Assembly: GCA_964607415.1 (NCBI GenBank)
Contig: CAZSKK010000002.1
Coordinates: 224,585 to 288,584, forward strand
Reading direction: 5' to 3'
Length of the DNA: 64,000 bases
DNA from: an uncultured Candidatus Saccharibacteria bacterium
Lineage (GTDB): Bacteria; Patescibacteriota; Dojkabacteria; J137
The notes under the pieces are model-generated. The model was given only the letters and a program-made list of their open reading frames with translations, was not told the origin of the DNA and ran no database searches. Below, piece after piece: positions 1 through 64,000 of the stretch. Both the position numbers and the translations under genes were made by a program. The stretch's first letter is position 1, and every line of letters begins with the position of its first letter.

Positions 1-144
1 TGTTAAGTGGGCAATTATATCTTTAACGCTCCACTCTCCAAGAACTTTTATTTCTGAGATTTGCCCATTACCAAGCTGAGAAAGAACTTTTTGCATCCGA
101 TTATGACCGGAAATATGATCTTGAATTATTTGTTGTTTAGACAT
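1..144 (-). CDS. Partial CDS (N-terminal part only, continues beyond window start); DinB/YfiT-like hypothetical protein
   Basis: Reverse-strand ATG at 142-144 gives MSKQQIIQDHISGHNRMQKVLSQLGNGQISEIKVLGEWSVKDIIAHLT; open to window edge; not in ORF track (truncated). Confidence 0.3.
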   Translation of the reverse strand, partial: MSKQQIIQDHISGHNRMQKVLSQLGNGQISEIKVLGEWSVKDIIAHLT

Positions 145-251
145 AAACAAATTATACAAATTAAAATGATTTATGCGAATTAATTACTAACATTCTTTTT
201 TTAATCTATAATAATTTTAACCAATTATTTAAACCTACTCTTTATCTTTTT

Positions 252-950
252 ATGGATCATAAGTTTACTTATTTATTAATGGGCTTACTATTCTTCTTAG
301 TCTGGATAGTTTTATTTGTTTGGAAAAAATATTCCAGAAAAGAAATGCTGATTGCATCTACACTTTGTGCTGCAATGGGACCCTTATCTGATGTTTTGTA
401 TACTCAAGATTGGTGGCATCCCAAAACTCTTACAGGTACACAAATAGGGTTTGAAGCCTTGATTGTCGGGGCAGCTCTTGGTGGTATTGCCTCAGTTATA
501 TTTATAGATATATTTAAGAAAAATATAAAAATACCAAGGAAATCTAAAAAAGATACAAAGCTGCAAAATATTAATCTTGCAATTATAATAATTAGTTCGC
601 TATTAATCTTTTTTGGGACCTTCTTTGTCTTAAATCTTAATAGTCTTATAGCTACATTAATAACTTTTATTGCTGGTACATTTTTCATGATTTTTAAAAG
701 ACCTGATCTTTTTTGGGACTCGTTCTTAAGTGGAGTGCTGCTTTTAATTGTTGCTTCAATTGTTTATACAATTCTAGAAATTTTAACCCCAGGGTGGATA
801 GAAGCTTTTTGGGAATTTAAAAATATTCCAGATATTATTATCCTTAATTTACCTGCAGATGATATTCTGTGGTACTTTTTTGCTGGAATGTTTCTTGGGC
901 CACTTTATGAATTTTGGCAAGGAGGGAAAATAGTAAGTATTAGGAAGTAA
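252..950 (+). CDS. Hypothetical polytopic membrane protein
   Basis: 232 aa ORF with several hydrophobic helices; no recognisable motif. Confidence 0.45.
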   Translation: MDHKFTYLLMGLLFFLVWIVLFVWKKYSRKEMLIASTLCAAMGPLSDVLYTQDWWHPKTLTGTQIGFEALIVGAALGGIASVIFIDIFKKNIKIPRKSKKDTKLQNINLAIIIISSLLIFFGTFFVLNLNSLIATLITFIAGTFFMIFKRPDLFWDSFLSGVLLLIVASIVYTILEILTPGWIEAFWEFKNIPDIIILNLPADDILWYFFAGMFLGPLYEFWQGGKIVSIRK

Positions 951-981
951 TGGCTTCCACTGTTCCTATTTACTCTTACTC

Positions 982-2127
982 TTAAATAATTATAAGCTCC
1001 TCCTCTGCCCTAGTTACTGCCGTATAAAGCCACCTTCTCCACATTTCATCATCCATTTTGGCAAATCTTTCTTGAAACAAAATTACTCGTCTTGCTTGAC
1101 TGCCTTGTGCTTTGTGTACAGTCATTGCATAGCCAAAATCAAACAAATCCCCTTTTGAATATTTTGCACGCTCTTGTGTAAAATTTTGCGATTCAGAATT
1201 ATTAAACTGATTTGCTGCAATTAAACCTTTATAAACACTGTCCGCACCATCCATATCGATTTCAGCGTAATACCATTCTGGCTCTGATTTAACAATAACT
1301 TTTATGCGACCAAGCATTCCATTAAAAATCTGCTTCTCATGATTATTTCTTAAGCAAATGACTCTATCTCTGGCTTGCGGTTCAGTAGTTTCAAACTCAA
1401 GCGCCTGACGAATGTATTTATTTAATTTAACCCTTGTTGTATTGTATCCGCAAAGAACTAATGTATCGTCTTTAAAGTTTCTTAGCATATCTCCTAAATC
1501 TGGATCATTACGTTCCATTTTTTTTACTGGCCAGGTAAAATACTCATTTGGAATTTCACCCTTTTCACGAGCAACAATCGAAAGGTTTATGATTGGATTA
1601 TCCTTAGCTTGCCTGTGTATTTCCTCCAATTTAATTACAGGATTTTCCATAAGATTAAAATTTCCCTTAATAGGTGGAAGCTGACCATGATCCCCTACTG
1701 CAATAATTGGTATTTGATAGGTAAGAAGATCTCTCCAAAGTGCTGAATCCACCATAGAAGCTTCGTCTACAATCAAAAGGTCAAACGGAACTTCATCTTT
1801 TTGTTCCCACCCTATAATTTGTTCTTCATTATTTACAATTGGCGAATACATTAGCGAATGAATTGTGCTGATTGAATCTTGTGGAAAAAGTGATTTGCTA
1901 TCAATAATTTTGTTTTTAAGAACACGAGTAGCTTTACCTGTATAGCTTACAAAAGCTACCTTAAGATCTTTATTCTTTTCATTCAGCTGATTACGAAGAA
2001 TGGAAATCAGAGTTGTTTTTCCTGTACCAGCAAAACCACCTAAAGTTATAAATTGAGGTTTTGCTGGGTCAGAAAACCAGGTTAATAATTTTTTTAGAGC
2101 GATTTCTTGATCGTGAGACAGGTCCAT
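982..2127 (-). CDS. RecD-like / PIF1-like ATP-dependent DNA helicase (SF1, AAA_30 + UvrD_C_2 architecture)
   Basis: Walker A GGFAGTGKTT, DEASMVD (Walker B/motif II), GDHGQLPPI, C-terminal YAMTVHKAQGSQ typical of RecD2/TraA-like helicases. Confidence 0.85.
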   Translation of the reverse strand: MDLSHDQEIALKKLLTWFSDPAKPQFITLGGFAGTGKTTLISILRNQLNEKNKDLKVAFVSYTGKATRVLKNKIIDSKSLFPQDSISTIHSLMYSPIVNNEEQIIGWEQKDEVPFDLLIVDEASMVDSALWRDLLTYQIPIIAVGDHGQLPPIKGNFNLMENPVIKLEEIHRQAKDNPIINLSIVAREKGEIPNEYFTWPVKKMERNDPDLGDMLRNFKDDTLVLCGYNTTRVKLNKYIRQALEFETTEPQARDRVICLRNNHEKQIFNGMLGRIKVIVKSEPEWYYAEIDMDGADSVYKGLIAANQFNNSESQNFTQERAKYSKGDLFDFGYAMTVHKAQGSQARRVILFQERFAKMDDEMWRRWLYTAVTRAEEELIII

Positions 2128-2204
2128 TGTTTATATGATAAAATCCACAAGCCTATAAATTATACACCACTTGAAGCTTTTGAATTTTATTATTAATGAT
2201 TTGA

Positions 2205-2564
2205 GTGATGTCAGATTCTCAAGAGCTCCCAAGTTTTAAATCTTTTCAAGATTTTGTAGAAGATTTTAAATACAACTTGCCCGATGAATTTACAATGGAA
2301 GTGACTAGAAACTCAGGAGATATTGAATTTTTTAAAATTGAAGTTAGTATTACTTGCAACAAGGATATCTATCATGATAGCTATTCAATGTTAGAGTTAA
2401 TGAAAGAAATCTTTATTACGCAAGCTTTAAACTTTAAAGGTGCTATAACCCTACCTTTCAGTAATGAGGTTACTTCGAAAATAACAATAAGTCCTGTAAA
2501 AGGCCATAGCTCTTTAGTTCAGCATTTGAAATTACAATTCAGCTGCTCGTTTGATATTTCGTAG
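2205..2564 (+). CDS. Hypothetical protein
   Basis: 119 aa ORF, no recognisable motif. Confidence 0.3.
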   Translation: MMSDSQELPSFKSFQDFVEDFKYNLPDEFTMEVTRNSGDIEFFKIEVSITCNKDIYHDSYSMLELMKEIFITQALNFKGAITLPFSNEVTSKITISPVKGHSSLVQHLKLQFSCSFDIS

Positions 2565-2597
2565 CCATATATTCGGCTAATTTTTCAAAGGTTATTT

Positions 2598-2650
2598 GGT
2601 ATTAATAATTTTTTTAAAGCGATTTCTTTGTCTTGAGATAAATCTATTTG
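2598..2650 (-). pseudogene. Fossil 5' fragment of a second RecD-like helicase gene (codes MQIDLSQDKEIALKKLLIPNNL then stop)
   Basis: About 50 nt near-identical to helicase 5' end at 2076-2127 (ttaataatttttttaRagcgatttcttKRtcNtgaga); translation mirrors MDLSHDQEIALKKLLT. Confidence 0.5.
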
Positions 2651-2674
2651 CATATTTAGTGCTAAAATTTCAGC

Positions 2675-2998
2675 ATGGAACCACAAATTATAGATCAAGA
2701 GCTGACAGATGGCTCACTTACTGTGCACGAAATTTTTAATGATGGGAATTTAAGCGGCGCAATCGTTATTCTTAAAGGAACTAATAGATGTATTAGGCAT
2801 AAAGAAGCTGATGCAACCTACTTAGTAATAAAAGGTGAAGGTCTATTTAATGTAAATGGGGAGGAAATATATGTTGAGAAAGGCCAACTAATTACAATTC
2901 CCAAAGGCACGTTTTATTTTGATAAAGGGAACATGACAATGCTTGCAGTAAATGAACCTGGTTTTGATGCTAAAACTATAGAATTTTTAGAAAGTTAA
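2675..2998 (+). CDS. Cupin-domain protein
   Basis: 107 aa; two-motif cupin pattern (G..H.H......Y.V.G.G ... G....P.G..H). Confidence 0.5.
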   Translation: MEPQIIDQELTDGSLTVHEIFNDGNLSGAIVILKGTNRCIRHKEADATYLVIKGEGLFNVNGEEIYVEKGQLITIPKGTFYFDKGNMTMLAVNEPGFDAKTIEFLES

Positions 2999-3614
2999 AT
3001 TCATCTGTTTTTTCTAAAATCCTTGTATGTCCCACTACATTGGTTTTCAAGTTTTCTGTAGATTTTCTTCCGTCTATCAATGATGAATTCGGAAGTATAT
3101 GATTATCAAACTTAGGGTAAAAATTTAAAACCTTAGCTTTTGGATTAGGCTCAATAAACTTACTAACATTCTTTTTATTAAGCTGAATCAAGTTAAAAAT
3201 TCTAAGATTAGAAAATATTGTACCCTTATACGGACAGCTTATTGTAATCAAAGTACTAATTCTATCTACTAAACTATCTTTACCCAATAAAGCATTCCCA
3301 ACAATTGAACCTTTGCTATGAGAAAGCACCACTACATTTTTTAAATTATTTCTTAAAATATAGTTTTCAATTTTTTCAATATTTGATTCAATAGTTCCTA
3401 AGCTACTGTATCCAATTTGAGTATGTATTTGAAAACCTAATAGATTTAAATTGTCAGAAAGTGATTTTAGAAAAACCCAGCTTTCAGTAAAACCTGGGAT
3501 TACAATCAAATCTTTATCTCCTTCTTTATAGCTGTTTGGGATTCGCAAGAATAAAGTCAGAAAATAATTTTTAGCAATTAAAATGTACTCTAGAAAAATG
3601 TAATAAATAAACAT
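2976..3614 (-). CDS. Alpha/beta-hydrolase fold protein (lipase/esterase, PGAP1-like)
   Basis: VVLSHSKGS nucleophile-elbow-like motif; size and pattern of small lipases. Confidence 0.45.
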   Translation of the reverse strand: MFIYYIFLEYILIAKNYFLTLFLRIPNSYKEGDKDLIVIPGFTESWVFLKSLSDNLNLLGFQIHTQIGYSSLGTIESNIEKIENYILRNNLKNVVVLSHSKGSIVGNALLGKDSLVDRISTLITISCPYKGTIFSNLRIFNLIQLNKKNVSKFIEPNPKAKVLNFYPKFDNHILPNSSLIDGRKSTENLKTNVVGHTRILEKTDEFNFLKIL

Positions 3615-3636
3615 TTTGCAATTATTATTAATAAAT

Positions 3637-4350
3637 TTATAATTTCTTTACATCGGTTTCTCTACTCTCGTCAAAATTTTCAATTATGCCTTTAAGCCCT
3701 AAAATAAATTTATCGATGTTACCTGGATCAAAAATTGCTTTTGCAGCATCTAAATACTTTTCATGGTCAGGATAAGGATGTTCTTCTTTAGTTATAAAGT
3801 TAAACATTTCTGAATCCAAAACTACATTATTAAAAATTTCGGCCATATCCCAGTAAATTCCTGAATCAGGATCCAGCTCCGAAAAAATCTCGGGGAAAAA
3901 TTTTTGTGTATATTGGTAAAAGAAAAAATGCATTAATTCATGCGCAATTATTCCTTTAGCGGATTCACCTCTAAAATAAATCATAAATGATTCATCCTCT
4001 AAAAATCTTGGAGAAAAAGGATTAAGTGTAATAAAAACATCGTATTCTCCTTTTAAAGCAATTTTATTTTTGAACAAACGATTAGAAACAGTCCAAAATC
4101 TTCCTGAAACCTCATTCCAATTTTGTTCAAATTTGTCTACTGCTTGTCTAATCTTAGATAAGTTCCTACTATAAAATTCAGCTAAAAACTTATCAATATC
4201 TTCTTCTTCAATATTTTCAATTTCTGGATAATGCTCTATAAATATTTGTTTAAAATCAAAACCACCACCAGCTCCAACTTTCAGGAATTTTTTGATCATT
4301 TCTACATCTAATTCTTCGTCAATTTTGAATGTTAGTTTTGGTGTTTTCAT
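3637..4350 (-). CDS. HExxH zinc-metallopeptidase-like hypothetical protein
   Basis: IIAHELMHFFF HExxH motif in a 237 aa soluble protein. Confidence 0.4.
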   Translation of the reverse strand: MKTPKLTFKIDEELDVEMIKKFLKVGAGGGFDFKQIFIEHYPEIENIEEEDIDKFLAEFYSRNLSKIRQAVDKFEQNWNEVSGRFWTVSNRLFKNKIALKGEYDVFITLNPFSPRFLEDESFMIYFRGESAKGIIAHELMHFFFYQYTQKFFPEIFSELDPDSGIYWDMAEIFNNVVLDSEMFNFITKEEHPYPDHEKYLDAAKAIFDPGNIDKFILGLKGIIENFDESRETDVKKL

Positions 4351-4512
4351 TCACCTAGTATACATCATCATGTCCACCAAGTTTAAGCAGGATAATTATT
4401 ATTGATTCACTTTTTTCTATACACCACAAAATTCTAATATCTCCAGCGACTCGTAAACTCAAGATATTGCACTCTCACTTTTTTGTATTAGTCAATGCTA
4501 TAATTCATCCAT

Positions 4513-4586
4513 GCACTTGTAGCTCAACTGGATAGAGCACAACTTTGCGGAAGTTGAGGTTGGAGGTTCGAATCCTCTCAAGTGTA
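4513..4586 (+). tRNA. tRNA-Arg; anticodon reads GCG in loop TTGCGGA
   Basis: 74 nt cloverleaf: acceptor GCACTTG/CAAGTGT, D-arm GCTC-AACTGGATA-GAGC, anticodon stem CAACT/AGTTG, T-arm GGAGG-TTCGAAT-CCTCT; strong similarity to bacterial tRNA-Arg D and T arms; CCA not encoded. Confidence 0.8.
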
Positions 4587-4599
4587 ATTTATAAATCAT

Positions 4600-5934
4600 A
4601 TGAAAAGGCTTTTTCGAAAACTCAACTTCCCCGATATTCTAGTTTTTATTACTAGCACTGCATTTATATTTTCACCTCTGATTGTTGATTTTGATTCACT
4701 ACCAAAAGGTTGGGAACTTCCAAAAGTTTATTTTTGGGTAACTTTCAGTTTGGTAATGATCCTTGTAATCTGGATTTACAAAACGTACATGTTTTTAAAA
4801 AATCCTGATTCAAAGATAAACTACAGCTATTTTTTGCTCTTAACATTACTCTTAATCTTATTCTTGTCCACCAGTCTATCCGAATACGGTCGTATAATTT
4901 TTCCTGATAATAATCCAAATCCTATACATCAACTAATCTTTAACCTCAAATCTGAAACCTCAAGCCTAAGCGTAAACATGTCTTTGTATGGGAACTCATT
5001 TAGGGACCAAGGATTTATTACTTTCCTGTTTTTAATTTTATTTTTCTGGGAAATTGGAAAATTTGTAAACAATCGTAACTGGCATTTTGTTTCCATGGGA
5101 TTTATACTTTCTGCCAGTTTTCAATCAGTTAAAGCTATTCTTGAATTTTATAATTATGCCAAAGTTGATCCCGACCGTTTAAAAGAAGGAATGTGGGTTT
5201 TTGGTTGGTTTGGCCAATCAAATTTTTATGCAGGCTTTTTACTTATTGCAGTTATTTTTAGTACATACTATTTAAGATCTAAAAACTGGACTTTAAGATT
5301 AAGCTTTATTCCTGTTACAGTTTTTCTAAATATAACACTTTGTCTTTCCTACTCTAGTTGGGGGATTATATCGCTTGCATTAACTATAGGATTAATAATT
5401 ATTTATGAACTGCTTCCAAACAAACTTTACCCCTTATTTTTATGTGTACTTGGCATAAGTTTTCTTGTTTTGTATAACTGGTTTATTGAAAAAATAGAAC
5501 AAGAATCGGCATTGAGGGTTATGATTTGGGACAATGCATATGAAATTTATATTAAAACTCCCGTTAAAAATCCTACTCCGGAAAACGCAAGATTGTTTTT
5601 TTTAGGTTCTGGCTTTGATACTCTTGGAGAAGTTTTTAGATCAAAAGGAAGATTTGAAGGATTATATATTGATAGAGGGCACAATTTTTTAATTGATATC
5701 ATAGTTTCTGGTGGAATACTTGGTCTAACTTTTTTTACAGGCATTCTTACAAAAATCGCATTAAAATTTAAAGAAAACTTAAACAATAGAATGTTTAGTT
5801 TTACTTTAATTGCTTTAGTTGCCTGGATGTTTAGAAGTTTTGTGCATGAAAATGGAATAATCAACATCGTGCAATTCTTCATGCTGCTTTCGATTTTAGT
5901 AAATTTTGAGAATGATAATCAGGGCAAAAGTTAA
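4600..5934 (+). CDS. Polytopic membrane protein, possibly O-antigen ligase/Wzy-like
   Basis: 444 aa with 10 or more predicted TM segments. Confidence 0.4.
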   Translation: MKRLFRKLNFPDILVFITSTAFIFSPLIVDFDSLPKGWELPKVYFWVTFSLVMILVIWIYKTYMFLKNPDSKINYSYFLLLTLLLILFLSTSLSEYGRIIFPDNNPNPIHQLIFNLKSETSSLSVNMSLYGNSFRDQGFITFLFLILFFWEIGKFVNNRNWHFVSMGFILSASFQSVKAILEFYNYAKVDPDRLKEGMWVFGWFGQSNFYAGFLLIAVIFSTYYLRSKNWTLRLSFIPVTVFLNITLCLSYSSWGIISLALTIGLIIIYELLPNKLYPLFLCVLGISFLVLYNWFIEKIEQESALRVMIWDNAYEIYIKTPVKNPTPENARLFFLGSGFDTLGEVFRSKGRFEGLYIDRGHNFLIDIIVSGGILGLTFFTGILTKIALKFKENLNNRMFSFTLIALVAWMFRSFVHENGIINIVQFFMLLSILVNFENDNQGKS

Positions 5935-6133
5935 TACAAAATCTAAAAAGACTGACGTTATTAATGTCGGCGACAATGAATTTATCGTAAGGTTTAATGC
6001 TCTAAGAGAAAAAGGCAAAGCAAACGAAAAGTTAATTGAACTACTTTCCGAATATTTTGGAGTTTCTAAATCTCAGATAAAAATAGTTTCAGGGTTTACA
6101 AGCAGCAATAAGATAGTGAATTTAGAAAATTGA
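5906..6133 (+). CDS. yggU: DUF167 / YggU family protein
   Basis: 75 aa; pattern IRAKVNTKSKK...GDNEFIVRFNALREKGKANEKLIELLSEYFGVSKSQIKIVSG matches UPF0235. Confidence 0.55.
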   Translation: MRMIIRAKVNTKSKKTDVINVGDNEFIVRFNALREKGKANEKLIELLSEYFGVSKSQIKIVSGFTSSNKIVNLEN

Positions 6134-6198
6134 ATATTTGAATTTTGAAATTAATTCGAATTTAGTTATTTAGGATTTAGAATTTCCAGTGTAGCTAG

Positions 6199-7941
6199 TT
6201 ACATACGCTCTACCGTCTCAATTCCAAGAAGATTTAAACCATTTTTTAGAACAATACTGGTAGCTTGAGTTAGGGCAAGGCGCGCTTGTCTATCCTGTTC
6301 TGTTTCTGCTTCTATTACTCTACATTCGCTGTAAAATCTGTTAAAACTTTCTGCAAGTTCGAAAAGATAAGTGCAAATTATGTGTGGTGTAATCTCAGTA
6401 CCAGCTTTAAAAGCAGTTTCTTTATATTCATCCATTTTCTTTAATAAATATAGTTCAGGTTCAGAATTTAAAACTGCATCTAAGTTGCCTGGAACTTTAG
6501 CTTCCTCAATTTCAGCCTTTCTTAAAATTGATTTGCATCTTGCATAAGAGTAAAGAACATACGGTCCCGTGAAACCATCAAAGCTTAAAAATTGCTCCGG
6601 ATCATAACTAAAATCCTTATGAAACTCATGTGATAAAACCAAGAACTTTAGCCCAGCCATTGCAACTGCACTAGATATCAACTCCTTTTCGTCTTCATCA
6701 TATTCCGCAATTTCATCAATTTTTTTTCTTGCTACATTTTTTATTTCATTCAAAATGTCCATGCCTTTAACTGACTCTCCCATTCTTGAACTGAATTTTT
6801 TACCTCCTCTTAACATCCAACCAAATGGTATGTGTTCATACCTGCCAGTAAACTTAGAATCTATAAGTTCCAAAACCTTAATTACGGCTTTAAAATAGTC
6901 TTTTTGTTCTACAGAAGTTGTTACTATTCCTTTAAATAAATCTGGATATTCTTCAAACTTTTTATAAGCAAGGGCTAAATCTTTCGCAGAATAGGTTGGA
7001 TTTCCGTCTTTAGTTAAGAAAACCCAATTATTTAAGCCAATTTTTTCACCTCTATAAATTATTGCACCCTCACTTTCTTCGAATATTTTTCCGCTGTATT
7101 TTTGAACTATTTTTACACCCTCCTCGTAAACCTCACTTTCGGGATATTGTCTATCGTAAGTTATTCCTAAAGTTTTCCAAACTGCATCTTGATGCAGAAT
7201 GCTGTATTCTCTAAGTTTTTTGTATGTTTGCGTTTCTTTGTTATCAACTTTCAAATATATATCCTTATTTATATGTCTTATTTCTTCTTCCGCTTTTTTA
7301 TTTTCTTTAAAAGCATTTGATCCTTTTACATAGCAGTTATCAATAAGTTTCATTCTTTCATGAGCTTCCATTGAATCAAAATTTTCTGGAACTTCAGTAT
7401 GTAAAAAACCCCAAGTGCATTTGGCGACATGCATTCCAACATCTCCAAAGTAATTGGCTTTTATAACATTGTATCCAAGGTTTTCGTGAAGTTTAACCAT
7501 AGAAAGCCCAGACACTGCACTTTTTAAATGACCAATGTGAAATGCTTTGTGAGTATTGGGCTGGCCAAATTCAATCATTATTTGTTTATCTTGTCCCAAG
7601 TTAGATTTACCAAAGTTTTGATCTTGAAGGATTTCTTTAACTATTGATTTAGAATGAATTCTCTTGTCTTTAAAATTCAAAAAACCACTTATAGATGAAG
7701 CCTCTTCAGTAATCGAATTAATATCTAGAAAAGAATTAACTTTTTCGGAAAGTTCTTTTGCAACTTCATTTGGAGATTTTTGCAGAATACTTGCTAATTT
7801 AAAAGTTACAAAAGTCCAGTCACCATGTTCACTGTTTTTGGGTCTTTCTAGAATAACAGGATCTTCGTAGTCAAGAGCATATAAATCTTTTATAGAAGAC
7901 AAAATTAGCCTTCGTTTTTCTTGAACAGATTTATCTTCCAT
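6199..7941 (-). CDS. argS: Arginine--tRNA ligase
   Basis: Class I HIGH motif (AFHIGHLKS), 580 aa, ArgRS N-terminal add-on domain and typical C-terminal ...ETVERM. Confidence 0.95.
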   Translation of the reverse strand: MEDKSVQEKRRLILSSIKDLYALDYEDPVILERPKNSEHGDWTFVTFKLASILQKSPNEVAKELSEKVNSFLDINSITEEASSISGFLNFKDKRIHSKSIVKEILQDQNFGKSNLGQDKQIMIEFGQPNTHKAFHIGHLKSAVSGLSMVKLHENLGYNVIKANYFGDVGMHVAKCTWGFLHTEVPENFDSMEAHERMKLIDNCYVKGSNAFKENKKAEEEIRHINKDIYLKVDNKETQTYKKLREYSILHQDAVWKTLGITYDRQYPESEVYEEGVKIVQKYSGKIFEESEGAIIYRGEKIGLNNWVFLTKDGNPTYSAKDLALAYKKFEEYPDLFKGIVTTSVEQKDYFKAVIKVLELIDSKFTGRYEHIPFGWMLRGGKKFSSRMGESVKGMDILNEIKNVARKKIDEIAEYDEDEKELISSAVAMAGLKFLVLSHEFHKDFSYDPEQFLSFDGFTGPYVLYSYARCKSILRKAEIEEAKVPGNLDAVLNSEPELYLLKKMDEYKETAFKAGTEITPHIICTYLFELAESFNRFYSECRVIEAETEQDRQARLALTQATSIVLKNGLNLLGIETVERM

Positions 7942-7965
7942 AAAATACTTGGTTAATTAGTTAAC

Positions 7966-8568
7966 TTATAACAACTGCTTTTTAAACTTGTTTTTAAATA
8001 CCTTCCCATGCCCTGGAATAATCCAGTCGGCAATTTCTAAAATTTTCTTTCTTGATTCTTTTAAAGTCTCCATATCTTTAGCATATGGATCTTCCAAATT
8101 TATTAGCTCATCGTATTCATATTCATCCTTTTGTTCACCATCCATCCACCATAAAACATCCATTGCTACAACATAAATTCCTTTTTCTGTTCTTATAATT
8201 GGCGATGAATGTTCATAGGTATGCCCTGGCGTTTGTATTGTCTCAATATTAGTTCCAGGAATATTTCCTTTAAAAAATATCTCTCTATCTCCAACGAAGA
8301 TAGTCTCGTAATCATAAATTGGTTTATCAGGAAAAAGTCTTATATTCAAAAAATGGTCTGGGTGATAATGTGTTAAAAATACAATATCAATATCTTCAGG
8401 TGTCAGTCCTTCCTTTTTAAGTGAACTTAATAAAAGCTCTTTATTGGCACCTGGGTCAATTAAGACTTTTTTATCATTAGAATACACAAGAATTGATGTA
8501 GGGCTTGCGAAAACCTCGCCATCTTCCATTCTTGCATAACCTTCAATTAGAATTTTGAATATATCCAT
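7966..8568 (-). CDS. MBL-fold metallo-hydrolase
   Basis: LTHYHPDH (HxHxDH) motif. Confidence 0.8.
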   Translation of the reverse strand: MDIFKILIEGYARMEDGEVFASPTSILVYSNDKKVLIDPGANKELLLSSLKKEGLTPEDIDIVFLTHYHPDHFLNIRLFPDKPIYDYETIFVGDREIFFKGNIPGTNIETIQTPGHTYEHSSPIIRTEKGIYVVAMDVLWWMDGEQKDEYEYDELINLEDPYAKDMETLKESRKKILEIADWIIPGHGKVFKNKFKKQLL

Positions 8569-8639
8569 AATAAAATAATTTGTTAAACTAGTCTTCAGTT
8601 AACTAGCCACCACAAATTAACAAACGAACTAAACACTAG

Positions 8640-9983
8640 TTAACCTTTCAGATTATTCTTCAACGCCTTTTCCATAGCATCCTGATCCGTAAACGGATAT
8701 TCAATTTTCCCAAAGCATAAACTTAACTCGTGTCCTTTTCCTTCAGTAATAACTATATCCCCTTCCTTTGCAAGTTTAACTGCAAAATCAATTGCATCAA
8801 ACCTGCAGTTTACACTTTCCTCGTCAAATGTAAAAACTAATTTTCCTTTTTCATTCAAGTAATTTTTGTAGTCATTATTATACTGTTCAGAATTTGCAAA
8901 TCTAGCAATTAGTTTTGCACCACCAGCTTCCGCTCCCCTTATAATCTCACTATTGATTTCTGCTAAACTTTCAGTTCTAGGATCTTCTGCTGTAACAATA
9001 ACAATATCACTTAATTCACCAGCTGCCTTACCCATTGTAAATCTTTTTTCCTTATCTCTTAAACCTGCAGATCCAAAAACAACAATCAGCTTGGATTTTT
9101 TATCCATAAGGTTTCTTGCTGTTTCCAAAGAGCTTTCAAGTGAATCTGTGTTATGTGCAAAATCCACAATAGCCATAAACGGTTCTTTTTGTATAACCTC
9201 CATTCTTCCTTTAACACCACTAAAGCTTCTTAGCGCATCGGAAGTTTCTCTCAAGCTTATCTTTAAACAAGTCGCAACATTGATCGATGCTAATAAATTT
9301 TCAAGATTGTATTCACCGATTACAGGAACTTCAAAAAGTTGGCCTGAGTAAACAAACCTCAACTGATTTTTCTCTATGGTTATGCTTTGCAATTCATTTT
9401 TAGAATAAATTATAAAATTTTTATCTTTACCCTTAGCTTTTGCAAAATTATTCAAAAACTGATGTGATTCTTCATCATCTCTATTAACAATAATCGTACC
9501 TGTTGGTTTAAGGCTACCTATTAGCCTAGCTTTCGAAGCAGCATAACTTTCCCAGGTTTTATGCCAATCCAAGTGATCTCTCTTAATATTTGTATAGACT
9601 GCATAATCAAACTTTATTTTCCCCAACCTTCCTTGAGCCAAAGCATGAGAAGAAGATTCAAGAACTAAATATTCAACTCCCTGCTCTACCATTATCTTCA
9701 TTATTTTTTGTAGCTGAATTGGGTCAGGTGTAGTTACATGAAATCCAGTATCAATAATCTGACTTTTTGTCCTTGCTCCAATTGTAGATATTAAACCGAC
9801 ATCCAAGCCCGATTCTTTTAATATGTGATAAATCATACTTGAAGTTGTGGACTTACCTGAAGTACCAGTCACACCTATAATTTTTAGCTTTCTAGCCGGA
9901 TTACCGTAGTATATGGATCCAAGCATTGAGCGCATAATCCTAAACTGTCTTTTTATTTTTTCTGGTAAAAGTTTTTTTATCAT
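8640..9983 (-). CDS. murE: Mur ligase family protein, MurE-like (UDP-MurNAc-tripeptide synthetase)
   Basis: IIGVTGTSGKSTT P-loop, VDFAHNTDSLE (DYAHTPDAL-like) motif. Confidence 0.6.
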   Translation of the reverse strand: MIKKLLPEKIKRQFRIMRSMLGSIYYGNPARKLKIIGVTGTSGKSTTSSMIYHILKESGLDVGLISTIGARTKSQIIDTGFHVTTPDPIQLQKIMKIMVEQGVEYLVLESSSHALAQGRLGKIKFDYAVYTNIKRDHLDWHKTWESYAASKARLIGSLKPTGTIIVNRDDEESHQFLNNFAKAKGKDKNFIIYSKNELQSITIEKNQLRFVYSGQLFEVPVIGEYNLENLLASINVATCLKISLRETSDALRSFSGVKGRMEVIQKEPFMAIVDFAHNTDSLESSLETARNLMDKKSKLIVVFGSAGLRDKEKRFTMGKAAGELSDIVIVTAEDPRTESLAEINSEIIRGAEAGGAKLIARFANSEQYNNDYKNYLNEKGKLVFTFDEESVNCRFDAIDFAVKLAKEGDIVITEGKGHELSLCFGKIEYPFTDQDAMEKALKNNLKG

Positions 9984-10624
9984 TTTAAATTTAATTCTTT
10001 TAATAAATTATTTGAAACCTCCTGGATAGAAAAAGAGGCATCCAATTTTAGCAATTTATTCTGTTTTTTGTACTTTTCTAAAATATTTTCGTTATTCTTT
10101 TTAAATTCCTCTAATCGCTTTAAAATTGCCTCAGGCTTGTCATCCTCACGTTGAATCAATTTTGTACCGCACTTATCGCATACGCCTTCAACCTTAGATG
10201 GTTTAAATATAGTATGATAGTTCTGGTTATCCTTAGGACAAATCCATCTGTTGGATAGTCTTTTGATAGCCTCATCTGGACTTAATTCAAAGTACACAAC
10301 TTTTTCCAAAACTTTTCCAGAAGATGATAAAGTGCTGTCTAAAAGCTCCACCTGTTCAGGAGTTCTTACAACTCCAGTAAAAATTACTTTATCAGTGTTA
10401 ATATTTTTAACTTTATTTCCAAGAATTTCATACACAATTTCATCCGGAACCCATCTTCCTTGATTGACATACTTTTCTGCTTCTATGCCTAATGGTGTTT
10501 TATTCGCCATTTCTGCACGGAGTAAATCCCCTGTAGAAACTATCTGATATCCAAAGTCTCGAGCTAAAACATCTGCCTGCGTATCCTTTCCGCTTCCAGA
10601 AGGCCCTATGAATAATAAGCTCAT
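9980..10624 (-). CDS. adk: Adenylate kinase (zinc-lid type)
   Basis: FIGPSGSGKDTQ P-loop, CPKDNQNYH...CDKCG lid. Confidence 0.95.
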   Translation of the reverse strand: MSLLFIGPSGSGKDTQADVLARDFGYQIVSTGDLLRAEMANKTPLGIEAEKYVNQGRWVPDEIVYEILGNKVKNINTDKVIFTGVVRTPEQVELLDSTLSSSGKVLEKVVYFELSPDEAIKRLSNRWICPKDNQNYHTIFKPSKVEGVCDKCGTKLIQREDDKPEAILKRLEEFKKNNENILEKYKKQNKLLKLDASFSIQEVSNNLLKELNLK

Positions 10625-10628
10625 ACAA

Positions 10629-11354
10629 TTAGTAGATAATAAATAACCCAGTAAGTATTAAAAAAAAGAATGCTAAGCCAAATAAAAGAACCGCTATGTA
10701 ATAAGCACTATTATCAATAAAATCATCAAATTTATTTCTGTATGTTCCTATTGAATGTTTAAAAATCAAGCCCAAAACCAACCCCGACAAAAAACCTCCA
10801 AGGTGTGCCCAATTGTTTATACCAGAACCAGGAAAAAGCCCAACAGAAAAAGCCAAAATAACCGCAGGAAATATATCCCAGAATGTAAACGGTAAATCAA
10901 AACCAAATCTCTGTTTTCTGATTGTACCTCCAATCAGCAAACCAGCAAAAGCGAAAATTGATCCCGATGCTCCAAGGCTAAACACTGAGTTGTCTCCAAT
11001 TGTATAAATCAAGATTGTTATTATAGATGCTCCAACCCCTCCTAAAATGTAAGTTGCAAATAATTTTCTGCCTCCATAAAACACTTCTACTATCTGTCCC
11101 AATCTATAAAGTGAATACATATTCAAAAGAAAATGTAATATATCTATATGAAAAAAATTTGCAGTTATTATTGAATAAAAATTTGAAAGCTCTCCCCTAG
11201 AAACTACTATACCCCCAAAAAGTGAAAAATCCGTTTGAGTAAAATAACGAAGATCAAAAAATACCTGTGCAAATATTGCCAGAACAAAAATTAAAAAGTT
11301 CCAGAATAGTAAAAAATTTAGAGCACTAAGTTGTATCTTAATATCTACCTTCAT
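10629..11354 (-). CDS. Rhomboid-family intramembrane serine protease
   Basis: GASGSIFAF (GxSG) and AHLGGFLSG catalytic His in TM helices. Confidence 0.85.
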   Translation of the reverse strand: MKVDIKIQLSALNFLLFWNFLIFVLAIFAQVFFDLRYFTQTDFSLFGGIVVSRGELSNFYSIITANFFHIDILHFLLNMYSLYRLGQIVEVFYGGRKLFATYILGGVGASIITILIYTIGDNSVFSLGASGSIFAFAGLLIGGTIRKQRFGFDLPFTFWDIFPAVILAFSVGLFPGSGINNWAHLGGFLSGLVLGLIFKHSIGTYRNKFDDFIDNSAYYIAVLLFGLAFFFLILTGLFIIY

Positions 11355-11409
11355 GAAAAATCACTAATGATACTAATGATTATACAATATTGATAAGGGA
11401 AGAAGAACA

Positions 11410-12189
11410 CTATTCTGTTCTTAGCATCTCTGCGACCTCATTAGATCTAGTGTGAAGAAGATTATACAAAGGCATTGCCTCTTGACAGAAATTTTTGCAA
11501 CTAAACCTATCATCAGACAAAACCTCTTGAACATTATGAAGCTTTGGCGAACTTAAACTTTTGTATTTAGGGTTAGGTACAATTTCAATTCTAGCGTTTT
11601 TAGAGATTATGTAGTAAGCCAACCCTCTTTCTTTTTTTAATATAGAATAATCTATTTCTTTATTATTTTTTCCAGAAACTTTACTAAAAACAACGGGATA
11701 TGCTTCTGTATTTATAAAAGTGTAAAGATATCCAGTTGGCACAGCAAACTTCTGCCCCTGTACTAAATCTATAAGTTCCATCTCTTCTACAGTTTTTTCA
11801 AATTCATATGGATCATCATTTTTTAAATTCTTCTGAAGAACTATTGTTAACTTTCCTGTTAAAACTTCGACTAAACAATCAAACTTATTTTCAACGTACT
11901 CACTGTGATAAACGTGGGTCCTAATGTACTCTATTCCCAAAAGCCCGTAAGGAATCGTAATAATATCATAGGTTAACTTATCAAACGCACCGTTCCCGTT
12001 TGTAATGTCTTTGTGATGGCTATAAACAAGTTCAGGATATTTTAAAAACTTATTTAAAAGTATTGGAACCATTTCTGAAAGAGGTACTTTTGTGGTATTT
12101 CCACAATTAAGACAATCATCGAAGTAAATTGCTACTTTCTCAGCATCGAATTTTATAGGAAGACCACTTACTCCTGATAAATCTATCAT
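11410..12189 (-). CDS. Hypothetical protein (possible cupin-like fold)
   Basis: 259 aa; THVYHSEY motif; co-directional with rhomboid-adk-murE. Confidence 0.35.
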   Translation of the reverse strand: MIDLSGVSGLPIKFDAEKVAIYFDDCLNCGNTTKVPLSEMVPILLNKFLKYPELVYSHHKDITNGNGAFDKLTYDIITIPYGLLGIEYIRTHVYHSEYVENKFDCLVEVLTGKLTIVLQKNLKNDDPYEFEKTVEEMELIDLVQGQKFAVPTGYLYTFINTEAYPVVFSKVSGKNNKEIDYSILKKERGLAYYIISKNARIEIVPNPKYKSLSSPKLHNVQEVLSDDRFSCKNFCQEAMPLYNLLHTRSNEVAEMLRTE

Positions 12190-12417
12190 ATTAATTTACT
12201 TAACGATATTTTAAGCTTCAAGAAGCTATAAATTTTTTGGCAGTAATACTTTCGAGTGCAACAAAATTGAAGTTGAGTTCATTATAGTAGATCTGTTTCA
12301 CGGTGTCAAACAAAATGAGTGATAGTGTTTACTGTATTAGATATAGAGTTGTCTTTCTATTCCTTTTTTACATTTCTCGAGTCTTAAAAAATACCTTTAA
12401 AGAGACGCTTTAAAACT

Positions 12418-13515
12418 TTAATCAGTTTTTAACTTCTCCCATATTTTCTTTTCTTCTCGTGAAAGTTTTTCTGGAATTTTTACTATAAGTCTAACGTATT
12501 GATCCCCATTTCCATTACCCCTGAACCTTGGGCCACCTTTGCCTTTAAGTCTTAGTACTTTTTCAGGTTGGGTTCCTGCAGGTATTTTCATTCTTAAGCT
12601 CCCATGAACCGATGGAATCTCTACCTCTCCGCCCAAAACTGCAGTAACAACATCAATTTCCTTATCCATATAGATATCATTTCCCTTTCTTTCCAAAATC
12701 GGGTGTGAAACTACTTCAATCGTTACAAACAAATCGCCATATGCTCCTCCATTTCTACCTGCATTGCCTTTATCTTTAAATCTCAGAGTAACACCATCTG
12801 GTATTCCAGCAGGTATTTTTATAGCAAAGTCTTCTTGCTGTCTTACAGTTCCCTTTCCTTCACAACTATCACACTTTTCTGCAATTTCCTGGCCAGCACC
12901 TTTACAGTTAGTGCAAGTAGTTGCAACTTGCATTGTTCCAAATATCGTTCTTTGCAAAGTTACTGTTTGCCCTGTACCGTTACAAACTGAACATGTTTTT
13001 AATTTACCCTCTTTAGCTCCAGTACCAGAACATTTATCACAAATTACTTCTCTTGAATAACTAATAGTCTTTTCGACTCCAAAAACTGCTTCCAAAAATT
13101 CTACTTTTAAAGTTACTTCTAAATCTGCGCCCACTTTATTTCGAGCTGCTCTTGAAGATGCGCCAAATCCACCAAAACCATTACCAAAAAAACCTCCCAA
13201 AAGATCCTCAAGCCCGCCCAAATTTCCACCAAATCCTTGCCCAAAATCTTCAAAACCACCCATTCCCCCTGAATATCCCCCTCCTCCAAACGCTTGAGTT
13301 CCTGCAAAGCCATATTGATCATATGCCGACCTTTTTTGGTCATCTGCCAAGATCTCATATGCTTCTTGTAGTTCTTTAAATTTATCCTCAGCATCTGCTG
13401 CTTTGTTTCGATCTGGGTGCAGTTCTTTTGCTAGTTTTCTATATGCTTTTTTTATTTCATCTTTCGAAGCACTTTTTGAAATACCAAGTACTTCATAGTA
13501 GTCACGTTTTGACAT
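12418..13515 (-). CDS. dnaJ: Chaperone DnaJ
   Basis: J-domain with HPD (ELHPDRN), G/F-rich linker, four CxxCxGxG zinc-finger repeats. Confidence 0.95.
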
Positions 13516-13843
13516 AAATGTTGTAAATTTGTAAAGTCTTTAAGTTTTTAACGTTATAACATTGTAACTTTACAACGTTAAGATATTCTCTTAGCGAAGA
13601 CACGAGCATTATATCATTAGCAACGTTACTCGTTAAGTGCCAATAAAGTGTTAGCGCGTTTCGCTTTTATAGGTTATTATTAAATCAATTTGTTCACAGT
13701 TAATTAGAAAGCTCATTAATTAACCTTAATCAACCTTTTACAAGCTAACTCTATTAGTTTATGACTAATCTCTGACTTCTGCTTTCCAATTTCTTGTTTG
13801 TTTCAAATTTAGGATTTAGAATTTTGCATGTTAATATATTCTA

Positions 13844-14974
13844 ATGAAGAACTTTAGAAACATATTTTCTTGTTTTTTTGGTTTTGTAATGATTATTGCA
13901 GGATTTATTCTTGTTATATATTTTTTTGTAAAAGAAGAACCAGAGATTCAATCAAAACAAATCGAAGCCTTCGAAATAAAAAGTCTAATTCCATCAACTA
14001 TAACCTTATTCGAAAATCAAATAAGCTTATCTCCTGATTCAAAATATTACACTTTTTTAACAGCAGATGGACTAAGTTTAAAAAATTCTAAAATTTGGCT
14101 TATTAACTCTACAGGAAAAGAGCTCCAACCAATCGCTTTTGGTGAAGAATATAAAAACCTTACTTCACCTTCGTGGGACCCAACCAGTACAAAGATCGCG
14201 TTTTTAAAAGTTTTTCCTTTTGAACTTTATATTCACGATATTAAATCAAAACAAACCAAGTTAATCTATGATGAGAACGATCATAAAGAAGATAATGTTT
14301 TAAATCCGAGCCTTGGCTACGGCAACAAAGCATACCTACTTTGGCTAAATAATAATGAGATTGAATTTGAAAATAATAAACCAATTGAAACTGAATACTA
14401 CTCTATCAATATTGAAACTAAAGAAATAAAAAAAACAAGTAGAAAGAAAGATGTCAAAGTTGAAACCAAAAGAACTGATATTAACAAATTCTTCTTTAGC
14501 CAAAGAGATATAGCATGGAGAGAAGCACAACTTGGAGGATGTGAGAACGAAACTTTTGAATCTGCTGGCTGTACCGTTAGTGCTGCTAGCATGCTACTTG
14601 CGTACTACAATTACGATACTAATCCCGTTGATTTAAATAGCTTTCTTACTAAAAATGAAGAGCAAGGTTACTTTGAAGGGTGTTTAGTGCGTTGGAACAT
14701 TTTACCTAATTACTCCGAAGGGCTAACGCTTAAAGGAGTTTATTTTAACGAATTTAATATTGAACGATTGGATTATGAGATATCAAAAGGAAATCCTGTT
14801 TTAATTGGATATAACTACGTTTCTTTTACTGGAATACCTCATTGGATTATGATTGTTTCTAAACAAAATGGACAGTATATGGCACTAGATCCATGGGATA
14901 CATACCCCCGCCTAGTTGCTTATACAAAATACGGCGACAAGTTTGACCATATGATAGTTTACGAAATGGAATAA
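13844..14974 (+). CDS. Membrane-anchored protein: TolB/PD40-like beta-propeller region fused to C-terminal C39-like papain-fold cysteine peptidase domain
   Basis: N-terminal TM; repeats SPDSKYY../SPSWDPTSTKIAF; C-terminal AGCTVSAASMLLAYY (Cys), IPHWIMIV (His), ALDPWD. Confidence 0.5.
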   Translation: MKNFRNIFSCFFGFVMIIAGFILVIYFFVKEEPEIQSKQIEAFEIKSLIPSTITLFENQISLSPDSKYYTFLTADGLSLKNSKIWLINSTGKELQPIAFGEEYKNLTSPSWDPTSTKIAFLKVFPFELYIHDIKSKQTKLIYDENDHKEDNVLNPSLGYGNKAYLLWLNNNEIEFENNKPIETEYYSINIETKEIKKTSRKKDVKVETKRTDINKFFFSQRDIAWREAQLGGCENETFESAGCTVSAASMLLAYYNYDTNPVDLNSFLTKNEEQGYFEGCLVRWNILPNYSEGLTLKGVYFNEFNIERLDYEISKGNPVLIGYNYVSFTGIPHWIMIVSKQNGQYMALDPWDTYPRLVAYTKYGDKFDHMIVYEME

Positions 14975-14989
14975 GGAAGGTATAATTCT

Positions 14990-16234
14990 GTGTTTAAATT
15001 TGGATTTATGGATAATGTTTACATGCCTAAAGAAGTTGATGAAAATTCAATTACACCTATTCTCATACCTTCTGCGACTCAAATAGTAGACAATGTTTGC
15101 TCGTTCGGCTGGTCTAATAATCCTGATAATTTGATGCAATCAATAATTAACCTCTCTGCCCTGCTAATCTCTTATGATACTGTAGCTCTAAAAGGCTCCG
15201 ATTTTGACAAAGCTGAAGCAACAGTAACAGAAATATTAAGTAGATTAGGATATAGTGTTGTTAAGCACGATCCTATTTTTTCTAAAACTTCTAACTTTGG
15301 TCGCGTATTACATTTGTGCCCCCCTCACGATCCATATGAAAATCGAGAAAAACCCATAGAACTTGCCGTTCATTTTCATTTGGACACAGTAGGTTTTGGT
15401 GGTAAATATGCAAGAAATATTCCCTACATAGATAAAAATAATAATATTCTTGGAAGAGGATCAACTGATGTTAAATGCTTAACTGCAGCTGCACTACATA
15501 GCTTGGTAGAAATTTATCAATACTGCCCCGATAAATTGCCTCACGTTGTTGTAACTCTTGATGAAGAAGCTGGCAATCTTTATTCAGGCGAAACCTTAAG
15601 GTGGCATCTGAAAAATTTAAAAAATATTATCGATATAGAACCATCCTCCAATATTCATGGAGCAGTTTTAAGAGAAATTGCAAGAACGCATACGTTAATG
15701 ATAGAGTTTGATCCTTTGCAAAATGAATCTATTCAAGAAGCTATTCTTAACTTAATACCCGAATTCACCTACAGGCACTTAACTTTGCGTCAAAATCAGT
15801 TAACGCTTGTTTTTGACTACTCTTCTTATACAAGTCTACTAAATTGCAGTTTTGTTCAAAAGTTCAACATATTACGCGAAAAATATGGGTTTGAGGTTAC
15901 TGAATGGGATAATAAGCCGTATGCGGTAAAAGAAAGCAACCTGTTCAAAATAATAAAAGAAGAATTAAGTACAACGATAATTCCTCAACTAAGACCTGCA
16001 ACAAATCATATGTTAACAGTAGCAACAGATGTAAATGGGTCTACCTATATACCCTCCGGGAACTTCAACACTGCCGCTATTATAAACTTTCCTGAAAAAA
16101 CAAATGTTGTTGTTTTAGGATCGGGTGAAATGGCAGAATGTAGGCATGCAATTAGTTCAGAGGCAGCATCTGCTCAAGAGATCTATGATTTCAAAAGTGT
16201 TTTCACAAGATCCCTAACAAAATTCGAGCCTTAA
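14990..16234 (+). CDS. M20-family metallopeptidase (ArgE/DapE/CPG2-like)
   Basis: HFHLDTVGFG and GRGSTDVKC metal-binding motifs. Confidence 0.7.
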   Translation: MFKFGFMDNVYMPKEVDENSITPILIPSATQIVDNVCSFGWSNNPDNLMQSIINLSALLISYDTVALKGSDFDKAEATVTEILSRLGYSVVKHDPIFSKTSNFGRVLHLCPPHDPYENREKPIELAVHFHLDTVGFGGKYARNIPYIDKNNNILGRGSTDVKCLTAAALHSLVEIYQYCPDKLPHVVVTLDEEAGNLYSGETLRWHLKNLKNIIDIEPSSNIHGAVLREIARTHTLMIEFDPLQNESIQEAILNLIPEFTYRHLTLRQNQLTLVFDYSSYTSLLNCSFVQKFNILREKYGFEVTEWDNKPYAVKESNLFKIIKEELSTTIIPQLRPATNHMLTVATDVNGSTYIPSGNFNTAAIINFPEKTNVVVLGSGEMAECRHAISSEAASAQEIYDFKSVFTRSLTKFEP

Positions 16235-16328
16235 ACCTTTCTATAAATACCCCAGTCATTTTTTACTTTTTCTAAGTTATAAAGGATAAGCAAAGGCTCA
16301 ACCACCATATTGAATTCGATGCCAAATT

Positions 16329-16838
16329 TTGGTAACATTATCTAGTTATTTGTTTTGTATGGCTGACAACTTATATGATCCTAACAAACCTACTGTGCTA
16401 ATCGTTGAAGATTCAGGGGCTGAAAGGTCTTCAATGTTTTTGAGAATCAAGACCTTAAAAGACATTGGTAAAATCGATGTGGGAAATGTTTTTGCACCAA
16501 TAAGCTTTAGCGAATTGGAATCAACAATACAAACTGTAAAAGAAAATAATCCTTCACAAATAATACTTTTATTGGATCACGATCTTGGAGGATATGGTTG
16601 CGAGTTTTGCAACGGAAGAACAATAGGAGAAAATTTGGCCAATTATTTTGAAGAAGTCCCTGTTTTCAAAATAGGTATTTCTGATGACCCGAATAATCAG
16701 ATGCATGAAGACCGTTACGTACACTACTACCTGGGCAAAAGTTTCACAACTAAAGGCTTGGAGCCAGCTTTGAAAGAAGCAAACACATTTTTTGAAAATT
16801 TTGGCTCTGAATCAAATGAATTAAATAGTCCTAAATAG
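16329..16838 (+). CDS. Hypothetical protein with receiver-like (CheY-like) N-terminal domain
   Basis: VLIVEDSG ... IILLLDHDLGGYG pattern; weak. Confidence 0.3.
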   Translation: MVTLSSYLFCMADNLYDPNKPTVLIVEDSGAERSSMFLRIKTLKDIGKIDVGNVFAPISFSELESTIQTVKENNPSQIILLLDHDLGGYGCEFCNGRTIGENLANYFEEVPVFKIGISDDPNNQMHEDRYVHYYLGKSFTTKGLEPALKEANTFFENFGSESNELNSPK

Positions 16839-17651
16839 CTATCCTTTCCTAACAACCACAAAGTGGCTTATTCCAAACCAATGAAATGGAGTTCTTTCTA
16901 ACGTAAAGAAGATTTTCTGCAATAGTTTTCCAATAAAACCAAACCTTCGCACTGCTCCATCAAAACCAGGAAAAATGTGTGAGTGGTAAACTAGTTTCCA
17001 GTCTCCAACTCCCTGCTTTGAGTTAATATTTCTTTTCTCGTTGTTGAAAAGTCTTTTTATCTCACCATTTGTATAATTTCTAACATGTGGGGCAAATTTT
17101 TTTTGAATTATTTTTGGTAGCCAAGGCAAAAATGGAATGTTCCCCCAATAGTATCTACCTCTAAAAAACATTCCATGAGTTTCAAATGGCCAACCGCTAT
17201 TAGGCGTAAAAACTATAAACACTCCTCCTGGTTTTAAAACCCTATATACTTCCTCCACTGCTTTTTTATCATCTACCACATGTTCCAAGACCTCGTTTGA
17301 AAAGACAATATCAAAAAAGTTATCAGAAAAATCCAAATTTTCGGCGTAACAGATCTTTACGTTCTTTTCGGGTATTTGTTTTTGGGAATTTTCTTCGTAA
17401 TTCTTAGTTCGTAATTCGAATTTCTTAATTGAATCTGGGTCAACATCAAAGCCGTAAACATTTCTAGGATCAGTAAATTTAGCAAATTCGTACATCCAAA
17501 CTCCTTCGCCACAACCTTGATCTAAGATTATTTTATCTTTTAAAACTACTTGTTCCAAAATTAAGTTCAATCTTCTTTGAAAGCCATTGGAAAAAGCAGT
17601 TCCAGGTTTTCCTAGGTGGGCAAATTTGGGGTCGGAAATAAATTTTTTCAT
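16839..17651 (-). CDS. Class I SAM-dependent methyltransferase
   Basis: ILDQGCGEGVW (motif I) and VLKPGGVFIVFTPN. Confidence 0.8.
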   Translation of the reverse strand: MKKFISDPKFAHLGKPGTAFSNGFQRRLNLILEQVVLKDKIILDQGCGEGVWMYEFAKFTDPRNVYGFDVDPDSIKKFELRTKNYEENSQKQIPEKNVKICYAENLDFSDNFFDIVFSNEVLEHVVDDKKAVEEVYRVLKPGGVFIVFTPNSGWPFETHGMFFRGRYYWGNIPFLPWLPKIIQKKFAPHVRNYTNGEIKRLFNNEKRNINSKQGVGDWKLVYHSHIFPGFDGAVRRFGFIGKLLQKIFFTLERTPFHWFGISHFVVVRKG

Positions 17652-17661
17652 GGTAAAAAAG

Positions 17662-17690
17662 TCGAATATGGAAATATTGAATATAAAATT
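17662..17690. repeat. GAATAT x3 array (left), inverted partner at 18008-18036
   Basis: gaatatgGAAATATTgaatata versus atattcCATATTCaatattc on opposite strand. Confidence 0.5.
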
Positions 17691-18007
17691 ATACTTTTTT
17701 TGCTGTTTTATTAACTAACCCTTGTAATTAAATTGAAACTAAATCAATATTATCAGAAATTGTTGCCATTTGCTCATCGTTAATAAAATTTAGTTCCTTT
17801 GATTTCAAAAGCTGGCTCAAAAATTCTTGAAACGATCCTTTTCGCAATGTAGTAGAATCTAATTTCTCTATACGTTTTCCTGCCATAGCTGATCTTTTAA
17901 TTTGATCTATCAGGGAAAATATTTCTGTTTTAAGGATACGATTTTAGAAGTTTGTAGACTTGAAGAGTAAGCTCATAAATTAGCAAAGGAGTATTTTTAA
18001 TAGATTT

Positions 18008-18036
18008 GTGATTATATTCCATATTCAATATTCTTA
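18008..18036. repeat. ATATTC x3 array (right), inverted partner of 17662-17690
   Basis: Reverse complement carries GAATATTGAATATGGAATAT. Confidence 0.5.
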
Positions 18037-18085
18037 TATTAATAAGTTAATGCTAGAATAATAGTGCAAATACGGCTAGAATGCA

Positions 18086-20383
18086 TTGTATTGCATCAAA
18101 AAATTTAATATGGCACGACGCAAAAAAAAGCACATAACATACGACAGTAAAGAAACCTCTTCATTCTTGGGGCTAATATGCATTCTAGCAGGGTTATTCT
18201 TCTTTATTTCGATCTTTACAGTATCCGAAACAGAAAGTAATCTTTTTATGCGAACCAAAGATATTTTTGGACAATCTACAATTGTTACTGCTCTTTTCTT
18301 AACTAATTTAGGTCTCTACTTATTAGGTACAAGATTACCTTTTACAAAAAAATTAAGCTTAATAGGACAATTTGCATTAACTTTAATTATTCCAGCACTT
18401 TTAACAAGTTTTTCAACAACGCCAAGAGAACTTTCTAGATTGGCAGGTAACGATGTTTTAGGAGGCCATGTGGGTTACTACTTTGTGCAAACCATTTTTG
18501 GAGATAAGTTCCCAACAGAGCCTGCAACTAAGTTTATTCTTCTTCTAGCCACTTTAATAATGATTCCTATTGCATTTTCAATGTCTGTTAGCGAAATTGT
18601 CAGTAAGTTGGAAGTAATTTTTAAGTGGCTGGGCAATACCATCAAAGTAATTTTGATTGAAAGAAATGAAGAAAATCCTGAAAAATCTAAAAAACAAAAA
18701 TTACAAGAAGAAGAAGTAAAAGCATCAACATTTGGCGATTTTAATAAACTTCTTGTAAATAAAAAACTTGAACAACAGCTGAAGAACGATCAGTCTAAGG
18801 TTGAACTGACATCTCATAAAACACTTGATATTCAAAAGCCGGTTGATAAATTACCTAAAAAAGATATTGATATTACTGATGTAGAAATCAAAGAAGCAGA
18901 AATAGGTGATGAAGGCTTAAAATCTGATGAACTTAAGTTTCCAGCATGGAAACTACCTCCGTTAAGTTTGCTTTTACCTTACAAAAAAGAGAAACCTAAC
19001 GAACCATCTATACAACAAAATGCAAGGATAATTGAACAGATCTTACAAAGTTTTGACATTGAAGCCAAGGTCGAAGATGCATTTATTGGACCCTCTGTTG
19101 TGCAGTACGCTCTTAACATTCCTTTAGGAATTAATGTTAAAAAAATTAGTAATTTAAACGAAAATATAGCTCTTGCTTTAGGAGTAGATTCCAAAGCAGT
19201 AAGAATTGAATCTATTCCCGAAACTACATATTTAGGTATTGAAATTCCAAGAAGCAAAAGGGATCTTGTTAGATTCAAAGAGCTTATGGATTCTGAGTCC
19301 ATGGAAGGATCTAAATATCAATTACCAGTTCCTATAGGAAAAGACATTAATGGAGAGCCAATAATTGGTGCAATTGAAAAAATGCCTCATCTTTTAATTG
19401 CTGGGGCAACTGGATCGGGTAAGTCTGTTGTTACAAACTCATTTATCTCATCTCTTTTAATGAAGAAAACTCCAGACGAATTAAGACTAATTCTTGTTGA
19501 TCCAAAACAAGTTGAATTCTCTGACTATAATGGGATTCCAAACTTATTGGCGCCTGTTATTACTGATATGAACCTTGTTCCAACAGCACTTGAATGGGCA
19601 GTGGGAGAAATGGAAAAACGCTATAGTATTTTAGCAGGAGAACAAGTTCGAAATATTGAAGGATATAATGCTAAAAAAGGCTTTGCAAGTATGCCTTATA
19701 TTGTAATAGTAATCGATGAAATGGCAGATATGATGTTATCTGGAGAACGTGCAAAGATTGAAATGGCGATTGTAAGATTAGCCCAAAAAGCTAGAGCTGT
19801 GGGAATTCACTTAATTCTTGCGACACAGAGACCTTCAGTAAATGTTATTACAGGTATCATTAAAGCAAATATTCCAGGTCGAATTGGAATGAGCGTTACA
19901 AGTAGTACAGACTCGAGAGTTATTTTAGATAGAATTGGTGCAGAGAGTTTGATGGGACATGGAGATTTATTATTCAAAGCACCAGATAAGACTAAATCTG
20001 CAAGGCTTCAAGGATCGTTTATAGATCAAGAAGAAGTCATAAGAATTGTTGAATTTATAAAATCACAATCACCTGAAGTTGAATACCTTGATTTTGAAAA
20101 AATTAAAAGCAAACATGCAGTTGGATCAGATGATATGTCTACAATTTCAGGAATATCTGAAAGTAATATGTTAGAGCAGGCAATTAGAATAATTGTTCAA
20201 AGCAAAAAAGGATCTGCTTCATATTTGCAAAGAAGATTAAACATCGGGTTTAATAGAGCGGCAAGACTTTTGGAAGAACTGGAAGAATTGGGTGTAGTAG
20301 GACCTGCAAATGGAAGCAAACCTCGAGAGGTTTTGATTTTTGATGCAGATGAATTTCTTGCAAATATGAGAGGAGGAATCTAA
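18086..20383 (+). CDS. ftsK: DNA translocase FtsK/SpoIIIE
   Basis: N-terminal TM segments, GATGSGKSV Walker A, VIDEMADMM, ATQRPS, C-terminal gamma winged helix (ASYLQRRLNIGFNRAARLLEELEELG). Confidence 0.95.
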   Translation: MYCIKKFNMARRKKKHITYDSKETSSFLGLICILAGLFFFISIFTVSETESNLFMRTKDIFGQSTIVTALFLTNLGLYLLGTRLPFTKKLSLIGQFALTLIIPALLTSFSTTPRELSRLAGNDVLGGHVGYYFVQTIFGDKFPTEPATKFILLLATLIMIPIAFSMSVSEIVSKLEVIFKWLGNTIKVILIERNEENPEKSKKQKLQEEEVKASTFGDFNKLLVNKKLEQQLKNDQSKVELTSHKTLDIQKPVDKLPKKDIDITDVEIKEAEIGDEGLKSDELKFPAWKLPPLSLLLPYKKEKPNEPSIQQNARIIEQILQSFDIEAKVEDAFIGPSVVQYALNIPLGINVKKISNLNENIALALGVDSKAVRIESIPETTYLGIEIPRSKRDLVRFKELMDSESMEGSKYQLPVPIGKDINGEPIIGAIEKMPHLLIAGATGSGKSVVTNSFISSLLMKKTPDELRLILVDPKQVEFSDYNGIPNLLAPVITDMNLVPTALEWAVGEMEKRYSILAGEQVRNIEGYNAKKGFASMPYIVIVIDEMADMMLSGERAKIEMAIVRLAQKARAVGIHLILATQRPSVNVITGIIKANIPGRIGMSVTSSTDSRVILDRIGAESLMGHGDLLFKAPDKTKSARLQGSFIDQEEVIRIVEFIKSQSPEVEYLDFEKIKSKHAVGSDDMSTISGISESNMLEQAIRIIVQSKKGSASYLQRRLNIGFNRAARLLEELEELGVVGPANGSKPREVLIFDADEFLANMRGGI

Positions 20384-20445
20384 TTTTCAATTTTATAAAG
20401 ATCAATTTACACTATAATTTATCAGTAAATTCTTTATGCTTACAA

Positions 20446-20595
20446 ACCACATAATCTACATAGTTCTAACCTTCATAATTGGCCTTTTAACTGGCTGGTC
20501 CTCAGTAGGGTTTTATAAGAAAGCAAAAAAAACCTTGAAGTTGTTACGTGTAAACAAAAATAACCCTGAACTAGAAAACCTTTAATATAGATAAA
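20446..20595 (+). CDS. Possible small membrane protein (49 aa)
   Basis: MLTNHIIYIVLTFIIGLLTGWSSVGFYKKAKKTLKLLRVNKNNPELENL; one TM plus basic tail; below ORF-track cutoff. Confidence 0.2.
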
Positions 20596-20619
20596 TCTAG
20601 TGAAATAAGGAATTGTCAT

Positions 20620-20802
20620 TTACTTATTCAGATGCTCTTCCAAGCCCGGAGAAATCAGGTTAGGATTTGTGATAGGGTTTATGGTAAGCTCGAATTTGGA
20701 TCTACTTCCGGTTGAAATCTGATAAACTTCCCAGCCTAAAGTGAATACTAAGGCCAGAACTCCTATTAGAATTAGATATAACCAGGACTTGTTTAAAGAC
20801 AT
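20620..20802 (-). CDS. Possible small membrane protein (60 aa)
   Basis: Single TM helix LYLILIGVLALVFTLGW. Confidence 0.2.
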   Translation of the reverse strand: MSLNKSWLYLILIGVLALVFTLGWEVYQISTGSRSKFELTINPITNPNLISPGLEEHLNK

Positions 20803-20901
20803 AAAAGTTAAATAACGATTTAAGATTCAGAATCCAAGACTAAAAATAATGTTACTATTAAATGAATATTCCTATGACAAATATATCTGCCCTCTTTTCC
20901 T

Positions 20902-21540
20902 CTACTGCTCTAGCAAACTTTCACGCCAAAAATACTCTACTTTAAATGATCCCATAAAAATATTATTGCTTATCGGTTTTCCAGTTTGCTGATCCGTAGC
21001 CACCTGAAATGATACATTAACGATATTGTAAATTCTTTTTGAATTTTCAAGTGAGTCCATAAATTTTAAAATACTATCCTTATCTCCCTGAATTGAAAAT
21101 CCAACTTCTTGTGCTTGAACATTAGGTGTGACTGCAAATTCTGCATCTGGAGTTTGCCTTCTTGTTCCAGCTTCTGCAAAGGTTATACTTCTTAAGACCA
21201 AATTGTTCAAGGTTGCCAGCTGATTAATTTCAGAAACCGCATCTTTTTGATCAAGCTGATTAGAAAATACATTATCGAAAATCTCTAATGTTTCCGCTTT
21301 TTCAGATTCTTGCAGGGTTAGATTTTTAAGTGTATTTAACTTAGTTTCAAGCTGAAGTATGCCTTCGTCTCTTTTTTTATTCTCTTCAAATTGGCCAAGA
21401 ACGGAACTAAAAGCAGGGATAACCCCACCTATCAATATTACTAGAAGAAATAAAAATGTTATCGCTGCAACAAAGTAAGTTTTATTCTTACTAGTTTTCA
21501 GGTATTGCTCTAACGTATATCTAGGTCTGAATTCTGCCAT
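20902..21540 (-). CDS. PilO-like type IV pilus assembly protein (TM + coiled coil + periplasmic domain)
   Basis: Architecture and size; directly downstream of a PilN-like gene. Confidence 0.4.
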   Translation of the reverse strand: MAEFRPRYTLEQYLKTSKNKTYFVAAITFLFLLVILIGGVIPAFSSVLGQFEENKKRDEGILQLETKLNTLKNLTLQESEKAETLEIFDNVFSNQLDQKDAVSEINQLATLNNLVLRSITFAEAGTRRQTPDAEFAVTPNVQAQEVGFSIQGDKDSILKFMDSLENSKRIYNIVNVSFQVATDQQTGKPISNNIFMGSFKVEYFWRESLLEQ

Positions 21541-21571
21541 ATATGAACAAGTTTTAACACCTGCCTTTCCA

Positions 21572-21603
21572 GAGAATGCATATTATGCATTTCGAATGCA
21601 GCT
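21572..21603. repeat. Family A dispersed element copy 1 (GAGAATGCATATTATGCATTtCGAATGCAGCT)
   Basis: One of 4 near-identical copies; contains inverted repeat GAATGCATA-T-TATGCATTC; shares 50 or more extra nt of similarity with copy 2. Confidence 0.8.
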
Positions 21604-21706
21604 AGCTTAGCTCCATTCAACAGCACAATGGCTGTCTCGAGTCGATTTCTGAACTTTGTTTCAGAATCGGATGAGGCAAATTAAATAATTTTTCTACTCA
21701 ACAGCA

Positions 21707-22279
21707 CTATATTTCTTCCCTTAATCTATTTTCTTTATTGATTATTGCTACTAAGACATATTTTCCAGTGTTCGTTTCCACATCTTCACTTTCAACAACT
21801 AAATTATCAATATAAGCGCTGGAGAAAGTTGGCGATGATTCCATTGACGCTTCTATTCTCTTTAAAGATTCAAGATCTATAGAACCCGAAACAGATACTT
21901 TGTCCGAGCTTACAGTTACATTTAAGTCTGAAGACGAGTTCCCTAGATACGAATAAACTTCTGTTAATATTTGCGAATATTTGTTTGTCTGATTCCACAA
22001 AAGCCTGTAGTCCGAATCTTTAGCTTGAATTTCCCTGAATTTAGGCTCCTTTTCCAGTGCAAAAAATTTCACTTCATTATTAAGTTGCTCTATTTTCTTA
22101 TCTTTACTCTTAGCCTGAGTATCAACTACTATTTTAGAGACAAAAGCAATAACAACAAGAATTTCCGTAAAAATGATAACAATTCTTGCTCTTTGAATTA
22201 GCCAGTCATAAATCTTATCCCACACGGTTAAAGGTGGTACTTCTGGTTTTAATAAATTGAATATTCTTTTTTTAGCCAT
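21707..22279 (-). CDS. PilN-like type IV pilus assembly protein
   Basis: Short cytoplasmic N-terminus, single TM, coiled coil, periplasmic domain; 190 aa. Confidence 0.4.
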   Translation of the reverse strand: MAKKRIFNLLKPEVPPLTVWDKIYDWLIQRARIVIIFTEILVVIAFVSKIVVDTQAKSKDKKIEQLNNEVKFFALEKEPKFREIQAKDSDYRLLWNQTNKYSQILTEVYSYLGNSSSDLNVTVSSDKVSVSGSIDLESLKRIEASMESSPTFSSAYIDNLVVESEDVETNTGKYVLVAIINKENRLREEI

Positions 22280-22393
22280 AAAATGTAAAGCAAAATCAAA
22301 GCTTTAACTATATAATAATACAAAACAGAAATAATTTTCTAATAAACTTAATTTTTTTAATTTTTGAAACAATAAAATATACTAGTGCTACAG

Positions 22394-22435
22394 TAGTAAT
22401 TCATTGCAGAACAGTTAGCTAGCAACGAATTACTA
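22394..22435. promoter_or_regulatory. 14-bp inverted repeat (TAGTAATTCATTGC-N14-GCAACGAATTACTA) in divergent intergenic region
   Basis: 13/14 complementary arms between pilN-like start and ORF 22457. Confidence 0.3.
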
Positions 22436-22456
22436 TTTACCAAGATTATTTGTATA

Positions 22457-23278
22457 ATGCTATTTGCTATGAGCTATTTGTACACTTTTGACGAAAAAAG
22501 AAAACCAATCACATTAGAGTCAATTTCTAAAATTTCTGATGAAATTTTAGAAAGCTTAGAAGTACTTATTAATTTTCTGGAAAATGAACTTAATCATAAC
22601 CTTAATGATTCTTCGGCAAAACGTTTTAATAATGCTCAGATAAATTTTCCAGTTATTTTGGAAGAGGCATTCTTAGACTATCTCGCTGAAAACATAACAA
22701 TTCAAAGTGATTTCGGCAATGGTTTTAATCCTTTCCAGTACGATTCAGCAGCTTCAGATTCATTAAATGCTATAATTATTATCGATAAAGCCAGTAAAAC
22801 TGTTGTTAAAGCTAAAAATGTCAGATTTAACAGTTTGAAAATGTTTGATACTTTTTTACTGATAAAGATTAAAGAATTTTTGCTAGAAAACAGAATAAAC
22901 GATTTTTTATTACAAAGAGAAAGCAACAATATTGCAGTAGGAGAGTCTGTTTGGACTGCAAAGTATAGTACAGCCAATCTTGATGAGAGTTTAACCATAA
23001 AACTGAAAAACGAGTCAGTAAAGATGATAGATTTTACGGAATTGCAACCAGACAATGATTCAACGGTCAAGTTTGGGGCAGTAAGCAATGATTTAGAGCC
23101 AATAATTTATATTTTGCATGGAAATCAGTTGGACTATCTTACCGCTGTAAAAAACATGATGAAAAGTTTTGTTAAAAGGACTAAAATACAAGAAGTCGCA
23201 AATAAATATAAAATTTCTATTACAACTATAACAAACGATAAACAAATCGAAAGATTTGATCCTATAAGGAATGACTAA
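22457..23278 (+). CDS. Hypothetical protein
   Basis: 273 aa ORF, no recognisable motif. Confidence 0.3.
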   Translation: MLFAMSYLYTFDEKRKPITLESISKISDEILESLEVLINFLENELNHNLNDSSAKRFNNAQINFPVILEEAFLDYLAENITIQSDFGNGFNPFQYDSAASDSLNAIIIIDKASKTVVKAKNVRFNSLKMFDTFLLIKIKEFLLENRINDFLLQRESNNIAVGESVWTAKYSTANLDESLTIKLKNESVKMIDFTELQPDNDSTVKFGAVSNDLEPIIYILHGNQLDYLTAVKNMMKSFVKRTKIQEVANKYKISITTITNDKQIERFDPIRND

Positions 23279-24017
23279 ATCTACAAAACTAAAACTTTCT
23301 GTTGTAATCCCTGCTTTTAACGAAGAAGAATCACTGCCGAAAGTTATTAAAGCTTTAAAAAAACAAACCTTCAAAGATACTTTTGAAATAATTGTTGTTG
23401 ATAATAACTCTATAGATAAAACAGCAAGCGTTGCCAAAAAGCTTGGAGCAAAAGTCGTTTTTGAGCCGAGAAAAGGTACTCGTTTTGCTTATGATGCTGG
23501 AATGAGGGCCGCTACCGGCGAAATTATTGCAGTAACCAATGCAGATGTTAAACTACCAAAAAACTGGCTTTCCACTTTATTAAAATATTACGAAGATCCA
23601 GAAGTTGTTGGCGTAGGGACACATATAGATTTTTATAACTGCCCTAAATATGTTAACTTCATTTGGTATGTTATTAAGGAATTGGGTGATATTGCATTAA
23701 AAACAGGTTTACTTGAAGTTAAAGAAAGAACATTTTGGGGTCCTTCCATGTCTTGCAGAAGAGATGTCTTCTATAAAGTAGGTGGCATCAACCAAGGAAG
23801 TGATACAAATGAAGATTACATTTTTACACAATTAATTAGGAAACACGGCAAGGCTCCTTATGTTTATGATACAACTGTTTTGATCGATGGCAGAAGATAT
23901 GCAGGTGGATTATTAAATGCTATTTCTAACTGGGCAAATGGCATTGGGCTGAACTCGCTTTCTTTAATGTTCAGAAAAAAATCAGTAATTAAAAACTTCA
24001 AAGACGTAAGACGCTAA
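23271..24017 (+). CDS. Family 2 glycosyltransferase
   Basis: LSVVIPAFNEEESL ... VVDNNSIDKT GT2 signature. Confidence 0.85.
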   Translation: MTKSTKLKLSVVIPAFNEEESLPKVIKALKKQTFKDTFEIIVVDNNSIDKTASVAKKLGAKVVFEPRKGTRFAYDAGMRAATGEIIAVTNADVKLPKNWLSTLLKYYEDPEVVGVGTHIDFYNCPKYVNFIWYVIKELGDIALKTGLLEVKERTFWGPSMSCRRDVFYKVGGINQGSDTNEDYIFTQLIRKHGKAPYVYDTTVLIDGRRYAGGLLNAISNWANGIGLNSLSLMFRKKSVIKNFKDVRR

Positions 24018-24256
24018 AATCGTAATTACAAAGCTACAAATTTTCAAGTTACAAACAATTTTCAACTAACTCGAAATCAGGAGTAACTCATTAGTGTCAC
24101 TTCGAACCAACCTTTGGCAGGATGAGAAACAGGCACTTAATGGCTTTTTGTGTATCGTTCTCGTCAAAGCCAATGCTTTGCTCGACTGCACATCATTAGC
24201 CACTCTCAAAGCTACTAACCTAAGCTCTTTTGCTCTCTTCCTCTTTACCTCAATTG

Positions 24257-25672
24257 CTACTCTTCGTCTTCATTGTCCGCACACTCGTTAATTCTTGCAA
24301 TAATATTAACAACTTGTTGATTAAATCCATCTTGTATCATCATTTTACTTCTAACTTTATCAATTGCATGTAAAACAGTTGTATGATCTTTTCTGTTAAG
24401 AAAATTTGCAATTTGTTCAAGTTTATAATTAAATTCTTCTCTTAAAATATACATTGCTACTTGCCTTGCCAATGCTAGCTCTTTTGTCCTTCTTGGACCT
24501 TTAATATCTTTGACTGTTAAATTAAAAGCTTTAGCAACTTCTTTTAAAATTTTTGGTAATTTTACCTTTTCTCTTTTTGCTTTTGTATCTAAGCCTAAAC
24601 AGTGTGCTACCTCTTCCATTGTAAGCTCTCCTTCAGGTTTCATTTGATTAAACAGGCTTACTTTTTGAAGTGCGCCTTCCAATGCCCTTATATTATCTGG
24701 TATCGACCTTGCAACAAATTCAAGAATTTGATTATTTAAACTAAAACCGAATGACTCCGATTTTCTATTTACTATTGCAAGTCTCATTTCATAATCAGGC
24801 GTTCCAACATCAACAACCATGCCGCCCTGCATTCTTGATCTCAAACGACTTTCAAGATTTTGTATTTCTTCCGGTCGCCTATCTGCAATCATAATGATTT
24901 GCTTTCCAGCGTTATACAACTCGTTAAAAGTATTAAAAAATTCCTCCTGAGTTACTATCCACTTTGAAATTAATTGCATATCATCGATAATCAAAACATC
25001 CACAGGTCTATACCTATTTCTAAATTTCTCTTGTTGCCCTGTTTTAATTGCTCTAACCATATCATTCAAAAAACCTTCTGAACTTGTATATACTATTTTT
25101 CTTTTTATATTTCTTTCTAGAATTGATCGTCCGATTGCTTGTGCAAGATGTGTTTTTCCAACTCCAGTTTTCCCGTAAATAAAAAGTGGATTATAAATCT
25201 GACCTGGTCTTTCAATTATTGCTAACGACGCAGCATGAGCAATTCTGTTAGGATTTCCAACTATGTAGTTAGACATCGAATATTTTGGGTTTAATCCTGA
25301 TGCAACGACTTCATCCAGCACACTCCCCATAATCCCATTTTCAGCAGAAAGAATAGAACTAGAATCTACATAAGACCTGCTGTCTTCTTGAACGATAGAA
25401 GATTCTATCTGAGATTGTTGATAAACCTCAAAAACTGGTATAAGGCTATCGCCATATACATAACTGATAGTGTCTTTAATAAGGTTGTCGTATCTAACTT
25501 TTAGCCACTCTGAAGTATAGGGATTAGGTACTCCAATAACAGCCTTTTTCCCATCCACTTTTATTAATTTAGTATCCTGAAAAAAAGTTTTGAAGGTTGC
25601 TGGAGCATCTAGCTTGATCTCTATTTGAGCCAATGTGGTTTTCCAGAGCTGGTCGTGTTCACGTACTTTCAT
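24257..25672 (-). CDS. dnaA: Chromosomal replication initiator DnaA
   Basis: AAA+ GKTGVGKTHL, DDMQ, C-terminal DNA-binding domain KELALARQVAMYILRE..TTVLHAIDKV. Confidence 0.95.
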   Translation of the reverse strand: MKVREHDQLWKTTLAQIEIKLDAPATFKTFFQDTKLIKVDGKKAVIGVPNPYTSEWLKVRYDNLIKDTISYVYGDSLIPVFEVYQQSQIESSIVQEDSRSYVDSSSILSAENGIMGSVLDEVVASGLNPKYSMSNYIVGNPNRIAHAASLAIIERPGQIYNPLFIYGKTGVGKTHLAQAIGRSILERNIKRKIVYTSSEGFLNDMVRAIKTGQQEKFRNRYRPVDVLIIDDMQLISKWIVTQEEFFNTFNELYNAGKQIIMIADRRPEEIQNLESRLRSRMQGGMVVDVGTPDYEMRLAIVNRKSESFGFSLNNQILEFVARSIPDNIRALEGALQKVSLFNQMKPEGELTMEEVAHCLGLDTKAKREKVKLPKILKEVAKAFNLTVKDIKGPRRTKELALARQVAMYILREEFNYKLEQIANFLNRKDHTTVLHAIDKVRSKMMIQDGFNQQVVNIIARINECADNEDEE

Positions 25673-25968
25673 AAAATTGATTTAAAAGAGTAACTAAAAA
25701 AGATCAGAAAGTTGAAATTTCCTGATTCTTTATCCAAAAGGGTGCCGCATAAAGGATTTGCACGACTTTGTAATGAAAATTTCAAGGTAGTAGACTAAGG
25801 ATATATCCACGTGGATAACTTGTAAAGATCCTATAGTCGAATAAGACTAGATTGCTTTATAGGTCAGTAAATTTTCTTATTGGCCATTATAAAATTAGGT
25901 GGAATATTTTAAATATTCTTATCCTACTTCATTCTACCAAATAGTAGCTAATGTGCTAAAATTTTCTT
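25673..25968. promoter_or_regulatory. Candidate oriC / dnaA promoter region with DnaA boxes
   Basis: TTATCCAAA (25729-25737); palindromic pair TATCCACGTGGATA (25804-25817); TTATCCTAC (about 25939); AT-rich. Confidence 0.5.
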
Positions 25969-26247
25969 ATGAACGACACCGATAGAATAAAAAAACTTGA
26001 AGAAGAAGTAGCCAAAATTAAACTTCGAAATATCAAGGTAGAGCAAAATAAAGCATGGGAAACCAGCATCCATAGGAAATTAATAATCACAATTCTAACA
26101 TACGTAGTAATGTGCCTTATCATGAGCCAGCTTGATGTTGAGCGTTTTTACTTGAGTGCAATTATTCCGACGCTAGGATTTGTTTTGTCATCGCTTTCTC
26201 TTAACTTCTTTAAACGAATTTGGATAAAATACAGCAGTAAAGCCTAA
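25969..26247 (+). CDS. Hypothetical small membrane protein
   Basis: 92 aa, two hydrophobic helices. Confidence 0.3.
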   Translation: MNDTDRIKKLEEEVAKIKLRNIKVEQNKAWETSIHRKLIITILTYVVMCLIMSQLDVERFYLSAIIPTLGFVLSSLSLNFFKRIWIKYSSKA

Positions 26248-26402
26248 GAGACTTAGAGGAGGAGAACGAAAGAGCATTAAAGGTAGATAAAATGTGCTTC
26301 AGTTCACTTGCCAGCCTTTTAGAGGCAACGAGCGAAAAGAATCATATTTCATGTTTATTTTTAGCTCTATTATCATAGCTATAAGCTAAATGCTTTTTAA
26401 TC

Positions 26403-26732
26403 ATGGATCATAAAATTAGTAAATTTTCTTTGCTATATTCGATTTACAATCTACTTGTTTCTTTGCCTAAAGAGCTTGCAAAACTGCTGATAAAGTTCTA
26501 CCAATTCTTTCTCTCATTCGACAATTCGTTCTGGGCTAAATGGGTTAACATGCCTGTTTGTATACACTACCCTACTTGCTCTCAGTACACTTATGAAGCA
26601 ATAGATAAATTTGGAGTTATTAAAGGTTCCGTTATGGGGTTTTTTAGAATCATAAGATGCAACCCTTTTTCAGAAGGAGGATACGATCCGGTGCCAGAGA
26701 AATTTAGTATAAGGAAGAGCCCAACTAGTTAA
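26403..26732 (+). CDS. yidD: Membrane protein insertion efficiency factor YidD
   Basis: [19 protein letters not shown]...[16 protein letters not shown]. Confidence 0.8.
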
Positions 26733-26790
26733 CGTGTTTACGCGTTATGATTTTACGGGTTTTAAATAATAAGCAGGCTTTATTCGCAGA

Positions 26791-28074
26791 TTACTTATTA
26801 CCGAGAAGTTCATCTTCAATCCTCAAAAGTTCGTTATACTTTGCAACTCTATCTGTTCTGCTTGGCGCGCCGGATTTAATTTGACCACAACCTGTTCCAG
26901 TTGCAAGATGAGCTATAAATGTATCCTCAGTTTCGCCACTTCTATGAGACACAATGTTTTTCCAACCTGCATTTAGACTTAATTGCATTGCTTCAAGTGT
27001 TTCCGAAACAGTGCCTATTTGATTAACTTTAACTAAAAGCGCATTACATGCTTTTTTATCTATGGCTTTTTGAATTCTCTTCGTGTTCGTAACCAAAAGA
27101 TCATCCCCTACAACTTGTTCGAGCTTTGTTCCAAAGTGATTAGATTCTTCCAAAAAATCACTCCAACTTGTCCATGAGTCTTCAGAAAAAGGGTCCTCTA
27201 TCGAAATTATTGGGTATTCTTTTAGTAAAAATTTTATGTTATTAATCCACTCTTTTGTGTCTAAAGTTTTTTTATCCAGTCTAAGTTTATACTCATCATC
27301 CGCTTCTCCCGGTTTATTTTCAACAAAAAACTCACTTGCAGCAAAATCAATTCCAATAGCAATATCAACTCCCGGAACAAAGCCTGCTTCCTCTATAGCT
27401 TCAATTAAAAAATCCAAAGCTTCCTTGTTTGATTTTAATTCTGGCGCAAATCCCCCCTCATTTCCAACATTTGTTGAAAACCCTTTTTTCTTTAGCAAAT
27501 CTTCTAATGTGTGGAACACTTCAGAGCCTATTCTTAGTCTCTCAGAAAAAGGCAAATCAACAACCGGTATAATCATAAATTCCTGAATATCTAATACCCA
27601 ATTTGCATGAGCTCCACCATTTAAAATATTAAACATAGGCCTTGGCACTTTTGGTGTACTTCCAAAAAGCTTTGCAATATATTGGTAGGTGTCAAGATTT
27701 GATTCTTTAGCAAGTGCGTTGGTGAATGCCATTGAAAGCGGAAGGATTGCATTCGCACCAATATTTGATTTATTCTGAGTACCATCAAGCTTAATTAAAA
27801 ACTCATCCAATTCTTTAACTGAACCAAAATCTACATTTAAAATTTCTGGTTTTACTTTTTGCTCAAGGTTGTTTACGGCATTTAAAACCCCTAGGCCTTT
27901 ATATCTTTTTGGGTCTGCATCTCTAAGCTCAAGCGCTTCGTGCTCACCTGTTGATGCACCGCTTGGGGTTATACCCCTAGCTTCAATTTTTCCATCAAGT
28001 ATAATATCAACTTCAACTGTTGGATTTCCTCTGGAATCTAGAACTTCTAGTGCATTTAGGTTTGTAATTTTCAT
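26791..28074 (-). CDS. eno: Enolase
   Basis: N-terminal LEVLDSRGNPTVEVD, 427 aa, conserved SHRSGETED. Confidence 0.95.
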   Translation of the reverse strand: MKITNLNALEVLDSRGNPTVEVDIILDGKIEARGITPSGASTGEHEALELRDADPKRYKGLGVLNAVNNLEQKVKPEILNVDFGSVKELDEFLIKLDGTQNKSNIGANAILPLSMAFTNALAKESNLDTYQYIAKLFGSTPKVPRPMFNILNGGAHANWVLDIQEFMIIPVVDLPFSERLRIGSEVFHTLEDLLKKKGFSTNVGNEGGFAPELKSNKEALDFLIEAIEEAGFVPGVDIAIGIDFAASEFFVENKPGEADDEYKLRLDKKTLDTKEWINNIKFLLKEYPIISIEDPFSEDSWTSWSDFLEESNHFGTKLEQVVGDDLLVTNTKRIQKAIDKKACNALLVKVNQIGTVSETLEAMQLSLNAGWKNIVSHRSGETEDTFIAHLATGTGCGQIKSGAPSRTDRVAKYNELLRIEDELLGNK

Positions 28075-28079
28075 AGGGT

Positions 28080-29474
28080 TTATATCTTAATTACTTCAAA
28101 TAAATTTGGAAAGAAAGGTGTTTCGTCTAACGGAGCTTTAGAAACTAATAAAATTCTATCGCCAGTTGTCACAATGTTTAACTCTTTACATTTATCAATA
28201 ATAATCTTAATTGCTTCATCTCTATCTGTTCCCACCGGTGCAATGCTAAAAGCATCATTAATACCCTTATAAATCATTGCAACCCTTGCACTAAATTCAT
28301 CAATTACCAATGCGTATATAGGCTGCTTTATTGCATGCCTTCCAATAAGTCTTGCAGCCCTTCCTGTCCTTGAAACAGCAATCACTTTATCAATTGAGTT
28401 TCTCATGTTTATGCATAGCTCTGCTGCAGACTTTGATATTGCATCAATATCTTCACTAACATCTAAAGCCCTGCTTTTAATAATTTTAGGCTCTAAACTT
28501 TTTTCAACTTCAAGTGCAATTTTTGATAAAAATCTAACTGCCTCCACAGGATATTTTCCCGCAGAGCTTTCCCCGGAAAGCATAACTGCATCTGTTCCTT
28601 GCATTATTGCTGTGGCAACATCATTAGCCTCTGCTCTTGTTGGTCTTGGATTAATGGTCATAGATTCAAGCATTTGGGTTGCGGTAACCACAGGTTTGCC
28701 AGCTGCATTACATTTTTCAATTAGTAATTTCTGAATCATAGGAACTTTCTCTAATCCAAGCTCAACTCCCAAACCTCCCCTTGCAATCATTATTCCATCA
28801 ACTATATCAAGAATCTGGTCAATATTATTTACACCTTCCATGTCTTCAATTTTTGCAAATAATTTCATTGCGCTATTACCAAGAAAGTCTTTAATATATT
28901 TTGCTGATGATGCATTTTGAACAAAAGAAGCTGAAACTATATCCCAGCCTGTTTTGATTGCATGGTTTAGATTCAGCTTATCCTTATCTGTTAGTATATC
29001 TACAGCAAAGTTTCCTCCAGGAAAATTTAATGCCTTTCCTGGCTTTAAAACCTCTCCAAAAATTACTTCACAAATCATCGTAGTGCCCCTAATTTCCTTG
29101 ATAACCATTTCTACGTCTCCATCGCCTATAACTACTCTTTGACCCGGTTTAACAAACGAATAGACATTTCTATAGTTAGCAGGATATATTTCTGCCGATT
29201 CATCATTCCCAATTTCTAAAATGTCTCCTGGCCTTATACTTTTTATCTCTGGAAATTTATTCATTCTAACCTCAGGACCTTTAACATCAATCATCAATGA
29301 TACTTTGCTGCTAACGTTTTTGACTAATGCTTTTACCTTATCAAGTTCATCCGGATCAGCAAAAGCTCCATTAACCCTTGCACAATTCATTCCAGCACCT
29401 ATCATCTGTCTCATTACTTCTTGGTCCCAAGTAGCGGGACCTATTGTACATATAATTTTTGTTTTCTTTTCCAT
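28080..29474 (-). CDS. pyk: Pyruvate kinase
   Basis: KTKIICTIGPAT N-terminus, 464 aa. Confidence 0.95.
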   Translation of the reverse strand: MEKKTKIICTIGPATWDQEVMRQMIGAGMNCARVNGAFADPDELDKVKALVKNVSSKVSLMIDVKGPEVRMNKFPEIKSIRPGDILEIGNDESAEIYPANYRNVYSFVKPGQRVVIGDGDVEMVIKEIRGTTMICEVIFGEVLKPGKALNFPGGNFAVDILTDKDKLNLNHAIKTGWDIVSASFVQNASSAKYIKDFLGNSAMKLFAKIEDMEGVNNIDQILDIVDGIMIARGGLGVELGLEKVPMIQKLLIEKCNAAGKPVVTATQMLESMTINPRPTRAEANDVATAIMQGTDAVMLSGESSAGKYPVEAVRFLSKIALEVEKSLEPKIIKSRALDVSEDIDAISKSAAELCINMRNSIDKVIAVSRTGRAARLIGRHAIKQPIYALVIDEFSARVAMIYKGINDAFSIAPVGTDRDEAIKIIIDKCKELNIVTTGDRILLVSKAPLDETPFFPNLFEVIKI

Positions 29475-29734
29475 ATAATTCTTTAAACATAAATATTCTA
29501 CAAAAAAGTTAGCGTGTTTGCGAGTTTAAGTGTTACCGAATTCTTAATTTTAGTTTTTAGCTAATTGCTTTCTGCTAAATGCTAATAGCTTATGCATTAC
29601 AACTCAATGAATGATTTTTACTATTCTGCCCTCAATATTCCTATATTCCTATCACAAACTATTCTAAAACTCTCCTCCAAACACAATCACCTTTTGCTAT
29701 TACTTGAAAAAGAAATCAACGAAAACACAACAAA

Positions 29735-29758
29735 ATTTATCAACAAAACTTATCCACC
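29735..29758. promoter_or_regulatory. DnaA-box pair upstream of dnaN (TTATCAACA, TTATCCACC)
   Basis: Two close 9-mers matching TTATCCACA consensus in AT-rich region upstream of dnaN. Confidence 0.4.
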
Positions 29759-29863
29759 TGATTAAAATCCCGGAATTTAATGCTATAATTACAAAGCAAA
29801 AAGAATATACACATATTCTTTGTTCCTAATACTATAACTTCTAATTTATAAATATATTAAAGT

Positions 29864-31015
29864 ATGAAAGTAACAGTAAACCATGAAAAGATAGCAAAAA
29901 GCCTTTCCTATATAAGCAAATCTGTTAGTCAAAAACCAAATATTCCTGTTCTATCTAATGTACTTTTTGTAAGTGAAAAAACAGGGGTAATGCTTTCTGC
30001 TACGAACTTAGACATGAGTTTACAAATGTGGATACCTGCAAAAGTAGACGAAGAAGGGTCTACAACTATTTCAGCAAAATACTTTGCAGATTTTGTTTCT
30101 GCGACAACCGGCGATAATGTGGATATTGTTTTAAAAGATAATGTTGTAAATGTGCAAACAAAATTCTCAAAGGCAAGTTTTAATACTATTGCTGCACAAG
30201 AGTTTCCAGTGCTTCCAAAAGCAAAAGGCAGTCCATTGTTTTCTATTGATACTGCAGAGTTTATAAAGTCATTAGAGAAAGTAAGCTTTGCCTGCTCAAC
30301 AGATATCTCTGCAGGTAAAATTCAGCAATCTGGGATTTTATTTGAGTTTGATAAGGAAGTGAATGACAAAATTACATTTGTGGGACTTGATAGTTTTAGA
30401 CTTTCAAAGAGGGATTCAAAGATAGCTGATCTTGATAAAGACTTTCCAAAAAGTGAGATTATAGTTCCTTCTAAATATTTAACAGAACTGTCAAGAATTC
30501 TTTTGGATAATCCTAAATTAGATAAAATTGATGTATTTTTGAGCGAATCAAAATCTCAAATAATATTTAAAGTAGAAGATTTGGAGTTTAGTGTAAGGCT
30601 AATTGAAGGGCCATATCCTGACTACAAAAGAATACTTCCAGACTCTTTCTCCTATTCTTTTGAGGTGAAAAAAGCAGAATTTGAAAAATCCATAAAAGTT
30701 GTAAATACTTTTGCAAGGAGTAATTTAGGTAATAAAACACTTTTTGATTTTGATGTTGAAAAATCTAACTTAAACTTAAAATCAGCAGTCGCAGAAGTTG
30801 GAGAAAATGAAACTACGTTAGAAATAGAGAGAGTTGATGGGGCAAGTGACCTTAATTCTGCATACAATTTGAGATATCTTCAAGATCTTGTTTCCCATGT
30901 GGATGGGGATACAATTCGTTTTGAGACAAAAGGACCTCTTGCAGCTTCAGTTTTTAAAGATAAAAGTGACCCAACGTTTATGCATTTGATAATGCCATTA
31001 AGACGTGAAGCATAG
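29864..31015 (+). CDS. dnaN: DNA polymerase III beta sliding clamp
   Basis: 383 aa; start MKVTVN..IAKSLSYISKSVSQKP..PVLSNVLF typical of DnaN. Confidence 0.9.
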   Translation: MKVTVNHEKIAKSLSYISKSVSQKPNIPVLSNVLFVSEKTGVMLSATNLDMSLQMWIPAKVDEEGSTTISAKYFADFVSATTGDNVDIVLKDNVVNVQTKFSKASFNTIAAQEFPVLPKAKGSPLFSIDTAEFIKSLEKVSFACSTDISAGKIQQSGILFEFDKEVNDKITFVGLDSFRLSKRDSKIADLDKDFPKSEIIVPSKYLTELSRILLDNPKLDKIDVFLSESKSQIIFKVEDLEFSVRLIEGPYPDYKRILPDSFSYSFEVKKAEFEKSIKVVNTFARSNLGNKTLFDFDVEKSNLNLKSAVAEVGENETTLEIERVDGASDLNSAYNLRYLQDLVSHVDGDTIRFETKGPLAASVFKDKSDPTFMHLIMPLRREA

Positions 31016-31116
31016 AAGCGTTATAAAGTTTCAATATTACATCGTTTTTGAAATTTTTTGTTTAAATTTGAACTCTTTGCAACGTTGGTAGATAATGGTT
31101 TAGTTATAACCGAAGT

Positions 31117-32184
31117 ATGAATTTAAGCCTTTCAAAGTTTGACGACAAAGATTCAATTGTTTGGAATGAATTGAATAATTCTTCAGAACATTCAACTTTT
31201 CTTACATCTTTAGAATGGATAAGGTTTCAAAAGAGTTTGGGTAGAGAAATTGAACAATATTTTATTAAAAATGAAAACGATCCTATAGGAATTTTATACG
31301 TTGAATTTCATAGAAGGAAAATAGCAAAATATGCTTATGCTCCTTATAACCCAATAATTGACTGGAAAAAACTTGGGCTAGAATTTAACGATCTGTCTGT
31401 AGATTTAGTATTCACTTCTCTTAAACCTTTTTTTAAACAAATAATTTTAGAAAAAAAAGTCAATGTTTTTAGATTTGACCAATTCGTAGAAAGAAAATAT
31501 ATAAACGGTTTCAAGAAAGCTGGCTTTAAAAAATCTTTAGCTATAGGACAATCTAAAGATTCATTAATACTAGATATTTCAAGATCTGCCAATGAAATTA
31601 AAGCTGGAATGACAAAAAAATCCAGGTGGGAATTAAAAAAGGCCTTAGAAAACGATTTGGAATTTATAATTGCTTCAACGGAAGAGCACGTTAAGGAATT
31701 TTCAAAGTTAATGAGTGAAACAACTTCTAGAAAAAATTTTGCAAACTTTGATGAGGATCATTTTTTAAAAGAGTTTCGTTTTCTAAAGTCTTTTGGCGTA
31801 ATCGATATTTTTCTAATAAAATATAAAAATCAGTATACTGCTGCGGCATTATTTAATTATTTTAATAAAAGTGCAAATTATACACATGGGTGCTCTACTT
31901 CGGATAAGGAACTGCAAAAAATTAGTACCCCAAGGGCATTGCACTGGAATATAATAAACTACCTAAAAACAAAAGGATTCGAAACATATAATATGTGGGG
32001 AGTAATTCCAGACGGTGTAAAAAAACATTCTCAAATGGGTGTATCCAATTTTAAAAAAAGCTGGGGAGGAAAAATTCTTCCTTTAACAGGAGTTTTAGAG
32101 ATTTATAATAATCCTCTAAAATACTATTTTACAAGATTTTTAGAATACTTTTTGTATAAAAAAGATAGATATAAAGACAATTAA
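31117..32184 (+). CDS. FemAB-family (FemX-like) aminoacyl-tRNA-dependent peptidoglycan peptidyltransferase homolog
   Basis: AALFNYFNKSANYTHGCS ... LHWNIINYLKTKGFETYNMWGV matches FemX core (YMYAGS...YDLGGIE region). Confidence 0.65.
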   Translation: MNLSLSKFDDKDSIVWNELNNSSEHSTFLTSLEWIRFQKSLGREIEQYFIKNENDPIGILYVEFHRRKIAKYAYAPYNPIIDWKKLGLEFNDLSVDLVFTSLKPFFKQIILEKKVNVFRFDQFVERKYINGFKKAGFKKSLAIGQSKDSLILDISRSANEIKAGMTKKSRWELKKALENDLEFIIASTEEHVKEFSKLMSETTSRKNFANFDEDHFLKEFRFLKSFGVIDIFLIKYKNQYTAAALFNYFNKSANYTHGCSTSDKELQKISTPRALHWNIINYLKTKGFETYNMWGVIPDGVKKHSQMGVSNFKKSWGGKILPLTGVLEIYNNPLKYYFTRFLEYFLYKKDRYKDN

Positions 32185-32197
32185 TAAATTTAATTTT

Positions 32198-32629
32198 ATG
32201 AAGGTAAAGATAAAAAGAGTGCATCCAGATGCAAAAATCCCTGAATACAAAACAAGTGGTGCAGCTGGCTGTGATATCTATACTATAGAAAAAGTAAACA
32301 TTAAACCTGGTGAGAGTCTAATGCTAAGAACAGGACTGGCATTCGAATTTCCAAAGAACTACTTTTTGATGATTGCACCAAGATCTTCTTTTGCATTAAA
32401 AAATAACCTTGATATACCAAATTCAATAGCTATAGGCGACGCAGATTACCGTGGTGAGTATTTGCTTGCAGTAAGAAATTTAGGCGGTAAAGAAATCACT
32501 ATAGAAAAACATGAAAGAATTGGACAAGTTTTGTTTATTCCAATTGTGCATGCTGAATTTCTTGAAGTTGAAGAACTGACTGAATCAAAAAGAGGTTCAG
32601 GTTCTTTTGGGTCTACAGGCAAATTCTAA
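32198..32629 (+). CDS. dut: dUTP diphosphatase
   Basis: IGDADYRGEY and RGSGSFGSTG motifs. Confidence 0.9.
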   Translation: MKVKIKRVHPDAKIPEYKTSGAAGCDIYTIEKVNIKPGESLMLRTGLAFEFPKNYFLMIAPRSSFALKNNLDIPNSIAIGDADYRGEYLLAVRNLGGKEITIEKHERIGQVLFIPIVHAEFLEVEELTESKRGSGSFGSTGKF

Positions 32630-32656
32630 ATAGAAGTTTTTAAAATTAAAAAAATT

Positions 32657-33547
32657 ATGCATTTACTTCAAAGTGAGTTCTGGAGAAAAGTAAAAAAGCA
32701 GGAAGGGAATGATATTTTTGATTTGAATGGAATATTTATTCAAACAACAAAAATACCTTTTCTTAAGAAGTATGTGGGATATATTCCAAGAGCCAATCTT
32801 AAAGATATTAATGTGGAAGTGCTAAAAGAATTTAGCAATAAAAATAATATTATTTTTATTAAAGTTGACCCTGTTAACTTAGCAAACGAAAAATTTTCTG
32901 AACTTGATAAATTAAAAAAAGTTAAAGCAGTTCAGTTACAAAGTACTGTTGTTTTAGATACTTCTAAATCTACAGAGGAACTTTTAGTAAATATGTCAAA
33001 AAATCATCGTTATAGTGTTAGGTACGCAGAAAAGAAAGGAGTTAAGGTAAAAATAGATTCTTCACAAGAAAGTTTTGAAGTATTTTTAGCTCTTTATAAA
33101 AAAACTGTTTCTAATAAAGGATATTCAGCTAGAAGTGAAGAGTATATTAAAAAAGTCTGGAAAACAGCGATTAATTATAACAATAACTTAGATTTAATTT
33201 TTATAGCTACAGCGTATTCTGAAAAAACTCCAATCGCCAGTGCGTTAGTAGTCAAATTTGAAAATACCTTATACTATTTATATGCAGGGAGTGATGAACG
33301 ATATAGAAATTTGATGCCTGGATACGCAGTTGTATGGGGTTTAATAAAATTTTGTAAAGAAAAAAACATAAAGTTTTTGGATTTAGTTGGCATAGAAGAA
33401 GATCAAACGTCTGGATTTAGCAGGTTTAAAGTAGGTTTTGGCGGTGAAACTATAAAATATAAGGAAAGCTTTGATTTAATAATAAATCCAATTTTATATA
33501 AACTATTTAATTTGGCAATGACCTTAAGAAAAAGGTTTAGTTTTTGA
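32657..33547 (+). CDS. FemAB-family (FemX-like) peptidyltransferase homolog
   Basis: LYYLYAGSDERYRNLMPGYAVVWGLIKFCKEKNIKFLDLVGIE closely parallels FemX IWYMYAGS..YAPYAVQ..YDLGGIE. Confidence 0.7.
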   Translation: MHLLQSEFWRKVKKQEGNDIFDLNGIFIQTTKIPFLKKYVGYIPRANLKDINVEVLKEFSNKNNIIFIKVDPVNLANEKFSELDKLKKVKAVQLQSTVVLDTSKSTEELLVNMSKNHRYSVRYAEKKGVKVKIDSSQESFEVFLALYKKTVSNKGYSARSEEYIKKVWKTAINYNNNLDLIFIATAYSEKTPIASALVVKFENTLYYLYAGSDERYRNLMPGYAVVWGLIKFCKEKNIKFLDLVGIEEDQTSGFSRFKVGFGGETIKYKESFDLIINPILYKLFNLAMTLRKRFSF

Positions 33548-33631
33548 AGAAATAATACTAGTTAGATTCAAGAATTGATTTATCTTTCAATTCAAAAAAT
33601 CTCATGAATCCTGAATTATTATTCTAAATCT

Positions 33632-34879
33632 ATGAAATATCCAATATTTATTGCTGCATCACCAAATACTCAAGTAGATGATTTCTTGCTTAGCATAAGA
33701 AAACTTTTAAGTCCATGGACGTGGAATGGTTTAAATGATGTTTTAAAACTAGAATCAGAACTGAAAGAGTATATTGGAGTAAAAAATGCAGTTATCACTG
33801 ATTCTGGAAGAAGCTCGCTTTATCTAGTTCTAAAAACATTGAATTTAAAATCAACAGATGAAGTATTACTGCCCTCTTTCACTTGTTTAGTAGTGGCAAA
33901 CGCCGCTCATTACGCTGGGGCAAAATTAAAATTTGTTGATACATCTAAGGATGATTTCAATTTCGATCTTGAAGACTTGAAATCTAAAATTAATAAGAAC
34001 ACTAAAGCTATTCTGGTTCAGCATACATTTGGTAAAAAAATTGATGTAGAAAAAATAAAAGAACTTATCTCTAGATTTGACCACAAGATTGTTTTGATTG
34101 AAGATTGGGCTCATAGTTTAAAAAGAGATGAGAAACTTTTAGGGGATGTGGCGATTCTCACTTTCGGAATTGAGAAGCTGATTTCTGGCGTAAGGCTTGG
34201 TGCTGTAGTCACCAATGACGAAAAATTGAATTACAAATTACGAGAGTCTATCTCAGCCCTTCCTAAATTTCCGCTAAAAAAGAACTTGGTTTCTATTTTA
34301 AACCCAATTTTCTGGTTTTTAGCAAATCCATTACATGTTGTAGGAATTGGAAAGTATTCGATTGGAGCAGTTGTCCGAGGACTATGGAGAAAGCTAGGTT
34401 TTTTGGGAATAATGATAGAAAAACAAGAACATAAAGCAGAAAAACCCGACTGGTTTGCATGTAAACCTTCGAATTCGTTGGCTTCTTTGGCTAGAAATCA
34501 GCTTAAAAAACTTGATAAATTTAATGCCGAAAGATCTAAGATTGCTAGAACTTATCATGAAAAACTTTTCGCAATCTCTGATGAAGTTGAATTTAACGAG
34601 CAAAGGGTATATTTAAGATATCCGGTTTTACTTAAGAATGAAGAATCAAGAATGAAGATTTGGAATACAGCAAAAGAGCAAAGAATTACTTTAGGAGATT
34701 GGTATATGGTTCCACTTTATTCTAAATATGTTAATCAAAAAACTTACAAAACTTTAGGTTATGATCCGAAACAAACACCAGTTACAGTTGATAAGTGTAG
34801 AAGAGTTTTAAATCTTCCAACAGGGATAATTATTTCCGAGAAAAGAGCCAAATCTTTAACAAGCAAAATTTCTTCTTAG
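33632..34879 (+). CDS. DegT/DnrJ/EryC1/StrS-family PLP-dependent aminotransferase
   Basis: N-terminal pattern and TFGIEKLISG (SFxxxK lysine) motif. Confidence 0.7.
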   Translation: MKYPIFIAASPNTQVDDFLLSIRKLLSPWTWNGLNDVLKLESELKEYIGVKNAVITDSGRSSLYLVLKTLNLKSTDEVLLPSFTCLVVANAAHYAGAKLKFVDTSKDDFNFDLEDLKSKINKNTKAILVQHTFGKKIDVEKIKELISRFDHKIVLIEDWAHSLKRDEKLLGDVAILTFGIEKLISGVRLGAVVTNDEKLNYKLRESISALPKFPLKKNLVSILNPIFWFLANPLHVVGIGKYSIGAVVRGLWRKLGFLGIMIEKQEHKAEKPDWFACKPSNSLASLARNQLKKLDKFNAERSKIARTYHEKLFAISDEVEFNEQRVYLRYPVLLKNEESRMKIWNTAKEQRITLGDWYMVPLYSKYVNQKTYKTLGYDPKQTPVTVDKCRRVLNLPTGIIISEKRAKSLTSKISS

Positions 34880-34925
34880 GATAAGATTAAACTAGAGTGT
34901 TTTATATCCAATTGGGATAAAAAAT

Positions 34926-35279
34926 TTAGGCTTCTATGTCTTCGTAAACACTATGTGCCACAAGAGTATATTCACCGTTAAACTCGTTATCAAAGTAGCT
35001 TTGAAATTCTTCAGAAACGTCTTTAACATTTGCCAAGCCATAGGTGTAAAGTTTTCCCGTGTACATATGAATCACTTTATTTTCAGCAAGCTCAAACTTT
35101 AATAATTCCATATTTCTTGTTTCCCGATCAAACATTGTTACTTCAATTTCCGAACATCCTTTGTCTAGACCTTTTTTTAATGCTTGAACTATCTGTGTGA
35201 ACTCTATTTTTCTAAAGTTGAGCGCTACAGTTGCTTCATGTTTTTTCCCAGGAAGTTCAAGAATTTGAGTCTGATTCAT
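34926..35279 (-). CDS. Hypothetical protein
   Basis: 117 aa, no motif. Confidence 0.3.
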   Translation of the reverse strand: MNQTQILELPGKKHEATVALNFRKIEFTQIVQALKKGLDKGCSEIEVTMFDRETRNMELLKFELAENKVIHMYTGKLYTYGLANVKDVSEEFQSYFDNEFNGEYTLVAHSVYEDIEA

Positions 35280-35355
35280 AGGAGAGAATTAAAATATATA
35301 CCAAAGTATACAACAGCAAAAAAGGGAGTACAATTTGAAGAAAGTAGCGAAAGTT

Positions 35356-36567
35356 TTAATTTATGAAATTCAAATACTGAATTGAGACCCATCCACTCTT
35401 TCCATCACCTAAATCAATTTTGATATATCCATTTCCGGCATCTTCGAGCATAAAAAATCTTTGCCCTGGAGATACTCTTCCAGTTTCAGATGCAACACTA
35501 GAAGCATCAGATCTAACTCTTAAATAGCCAAGTTCAGTATTTCGTACCTCTACTATCCTTTTGGATGAGGATTGAAGATTTAAGGTAAGTTCAACAATAG
35601 TATTGGTAAGCTTGTTCCCATTGATGTTTTTGATTTCAAAACTCTCAGTTTTACTTCCAATAAACAAAGGAGCTTTTAACTTAAACTGGAATGTACCTTC
35701 TCTTCCTGGCAGTAAGGTTTCCCCATCAGTCATCAAGGGAATTTGAGTTGTGCTCAACCACTCATTGTTAAGAAAAAAAGAACTAGTTGAATTGTCTGTT
35801 TTTGAAAGTACAATTTCAGATTGTGTCCCAGAGTAAATTGCATGCTCACTTGTGTTTCTGATTGTTACTGATCCAATCACTTCTGTACCTGGTTCTACAC
35901 TGTCAGTAGGTAAATTTTTAGAAGAAAGTTCGGCAGAGTAAGATTTTTGTATAGGTGCGTAGCTTTGAGTTACAAAATTTTTAATCTCATTTAAGGATAA
36001 ATTCCAGCTGCCAATCACATCACTTTTTTCTATACTTACGGTTCTCGTGGCTGAATCTTTAATAAACTTGATAGAGCTAACTTGAATGTTTTCTGGTTTT
36101 ATAGAATTTGTATTTGCAACTTCTAAAGAAAGATTTTTCAAAGCTATCATAGATCGTGGATCAAAGTTACTTGCAAATCTATCAGAAAGGTAAGCAATTA
36201 CAACGGGATTTCCTTCAATACCAGAAATATTAATCCTTCTCTCATCTCCTCCTGAATTCCCTTCAAAAATTTTACCTGTTCTACTAACGATATAGTGAAA
36301 AGGAATATCATTAAATCCCAGTCTTTGTATTGTGTAATAGTATAAACCTCTAAACCAGGTAGTATCATTAGTATCCAGTTCTTCTGTTGGCGGGAAAATA
36401 GGCACAATCAAAATTTTATTTGGAGAAGTAAAACTTGTATCTTCTTTTGTAATGCTAGTATCTAAGTTTACTTGTGATAAAGTAACAAGATTTGCAGCAC
36501 TTACCAAGTTTGTACTTGCTGCAAGAATCAATAGGGATATTGTAAGTAAAAAAATTTTTTTCATCAA
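35356..36567 (-). CDS. Secreted protein with C-terminal SH3b-like domain
   Basis: Signal peptide MMKKIFLLTISLLILAAS; C-terminal GYIKIDLGDGKSGWVSIQYL. Confidence 0.4.
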   Translation of the reverse strand: MMKKIFLLTISLLILAASTNLVSAANLVTLSQVNLDTSITKEDTSFTSPNKILIVPIFPPTEELDTNDTTWFRGLYYYTIQRLGFNDIPFHYIVSRTGKIFEGNSGGDERRINISGIEGNPVVIAYLSDRFASNFDPRSMIALKNLSLEVANTNSIKPENIQVSSIKFIKDSATRTVSIEKSDVIGSWNLSLNEIKNFVTQSYAPIQKSYSAELSSKNLPTDSVEPGTEVIGSVTIRNTSEHAIYSGTQSEIVLSKTDNSTSSFFLNNEWLSTTQIPLMTDGETLLPGREGTFQFKLKAPLFIGSKTESFEIKNINGNKLTNTIVELTLNLQSSSKRIVEVRNTELGYLRVRSDASSVASETGRVSPGQRFFMLEDAGNGYIKIDLGDGKSGWVSIQYLNFIN

Positions 36568-37487
36568 ATTAAACTTAAATAAAGTGTTAATCCAAGCTTA
36601 TCATCAATTTCTCCTTTTTTTATTGCTAAATCAAGATCAAAAAGTTTTTTAGAAAAATTTTTTAAATCATTTACTGAAAAGCGTTTTGCTTTTTCTAATG
36701 TTTTGGATAATACAAATGGATGAAGCTTTAAAACTTCGGGTCTTATTTTATTTTCAATACAATAAATGGCTTTAGATAAAATATTAATTTCTCTATTAAT
36801 CATAGCAATCAAGAATTGCGTATTGTCCTCAAAGCGGCTTAATTTTTCAAATTCTAAAAGAGCACTCTTGGCATTTCTTTCGCCAAAACTATCTAAAAAC
36901 TTCCATATATCACCCTTAGCGTTCAAACCTAATAAAATATTTAAATCATCATCAGAAATAGTTTTGCTATCTTTATTTAACAGAAAAAGTCTAATTTTTT
37001 CAATTTCATTTTCTAAAAACCATTTATTATCACCAATCCGCTCTAATAAAAAATTCTTCTGACTAAAAGTTAAACTAATTTCTTTCTTTTGAATTAGGCT
37101 ATCTAGCCATTTCAAAATTGCTCTAGGTTTTTGGAGTTCAAATGTATAAATTAAACCTTTATCCTTAGTTAGTTTAAAAATTTTTGAACGAGCATCTATT
37201 TTATCATCTTCCCAAATTAAAATTTCGTACTTTGAAAGAGTTTCAAAATTTTCAACCACATAAGTCTCTAGTTTCTTATTACCACTTAATCTTTTTAGTA
37301 AAATTATAAAATTTTCAGAGAACATACCTATCCCTTCTAACTCGTCAACAAAATTTTGAATGTTAGAAATAGAAGCTGCATCTATAATTTTTAATTCGGA
37401 AGCAGTTTTTTTTGCAAGTGTTACCACTTCTTCTTTTACTTTTTTATAACTTTCGTATGTGTCTTGTCCTGAAAAAAGATAAATCAT
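36564..37487 (-). CDS. holA: DNA polymerase III delta subunit
   Basis: MIYLFSGQDTY start and C-terminal LHPF...IKKGE pattern of HolA. Confidence 0.6.
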   Translation of the reverse strand: MIYLFSGQDTYESYKKVKEEVVTLAKKTASELKIIDAASISNIQNFVDELEGIGMFSENFIILLKRLSGNKKLETYVVENFETLSKYEILIWEDDKIDARSKIFKLTKDKGLIYTFELQKPRAILKWLDSLIQKKEISLTFSQKNFLLERIGDNKWFLENEIEKIRLFLLNKDSKTISDDDLNILLGLNAKGDIWKFLDSFGERNAKSALLEFEKLSRFEDNTQFLIAMINREINILSKAIYCIENKIRPEVLKLHPFVLSKTLEKAKRFSVNDLKNFSKKLFDLDLAIKKGEIDDKLGLTLYLSLI

Positions 37488-37488
37488 T

Positions 37489-38325
37489 TTAAAAAAGATT
37501 GGCCTTAACTTCTAAATTTACAACAACTTGCCCATCTTGAATATCTATACTTTGAATTTTATAGTTTTCATTAAAATCAACAAGTTGATTAAATATTTGA
37601 TCCGCATTTCTGTCTTCTGATCCAAAATCTAATATATTTAAAGCAACGTCACTAATTGCTTTGTTAACAAAAGAAGGTAACCCTACCCTATTTGTACCTA
37701 TTTTGTTAATTTGTAGTTCGTTAGCATTATTCTTTGAGATTTCTATAATACCCCAAAGCGGTTCGTTGTTTTCTATTTCATCTAAATTCCACAGTATTCG
37801 AATGGTATTTAACTTGGTATCGATAGTTAGATTCTTCAGCTGAGGAATATTTTTTCTTCCAATTGCAGTTAGTTGATTTTCAGTAATTACTATTTGATTA
37901 TCACCAATATTATCGATTTGATTATTTAGCTCAGCTGTAGCATCTTCATAAGAAAGATTATTAAATTGCTCAACATTTATGTCATTATTCAAAAAATCAA
38001 CAAATCGTTTCCACAAAGCATCTGGTTTTGCGATAACTAAATATAAAAGTCCTACAATTAATAATATTAGTACTAAACAACCGCCACATCCAAAAGTTCT
38101 GCAACCACACCCAGGTATGCAACCATTTCCATTTTTGCCTCTTTCTACATATACTATTTCCTTTTCGATTTCTTTCGAGGGTTCGGGTTTTCTTTTTGCT
38201 TCCTTTTTAGGTGTGTTTTCAATTTCATCAGCCAGGTTATAGTCATTAAAAGGGATTTCTTTTACTGTTGGACTATTATTGGCTAAATCTTTATTATTTT
38301 TAAGAGAAGAGTTGGTTGTATTCAT
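37489..38325 (-). CDS. Hypothetical membrane-anchored protein with Cys-rich segment
   Basis: GNGCIPGCGCRTFGCGGC followed by TM helix; co-transcribed with holA. Confidence 0.35.
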   Translation of the reverse strand: MNTTNSSLKNNKDLANNSPTVKEIPFNDYNLADEIENTPKKEAKRKPEPSKEIEKEIVYVERGKNGNGCIPGCGCRTFGCGGCLVLILLIVGLLYLVIAKPDALWKRFVDFLNNDINVEQFNNLSYEDATAELNNQIDNIGDNQIVITENQLTAIGRKNIPQLKNLTIDTKLNTIRILWNLDEIENNEPLWGIIEISKNNANELQINKIGTNRVGLPSFVNKAISDVALNILDFGSEDRNADQIFNQLVDFNENYKIQSIDIQDGQVVVNLEVKANLF

Positions 38326-38466
38326 ATTTGTAAATATGTTTATGAATAAAGAAAAAACTTGTAGTCATTTAAAGCAGAAACAAGTGAAAATTATTTTGAT
38401 TGTAAACAGGTAATTGTTTATATTAGTATATCAGATTTGATGTAGAATATAATTAATTCAGGCATT

Positions 38467-39102
38467 TTGATATTTAATTTTGAGTCAGCAAACAGCGGAC
38501 GAAAGTCTTGTGTTTGTTGCAAAGTGTTAAAGTTACAACGTTTTAAAGTTAAACTTTTTAACTTAAGAATTTTTATGAGACAAACAATAATCTGGCTAGT
38601 ATTAGGAATCATGATTTTAGCATTCACAAGAGTTTTTGTGGGTAGTATTTCACCTTTTAAAGAGGGTAATCTGAATGAATTAATACAGTCCAAAGAAATT
38701 GGACCAGAAGAATGGGAGAAGTTAAATACAGAAATAAATATAGCAATAGAGAGGGGTCTAATTTTTGAATATCTTTCAGTTAATGCATACATCGGGGCGT
38801 TTTTGGTTTCACTTTCGCTTTTTTGTATTTTTACGTCAATCCACCTATCTATAGATAAACTATTTTTTAAAGATTTTTATGTGCGAGCATCACTGTTTGA
38901 TGCAACTCGTAGATCCTTTCTATTTGTACTAGCTATAAACGGAATTATTTACCTGCTTTTATATAATACTGAAATTTACGTTGTATTAGTTACTCCACTT
39001 TTAGCGCTAATTGTTGAAATTTTATTTACAAAATATGTAAAAGAAGTATTTGTTCAAAAGGTTAGAAGAATAAATGAGCTGTCCAAAAAACCTTCGGTTT
39101 AA
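38467..39102 (+). CDS. Hypothetical membrane protein (start possibly internal Met near 38575)
   Basis: Multiple TM helices. Confidence 0.35.
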   Translation: MIFNFESANSGRKSCVCCKVLKLQRFKVKLFNLRIFMRQTIIWLVLGIMILAFTRVFVGSISPFKEGNLNELIQSKEIGPEEWEKLNTEINIAIERGLIFEYLSVNAYIGAFLVSLSLFCIFTSIHLSIDKLFFKDFYVRASLFDATRRSFLFVLAINGIIYLLLYNTEIYVVLVTPLLALIVEILFTKYVKEVFVQKVRRINELSKKPSV

Positions 39103-39117
39103 TTTAGTAGTTTTTAA

Positions 39118-39163
39118 GCCTCGCCCCGGCCTCCCAAAGCTTGGCCACCCTCTCCTTTAGGAT
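39118..39163. repeat. Family B GC-rich palindromic element copy (abuts family A copy 2)
   Basis: gcctcGccccGGCCTcccAAAGCTTGGCCacCCTCTCCTttAGGAtga, parallels tsaD-internal element gcctcAcccaCCAGCCTAAAGGCTGG..CCTCTCCTgccAGGAGaagg. Confidence 0.65.
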
Positions 39164-39194
39164 GAGAATGCATATTATGCATTCGAACGGAGCT
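39164..39194. repeat. Family A element copy 2
   Basis: GAGAATGCATATTATGCATTCGAACGGAGCT; downstream about 50 nt similar to copy 1 (..AGCTA-NNN-TAGCT..AGCACAATG..). Confidence 0.8.
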
Positions 39195-39251
39195 AAATTA
39201 GCTGCACTCAAAAGCACAATGTGTTTTTTCGGGTGAGACGACCTCAGATTC

Positions 39252-40127
39252 TCAAAATGTGCTGTATTCAATTCCATCAGGCACTTTGATTTCTTTTCCT
39301 CCTACAAAAACAGCTGTGGCCCAAGCGTCAGCCTGAGTTGCAGTTTTAGCCTTAACAAAAACTGTTTTAAAATTTTCTGAGGGTTTTCCTGTCCTTGGGT
39401 CAATCAAATGATGAAACTGTTTAACTTTTCTTGCCCAAGAACCTGAAGAAGCTAGAGCCTCATCTTTTAAATTAATCTTACCAACAATCTCGATTTCATT
39501 TTTTTTGTTCATGATTTTTAAGCCCACTTCCCAGGCTTTACCTTTTTCGTTAACACCCATTGCCAAAATATCTCCTCCTGCATCAATTAAAAAGTTACTA
39601 AAGCCTTTAGCTTTTATCTTTTCACTTGCACAATCAATTGCATACCCCTTTCCTATCCCACCAAGATCAATCTTTTGGTTTTTACTTAGCTGAACACTTT
39701 TTTGTTTAGGGAAGAGTTTTATATCTTTGTAGCTAGGTCTTTCGTTCTTTATTTTTTCAACATATTTATCTAAATCCGGATTATCAAGTTTTGAAAAATT
39801 GTAGTTTTTATCGTATCCATAAACTTCTAAAAAATCTATTACAGTTGGGTCAAAAGTTCCTTTGCTTTCATTTGCAATTTTAATCATCGTTTCAATAAGT
39901 ATAAAAAATTCATCGGTAATAGAAACAATATTTCCGGCGTTTCTATTTAGGTTGGAAAGTTCACTGTTTTCATTAAATCTTGTGTATTGTTTTACAATTC
40001 GATCAAATTCAGAAAATCCATCTTGGATTGCATCAAGTGCTTCAACCGTTGATTTATCTCCACGTACAATCTTTATGGTGATTATAGTATTCATGAAATT
40101 CTTTTCCAGTTGGACAATTTTGCTCAT
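39252..40127 (-). CDS. apbE: FAD:protein FMN transferase (ApbE family)
   Basis: TFDPTV and IDLGGIGKGYAID motifs. Confidence 0.8.
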   Translation of the reverse strand: MSKIVQLEKNFMNTIITIKIVRGDKSTVEALDAIQDGFSEFDRIVKQYTRFNENSELSNLNRNAGNIVSITDEFFILIETMIKIANESKGTFDPTVIDFLEVYGYDKNYNFSKLDNPDLDKYVEKIKNERPSYKDIKLFPKQKSVQLSKNQKIDLGGIGKGYAIDCASEKIKAKGFSNFLIDAGGDILAMGVNEKGKAWEVGLKIMNKKNEIEIVGKINLKDEALASSGSWARKVKQFHHLIDPRTGKPSENFKTVFVKAKTATQADAWATAVFVGGKEIKVPDGIEYSTF

Positions 40128-40280
40128 TGTTTGACAATGGTTTAAATAATGAAATAGAATGAAGATAAATAATCATAGCACAAGGTTAACTAGTTAATTA
40201 GTAAAGCAGTTAATTTTTAAAACTAATTAACTAGCCATCAATTAACAAATTAACTAGTAATCTACTTTAACTATTAAAAC

Positions 40281-40916
40281 TTGCCTATGTCAAAATTCAC
40301 TCGTGAAGCACTACCCTATTCTTTCGATGCCCTGGAACCATTTATTGATGCCAAAACGATGGAAATTCATAGCGAAAAGCATCATCAAACGTATACGGAT
40401 AAATTAAATGCTGCATTGGAAGGTAAACCTGAATTTCAGGATTGGAGTATTGAGGTTTTGCTAAGAGATTTAAATAAATTACCTGAAGATATTAGAACTG
40501 TTGTAAAAAATAATGGCGGAGGTTTTGTAAATCACAATATTTTCTTTTCTACTTTAAAAAAGAATGAAGGTGGAAACCCGGTTGGAGAATTAGCAAAAAT
40601 GATAGAAGGAAAATTCGAAAGCTTTGAAAAATTTAAAGAGGAGTTTACTCAAACCGCACTTGGGGTCTTTGGATCAGGCTGGGTTTGGCTTGCTTTAGAT
40701 GAAAATGGAGAAAACCCTCATATTCATGGTCTGCCACTTCAGGAAAATCCTTACATGCATAAGCACCTTCCAGTTTTAGGGTTGGATGTTTGGGAACATG
40801 CCTATTACCTAAAATATCAAAATCGAAGACCAGAATATGTTGAAGCTTTTTGGAACGTAATCGATTGGGAAAAGGTTAATGAAATGTACCTTACAGCTGT
40901 TCAAGGATGGAAGTGA
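40281..40916 (+). CDS. sodA: Fe/Mn superoxide dismutase
   Basis: LPYSFDALEPFIDAKTMEIHSEKHHQTY, DVWEHAYYLKYQNRRPEYV. Confidence 0.95.
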   Translation: MPMSKFTREALPYSFDALEPFIDAKTMEIHSEKHHQTYTDKLNAALEGKPEFQDWSIEVLLRDLNKLPEDIRTVVKNNGGGFVNHNIFFSTLKKNEGGNPVGELAKMIEGKFESFEKFKEEFTQTALGVFGSGWVWLALDENGENPHIHGLPLQENPYMHKHLPVLGLDVWEHAYYLKYQNRRPEYVEAFWNVIDWEKVNEMYLTAVQGWK

Positions 40917-41005
40917 TATAAGATAGGAAGCTCAGAGATCAAATAACAAAATAATAAATAAATTTAAATTTTCAATTTTAAAATTATTTTGAATTACTTT
41001 GTGCT

Positions 41006-41629
41006 TTGTTATTAAACCTGGTAATTACTTTAGCTTTTAAAGCCTTTCGTATGCCACGATTCCTAGGTAGAGCAAGATCATCAAAAGCTGCCCCAAAACC
41101 TTTTGGAGAAGCAGATATAATTTTTCTTCCGGGTTATTCAGTTAAAAATAAATCGGAACAAGATAATATTGCTAACTTTTTAGGTAAAAAAGGTTTAAAT
41201 TCATATAAGCATAGATGGGCTCATTGGGAAAACGAATCAGTTAGTTTTAGTAGAACAAGAGAATTGGAAATTATTAAGTCGAAATTGCCTAAGAATGAAG
41301 AGTTTGGGATAATCGCAAAGTCTATTGGAACAATAATTGCGGCAGAACTTTTAAGCCAAATAAATAAACGAAGAGTCAAGTTTGTTGTTTTGCTTGGAAT
41401 TCCAATCAACAATCTAAAGTCATCAGATGTATTGAAATTTATAAACACTTTTAAAAATTTAGGAGTTCCAATTCTTTGTATTCAAAATTCAGAGGATCAA
41501 TTTGGCGATATTGTTCAAGTTCAGGATCTTTTGAAGGAAGTGGAATATGATCAAGTTATAAAAGATGCTGAAGGTCATAGCTACAACTATCCTGAGGATA
41601 TATATAATTTTATTTCAAGTGTGTTTTAA
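41006..41629 (+). CDS. Alpha/beta-hydrolase-like protein
   Basis: IIAKSIGTIIAAEL nucleophile-elbow-like segment. Confidence 0.35.
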   Translation: MLLNLVITLAFKAFRMPRFLGRARSSKAAPKPFGEADIIFLPGYSVKNKSEQDNIANFLGKKGLNSYKHRWAHWENESVSFSRTRELEIIKSKLPKNEEFGIIAKSIGTIIAAELLSQINKRRVKFVVLLGIPINNLKSSDVLKFINTFKNLGVPILCIQNSEDQFGDIVQVQDLLKEVEYDQVIKDAEGHSYNYPEDIYNFISSVF

Positions 41630-41630
41630 T

Positions 41631-41661
41631 AAAAAACTACGCACCTTTGGTGCGTAGTTTT
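41631..41661. terminator. Bidirectional rho-independent terminator (AAAAAACTACGCACC-TTT-GGTGCGTAGTTTT)
   Basis: Perfect 12-bp GC-containing stem flanked by A-run and T-run between convergent genes. Confidence 0.75.
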
Positions 41662-41697
41662 AGCATATAACTTTATCGGAGAAGATACTAGATAGAA

Positions 41698-42189
41698 TTA
41701 ATTAAGATCAGGAATAACAACTCCAAGCTTCTCTAAACTTTGAATAATTTCTGCAAGATCGTTAAGTTTCTCGTCAAGTAGTCTTGATTTTCTATTTATT
41801 TCTCTAAGTGCTAAAATCTTGCCTAAAATAGGTAACTCTGCTGTGTTTTGACTAGCAATAGCTACTTCACTAATCCACATATTATAAAAACGAACTGATT
41901 CTTTTCTCGCATTCAATAATTCATGCGATAATCTACGCTCGATTTTAGAAGGATCTACAAAAACATTTTCATTACTTGTTTCTAAAGGTAAGGGGATTTG
42001 GAGACTAGTTCCAATTACTAAAATAAGTTCTGGCTTTGTTTTCAAATCTGAGATAGGTCCTGTAAAAATCTCTCTTTGTCTAACTGAACAACCGGAACCT
42101 TCAGCTCTAGTGTTAAAATCCTGAATAAATGTTCCCACTTCTTGTAAGGTATTAGATGTTACTTCAACCTGAGGATCTAAATTAGACAT
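41698..42189 (-). CDS. Hypothetical protein with C-terminal coiled coil
   Basis: 163 aa. Confidence 0.3.
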   Translation of the reverse strand: MSNLDPQVEVTSNTLQEVGTFIQDFNTRAEGSGCSVRQREIFTGPISDLKTKPELILVIGTSLQIPLPLETSNENVFVDPSKIERRLSHELLNARKESVRFYNMWISEVAIASQNTAELPILGKILALREINRKSRLLDEKLNDLAEIIQSLEKLGVVIPDLN

Positions 42190-42336
42190 AAAGTATGATT
42201 AATAAATACTGACTGTATTATATATACATACAATTATACTGTCAATAGAATTGTGTAGTTTTAAAATAGAGTTAATAGGTCAATTCAATTTTTGATTTTC
42301 TCGACAACTTAATACGTTCTCTCGTATAATTCAACC

Positions 42337-43569
42337 ATGAATAAATTAATTACCACCTTGGCAATAGACACATCTTGTGATGAAACTTCTGTAGCTGTAG
42401 TTAGAAACTTTACAGTTCTTTCAAACGTACTTCCTACTCAAATTGAATTTCACAAAAAATACGGTGGAGTAATGCCATCAGTTGCAAAATTAGCTCATAA
42501 AGAAAGAATTGATAATGTTGTGATTGAAGCTATCAAAAAAGCAAAAGTTGATTTTTCAGACATAGATGCAATTGCAGTAACAATTGGGCCAGGCCTTGCA
42601 ATTGCTTTGGAAGTTGGAATTGAAAAAGCAAAAGAACTAGCAAGCAAATACAATAAGCCTTTGATTACAGTTAATCACATGGAAGGACACCTGCTTTCGG
42701 CATTCGCCGAAAGGAAAGAAGCCTCACCCACCAGCCTAAAGGCTGGTCCCCCCTCTCCTGCCAGGAGAAGGGTTGAGGGAGAAGCTTCCTTTCCAAATCT
42801 GGGAATGCTGGTTTCCGGAAATCATACTGAAATTATTTTAATTAAAAACTTTGGCGAATATCAAAAAATTGGCGAAACGCTTGATGATTCGTGTGGAGAA
42901 GCGTATGACAAATGCGGCAGAATGTTGGGCCTTGGTTATCCTGCAGGCCCTGTTATTTCCGAATTTGCAAAACAAAACCGAAAAAATATGGAGCTTGGAA
43001 TTGCAAATATAAATAATTCGGTACATGCTTGGGCAAAAAATAAAAAAACTAAAGCCTACTACTCTCTTCCAGTTAGCATGGCAAAGTCTAATGATTTGAA
43101 CTTTAGCTATTCTGGATTAAAAACCGCATTTAAACAGCTTGTAACAAATGTAAGTGGTCAAAATATTTCGTACGAAGATCAACTTTCAGGTTCAATTAAT
43201 TTAAATAAAGAACAAATTATGGACCTTTGTGTAATTTTTGAACATGCAGCGTTAAGCCAGATTTCAATAAAGTTATCCAAGGCAATAAAACAATATAAAC
43301 CAAATGAAGTGTGGCTTGGTGGAGGTGTTGTTGCCAGCACAAGATTAAGATCAATTGTTAGAAGTTTATGCAAAGATAATAACGTGATTTTAAGGGTTGC
43401 AAATACAAAAAAACTTTTTGGTGATAATGCTGCAATGATTGGTGTAGCAGCGAATACCAGAATTATGCTTCAAGATTCAAGAATTAAGAATTTTGAACAT
43501 TCTCCGGCATACGGGATTTTTTTAAAAGACTTTCATTTAGTGGATAGAGATCCAAATCTTTCGCTTTAG
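42337..43569 (+). CDS. tsaD: tRNA N6-adenosine threonylcarbamoyltransferase TsaD, with about 21-aa in-frame insertion
   Basis: TLAIDTSCDETSVAVV, VNHMEGHLLS, VSGNHT, GYPAGP; 410 aa versus about 340 typical. Confidence 0.9.
   Translation: MNKLITTLAIDTSCDETSVAVVRNFTVLSNVLPTQIEFHKKYGGVMPSVAKLAHKERIDNVVIEAIKKAKVDFSDIDAIAVTIGPGLAIALEVGIEKAKELASKYNKPLITVNHMEGHLLSAFAERKEASPTSLKAGPPSPARRRVEGEASFPNLGMLVSGNHTEIILIKNFGEYQKIGETLDDSCGEAYDKCGRMLGLGYPAGPVISEFAKQNRKNMELGIANINNSVHAWAKNKKTKAYYSLPVSMAKSNDLNFSYSGLKTAFKQLVTNVSGQNISYEDQLSGSINLNKEQIMDLCVIFEHAALSQISIKLSKAIKQYKPNEVWLGGGVVASTRLRSIVRSLCKDNNVILRVANTKKLFGDNAAMIGVAANTRIMLQDSRIKNFEHSPAYGIFLKDFHLVDRDPNLSL
42721..42783. repeat. Family B GC-rich nested-hairpin element inserted in frame inside tsaD (encodes ASPTSLKAGPPSPARRRVEGE)
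   Basis: CCAGCC-TAAA-GGCTGG and CCTCTCCTG/CAGGAGAAGG hairpins, outer CCTCACCC/GGGTTGAGG, flanked by ggaaagaagc/gcttcctttcc; GC-rich island in AT-rich gene. Confidence 0.7.
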
Positions 43570-43581
43570 CTTCACGAAAAT

Positions 43582-43597
43582 TTGTATTGCAATACAA
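43582..43597. repeat. Family D palindrome TTGTATTGCAATACAA (copy 1; copy 2 at 59605-59620)
   Basis: AATTTGTATTGnnATACAATG shared 20/22 between two sites; hairpin after tsaD. Confidence 0.6.
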
Positions 43598-43604
43598 TGC
43601 GGCC

Positions 43605-43642
43605 ACAATAGATTTTTGATAAGCTTATCAAAAATCTATTGT
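43605..43642. repeat. Perfect 38-bp palindrome ACAATAGATTTTTGATAAGC|GCTTATCAAAAATCTATTGT
   Basis: 19-bp arms, no spacer, centred on AAGCTT; intergenic between tsaD and four-helix-bundle gene. Confidence 0.85.
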
Positions 43643-43702
43643 AGAATAACAAAATCCGAATGACTAATAACTAATTAAATTTCAATTTAATATAAGCTGC
43701 CA

Positions 43703-43718
43703 GACTCGAGCTCCGAGT
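43703..43718. repeat. Left inverted repeat (AGACTCGAGCTCCGAG) framing four-helix-bundle gene
   Basis: 14/16 complementary to 44092-44107 (CTCGTAGCTCGAGACT). Confidence 0.6.
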
Positions 43719-43729
43719 TACGAAAATTT

Positions 43730-44098
43730 ATGCAAGATTTTAGAAAACTTAAAGTATGGGAAAAATCCCATATTTTGACCAAAGAAATATACGAAGTGAC
43801 AAAATGCTTTCCTAAACACGAAATGTTTAGCTTAACTAATCAGGTTAGAAGGTCCGCTAGCTCAGTACCTACAAATATAGCTGAAGGTTCGAATAGATCA
43901 AGTGATAAGGAATTTATTAGATTTATAAATATTGCAATAGGTTCAATTACGGAGACTGAATATTTGATTTTACTTTCTAATGAGCTGAATTATATTAATG
44001 AAATTGAAAGATTTCATCTTATAGAAATGATAGTTGAAGTTAGAAAAATGCTAGTCAGTTTGAAAAATAATTTACTTATTAAATCTCGAAGCTCGTAG
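43730..44098 (+). CDS. Four-helix-bundle protein of the 23S rRNA intervening-sequence type
   Basis: KLKVWEKSHILTKEIYEVTKCFPK...SLTNQVRRSASSVPTNIAEG pattern typical of IVS-encoded 4HB proteins. Confidence 0.7.
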   Translation: MQDFRKLKVWEKSHILTKEIYEVTKCFPKHEMFSLTNQVRRSASSVPTNIAEGSNRSSDKEFIRFINIAIGSITETEYLILLSNELNYINEIERFHLIEMIVEVRKMLVSLKNNLLIKSRSS

Positions 44099-44107
44099 CT
44101 CGAGACT
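44092..44107. repeat. Right inverted repeat framing four-helix-bundle gene
   Basis: Overlaps the gene's stop codon; partner at 43703-43718. Confidence 0.6.
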
Positions 44108-44114
44108 AGCTAAC

Positions 44115-45632
44115 ATGTTATCCAAATTATATACAGCAACCCTAATCGGTCTTGACTGCAAGATTGTTGAGGTGGAAGTTGATTATCGAAAAGGAAATAC
44201 ATACTTTTCAATTGTCGGTCTTGCAGATAAGTCTATACAGGAAGCAAAAGATAGAATTCCTGCAGCAATAAAAAATAGTGGCGCTGAGTTTATTCCAATG
44301 AAAATTGTAATGAATCTGGCACCAGCGGAGCTCACAAAATCTGGCCCTAGCTATGATCTTCCTTTAGCGCTAGGATATTTAATTGCATCAGAGCAAATTA
44401 ATCTTGATCCCGAAAAGAAAATTTTTATTGGAGAATTAGCACTGGATGGAACTTTAAGGCCGGTTAATGGAATTCTACCAATTACAGATTCTGTTAAAAA
44501 ACTTGGTTTTACTGAAATATATTTACCAGAAGATAATGCAGTTGAAGCTTCTTTGGTTAAAGACATAAAAGTTTTTGCACTTAAAAATCTAAAACAATTA
44601 ATGGATCACTTTAATGGCAATAATGAACTTTCAGAATTTGTAGCCAATCCTAAAGTATTTGAAAAAGAACGAAATTATCAGTTTGATTTTAATCAAGTTC
44701 AAGGACAAGAGCACGCTAAACGAGCTTTGGAAATAGCAGCAAGTGGAGGTCATAATGTCTTGATGAGTGGAGTTCCTGGCTCAGGTAAAACTTTACTTTC
44801 TAGATGTTTTTCAACAATCTTACCAGACATGACTTTTGAAGAAAGTATAGAAGTTACAAGAATTTACAGCGTTTCGGGTTTAACTTCTAATAAAAATCCT
44901 TTAATTACTGATAGACCTTTCAGAACGCCACATCATACAAGCTCACAAGTGGCTTTAGTTGGGGGTGGAGGCCAAATTAAACCAGGTGAAATTTCGCTTG
45001 CGCACCGTGGCGTACTATTCCTGGACGAGTTTCCTGAATTTTCTTCCCAAGCCATTGAAGCTCTGCGGCAGCCTTTAGAAGATAAGATTGTCACAATCTC
45101 AAGGGCATCTGGTACTTTAACATTTCCAGCTAGCTTTATTCTAATTGCTGCAATGAATCCGTGTAAATGTGGCCACAAAGGTGATCCAGATAAACATTGT
45201 ATATGCACTTCTCTAGAATCCACCCGATACTTAAAAAGAATTTCGGGACCAATTCTTGATCGTATTGATCTTTTAATAAAAGTTCCAAAAGTTGAAAATA
45301 ATAAATTGTTTTCGGAAGCAAAAGCTGAAAGTTCAGAAGCAGTTCGAAAAAGAGTTCAAGTTGCCAGGAATATCCAGCAAGAAAGGTATAAGGATTTAAA
45401 TATTTATTGTAATGCAGAGCTTAATCAGAAAGAAATAAAAAACTTTATAGAGCTAGATAAAGAATCTAAAGATTTGTTAGAGCTTGCGGTTAATAAAATG
45501 AATTTATCGGCAAGAAGTTACTATCGTTTGCTTAAGGTTTCAAGAACCATTGCCGATTTGGAAGGTTCTGAACAAATTTTAAATAAGCACATTGCTGAGG
45601 CGCTGAGTTATAGAGTGGAAATTGGGAATTGA
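44115..45632 (+). CDS. comM: YifB/ComM-family Mg-chelatase-like AAA+ ATPase
   Basis: N-terminal Lon-like domain, GVPGSGKT Walker A, 505 aa, C-terminal ChlI-like region. Confidence 0.9.
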   Translation: MLSKLYTATLIGLDCKIVEVEVDYRKGNTYFSIVGLADKSIQEAKDRIPAAIKNSGAEFIPMKIVMNLAPAELTKSGPSYDLPLALGYLIASEQINLDPEKKIFIGELALDGTLRPVNGILPITDSVKKLGFTEIYLPEDNAVEASLVKDIKVFALKNLKQLMDHFNGNNELSEFVANPKVFEKERNYQFDFNQVQGQEHAKRALEIAASGGHNVLMSGVPGSGKTLLSRCFSTILPDMTFEESIEVTRIYSVSGLTSNKNPLITDRPFRTPHHTSSQVALVGGGGQIKPGEISLAHRGVLFLDEFPEFSSQAIEALRQPLEDKIVTISRASGTLTFPASFILIAAMNPCKCGHKGDPDKHCICTSLESTRYLKRISGPILDRIDLLIKVPKVENNKLFSEAKAESSEAVRKRVQVARNIQQERYKDLNIYCNAELNQKEIKNFIELDKESKDLLELAVNKMNLSARSYYRLLKVSRTIADLEGSEQILNKHIAEALSYRVEIGN

Positions 45633-45774
45633 TAAATTTACCTAATTAAACTAAGTCCTCTAATTAATCTAAGATCATCAGCAAGTATTTTAGTTTAGCC
45701 TAAATATGTGAGTAGACGTTGAGATTTTTTTGGTCAATTAGGTTAATTAGTCATTAGGGTACTTACTTATTGGT

Positions 45775-45804
45775 TTGACAAAATCGTCCCATAGGATATA
45801 CAAT
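45775..45804 (+). promoter_or_regulatory. Putative sigma70-type promoter for ABC transporter gene (TTGACA-N18-TACAAT)
   Basis: Perfect -35 and 5/6 -10 about 60 nt upstream of start. Confidence 0.4.
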
Positions 45805-45863
45805 ATCTTCAATATCTAATTCCCTCAAAGAAAATCATTGATTGAAATTAAATCCATAAACTT

Positions 45864-47678
45864 ATGGCTGAAATTCAGGAAGAAAAAAAAGCTTCTAAAA
45901 ACCTTATAGGTAATACGATTTGGGTTCTTAAGTTGAACTTAAAACACGCACGCTTCTTATTTATCACAAGATTAGCGGGCTTTATAAATAATCAATGCTA
46001 CCCAATTGCAAGGTCATTTGTGATGGGGTTGATAATTGATTGGGGTATTAAGTATACTGCCGACGATGCGCACGATTCTAAGTATATCTACTACTCAATG
46101 TTAGCCTTTGGCGCTTTGTACTTTGTTAATGGGACTATTAATGTACTAAATAACTATGGTGAAAATGTTGGAAGATTTAAACTGAATTATCTAATTCCTG
46201 AAACACTCCTATATAGAAAACTAAATGCTCTGAGCAATGCAGACCTAGAAAGCCCAAAAGTTCAGAATATGGTTAGCAGATATAGAGACAATAGATATAT
46301 CATAAGTAATTTGAGCCAAAATTTGTTAAGAATCACTGCAATTCTGGTTGTCTTTAGTATAACTGCGGTACCACTATTTACAGTGCTTCCAATAGTAACA
46401 ATTCTGCTAATTTTTACTTCAATACCAGGATTGTTTGCAAATAAAAGAGCGATAAACAAACTTTGGGATTTGGATAAGGAGACTACAGTAGAGAACAGGA
46501 AAGCCTGGTCAATGGTTTATCAGATTTCTTCACCTGAAACATTAAAAGAAGTTAGGCTGGTAGGTGCTTTTGACTACATAAAAAAATTCTTTGAAGATTA
46601 TATAGAACTTTTTAACAATAAGCGTAAAGAGATTTATACAGTATGGTCAGTTTTTGATGTAATAAGTACCATATTGACTGGAGGCACCATTCTATTTGGT
46701 ATTTATCAATTGATTGAGCTTGTTAATACAGGAAATATTACCATTGGGCAAGTTACATTTTTCATCGGAGCTTTGCTAAATCTTGGGGGAAATATTGACA
46801 GCTTTTCAGCCCAAATTACTGACATATCAGCTTCTAGCATAAGACTAACAGAGATTAGAGAATTGTTGGAAATGCCCGAAGAGGATGATGAGAATAAAAA
46901 AGATATTGCTCTTCTGTCTGAACCACCATCTTTAGAAATAAAAGATTTAACATTTTCATATCCTGGCGCAAAAGCAAAAGTTCTTAAAAACTTAAACCTT
47001 AAAATTAAACCAGGTGAAAAGATTGCAATCGTTGGCGAAAACGGAGCTGGTAAAACAACATTAATAAAACTTTTAACAAAGATATATCCAGTTTCCAAAG
47101 GAGAAATTTTAATTAATGATGAAAATTTAAATGGGATTTCAACAAGCTCATGGAATAATAGTCTTGGAGTTCTTTTTCAAGACTATAATACTTATCCAGA
47201 TTTGACTGCTTTTGAAAATATAGCAATAGGAAGAATGACTGATGAAATAGACTACGAAAAAATTACAGATGCAGCCAAAAAGGCCGATGCACATGACTTT
47301 ATAATGGCATATGAAAATAACTACTCTCAAATTTTAAGTGAAAAATATGAAGGTGGAATTAGACCTAGTGGAGGCCAATGGCAAAAGATTTCTATTGCAA
47401 GATTCTTTTACAGAAATGCTCCAATTCTAATTCTGGACGAGCCTACTGCTTCAATTGATGCTGTATCGGAAGCAAACATATTTAATAGAATTTATAAATT
47501 TATTGAAAACAAAACTGTAATTATTGTTTCTCACAGATTTTCTACTGTACGAAATGCAGATAGGATTATTGTTTTGGATAAAGGAGAAATTGTTGAAGAT
47601 GGATCGCATGAGGAGCTAATGAAAAACAAAGGCAAATATTACGAGGCATTTACATTACAGGCAAAGGGATATAATTGA
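45864..47678 (+). CDS. ABC transporter, fused permease/ATP-binding protein (exporter type)
   Basis: Six N-terminal TM helices; GENGAGKTTL Walker A, PSGGQWQKISIARF signature, ILILDEPTASID. Confidence 0.85.
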   Translation: MAEIQEEKKASKNLIGNTIWVLKLNLKHARFLFITRLAGFINNQCYPIARSFVMGLIIDWGIKYTADDAHDSKYIYYSMLAFGALYFVNGTINVLNNYGENVGRFKLNYLIPETLLYRKLNALSNADLESPKVQNMVSRYRDNRYIISNLSQNLLRITAILVVFSITAVPLFTVLPIVTILLIFTSIPGLFANKRAINKLWDLDKETTVENRKAWSMVYQISSPETLKEVRLVGAFDYIKKFFEDYIELFNNKRKEIYTVWSVFDVISTILTGGTILFGIYQLIELVNTGNITIGQVTFFIGALLNLGGNIDSFSAQITDISASSIRLTEIRELLEMPEEDDENKKDIALLSEPPSLEIKDLTFSYPGAKAKVLKNLNLKIKPGEKIAIVGENGAGKTTLIKLLTKIYPVSKGEILINDENLNGISTSSWNNSLGVLFQDYNTYPDLTAFENIAIGRMTDEIDYEKITDAAKKADAHDFIMAYENNYSQILSEKYEGGIRPSGGQWQKISIARFFYRNAPILILDEPTASIDAVSEANIFNRIYKFIENKTVIIVSHRFSTVRNADRIIVLDKGEIVEDGSHEELMKNKGKYYEAFTLQAKGYN

Positions 47679-47808
47679 GGTGAAGAGCTTAAGAGCTAAT
47701 GAGGTTTTCAGATTTCCTCTCCCTTAGGGAGAGGACTAAGGTGAGGGCTTAAGAGTCGATGTTTTTTATAACCTCACCCTCCCCTCTCCTTAAATGGAGA
47801 GGGATTTG
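47677..47808. repeat. Family B GC-rich elements, two tandem units
   Basis: Unit 1 GGTGAAGAGCTTAAGAG...CCTCTCCC-TTA-GGGAGAGG; unit 2 GGTGAGGGCTTAAGAG...CCTCACCC..CCCTCTCC-TTAAAT-GGAGAGGG. Confidence 0.75.
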
Positions 47809-47953
47809 AATTAAACTTTCTAATTCACCGATCAACTCTCATTTAGGAGCAATGCTTTTCGCGGATTGAAACAGTTCAACCACTCTACCAATAATTATTT
47901 TTTGTTACTTTTTTTCTTTTCGCTCGTATAATTAGTAGATTAAAAATTCACAT

Positions 47954-48430
47954 GTGAAAGAAAAAGAAATAGATGTTTTGAATGCATTCAGAAAATACAA
48001 TTCTTTGATTTACAACTACATCTATTTTAGAGTAGGAAAAAATAAGGAACTTGCAGAGGATTTAACGCAAGAAGTATTTTTAAAAGCCTTTAATAACAAA
48101 ACAACATACGATTCTAAAAAAGCATCAGAAAAAACTTGGTTATTTATAATAGCCAGAAGCACAGTGCTGGATAGCTATAAAAAACCTGAACAAGAATTAA
48201 TTAGCTATGAAGAACTAATCGGGAAATATGATGAGAATAATTTACAAAAAATCACACTGGACATAGCTTTAAAGAAAATGAAACCTATGGAAAAAGAACT
48301 CGTAGAAATGAAATATATTTTAGGCTTAAAAACTAAAGAAATTGCAAAAATTATTGGTAAAAGTAATTCTGCAACTAAAGTTTCTGTAAGAAGAGCTTTT
48401 TATAAGTTAAAACAAATTTGTAATGAATAA
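47954..48430 (+). CDS. ECF-type RNA polymerase sigma factor
   Basis: Region 2 (AEDLTQEVFLKAF) and region 4 HTH (LGLKTKEIAKIIGKSNSATKVSVRRA). Confidence 0.75.
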   Translation: MKEKEIDVLNAFRKYNSLIYNYIYFRVGKNKELAEDLTQEVFLKAFNNKTTYDSKKASEKTWLFIIARSTVLDSYKKPEQELISYEELIGKYDENNLQKITLDIALKKMKPMEKELVEMKYILGLKTKEIAKIIGKSNSATKVSVRRAFYKLKQICNE

Positions 48431-50105
48431 TCTTAAATTAAAAAAGAGTTTAAAAAATCTTTCTCAAAATCCGGATAGAGAATGGCTTGAAAAAACTGAT
48501 TTTCTGCTTTCACAGCTGGAAAAGCCAGAAAAAACGCATTCTATATTTTATTTTGGAAAAATGAAATTAAAAATAATAGTATTAATATTATTTATGCTAG
48601 CTTTTATGGGAAGTGCTTCTGTATATTTTTTTGTAAATTTCAACACAAAAAATTCTAACTCAGAATATTTATCCCAAAATGAAAAAAAGGATTTTTTTAA
48701 GCAGCTTATAGATAATTCCTCGAATATCTTTAGCTCAAACACTGTATTTGGTTCAGAAACTGAAGATGGAGCATATTTTTACAGTAAGGACTCTGAATCA
48801 AATTTAAGACATTCTATAGTCGATGTAAAAAAAGGTCCAAACGCTAGTTATATTTGTGACGAATACATACCAACGCCGAATGATTTTAACTACACGCAAG
48901 AACAGTATGAGTTTAAAAATGATTATGGAATAGACTCGTTAGATTTTATTAAGTACAAAGATTCATACATTTACTTCGAAAGTTTTATAATAAACGATGA
49001 TTTGAATGATGAATCAACAATTTATCGTGGAGGCGAATATGGATTAAAATACATTTATACTTACGATAATCAACAAAGACATAATTACTTAGATTTTGAA
49101 GAAATAGATGAAAAAAAGTTTTTAGATTCACTCTATGATCAATACACTTTATCAGAAATGTATAAAGATAAATCTACTAATAAGATGATTATCGAAAGCC
49201 AATTTAAAGGTCCAAGATGCGATTTTGATTATTATGACTCCGAAGATCCTACCTTTATAGAAGTGTTGGAAGTGGATTTGGATAATTTTGAACTTACAAA
49301 ATCATCACTTTATAAAAATGAAAAAATTGAAAAAAATCTTATTGTTCAAAAATCCTATAAAGTTGAAAAATATAATGCAAAGAATATAAATTTTAAAGAA
49401 CTTTTGCAATCATTGACTCCTAAAGTTGAGTTTAAAACAGAAATTGATAGCTATAGTACTGGAGAGCCATCAGCAACTGTTGAAACAGAATTAAGCTATT
49501 TAAAAGGATTAGAACTTGACTTAACTTGGATGGAAAATGATAAAAAGGCAAGCTTTTTTTCAGGATCATATCAACAAGTTGAGGATGATACGTTAAGAAT
49601 AGCCTTAACAGATTATAATTTCTATCCAAATGATGACTTGGGGGGATATTTATTCAATACGGTATTAGGGAAGTATAGAAACGGAAGACTGGAAAAAGCT
49701 ACAATCAGTCATTGCTTTGATAGTATTTGTAACGATCATGCAGAATTTAAGATTTATAGAAGCGACGTTTCCCAAAGTAAATTCGATTATTCAGGCGATA
49801 TGGGTATTTTTAAAGAAAGTCAAACTCAAGTAAGTTTAAGTATAAATGGTAGCTCTAAAGCCGCGGATTTAATTAAATACTACATTGTTAAAGAAGGGCA
49901 AGGAAATGTAAATTTATGTAACGAAGAAAAATGCTGGGGACCATACTATAGAATTCTAGTAGATCTAAGCAACACAAGTTTTATGGTTATTGACATTAGT
50001 TCTGAAACTGCTTTGAATACTGTCATAAATAGTAAGTATAAAGTTTATTCATCTGTGAGAGAAGAAGATAGGGACAAACTAAAAGAATTGATAGGCGGAA
50101 TTTAG
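48423..50105 (+). CDS. Putative anti-sigma factor: single-pass membrane protein with large extracytoplasmic domain
   Basis: Overlaps sigma gene by 8 nt; N-terminal cytoplasmic segment, one TM (IIVLILFMLAFMGSASVYFFV), about 480 aa outside. Confidence 0.4.
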   Translation: MNNLKLKKSLKNLSQNPDREWLEKTDFLLSQLEKPEKTHSIFYFGKMKLKIIVLILFMLAFMGSASVYFFVNFNTKNSNSEYLSQNEKKDFFKQLIDNSSNIFSSNTVFGSETEDGAYFYSKDSESNLRHSIVDVKKGPNASYICDEYIPTPNDFNYTQEQYEFKNDYGIDSLDFIKYKDSYIYFESFIINDDLNDESTIYRGGEYGLKYIYTYDNQQRHNYLDFEEIDEKKFLDSLYDQYTLSEMYKDKSTNKMIIESQFKGPRCDFDYYDSEDPTFIEVLEVDLDNFELTKSSLYKNEKIEKNLIVQKSYKVEKYNAKNINFKELLQSLTPKVEFKTEIDSYSTGEPSATVETELSYLKGLELDLTWMENDKKASFFSGSYQQVEDDTLRIALTDYNFYPNDDLGGYLFNTVLGKYRNGRLEKATISHCFDSICNDHAEFKIYRSDVSQSKFDYSGDMGIFKESQTQVSLSINGSSKAADLIKYYIVKEGQGNVNLCNEEKCWGPYYRILVDLSNTSFMVIDISSETALNTVINSKYKVYSSVREEDRDKLKELIGGI

Positions 50106-50116
50106 GTTTAAGCTCA

Positions 50117-50165
50117 AATGCGGAAATGCATCATTGATATTTTAATCAGGTTGCATTTCCGCATT
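50117..50165. terminator. Long hairpin AATGCGGAAATGCA-N21-TGCATTTCCGCATT downstream of anti-sigma gene (no U-tract)
   Basis: Perfect 14-bp arms. Confidence 0.4.
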
Positions 50166-50217
50166 AACAAGAACATTGAAACTTAAATGCTTTTTAACTT
50201 TCTAAAACAAACAACCC

Positions 50218-50248
50218 GAGAATGCATATTATGTATTCGAGTGCAGCT
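50218..50248. repeat. Family A element copy 3
   Basis: GAGAATGCATATTATGtATTCGAGTGCAGCT. Confidence 0.8.
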
Positions 50249-50271
50249 CATAAATAGAACCACGTTAAAAA

Positions 50272-51021
50272 TTACTGCGATTGTCTTCTAATACATACAA
50301 CCCACTCCCCTTTCGGTGTTGTACTATTAAGGTATTTAAGCACTTCACCCACACTACCCCTAATTGTTTTTTCAAACTTTTTTGTAAGCTCACTACTTAT
50401 TGAAACCTCTAAATCTTCACCAAAGTTTCGTTTAATTATCTCAAGCGTTTTCTTTATTCGAAAAGGTGATTCGTAAAAAATTAATGTTGATTCAGTTTCA
50501 ATAAATTTTGACATATTTTTAACCATCTTTCCTTCCGTTCTTGGTAAAAATCCTAAAAATACAAATTTATCTGTAGGTAGTCCTGACAAAACCAAAGCAG
50601 AAACAAGAGCAGTTGGTCCAGGAATTGCCTCAACTTCAAAACCATGTTTTGCAACATCCCTAATTAGTTTAAAGCCTGGATCGGAAATTGCTGGCATTCC
50701 AGAATCTGAAATTAAGCTTACATCATTACCCTGCTCCAAAAGCAAAAGTATTTTATTTACAACTTTGTCGTGATTTTGATCGCGATATGAAATCAAAAAT
50801 TGATTTTTTTCTAAAGAAGTTTCAAGCTCAATCAAAATATTTGTAAAACGATTTACAAAAATGCTCCTAAGCTTTTGATAGTTTCTTGTATCTTCAGCGA
50901 GTATTATTTTTGAAGACAGAAGTTCTTTAAGTGCTCTTAAAGTAATATCCTCGATATTACCGATTGGAAGTCCTATGATTTTTAACTTTCCTTTTTGGTT
51001 TGGATTTGAATTCTGCTTCAT
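50272..51021 (-). CDS. rsmI: 16S rRNA (cytidine1402-2'-O)-methyltransferase RsmI
   Basis: LKIIGLPIGNIEDITLRALKEL...AEDTR tetrapyrrole-methylase-like N-terminus. Confidence 0.85.
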   Translation of the reverse strand: MKQNSNPNQKGKLKIIGLPIGNIEDITLRALKELLSSKIILAEDTRNYQKLRSIFVNRFTNILIELETSLEKNQFLISYRDQNHDKVVNKILLLLEQGNDVSLISDSGMPAISDPGFKLIRDVAKHGFEVEAIPGPTALVSALVLSGLPTDKFVFLGFLPRTEGKMVKNMSKFIETESTLIFYESPFRIKKTLEIIKRNFGEDLEVSISSELTKKFEKTIRGSVGEVLKYLNSTTPKGEWVVCIRRQSQ

Positions 51022-51577
51022 TCTCTATAAACTTAAGTATATCATTGTTTGTTAATAATCTTGTGTCTGAACATTGATTAATTAGTGCGTAACTTGGTTT
51101 ATAGCCAAACCCAACATATTCTATGTGTTTACCGAGCTTTTGAGCCTTTTTTATTGCCGGAATCAAGTCTGTATCGGAAGAAATAATTAGTGCTATGTCA
51201 TAAAGATCTTCATATGCACCAGCTAGAATATCTACAGCAAGTTGAACATCCACACCTTTTTCATGGAAGGATCCATTGGAATGCAACATGAATCCTTTTT
51301 TTATAATGAATTGCTGCTTTAAGAGATTACTAAAAAGTCTTTGTTGGTTTGAACGAAGCTTTTGGCCTTTTTTATCACTCACTTCAGCACGAATTGCACC
51401 AACATAATAACCCTTGAATGAGATTTTTTTATTTGAAGGACTTAAAAACTCGCAAAATTTACCGTAATCAAAGCTGGTTAAATTCAGGCTTTCTGACGTT
51501 ACATTTCTCAATTTATGGTACAAATTGCTACCATCGATGTAAATTGCTACTCTTTCTTCCATAATTAAAAATCCCAC
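50957..51577 (-). CDS. NYN-domain (LabA-like) protein
   Basis: VAIYIDGSNLYH ... ALISSDTDLIPAI; 65-nt overlap with rsmI start. Confidence 0.7.
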   Translation of the reverse strand: MGFLIMEERVAIYIDGSNLYHKLRNVTSESLNLTSFDYGKFCEFLSPSNKKISFKGYYVGAIRAEVSDKKGQKLRSNQQRLFSNLLKQQFIIKKGFMLHSNGSFHEKGVDVQLAVDILAGAYEDLYDIALIISSDTDLIPAIKKAQKLGKHIEYVGFGYKPSYALINQCSDTRLLTNNDILKFIENEAEFKSKPKRKVKNHRTSNR

Positions 51578-51650
51578 CGAGCATTTAGAATAAATCTAAC
51601 TACTGGGTGGGGGGTTTTAGTTAAGATAATTATATCACATTAAACCGTGT

Positions 51651-52835
51651 TTAAGAAACAAGTCCTGTAATAAACTCTTCATACTTTGGATATATTGATT
51701 CCCAGGTGTAATTCTTTATTAATTTTAAATTTTCTTCAATCATACTTAATCGTAAATCTTTATCTTTTAGAACAATTTTCAAAATCTCTACAAGTTTATC
51801 TATATCCCAATAATCAAAAGTATACCCATTAACACCTTCCTTAATTAACGTTGAACTAATTTCATTTTGCTTGGAAGACAAAATTACATTTCCCTTTGCC
51901 ATTGCTTCCATTAATGCAATTCCTGATGCTTCCCACTGACTTGGTAGAATATTAATTTGAGAATGTTTATAAAGTGCATCATCTCTTTGCTCATCTGATG
52001 GCGAAAATATGAAAGACACTTCTTTTTCTAAGTTAAATTTTGTTACAAGTTTTTTTAAATATTCTGTATGTTCAGTTTGTCTGCCTAATGCCCAGAATTC
52101 AAATTCAGGAATATTTTTATTTTTCTTTTTGATTTCGCCAAGTGCTTCAATTACATACTGCACGCCTTTATACCTTGCAAATCTCCCCAAAAAACTGATT
52201 ACAACTTTACCATCAATTTTTGGTTGATAAATTTTAGATTCAATATAGCTTTTATCAATTCCGTTTGGAAACACAATGATTTTATCTTTAGGAATTTTGT
52301 ATTCAGAAGTCATCCAGTTATGTTGTTCTTCGTTTACTGCAATTACATAATCGTAAAGCCATGGAAGAATTACTTGTAAGACCATCGTATAATATTTTTT
52401 TGCCATTCCCCTAAAACCAGTTGAGTCGTTTAAAGCCATAAAGGGCCCGTGAGGAGTACATACAAATTTTGTACTCGGACTGACTAATTTTTTTATACAT
52501 AAACACATCTCTCTCCAAATAAACCCAATTCCTGATGTGTGAATTACATCAAATTTATTGCTTAAAAGAGAAGGTAATAACATTGGATAAAAGCCCATGT
52601 ATAATTCTTCGTTGATTGCCCAGTTTCTAATTATTTTCATTCCATCAATCGTTTCGCGATAAGGAGGAAGTTCATCTCTAAACTTAATATTTGCAGTTAA
52701 AACTGTAACATCAAATTTGTCTGATTTAGCTGCACGCGAAGCAAATGCAAACATGTTAGATTCAGCACCACCTTTAAAAGGATGGAAGCGCTGGATTACA
52801 TAACCGATTTTAATTTTTTCAGATTTCTTTGCCAT
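51651..52835 (-). CDS. Family 4 (GT-B) glycosyltransferase
   Basis: EASGIALMEAMAKGNVILS motif. Confidence 0.8.
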   Translation of the reverse strand: MAKKSEKIKIGYVIQRFHPFKGGAESNMFAFASRAAKSDKFDVTVLTANIKFRDELPPYRETIDGMKIIRNWAINEELYMGFYPMLLPSLLSNKFDVIHTSGIGFIWREMCLCIKKLVSPSTKFVCTPHGPFMALNDSTGFRGMAKKYYTMVLQVILPWLYDYVIAVNEEQHNWMTSEYKIPKDKIIVFPNGIDKSYIESKIYQPKIDGKVVISFLGRFARYKGVQYVIEALGEIKKKNKNIPEFEFWALGRQTEHTEYLKKLVTKFNLEKEVSFIFSPSDEQRDDALYKHSQINILPSQWEASGIALMEAMAKGNVILSSKQNEISSTLIKEGVNGYTFDYWDIDKLVEILKIVLKDKDLRLSMIEENLKLIKNYTWESIYPKYEEFITGLVS

Positions 52836-52984
52836 AAATTTAGATGATTATATCATTCATTGACTACTTATTTTTAACATCAAAGTCTCAAAGATCAAAA
52901 TAATAATAAAATTCAAATAGAAAGTTTTTAGTTTTAGATTTGTTAACTGGATATTATTTTGAGAACTTTGATGTTTGTTATTAT

Positions 52985-53851
52985 TTACTCTTTCAAAAAG
53001 GTAACAAAGTTCTCAAAAATCTGCCTGACATTGGCTGGCTCATTTCGTTCTCCTCTCTTTCCATCAGGAGCTAGAAACGGACAGTCAGTTTCAAAGAATA
53101 TTCCAGCTTTATAAAAATCCATTGGTGAATAATCTTTGATTTTCTTTCCTAAAATCTTTTTGTAAATCCCTCTTAGTTCATACGCATTTTTGAAAGTTAT
53201 TATTCCATTTACCCCTAACCCACAACCTCGATCAATAATTTCTTTGGCAGTTTTGTAATCTCCAGTGTAGGAATGAAAAATTCCTAACACACCTCTAAAA
53301 GATTTCATAACTTTTAAACATTGTTCTTCTGCTCCCCTTGAGTGGATAGACAATGGCAATTTGTGTTCTTTTGCAAGATCAATATGCATTTCAAAAAGTT
53401 TTTGTTGATCTTTTTTTATCTTGTTGAACTGGGCTTTATCAATTTCACCACTATCAAGTTTTTCTTTAATCCAATAGAAATCCATGCCGGTCTCACCTAT
53501 GCCTTTGATTAAATCTTTATTGTTTAAAATAATTGCATTCAAATATTCGGCTTTTGTTTCTACCCAATTTTTATCAAAAGTCTCGGTTAAAGTAAGACTT
53601 GAACCAGGAATTAAAACTTCAGGATCAATCCCGATAAACGAATAAACTACTCCTGGATTATTTCGTGCAATATCAATTGATAGTTGACTGGAAGAAATAT
53701 CTGTTCCAATATCAAAAATCATTTTTACATCATTTTTTAAAGCTCTTTCTATAACCTGATCTCGATCCAGGTCAAAGTTACGTGAATTAATATGGGCATG
53801 TGAATCAAAAATTAAGTTATCAGAAAAAAAACCGCTGATATGAGATGCCAT
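52985..53851 (-). CDS. tatD: TatD-family metal-dependent hydrolase
   Basis: FDSHAHIN start and ETDCPFLAP motif. Confidence 0.85.
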   Translation of the reverse strand: MASHISGFFSDNLIFDSHAHINSRNFDLDRDQVIERALKNDVKMIFDIGTDISSSQLSIDIARNNPGVVYSFIGIDPEVLIPGSSLTLTETFDKNWVETKAEYLNAIILNNKDLIKGIGETGMDFYWIKEKLDSGEIDKAQFNKIKKDQQKLFEMHIDLAKEHKLPLSIHSRGAEEQCLKVMKSFRGVLGIFHSYTGDYKTAKEIIDRGCGLGVNGIITFKNAYELRGIYKKILGKKIKDYSPMDFYKAGIFFETDCPFLAPDGKRGERNEPANVRQIFENFVTFLKE

Positions 53852-54090
53852 ATTATTAAGAAAGTTAATTAAATAACCAATTGTATCAGTAATTTAAGCA
53901 TATTTAAAATCGAAACTTATTGCAAGCAAGAGTTAATAAGTTAACATTTATATTAAGCCATGTGATTTCAATATGTTGTGAGCTAAACGAAATACTTCTT
54001 TTAGCTTTATTGAAGAACTTTAAAATTAAATTGCTTTAAATGTGATCTTTTGTTAAAATTTACCACGATTTACTAGATTTAAATTAATTT

Positions 54091-54345
54091 ATGGCAAATA
54101 CATCTTCCGCAAAAAAGGCAATCAGAGTATCTGAAAGAAAAGCAGTTGTTAACAAAAGGCTTAAAGTTGCTTACAAATCAGCAAGAAAGGATTTTGTTAA
54201 GGCAGTAAAAGAAAATGATACAAAAAAAGCCAAGGAACTTCTTACGGCTGTATACAAAAAAATAGATAAAGCTGTCAAAGGCAATGTTATCCATGCAAAT
54301 ACAGGTGCAAGATACAAGTCAGCAATGGCTAAAATGTTAAAGTAG
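54091..54345 (+). CDS. rpsT: 30S ribosomal protein S20
   Basis: MANTSSAKKAIRVSERKAVVNKRLK.. Confidence 0.9.
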   Translation: MANTSSAKKAIRVSERKAVVNKRLKVAYKSARKDFVKAVKENDTKKAKELLTAVYKKIDKAVKGNVIHANTGARYKSAMAKMLK

Positions 54346-54369
54346 GTTTTTCAAAAACCCTCAATCAAA

Positions 54370-54924
54370 ATGTCCAAATCATTTATTAAAATTGTAGATG
54401 CATCTATTCTGCCAGCTAGCCTTATGATTTTAAGTAAGGCTATAGGAATTTTTGTACTTACTAAAATTCTTGATATTCCAATCAGCTTAACGCAATATTC
54501 CGATAACCTTTTTTCGATTGGAGGGCAATCTCTAAGCCTTACAGACGTTAAATTCATAACTTCGTATTCAGATCTGATAATGTATACAGTATTGGCTATT
54601 ATATTCTCTCTTAACATTTTCAGAGCTATTTATCTTCATAATTCACACATTAAGCCAACTTTAGTTACAAAACTTGCGGACAATAATCTTTTAAATTTAA
54701 TTAAAGATTCATACGAGATTTATCATTCTGCAACAGCTTGGCTCGGTTTTACGGTTTTGGCAAATGCTGTTATTTTGGTAAATGTAATAAATGGAGTTAC
54801 TTACTTATGGGTTGGAATTTTGACTGTTATTATCAGTGCTTTGCTTACAGTCCTACTTCTTCAAGATGTTCATAAAGAAATTGAAAATATCAAAAAACAT
54901 CCAGGGCAGTATAATTGGAGCTAA
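54370..54924 (+). CDS. Hypothetical membrane protein
   Basis: 184 aa, 4-5 TM helices. Confidence 0.35.
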   Translation: MSKSFIKIVDASILPASLMILSKAIGIFVLTKILDIPISLTQYSDNLFSIGGQSLSLTDVKFITSYSDLIMYTVLAIIFSLNIFRAIYLHNSHIKPTLVTKLADNNLLNLIKDSYEIYHSATAWLGFTVLANAVILVNVINGVTYLWVGILTVIISALLTVLLLQDVHKEIENIKKHPGQYNWS

Positions 54925-54992
54925 ATAGCTTTCAGCTCTCAGCCTTCGGGTTTTGTGTTTCAGATAGCTAATAGCAGACAGCAGAAAACTCG

Positions 54993-55300
54993 TGGTATAA
55001 TTAACAAAACGTAGAAGGAGCAAAGTACATTTTTAAGGTGACAAAAGAGATTTCGTGTTAGCTGAAAACGAAACGTACTTAAAAATCGAAACTACACTCC
55101 AGAGAAAAGAGCAGAACAGCTAAAGGGCTGTAGAGGTAAAGAGCATGCTCTATCACTCTTAACCTCTATACCTCTAAAGCTCAGTAAACCTCTTCGGGTA
55201 AGCCCGTTATTGCTGTCATCAAGAGTCTAGTATCTTCACTAGAAATTGAGGTGGTACCGCTGAGAAATCAGTCCTCATAAATATAAATTCGAAATCAAAA
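54993..55300 (+). promoter_or_regulatory. T-box-like leader upstream of tyrS, with extended -10 promoter TGgTATAAT at 54993-55001
   Basis: AAATTGAGGTGGTACCGCTGAG (55243-55264) matches T-box consensus AAUUAGGGUGGUACCGCG; UGGU bulge would pair the ACCA end of a tRNA with discriminator A (assumed for tRNA-Tyr); UAC (Tyr) codon followed by A at 55025-55028 in stem-I-like region. Confidence 0.5.
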
Positions 55301-55463
55301 ATCTGAAATTAGAGACACCCTTCGAAAAGCTCAAGGAGGTACATACATACTGTAATTTATGTTTGTTATTTCGTAGTTTCTGATTTAGTATTTATTTAGA
55401 GTTTCGTATTTCTAATTTAGAATTTCATTTTTACTCTTACATTTTTAATTTTAAATTATCACT

Positions 55464-56585
55464 ATGACAACTCAAGAAAAAGTTGAACTAATAAAATCCA
55501 TTGCAAAAAACGGTGGGGAAATAGTTGGCGAAGAAGAACTAGCAAAAATCTTAGATTCAGGCGAAAAACTATACACATACGATGGATTTGAACCGTCTGG
55601 GCAAATGCATATTGCGCAAGGAATTATTAGGGCTATCAACACAAACAAAATGATTGAAGCAGGATTTACTTTTAGAATGTGGGTTGCAGATTGGTTCGGA
55701 TATATTAACAATAAAATGGGTGGTGATTTAGAAAAGATAAAAACTGTTGGAAATTATTTCATTGAAATTTGGAGAGCTTCTGGAATGGATCTTGATAACG
55801 TTGAATTTTTGTGGACTAGCGATTACACGGGAGATACAAATTACTGGTCAACTGTAATGAAAGTTGCAAAAGCGCTAACTTTAAATAGGGCTATAAAAAC
55901 AACTGAAATTATGGGTCGAAGCGAATCTGATAATCTAAGTGCTGCTCAAATAATTTATCCATGTATGCAAATTGCAGATATTTTTTACGTTATGAAGTGT
56001 CAGGTAACTCAACTTGGTTTAGATCAAAGAAAAGCAAACGTGATAGCACGTGAGGTTGGTCCAGAACTTGGTTACTGGAAACCTGTGATTGTAAGTCACG
56101 GAATGTTACAAGGATTGGGTACTCCTCTACCAAAAGATATTGATGCAACAGAACGAGCTATCTCTATGAAAATGAGTAAGTCTAAACCAGATACAGCTAT
56201 ATTTATGACTGATTCAAGGGAAGAAATTCAAAGAAAAATCACAAAAGCGTTTTGCCCTGAGGGTCAAGTAGAAGAAAACCCTGTTTTAGATTACTGTAAG
56301 CAAATTATTTTTGAAGCTAAATGGCTAAAAAGAGAAACTCCTTTACTTACCAATGGAACGTTTGAAGTAAAAAGACCAGAAAAATTTGGGGGTGATATTT
56401 CTTACGGAAGTTATGAAGAACTTGAGAAGGATTATGCCGGAAAAAAATTATTCCCACTTGATTTAAAAAATGCAGTTATTGAATATCTGGATCAATTAGT
56501 GGCTCCAGTTAGATCTCATTTTGAAACTGATCCAAAGGCAAAGGCACTTTTGGAAGAAGTAAAAAGTTATCAGGTAACAAGATAA
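55464..56585 (+). CDS. tyrS: Tyrosine--tRNA ligase, archaeal/eukaryotic type
   Basis: YDGFEPSGQMHIAQG, KMSKSKP, and C-terminal KAFCPEGQVEENP...KRPEKFGGDISYGSYEELE..LFPLDLKNAV collinear with Methanocaldococcus TyrRS. Confidence 0.9.
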   Translation: MTTQEKVELIKSIAKNGGEIVGEEELAKILDSGEKLYTYDGFEPSGQMHIAQGIIRAINTNKMIEAGFTFRMWVADWFGYINNKMGGDLEKIKTVGNYFIEIWRASGMDLDNVEFLWTSDYTGDTNYWSTVMKVAKALTLNRAIKTTEIMGRSESDNLSAAQIIYPCMQIADIFYVMKCQVTQLGLDQRKANVIAREVGPELGYWKPVIVSHGMLQGLGTPLPKDIDATERAISMKMSKSKPDTAIFMTDSREEIQRKITKAFCPEGQVEENPVLDYCKQIIFEAKWLKRETPLLTNGTFEVKRPEKFGGDISYGSYEELEKDYAGKKLFPLDLKNAVIEYLDQLVAPVRSHFETDPKAKALLEEVKSYQVTR

Positions 56586-56605
56586 TTCTAAAAATCAAAA
56601 GTGTA

Positions 56606-56641
56606 GAAAGCGCGGCGTAAAACGTCGCGCTTTCTTTTTTG
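56606..56641 (+). terminator. Rho-independent terminator of tyrS (GAAAGCGCGGCG-TAAAA-CGTCGCGCTTTC + T-run); also family C palindrome copy 1
   Basis: GC-rich perfect stem followed by TTTTTTG. Confidence 0.8.
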
Positions 56642-56808
56642 TCTATTTGGGTATTTATACTTAAAAGAGTTAAAATGATTTGTTCGCAGTTTTTAGTTTT
56701 TAGATTAATATTACGTTTACACTACTAGAATCTCTTACTTATAAATATTTTGTAAAACAGGTCTTATTCAAATTTGACCCAGAAGCTGTTCACAATCTTT
56801 TCACAAAT

Positions 56809-57843
56809 TTGGGCTTTAAGCTTGGTAAATACAAACTTACAAGAAAATTTACAAAACTTCTTTTTGGTTATTCAAACAAAACTTTAAATACAGAAGTCGC
56901 AGGAATAAAATTTGCAAATCCTATTGGACTTTCTGCAGGTTTTGATTATGAAGGTAAGCTTACAAACACTCTGCCAAACATTTCTTTTGGTTTTGAATCA
57001 ACAGGAACTGTAACTAATCATTTATACGAAGGTAACAAAAAGCCTAGACTTGTAAGATTAAAAAAATCCGAATCATTACTTGTAAACAAAGGATTTAAAA
57101 GCTCTGGAATTAGGCATTTTCTAGAAGAGATCACTTTTAAAGAGAAATCTTTCAATGTTGGAATTTCCATTGGAGCAACAAATTCCGAAGCTACCTCTAC
57201 TCCAGAGACACAAATTCAAGACATAATACAATCGTTTAAATATTTAAATAACCATAAAAAAGCTAAACATTTTGCATATTACGAACTGAATATTTCTTGC
57301 CCAAATGTTCTAGGTTCCGGAAGTTTAGCCACACCAATCTATTTGGAACAAGTACTTTCAGCACTAAATAAAATTAACCTTAAAAAACCTTTGTTTGTAA
57401 AATTTCCTTTAGAAATTGATTGGGAAAAAGCAAAAGAACTAATTCAAATAATGATTGAGCACAAAGTTTCAGCTGTAATTGTTGCTAATCTTCTTAAAAA
57501 TAGAGAAAGTAATAAAATTTCCGATGAAGATAAAGAAAAAATCAAAGACTTAAAAGGCAATTTTTCAGGAAAACCAACTTATGATTTATCAAACGAGTTG
57601 ATTGCAAAAATTTACAAAGAGTTTGGTAATCAAATAAAAATCGTTGGAGTTGGTGGAGTTTTTAATACAAATGACGCTTATGAAAAAATCAAAAATGGGG
57701 CTTCACTTGTGCAGCTAATCACAGGAATGGTTTACAATGGTCCGCAATTAATTAAACAAATCAATAAGGGATTGGTTAAAAGATTAAAGCAGGATAATCT
57801 TCAAAGTATCTCTCAGGCAGTAGGGCTTTATTATAAAGCCTAA
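56809..57843 (+). CDS. pyrD: Dihydroorotate dehydrogenase (class 2, quinone); true start probably upstream (56704-56740) at a non-ATG codon
   Basis: FANPIGLSAGFDYEG, GVGGVFNTNDAYEKIKNGASLVQLITGMVYNGPQL; in-frame upstream residues YKYFVKQVLFKFDPEAVHNLF match conserved PyrD N-terminus but no ATG/GTG/TTG before 56809. Confidence 0.8.
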   Translation: MGFKLGKYKLTRKFTKLLFGYSNKTLNTEVAGIKFANPIGLSAGFDYEGKLTNTLPNISFGFESTGTVTNHLYEGNKKPRLVRLKKSESLLVNKGFKSSGIRHFLEEITFKEKSFNVGISIGATNSEATSTPETQIQDIIQSFKYLNNHKKAKHFAYYELNISCPNVLGSGSLATPIYLEQVLSALNKINLKKPLFVKFPLEIDWEKAKELIQIMIEHKVSAVIVANLLKNRESNKISDEDKEKIKDLKGNFSGKPTYDLSNELIAKIYKEFGNQIKIVGVGGVFNTNDAYEKIKNGASLVQLITGMVYNGPQLIKQINKGLVKRLKQDNLQSISQAVGLYYKA

Positions 57844-58445
57844 CCTTCCACGCCATCAGTATTGTAAGGATAATCGGGATCATTGTAAGCTGTTCTTCTA
57901 TCATTAGGAAGAACTCTTCTAACTTCCAATCCAACACTAGTTCCAAGATCAGCGATTTCAGCAAAGTCTAGCCCTCTTGACTGTTCAAATACTTTCGAAT
58001 AGTCAAAATTAGGATTTGTACCCCGTCTTGATAATTCTATAAACGCTTTAATGAATACCCTTTTTTCTTCTAAGCTTATTTGAAGCAGTAAGTTGCCAGT
58101 AGCAGGTGTTACTAAATAATCGATTAGTGATTCCCAGGCAGGAAGTGTCATGTTAAATAGATAGTTTTCAAAAAGTTCGCCTATTGTTTTAAATTTCCCT
58201 TCGCTATCGCGATGAATATCCATAATTGGAAGTTCCACGGATATTCTATCAGTACCTCTATTAGTTCTTTCCACTAGACTTACAACAAAAATAGTTGGCG
58301 CTGTGTTTAAGTATTCACCTTTTAACCTAAACTTGCTTTCTTGATCTGCAAGATCTATATTAATTTGATTTATAGGTCCATCTTCTCCTAGGAAATGGAA
58401 AGGATCTACGTGTGAAGCTTCGTTGGGATTGCTAGCTGAATTCAT
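57840..58445 (-). CDS. Hypothetical protein
   Basis: 201 aa, no motif. Confidence 0.35.
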   Translation of the reverse strand: MNSASNPNEASHVDPFHFLGEDGPINQINIDLADQESKFRLKGEYLNTAPTIFVVSLVERTNRGTDRISVELPIMDIHRDSEGKFKTIGELFENYLFNMTLPAWESLIDYLVTPATGNLLLQISLEEKRVFIKAFIELSRRGTNPNFDYSKVFEQSRGLDFAEIADLGTSVGLEVRRVLPNDRRTAYNDPDYPYNTDGVEG

Positions 58446-58568
58446 ATACTAAATTTAATAATTGTCCGATTATAAGATATTTAATTGAAATTGCAAATAA
58501 AATTTTTTAAAAAAGGACTAAAACTTCCATCGGTATTAAATTTTCTCATCAAGTAGTATAATTCACTC

Positions 58569-59603
58569 ATGATTAATGATTTTATAGAACAAAATAAATT
58601 GCCAAGATTTAGAGAAAGTCAGTTTGATGAATTTTTTTATCAAAAAGGAATAGAATCTTTTGATGGAATTAAAACCTGGCCAAAAGAATTAAAAGAGAAA
58701 CTCGTAAAGGAAGTAGAGTTTATGTCTTTAGAACTTGATCGTGAATTTGTTTCTAGTGCAAACGACACAATAAAAGTTCTTTTTAAAAGAAAAGTTGATG
58801 GGCAAAGAATCGAAGCAGTTTTAATGAAACACTCTGACGGTCGAAACACAGTGTGCGTAAGCTGTATGGTTGGATGCCCAGTAAATTGCAAATTTTGCGC
58901 CACTGGAAAAATGGGTTTTGGAGGAAATCTTTCCGCAAAAGAAATAATTGACCAGGTTATGTACTTTCAAAGAATCTTGGTAAAAGAAAATCAAAGAGTT
59001 TCAAATGTTGTTTTTATGGGAATGGGAGAACCAATGTTAAATCTTCCTGAAGTTCAAAAAACTATTGCTATTTTAACTGATCCTAAAAAACTTGGACTTG
59101 GACAAAGAAGAATCACTGTATCAACTTCAGGTTATATTCCGCAGCTTAAAAAGCTTATAGATGATGGCTTTAGGGGAAGAATTGCAATTAGCCTCCATGC
59201 ACCAAATCAGGAGCTTAGGCAAAAAATGATGCCTGTTGCAAAACTCTTTTCCCTTGATAAATTAATCACAACCCTGGACGAATATGTAGAGCTAACAAAC
59301 AAAAGAGTAACTTACGAATACATAATGATTAAAAATGTAAACGATACAATCGATAGTGCTAGAGAGCTTGTGGAATTATTCAAAGATAGACTTCATCATA
59401 TAAACTTAATTCCGTATAATCCAATCAAGGAAGAAGATTTTGAAAGATCTCCAGCCGAAAATCTTAGAGAATTTACAACAATTCTTGCAAATGGTGGAAT
59501 AAATTACACAATTAGGGTAACGATGGGCGATGATGTAAATGCAGCCTGCGGCCAACTTGCGGATAGAGAGAATAAGAAAAATATCAGTAGAAAAATCTCG
59601 TAA
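58569..59603 (+). CDS. rlmN: 23S rRNA (adenine2503-C2)-methyltransferase RlmN (radical SAM)
   Basis: CVSCMVGCPVNCKFCATG radical-SAM cluster motif; RlmN/Cfr architecture. Confidence 0.9.
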   Translation: MINDFIEQNKLPRFRESQFDEFFYQKGIESFDGIKTWPKELKEKLVKEVEFMSLELDREFVSSANDTIKVLFKRKVDGQRIEAVLMKHSDGRNTVCVSCMVGCPVNCKFCATGKMGFGGNLSAKEIIDQVMYFQRILVKENQRVSNVVFMGMGEPMLNLPEVQKTIAILTDPKKLGLGQRRITVSTSGYIPQLKKLIDDGFRGRIAISLHAPNQELRQKMMPVAKLFSLDKLITTLDEYVELTNKRVTYEYIMIKNVNDTIDSARELVELFKDRLHHINLIPYNPIKEEDFERSPAENLREFTTILANGGINYTIRVTMGDDVNAACGQLADRENKKNISRKIS

Positions 59604-59604
59604 T

Positions 59605-59620
59605 TTGTATTGGGATACAA
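59605..59620. repeat. Family D palindrome TTGTATTGGGATACAA (copy 2), 35 nt upstream of the RAYT gene
   Basis: Matches 43582-43597 context AATTTGTATTGnnATACAATG. Confidence 0.6.
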
Positions 59621-59654
59621 TGAAATTTTGAAGTAAATTGTGTAAATTCTTCTC

Positions 59655-60218
59655 ATGGGAAATTTGCACACTCATCAAAAAAGGTTTTACGTTGATCAGT
59701 TAGTTTACTTTGTTACAATAAAAACCCTTAATAATTTTCCTTATTTTAAATACAATTTTCTTGCTGATTTATTTATAGCTGAGCTTACACTTTGTCAAGA
59801 GATTAAAAATTTTGAACTTTATGCGTTTAATGTTCTCTACGATCATGTTCATATTTTGTTAAAACCATCCAAAGAATCAAATATTTCGGTAATAATAAAG
59901 TCTCTAAAAGAAAATTTTTCCCGTGATGCGAACAGGATTATTTTAAAAAAGCCAATTGAAGCCGCGGCGTCGACGTCGCGGCTTCACATCGATAAAAATA
60001 TAAATGAAGTGATCAAACAAAAACAGCTTTTTATGCCTAAGTTTGCATGGCAAAAATCATTTCATGATCATTACATTCGGAACTCTAAAGATTTGAAAAC
60101 CCGTTATAATTATACGGTTTTTAATCATTTGAAGCATTCAGAAGATAGGGCTTACACATCAGACTATAAATTTACATCTCTAAATTATTTTGAAATAATT
60201 GACGAAGCGTATTTTTAG
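59655..60218 (+). CDS. REP-associated tyrosine transposase (RAYT) / IS200-like Y1 HuH transposase homolog
   Basis: HuH motif LYDHVHILL; C-terminal WQKSFHDHYIRNSKDLKTRYNYTVFNHLKH (WQ..F.DH.IR..........Y...NP-type catalytic Tyr region); 187 aa; no terminal IS structure seen. Confidence 0.65.
   Translation: MGNLHTHQKRFYVDQLVYFVTIKTLNNFPYFKYNFLADLFIAELTLCQEIKNFELYAFNVLYDHVHILLKPSKESNISVIIKSLKENFSRDANRIILKKPIEAAASTSRLHIDKNINEVIKQKQLFMPKFAWQKSFHDHYIRNSKDLKTRYNYTVFNHLKHSEDRAYTSDYKFTSLNYFEIIDEAYF
59958..59985. repeat. Family C GC-rich palindrome GAAGCCGCGGCG-TCGA-CGTCGCGGCTTC inside the RAYT ORF (encodes EAAASTSRLH)
   Basis: 11/12 complementary arms; GC island in AT-rich gene; related to 56606-56634. 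Confidence 0.7.
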
Positions 60219-61171
60219 CCTTTTTTCCTCACAAACTCCTTGAACTCTTTTTTCAACTCCTCCAACTGATCAAAATTGTATGCTGAAGAAATAACTATAT
60301 TTTTATTAAACTTCTTTAAAGCAGCAACAGCTTTTTTAATTTCTTTTTCTGAAACCAAATCTGATTTTGTTAAAACAATAATTTCAGGTTTTTCGTATAA
60401 ATCTTCACTTATATTCTTAAGCTCTTCTCGAATAAGTTTGTAGGTTTTTACAATATCTTCAGACTCTAAACTAACAAAATGTGCCACTGCTTTGGATCTA
60501 ACAGTATGTCGTACAAATTTTGTTCCCAATCCTCTACCTTCGTACGTACCTTCTATAAGCCCTGGTAAATCCATCAAAATTAAATCATCCATTCTTCCAA
60601 GTTGCGGGTTTATTGTTGTAAATTCGTATGGTGCAACTTTTGCGTCAGCATTTGTAAGCTCTTTTAAAACTGAAGATTTGCCAGCGTTAGGAAAACCAAT
60701 AAATATAATGTCACTGATTAGTTCAAGCTCAAGTGTTGCAAACAAAATCTCACCGTCTTGCCCAGGCTGATGTTTATCTAACGTTGCAACTCCACCTTTT
60801 CGATAATAAAAATTACCGTGGCCTCCAAGCCCACCTTTTAGTAAAAGCTTTTTTTCACCATCTTTTTCTATACATTCAACAAACTGACCATTTTCATCAT
60901 AAATACAAGTTGCTAATGGAACTTTTAAAATCAAATCTTCGCCATTTTTACCAGTTTGATTATTTTTAGATCCTCTTTCGCCATTCTCTGCTTTGTAGTG
61001 CAAATTCATTTTAAAAGGAGTTAGATCGTATACGTGTGAAGAACCAACAAGGTAAACGTTTCCGCCGTTTCCTCCTGTTCCTCCACTAGGCCTTTTTGTA
61101 ATATCAAAATTAACAGAACCACTACCCCCTTTTCCAGAGGTAATTTTAATTTTCACTAAATCTTTAAACAT
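60215..61171 (-). CDS. obg: GTPase Obg
   Basis: Glycine-rich Obg fold (SGKGGSGSVNF, GGNGGNVY) and G-domain GFPNAGKSS, DLPGLIEG. Confidence 0.9.
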   Translation of the reverse strand: MFKDLVKIKITSGKGGSGSVNFDITKRPSGGTGGNGGNVYLVGSSHVYDLTPFKMNLHYKAENGERGSKNNQTGKNGEDLILKVPLATCIYDENGQFVECIEKDGEKKLLLKGGLGGHGNFYYRKGGVATLDKHQPGQDGEILFATLELELISDIIFIGFPNAGKSSVLKELTNADAKVAPYEFTTINPQLGRMDDLILMDLPGLIEGTYEGRGLGTKFVRHTVRSKAVAHFVSLESEDIVKTYKLIREELKNISEDLYEKPEIIVLTKSDLVSEKEIKKAVAALKKFNKNIVISSAYNFDQLEELKKEFKEFVRKKG

Positions 61172-61174
61172 TAT

Positions 61175-61348
61175 CGATTGTTTGAACTCAATAAAATAGT
61201 AATTCCAAGTCCTATTGAAAGAAAGGAACCGAAGCCTATTATAACGCTTTGCATCAAAATACCCAAGACTAATCCTGCCAAAAGGCCTATTCCTAAACCT
61301 AAAGCAATGGTTGGGTTATTTTTAAAAATATTTCTTAAGTTATTCATC
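61175..61348 (-). CDS. Possible small membrane protein (57 aa)
   Basis: MNNLRNIFKNNPTIALGLGIGLLAGLVLGILMQSVIIGFGSFLSIGLGITILLSSNNR; below ORF-track cutoff. Confidence 0.25.
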
Positions 61349-62110
61349 TAGTTTAATTGAATCTTCTAATTTAAATTCTCCCACTTTTGTACGTAAGATT
61401 GCAAGCGTTATTGCTTTATTATCGAGTTTTTTACCGATGTCATTAACCAAGGCTCTTATATACGTTCCACTAGAAACATTAGCTTTAAATCTAAAAATTT
61501 TAAAGTTGGCTTCTTTTGATTTTTCAAAAAATTTTTCCCAGTCTTCTATAATTTCTTCTTGCCTAAAATCACCAGTAACGTTTTGAATTCGATTAATAAT
61601 TTGTTCTTTTAACTCAAATTTTGAAATTTCAAATTCTTTAACAAACTCAATTTTGTGAACTTTAACAAACCTTTTAGGAACAGTTATATTGGAAATTTGG
61701 TTACTTTTTGCCCACCAGTAAAGTGGCCTGCCATTAACTAATGTTGATGAATAAATAGGTAGGGTTTGAAGAATTTCGCCCTCAAAGCTTATTACGATCT
61801 GCTCAATCTCTTTTTTAGAAACGATTTTAGATTTCTCGCCGAATTCAATTTCACCAAGCACATCAAATGTATCACTCTTTACACCGAACATCAGATCAAA
61901 CTCATACTCTTTATCAAGTTCTTGATAGTGGTCTCTATTTTTGCACTCCTCATCTACAAGAATTAATAAAACTCCTTCAGCCATAGGGTCTAGCCTTCCC
62001 GCATACGCAAGCTTTGAATCTTTATATTCTGGAAATTTCTTTTTAAAAAGATTCAAAGCTTCTAATGGCGTTTTGGATATTGGTTTGTAGATATTCACTA
62101 CTTTGTCCAT
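61340..62110 (-). CDS. truB: tRNA pseudouridine(55) synthase TruB (start set at ATG 62108-62110, MDKVVNIYKP, rather than TTG at 62128)
   Basis: AGRLDPMAEGVLLIL catalytic Asp motif. Confidence 0.85.
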   Translation of the reverse strand: MDKVVNIYKPISKTPLEALNLFKKKFPEYKDSKLAYAGRLDPMAEGVLLILVDEECKNRDHYQELDKEYEFDLMFGVKSDTFDVLGEIEFGEKSKIVSKKEIEQIVISFEGEILQTLPIYSSTLVNGRPLYWWAKSNQISNITVPKRFVKVHKIEFVKEFEISKFELKEQIINRIQNVTGDFRQEEIIEDWEKFFEKSKEANFKIFRFKANVSSGTYIRALVNDIGKKLDNKAITLAILRTKVGEFKLEDSIKLDE

Positions 62111-62130
62111 AGGTTTATTATAGCGCAAAA

Positions 62131-62191
62131 ACCCCTCTTCTATTCTCCCCTTTAATCAAAGGGGAGATGTCGAACGTAGTGAGACAGAGGG
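62131..62191. repeat. Family B GC-rich nested hairpin (CCCTCT...CTCCCCTTT-AATC-AAAGGGGAG...AGAGGG)
   Basis: Perfect 9-bp inner hairpin 62145-62166 enclosed by CCCTCT/AGAGGG; between RIO-kinase stop and truB start. Confidence 0.7.
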
Positions 62192-62192
62192 A

Positions 62193-62930
62193 TTAGTTAA
62201 AAGGTACATGCCTAGTAAGAGACAAAGGCGTTGTTCCATGCATAAAATTATCTTTAATCTCCAAAAGCTCTTTGTAATCAATATCAATAAACTTTGAAAA
62301 GAATTTGTAAATATTATCCAAATCTTTTTGTAGTTTTTCTGATGCAAATGGGTTTTTGAAATCTAACATTTGTGGAAAATCAATTGCATAGGCAGAATTC
62401 TCCCACCAAAGGATATTGTATTCAGAAAAATCTCCGTGCACGTAGCCAAGTTTTGTAAGAGCACGTAAAAATTCAAGTGTGTCTAGATAAGCTTTTTTAA
62501 GCTGACTTTTTGATAGGTTTAAATCTACAAGTCTTAAAGCTGGAGCACTTTCTTCTCCTAAAAACTCCATTAAAATTGCATCTTCAATAAAGTCATAAAC
62601 TTTGGGAACTTGAAGATTATATTCATTTAGTTTTTTTAAAATAGAGTACTCTCTATAAGTCCAAAAACTCCGGGTAAACATTTTGCCTTTACGTGTTTTC
62701 TTACGCATTGCCCTTGTAGTAGGTGTATCTTTCATTACATTAAGATCCAGATATTCAAACCTTGATGAATACTTTTGATTTACTTTATAGATTTTTAAGG
62801 CGAGCAACAATGAATCCATTTTTACTAAATGGACTTCTGCTTCTTTTCCTGTTTTTAATTGTCTTATATATTCAAGGTTGTAATTTTTTTCTTTGAACTG
62901 ATTTAGAACCAACGATAAGTTGTTTAGCAT
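62193..62930 (-). CDS. RIO-type atypical serine protein kinase
   Basis: GKEAEVHLV...LALKIYKV (ATP-binding), YVHGDFSEYNILW (catalytic loop), AIDFPQ (metal-binding) parallel RIO1 motifs. Confidence 0.65.
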   Translation of the reverse strand: MLNNLSLVLNQFKEKNYNLEYIRQLKTGKEAEVHLVKMDSLLLALKIYKVNQKYSSRFEYLDLNVMKDTPTTRAMRKKTRKGKMFTRSFWTYREYSILKKLNEYNLQVPKVYDFIEDAILMEFLGEESAPALRLVDLNLSKSQLKKAYLDTLEFLRALTKLGYVHGDFSEYNILWWENSAYAIDFPQMLDFKNPFASEKLQKDLDNIYKFFSKFIDIDYKELLEIKDNFMHGTTPLSLTRHVPFN

Positions 62931-62986
62931 AGGCGTGAAAATTTAGAATTATAAGTAAAAATATGACTCTTTCCCCTCTTGGGAGC

Positions 62987-63017
62987 GAGAATACATATTA
63001 TGCATTCGAGTGCAGCT
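62987..63017. repeat. Family A element copy 4
   Basis: GAGAATaCATATTATGCATTCGAGTGCAGCT; preceded by GC-rich CCCCTCTTGGGAG. Confidence 0.8.
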
Positions 63018-63368
63018 TAATACATTTATGCTTTTTAAGGGTAGTGGCATACAAAACTAAATTTCAGCCACCCTCCTTAATTCTCCCTCAAGGGAGGAGA
63101 AAATTACCAAGAACTAGAAATTGATAGAAAATATTAAGAGGTTCAAACTAGAAGTTTCTAATTACCACCTCGATTTGTGTTGAGTTTTGTTCTGTCATAA
63201 TACAAAGTGGTAAAAAGTAAAGATAGATAATATTAGCAGAATTATGATTCAAGATTCAAGAATAATTTTCAATTCTCAAGTATCAATTTCCAGTAAAGAT
63301 TTTGTGAAAATTGATAATTTCTGCTGGAGTGATAGAATATATTTAGTACTATTTTTTAACCTAGCAAT

Positions 63369-63761
63369 ATGTCTGCAACATTAACTGCACCGTACAAAGA
63401 TTTAGGCCCAAATGGTGATTATCCAATAGAAGCAAACTATGGTATTAGAATCTACGATAATAAGGGAGAAATTATTCCAGGAATAGGCGAAACAAAAGCA
63501 ACATTAAAAGGTGGCTTAAGAACAAATCATATAGGAATTGTACCTTTGCTTGATGGAAATAAAGAAAACATAGGTAATGCAGAAGTTATTAAGATTATTA
63601 TTGCAAAGCCCGAGAATATGGAATTAAAAGATATAAATGCGTGTGGTTTTCAAAGCATTGATGAAGCAATAGCTTATGTTTCTACAGAGCATAAAGAAGA
63701 ATTTGACCGTGATGGAGTAATGACGGTTTATTATTTTAAAGTAATAGAAAAGAATAAGTGA
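63369..63761 (+). CDS. Hypothetical protein
   Basis: 130 aa. Confidence 0.35.
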   Translation: MSATLTAPYKDLGPNGDYPIEANYGIRIYDNKGEIIPGIGETKATLKGGLRTNHIGIVPLLDGNKENIGNAEVIKIIIAKPENMELKDINACGFQSIDEAIAYVSTEHKEEFDRDGVMTVYYFKVIEKNK

Positions 63762-63775
63762 ATATAAAGTGGAAA

Positions 63776-64000
63776 ATGACAGAACAGAAAATTTGAAAAA
63801 TATAGTTCCAAAGTCTCATCCAATCTTCAAAAAATTACTAAGTCTGAAACTAAATCCTGCAGATTACATTGTTTTCGGCTCCACGCCAATGTGGCTTTAT
63901 GGGCTTAAAGATTTATTTAGTGATATTGATATTTTGGCTAGAGGTGAAGCTTGGGCAAAAGCTACTCGATTAGGAAAAGTTGAAATTCCTGCATCTGGTG
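63776..64000 (+). CDS. Partial CDS (continues beyond window end); nucleotidyltransferase-like hypothetical
   Basis: ATG 63776; ...DYIVFGSTPMWLYGLKDLFSDIDILARGEAW... open to window edge. Confidence 0.3.

Follow-up and report, generated by a model that had tools for sequence, protein, structure and literature searches.

We found that the gene at positions 59655–60218 (+ strand) of the window, by which we mean the whole 64-kb stretch of DNA analyzed here, encodes a class-2 HuH/Y1 enzyme of the RAYT (TnpA_REP) type. The gene specifies 187 aa from an ATG start and lies as a single copy between rlmN and obg. We consider it likely that the enzyme is a class-2 RAYT nearest to subclass 2.4 in architecture, and that it carries its cognate REP, a 28-nt double-foot palindrome, within its own gene. 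Among domesticated transposases that co-evolve with a set of short repeats, those of the RAYT/REP pairs are the best known, and a clade in which the repeat is almost always located in the gene of the enzyme offers a natural experiment on enzyme-repeat matching and on whether an enzyme acts on its own gene. A Dojkabacteria-like genome is useful here: with no more than two repeats in 70 kb, each copy can be followed individually. The in-gene REP itself is not a novelty of this study, having been described for subclass 2.4 in 2018 (PMC6006769). Because the arrangement is already in the literature, the gain lies in its extension to the CPR and other uncultured phyla and in a REP variant with a GAAG foot. 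Data on frame independence and conservation are a further gain and do not amount to a new principle.

The identity of the protein follows from profiles, alignment and predicted fold. It passes the cutoff of the Pfam Y1_Tnp profile (PF01797; 31.6 bits, cutoff 23), scores exactly on the threshold of the NCBIfam REP_Tyr_transpos equivalog (80.0 bits, cutoff 80) and falls below that of the IS200 equivalog (21 bits, cutoff 55). By sequence, E. coli TnpA_REP (PDB 4ER8) is the sole significant relative of solved structure (4e-5). An AlphaFold2 model of the 187-aa protein, built from 82 homologs, has a pLDDT of 87.9 and the fold order β1, αA, β2, β3 (HuH), helix 77–97, loop 98–112, helix 113–122, β4, and αD with Y153. 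When this model was compared with the PDB by Foldseek, the best match was 4er8_A (E 2e-7, TM 0.63/0.71), followed by the transposases of ISDra2, IS608 and IS200, and all of the top 30 matches (30/30) are Y1 transposases. Homologs are named "REP element-mobilizing transposase RayT" in JGI annotation. The initial annotation had called the ORF at 59655–60218 a RAYT-clade HuH/Y1 protein and had proposed a search with Y1_Tnp and RAYT profiles; that search, the 4ER8 match and the fold bear the assignment out.

The HuH motif is encoded by the codons of H64-V65-H66 (59844–59852, + strand) on strand β3 (residues 64–70 in the AlphaFold2 model), in the context Y-D-H64-V-H66-I-L. Both histidines are invariant in alignments A1–A3, and H64 is also invariant in A4. 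Further downstream the protein reads W132-Q133-K-S-F-H-D138-H139-Y-I-R142, encoded by the segment at 60048–60080 (+ strand), and then Y151-N-Y153. In the 4er8 alignment, W132, Q133, D138, H139 and R142 fall on E. coli W94, Q95, E100, H101 and R104, and they are conserved in alignments A2–A4. These five E. coli residues contact the 5′ tetranucleotide of the REP (PMC6006769). The predicted catalytic tyrosine, Y153 (codon at 60111–60113, + strand), is invariant across all alignments, lies within the αD helix (residues 144–160 in the model), aligns with E. coli Y115 and is 89 aa from H64. Its motif, Y153-T-V-F-N157-H158, is of the class-2 Y---N[P] type with the asparagine kept and the proline replaced by histidine; many members of the clade have N-P. 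The HuH motif LYDHVHILL and the C-terminal tyrosine region pointed out in the initial annotation are thus both present, with Y153 placed on the catalytic Y115.

The surroundings of the gene are those of an ordinary chromosomal locus. A tblastn search of the 64 kb found a single copy, the gene table of the window contains no tnpB and no IS ends near it, and subterminal hairpins are lacking at its ends, in agreement with the earlier description of a single-copy RAYT without IS terminal structure. The GC content of the gene is the same as that of its neighbors, which are housekeeping genes: tyrS with a T-box leader, pyrD, rlmN, obg, truB and a RIO1-like kinase gene. At gathering thresholds, Rfam reports one T-box leader and one tRNA only in the whole window, and no match at the in-gene palindrome or the tyrS hairpin. 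The gene order around obg is not conserved in two related genomes, and that comparison gave no clue as to when the RAYT gene was gained or lost. The label "CPR-like" is justified because the closest named Obg homologs are from Candidatus Dojkabacteria. The nearest RAYT homologs are from Peribacteria, Peregrinibacteria, Gracilibacteria and Patescibacteria MAGs, so that sequence homology supports the CPR assignment of the host and with it the earlier suggestion of a CPR-like genome.

The in-gene palindrome occupies 59958–59985 (+ strand) as two arms of 14 nt, GAAGCCGCGGCG-TCGA-CGTCGCGGCTTC; of its 14 pairs, 13 are Watson-Crick and one is G.T, and the pairing can be carried on to 59957–59986. Codon 102 begins at 59958, the first base of the palindrome, so that the repeat is in frame and encodes E102–L110 (E-A-A-A-S-T-S-R-L) plus the first base of H111. 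None of 100 shuffles gave a match, and it is one of only seven GC-rich hairpins in a window of 32% G+C. Folded as DNA, it reaches −15.3 kcal/mol (z −4.3); the corresponding RNA stem reaches −24.5 kcal/mol (z −5.8). The in-frame 28-bp GC palindrome of the initial annotation is therefore real. In the AlphaFold2 model the encoded loop lies between helix 77–97 and helix 113–122 and has a pLDDT of 58–67 (block means for residues 101–120), which fits a translated REP (E102–L110) tolerated as a surface loop. We considered the palindrome as an intrinsic terminator or attenuator and rejected this, as no T-run follows it.

The window contains one further copy of the same family. It is located about 3 kb upstream of the RAYT gene, at 56605–56641 (+ strand), where its 14-bp stem and 3-nt loop, together with a T-run, also act as the intrinsic terminator of tyrS. 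The hairpin itself (56605–56635) reads AGAAAGCGCGGCGT-AAA-ACGTCGCGCTTTCT before the T-run, and a terminator scan also detected it. There are exactly two occurrences of the core GCGGCGT..ACGTCGC in the window (0.00 expected), and the in-gene and tyrS sites are likewise the only matches in the window to the family frame GAA[GA][GC]CG...CG[GC][CT]TTC. The arms of the two copies are identical at 11 of 13 positions; both differences are compensated on the opposite arm (G-C to A-T and C-G to G-C), and the same G.T pair is found in both. A GTAG precedes the tyrS copy and overlaps its stem. The relation to the tyrS terminator palindrome that had been suggested for the in-ORF palindrome thus holds, and the tyrS terminator is a member of the REP family that has been co-opted as, or doubles as, a terminator. 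There are only two REP copies in 70.2 kb (the window plus 6.2 kb added by locus L001), one of them inside the gene, and no REP copy lies within 1 kb of the RAYT gene. The several palindromic repeat families described before reduce to this one two-member REP family plus ordinary terminator-like hairpins, and so few copies do not demonstrate an active RAYT/REP maintenance system in this genome. In a metagenome scan for the REP core specific to the window (CGCGGCGT-N0-6-ACGTCGCG), all but one of the 120 matches were on contigs of ~50–80% G+C, and we rejected them as chance matches.

A second hairpin had been described as REP-like, located upstream of the gene with a near-identical copy at 43582. 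This hairpin, TTGTATTGGGATACAA (59605–59620), has a 6-bp stem of −3.0 kcal/mol (z −1.9), and 11 of 200 shuffles fold equally well. Allowing up to 3 mismatches, there are 5 matches in comparison to 1.2 expected, a number reached by 3 of 100 shuffles, and 2 positions are different in the copy at 43582. No similarity was found between this hairpin and the REP family of the window or of the relatives. As its fold is weak, its near-matches are within chance and it is unrelated to the REP family, we rejected it as a REP.

To place the in-gene palindrome among relatives of the enzyme, we used an exhaustive HMMER search, which gave 735 matches (a word-index protein search gave 4), and fetched the DNA of 80 related loci in addition to three earlier ones. 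Many of the HMMER relatives are split into two matched stretches at query residue 96–101, indicating that length varies exactly at the position of the palindrome. The inserts of relatives repeatedly read E-G-[ED]-x4-R-L-[RQHPL], which is the in-frame translation of GAAGGCGA-N12-TCGCCTTC. Among genes with a HuH-W spacer of at least 60 aa, 39/40 have a perfect or near-perfect palindrome with zero loop in the spacer, where the general density of palindromes at these loci would give 2.5. Among genes with a spacer of 39–55 aa, the palindrome occurs in 0/31. Most spacer palindromes fit a 28-nt frame with the consensus GAAGGCGA-N12-TCGCCTTC. The outer arm is conserved (GAAGGCG, sometimes GCAGGCG, GAAAGCG or GTAAGCG) and the center is lineage-specific and always compensated. 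The palindrome of the window departs from the family consensus in having GAAGCCG versus GAAGGCG. Across the genes, the position of the palindrome in the linker varies from 35 to 75 aa after the HuH motif, and some genes have 2–4 tandem or partial copies.

The palindromes of the relatives are read in different frames: as E-G-[DE]-x4-R-L at 27 loci, as K-A-R-S-R-D-L-A-F at ~9 Peribacteria-type loci, and in the third frame at 2. Between gene pairs, the palindrome is identical at 25–28 of its 28 positions, while the 150 nt flanking it on each side are only 42–86% identical. The 14-nt in-gene arm recurs outside the gene with at most one mismatch at 13 of 38 loci, mostly within 0.3–1.7 kb, as compared to 3.6% in cross-locus controls, in which the matches came from loci with related arms. 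Extragenic copies are present at L011 (+600 nt), L026 (+263), L029 (−454), L030 (both sides), L033 (several) and L047 (two). L011, L026, L029 and L030 each have an extragenic copy that matches exactly in both arms, and the 9-kb locus L033 has at least six REP copies. L026 and L029 belong to one complete genome, CP064978.1, in which each of the two RAYT genes has a REP variant of its own. The presence in 39/40 genes, the independence of frame, the conservation above the flanks and the extragenic copies together identify the in-gene palindrome as the cognate REP of the enzyme rather than a coding quirk. Because the frames differ, because the palindrome is more similar than its flanks and because non-coding copies lie beside the gene, the conserved object is the DNA and not the peptide. 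The REPtron picture of a RAYT with its REPs is present in the relatives and absent at the gene of this window.

Quentin, Siguier, Chandler and Fichant divided the TnpA_Y1 proteins into subclasses in 2018 (PMC6006769), and subclass 2.4, which is Group 4 of the RAYTs of Bertels et al. 2017 (PMC5581495), is set apart by REPs that lie inside the tnpA_REP genes, which the authors call "a remarkable and unique feature" (PMC6006769). The protein described here shares with that subclass a class-2 HuH/Y1 type, the W-Q motif, an enlarged HuH-Y distance (89 aa, as compared to a median of 88 aa) and a similar length (187 aa, as compared to a median of 194 aa) (PMC6006769). Also shared are an in-frame REP in the gene (residues 102–110 here), a low copy number per genome and a modest abundance of REPs. 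The double-foot REPs of subclass 2.4 are 28-nt perfect palindromes, and their 4+10|10+4 layout, as in GTAGGGGCGAACGGCCGTTCGCCCCTAC (PMC6006769 Table S1), is that of GAAGGCGACGTTGGCCAACGTCGCCTTC at the loci studied here. The motifs differ. The HuH motif is DH[VFI]H in our loci (DHVH in the window) and NH[IFV]H in subclass 2.4, and the tyrosine motif is YTVFNH in comparison to YIxNNP (PMC6006769). The foot is GAAG/CTTC, with the variants GCAG and GTAA, in place of GT[AG]G/C[TC]AC, and Table S1 of PMC6006769 contains no REP with a GAAGGCG stem. The hosts here are CPR, Cloacimonadota and Spirochaetota MAGs, as compared to Cyanobacteria, Bacteroidetes and Chloroflexi; CPR, Cloacimonadota, Spirochaetota and similar MAGs were outside the genome set of PMC6006769. 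Subclass 2.4 has a variable insert between β3 and αC (PMC6006769), whereas in our model the insert appears to follow the post-HuH helix (residues 98–136, the αC-β4 linker if the helix names map as we infer). We treat the protein as a class-2 RAYT that would operate in the manner of subclass 2.4 and, by comparison with the published description, as a candidate member of it. The small number of REPs (two in 70 kb), the lack of flanking REPs, the NCBIfam score on the cutoff, the N-H in place of N-P, the GAAG foot, the DHVH motif and the position of the insert are points against our overall reading of the enzyme and its REP.

E. coli TnpA_REP (RayT/YafM, 4ER8, subclass 2.2) likewise has the HuH motif, the tyrosine on αD (Y115, equivalent to Y153) and the equivalents of W94, Q95, E100 (here aspartate), H101 and R104, and is also the product of a single-copy chromosomal gene associated with REP hairpins. 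Unlike the gene described here, that of E. coli is flanked by REPs (REPtron) with none inside, and its product is without the linker insert of ~25–30 aa. The E. coli REPs occur in hundreds of copies and form imperfect hairpins that contain bulges and a loop and leave a 5′ GTAG unpaired. The TnpA proteins of the IS200/IS605 elements IS608 and ISDra2 share the HuH/Y1 fold of this enzyme and presumably act on hairpins of single-stranded DNA by a common chemistry.

What the enzyme does, which DNA it acts on and how the in-gene copy persists are inferred as follows. If it behaves as E. coli TnpA_REP does, it would recognize the hairpin of the REP in single-stranded DNA and would cut and rejoin next to it, with H64 and H66 binding the metal and Y153 acting as nucleophile. 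The biochemistry of E. coli TnpA_REP and IS608 (see also PMC6006769) suggests that these steps would pass through a 5′-phosphotyrosine intermediate at Y153. The cognate repeat would be the 28-nt double-foot palindrome, which has a GAAG/CTTC foot, a conserved G+C-rich lower stem and a lineage-specific center. The in-gene REP is predicted to sit in the linker between the long helix that follows the HuH motif and the W-Q strand, where it would be translated as a disordered loop. The in-gene copy is kept at the DNA level and not as a peptide, which may come about either by the enzyme resetting or re-inserting it together with nearby extragenic copies, or by selection on the hairpin. We favor a scenario in which the enzyme repeatedly inserts or resets the copy in the vicinity of its own gene and only in-frame outcomes survive selection, because the position varies, tandem copies occur and the in-gene copy is identical to neighboring ones. 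The strong conservation and the high stability of the stem in the mRNA would still allow the in-gene REP a regulatory or "master copy" role. As a suggestion, template-switch repair of quasi-palindromes would keep the arms complementary without selection on structure.

Two other accounts of the locus are very hard to reconcile with the data. If the peptide E-G-x5-R-L were conserved and the DNA palindrome only a by-product of its coding, the conservation of R109 and L110 (at least 90%, with the consensus "EG....RL" in the 82-sequence alignment) would be explained. However, the Peribacteria-type genes use another frame (K-A-R-S-R-D-L-A-F) and their palindrome is still perfect, identical palindromes are found in non-coding DNA adjoining the genes, and R-L is followed by R, Q, H, P or L, whose codons have nothing in common but the first-base C that pairing requires. 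The loop also has low predicted order in the AlphaFold2 model. The frame data effectively refute this account, and we regard it as very unlikely; a REP-encoded peptide that recognizes the REP, a self-referential code, was rejected on the same ground, that one palindrome is read in different frames. It is also extremely unlikely that the gene belongs to an autonomous IS200/IS605 insertion sequence as its transposase. In favor of this, the protein matches Pfam Y1_Tnp and the model superimposes on the TnpA of IS608 and ISDra2, but the IS200 equivalog score is far below its cutoff (21 versus 55 bits) and the motif is the class-2 Y---N and not Y---Q. IS200/IS605 elements are mobile and multi-copy with subterminal hairpins and often tnpB, none of which is seen here; the gene is single copy in the window, with housekeeping neighbors and native composition.

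The preferred reading of the in-gene palindrome as a substrate of the enzyme has two further rivals. The in-gene REP could be a functional cis-regulatory hairpin, in the mRNA or in the single-stranded DNA of the gene, that throttles translation, attracts an RNase or is bound by the RAYT itself, so that an enzyme with genotoxic potential would regulate its own synthesis. The stability of the RNA stem (z −5.8) speaks for this, as does the presence of the palindrome in nearly every member of the clade, in any frame and conserved above the flanking codons; the G.T pair, which lies on the sense strand in both copies of the window, makes the sense-strand hairpin the better one. Against such a role, the position in the linker varies by tens of residues, the 2–4 tandem or partial copies in some genes look more like repeated insertion, and the inner arm varies together with the extragenic REPs of its locus, as a substrate would. 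On balance we hold a cis-regulatory role to be possible but rather improbable. It is less likely still that the locus is a relic, with an inactive RAYT, an in-gene palindrome that is the fossil of an insertion, and a tyrS hairpin kept only as a terminator. Decay would account for two copies in 70 kb where L033 has at least six in 9 kb, for the lack of REPs flanking the gene, and for the GAAGCCG in place of GAAGGCG, the G.T pair and the N-H of the tyrosine motif. Yet the ORF is intact and has lost none of its catalytic or REP-contact residues, contigs assembled from several separate runs encode an identical protein, and 13 of 14 pairs are intact in a genome of 32% G+C, where an unconstrained GC-rich 28-mer should erode.

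Tentatively, and with more doubt than confidence, we propose that the in-gene REP is an obligatory part of the system, as a protected "master" or self-targeted copy or as an autoregulatory hairpin. If true, this would explain its presence in 39/40 genes across several phyla as a near-perfect palindrome amid diverging codons, its indifference to frame and its co-variation with local extragenic copies, and its retention in a CPR genome with almost no REPs.

Palindromic repeats that lie in frame in ORFs and are translated as a surface loop are also known from the Rickettsia palindromic elements (RPEs), which are ~100–150 bp long and occur in many unrelated genes. To our knowledge the RPEs have no cognate enzyme, whereas the gene that hosts the repeat in the window encodes the repeat's own putative enzyme.

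Outer arms of 5-12 nt extend many REPs of the related RAYT loci into a longer perfect dyad with the REP at its centre, and the frequency of such dyads among these loci is far above chance. The outer arms vary between copies, as in aaaaatt-REP-aattttt and gctgtgt-REP-acacagc, and they surround extragenic and in-gene REPs alike. Longer dyads enclose REPs at L047:9868-9909, L047:12036-12077, L038:2832-2875, L019:3886-3927, L024:10596-10637 and L034:1247-1288 (each locus in its own numbering), and in-gene REPs at L024:10280-10331, L041:888-933 and L028:10045-10086. The pattern suggests either that REPs inserted into the centre or loop of older hairpins, such as terminators, or that the palindromes grew outward by template switching.

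REPs of the GAAGGCG-type family also occupy protein-coding genes other than that of the RAYT, since a 28-nt palindrome of this type (GAAGGCGTGACGTCGACGTCGTGCCTTC, L007:10919-10946), whose central GACGTCGACGTC is the same as in the window REP, lies within an adjoining 262-aa ORF on the opposite strand. In a Bacteroidota homolog, four in-frame tandem half-REP-like units (GGGGACGTGGCGCCCATGCAACCTGCA) with a period of 27 nt occur at L043:10319-10427, the array has a full palindrome at its end, and the encoded peptide is a repeated (A/P)GDVAPMQ. Two to three REP-derived peptide repeats are present in the homologous proteins P0080, P0133 and P0028 and in the homologs at loci L039 and L052.

Loci L007 and L089 come from NCBI assembly GCA_034680565.1 (contigs JAXOUH010022715.1 and JAXOUH010009758.1), in which contig numbering goes beyond 22,000. 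The Obg encoded on a 1.12-Mb contig of this assembly has 58% identity to the window Obg, and a RAYT homolog lies on a 157-kb contig. Drift has turned the palindrome within this RAYT gene into ATGAGGTTGGCCAACCTCAT, and about 400 bp upstream of it is a compensated twin (ATGAGGTTAGCTAACCTCAT). Dojkabacteria-like genomes appear to be present in the assembly as part of a larger sample.

The complete 1.34-Mb Peregrinibacteria genome CP064978.1 contains two RAYT paralogs (L026 and L029), each with a separate REP variant (centres GAGGATAA|TTATCCTC versus GCGAATGA|TCATTCGC). Beside each gene is an identical extragenic REP copy followed by a T-run. The genome is well suited to testing how specific each enzyme is for its repeat.

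In the window, a T-box leader lies upstream of tyrS at 55003-55279 (Rfam RF00230, 99.5 bits); the tyrS transcription unit is thus bounded by this T-box riboswitch 5' and the REP-derived terminator 3'. A second set of hairpins, unrelated to the REPs, has polypyrimidine/polypurine stems (CCCTCTCC...GGAGAGGG and variants) and is found at 42750-42772, 47715-47735, 47782-47803 and 62144-62167. These may be a lineage-typical form of terminator or a second repeat family; at the Dojkabacteria locus L031, a REP is followed by a string resembling their stems, 'ccctctcc'. A RIO1-like protein kinase gene (62193-62930, minus strand; NCBIfam PA4780-family RIO1-like, 122 bits, under cutoff) adjoins truB and obg of the CPR genome.
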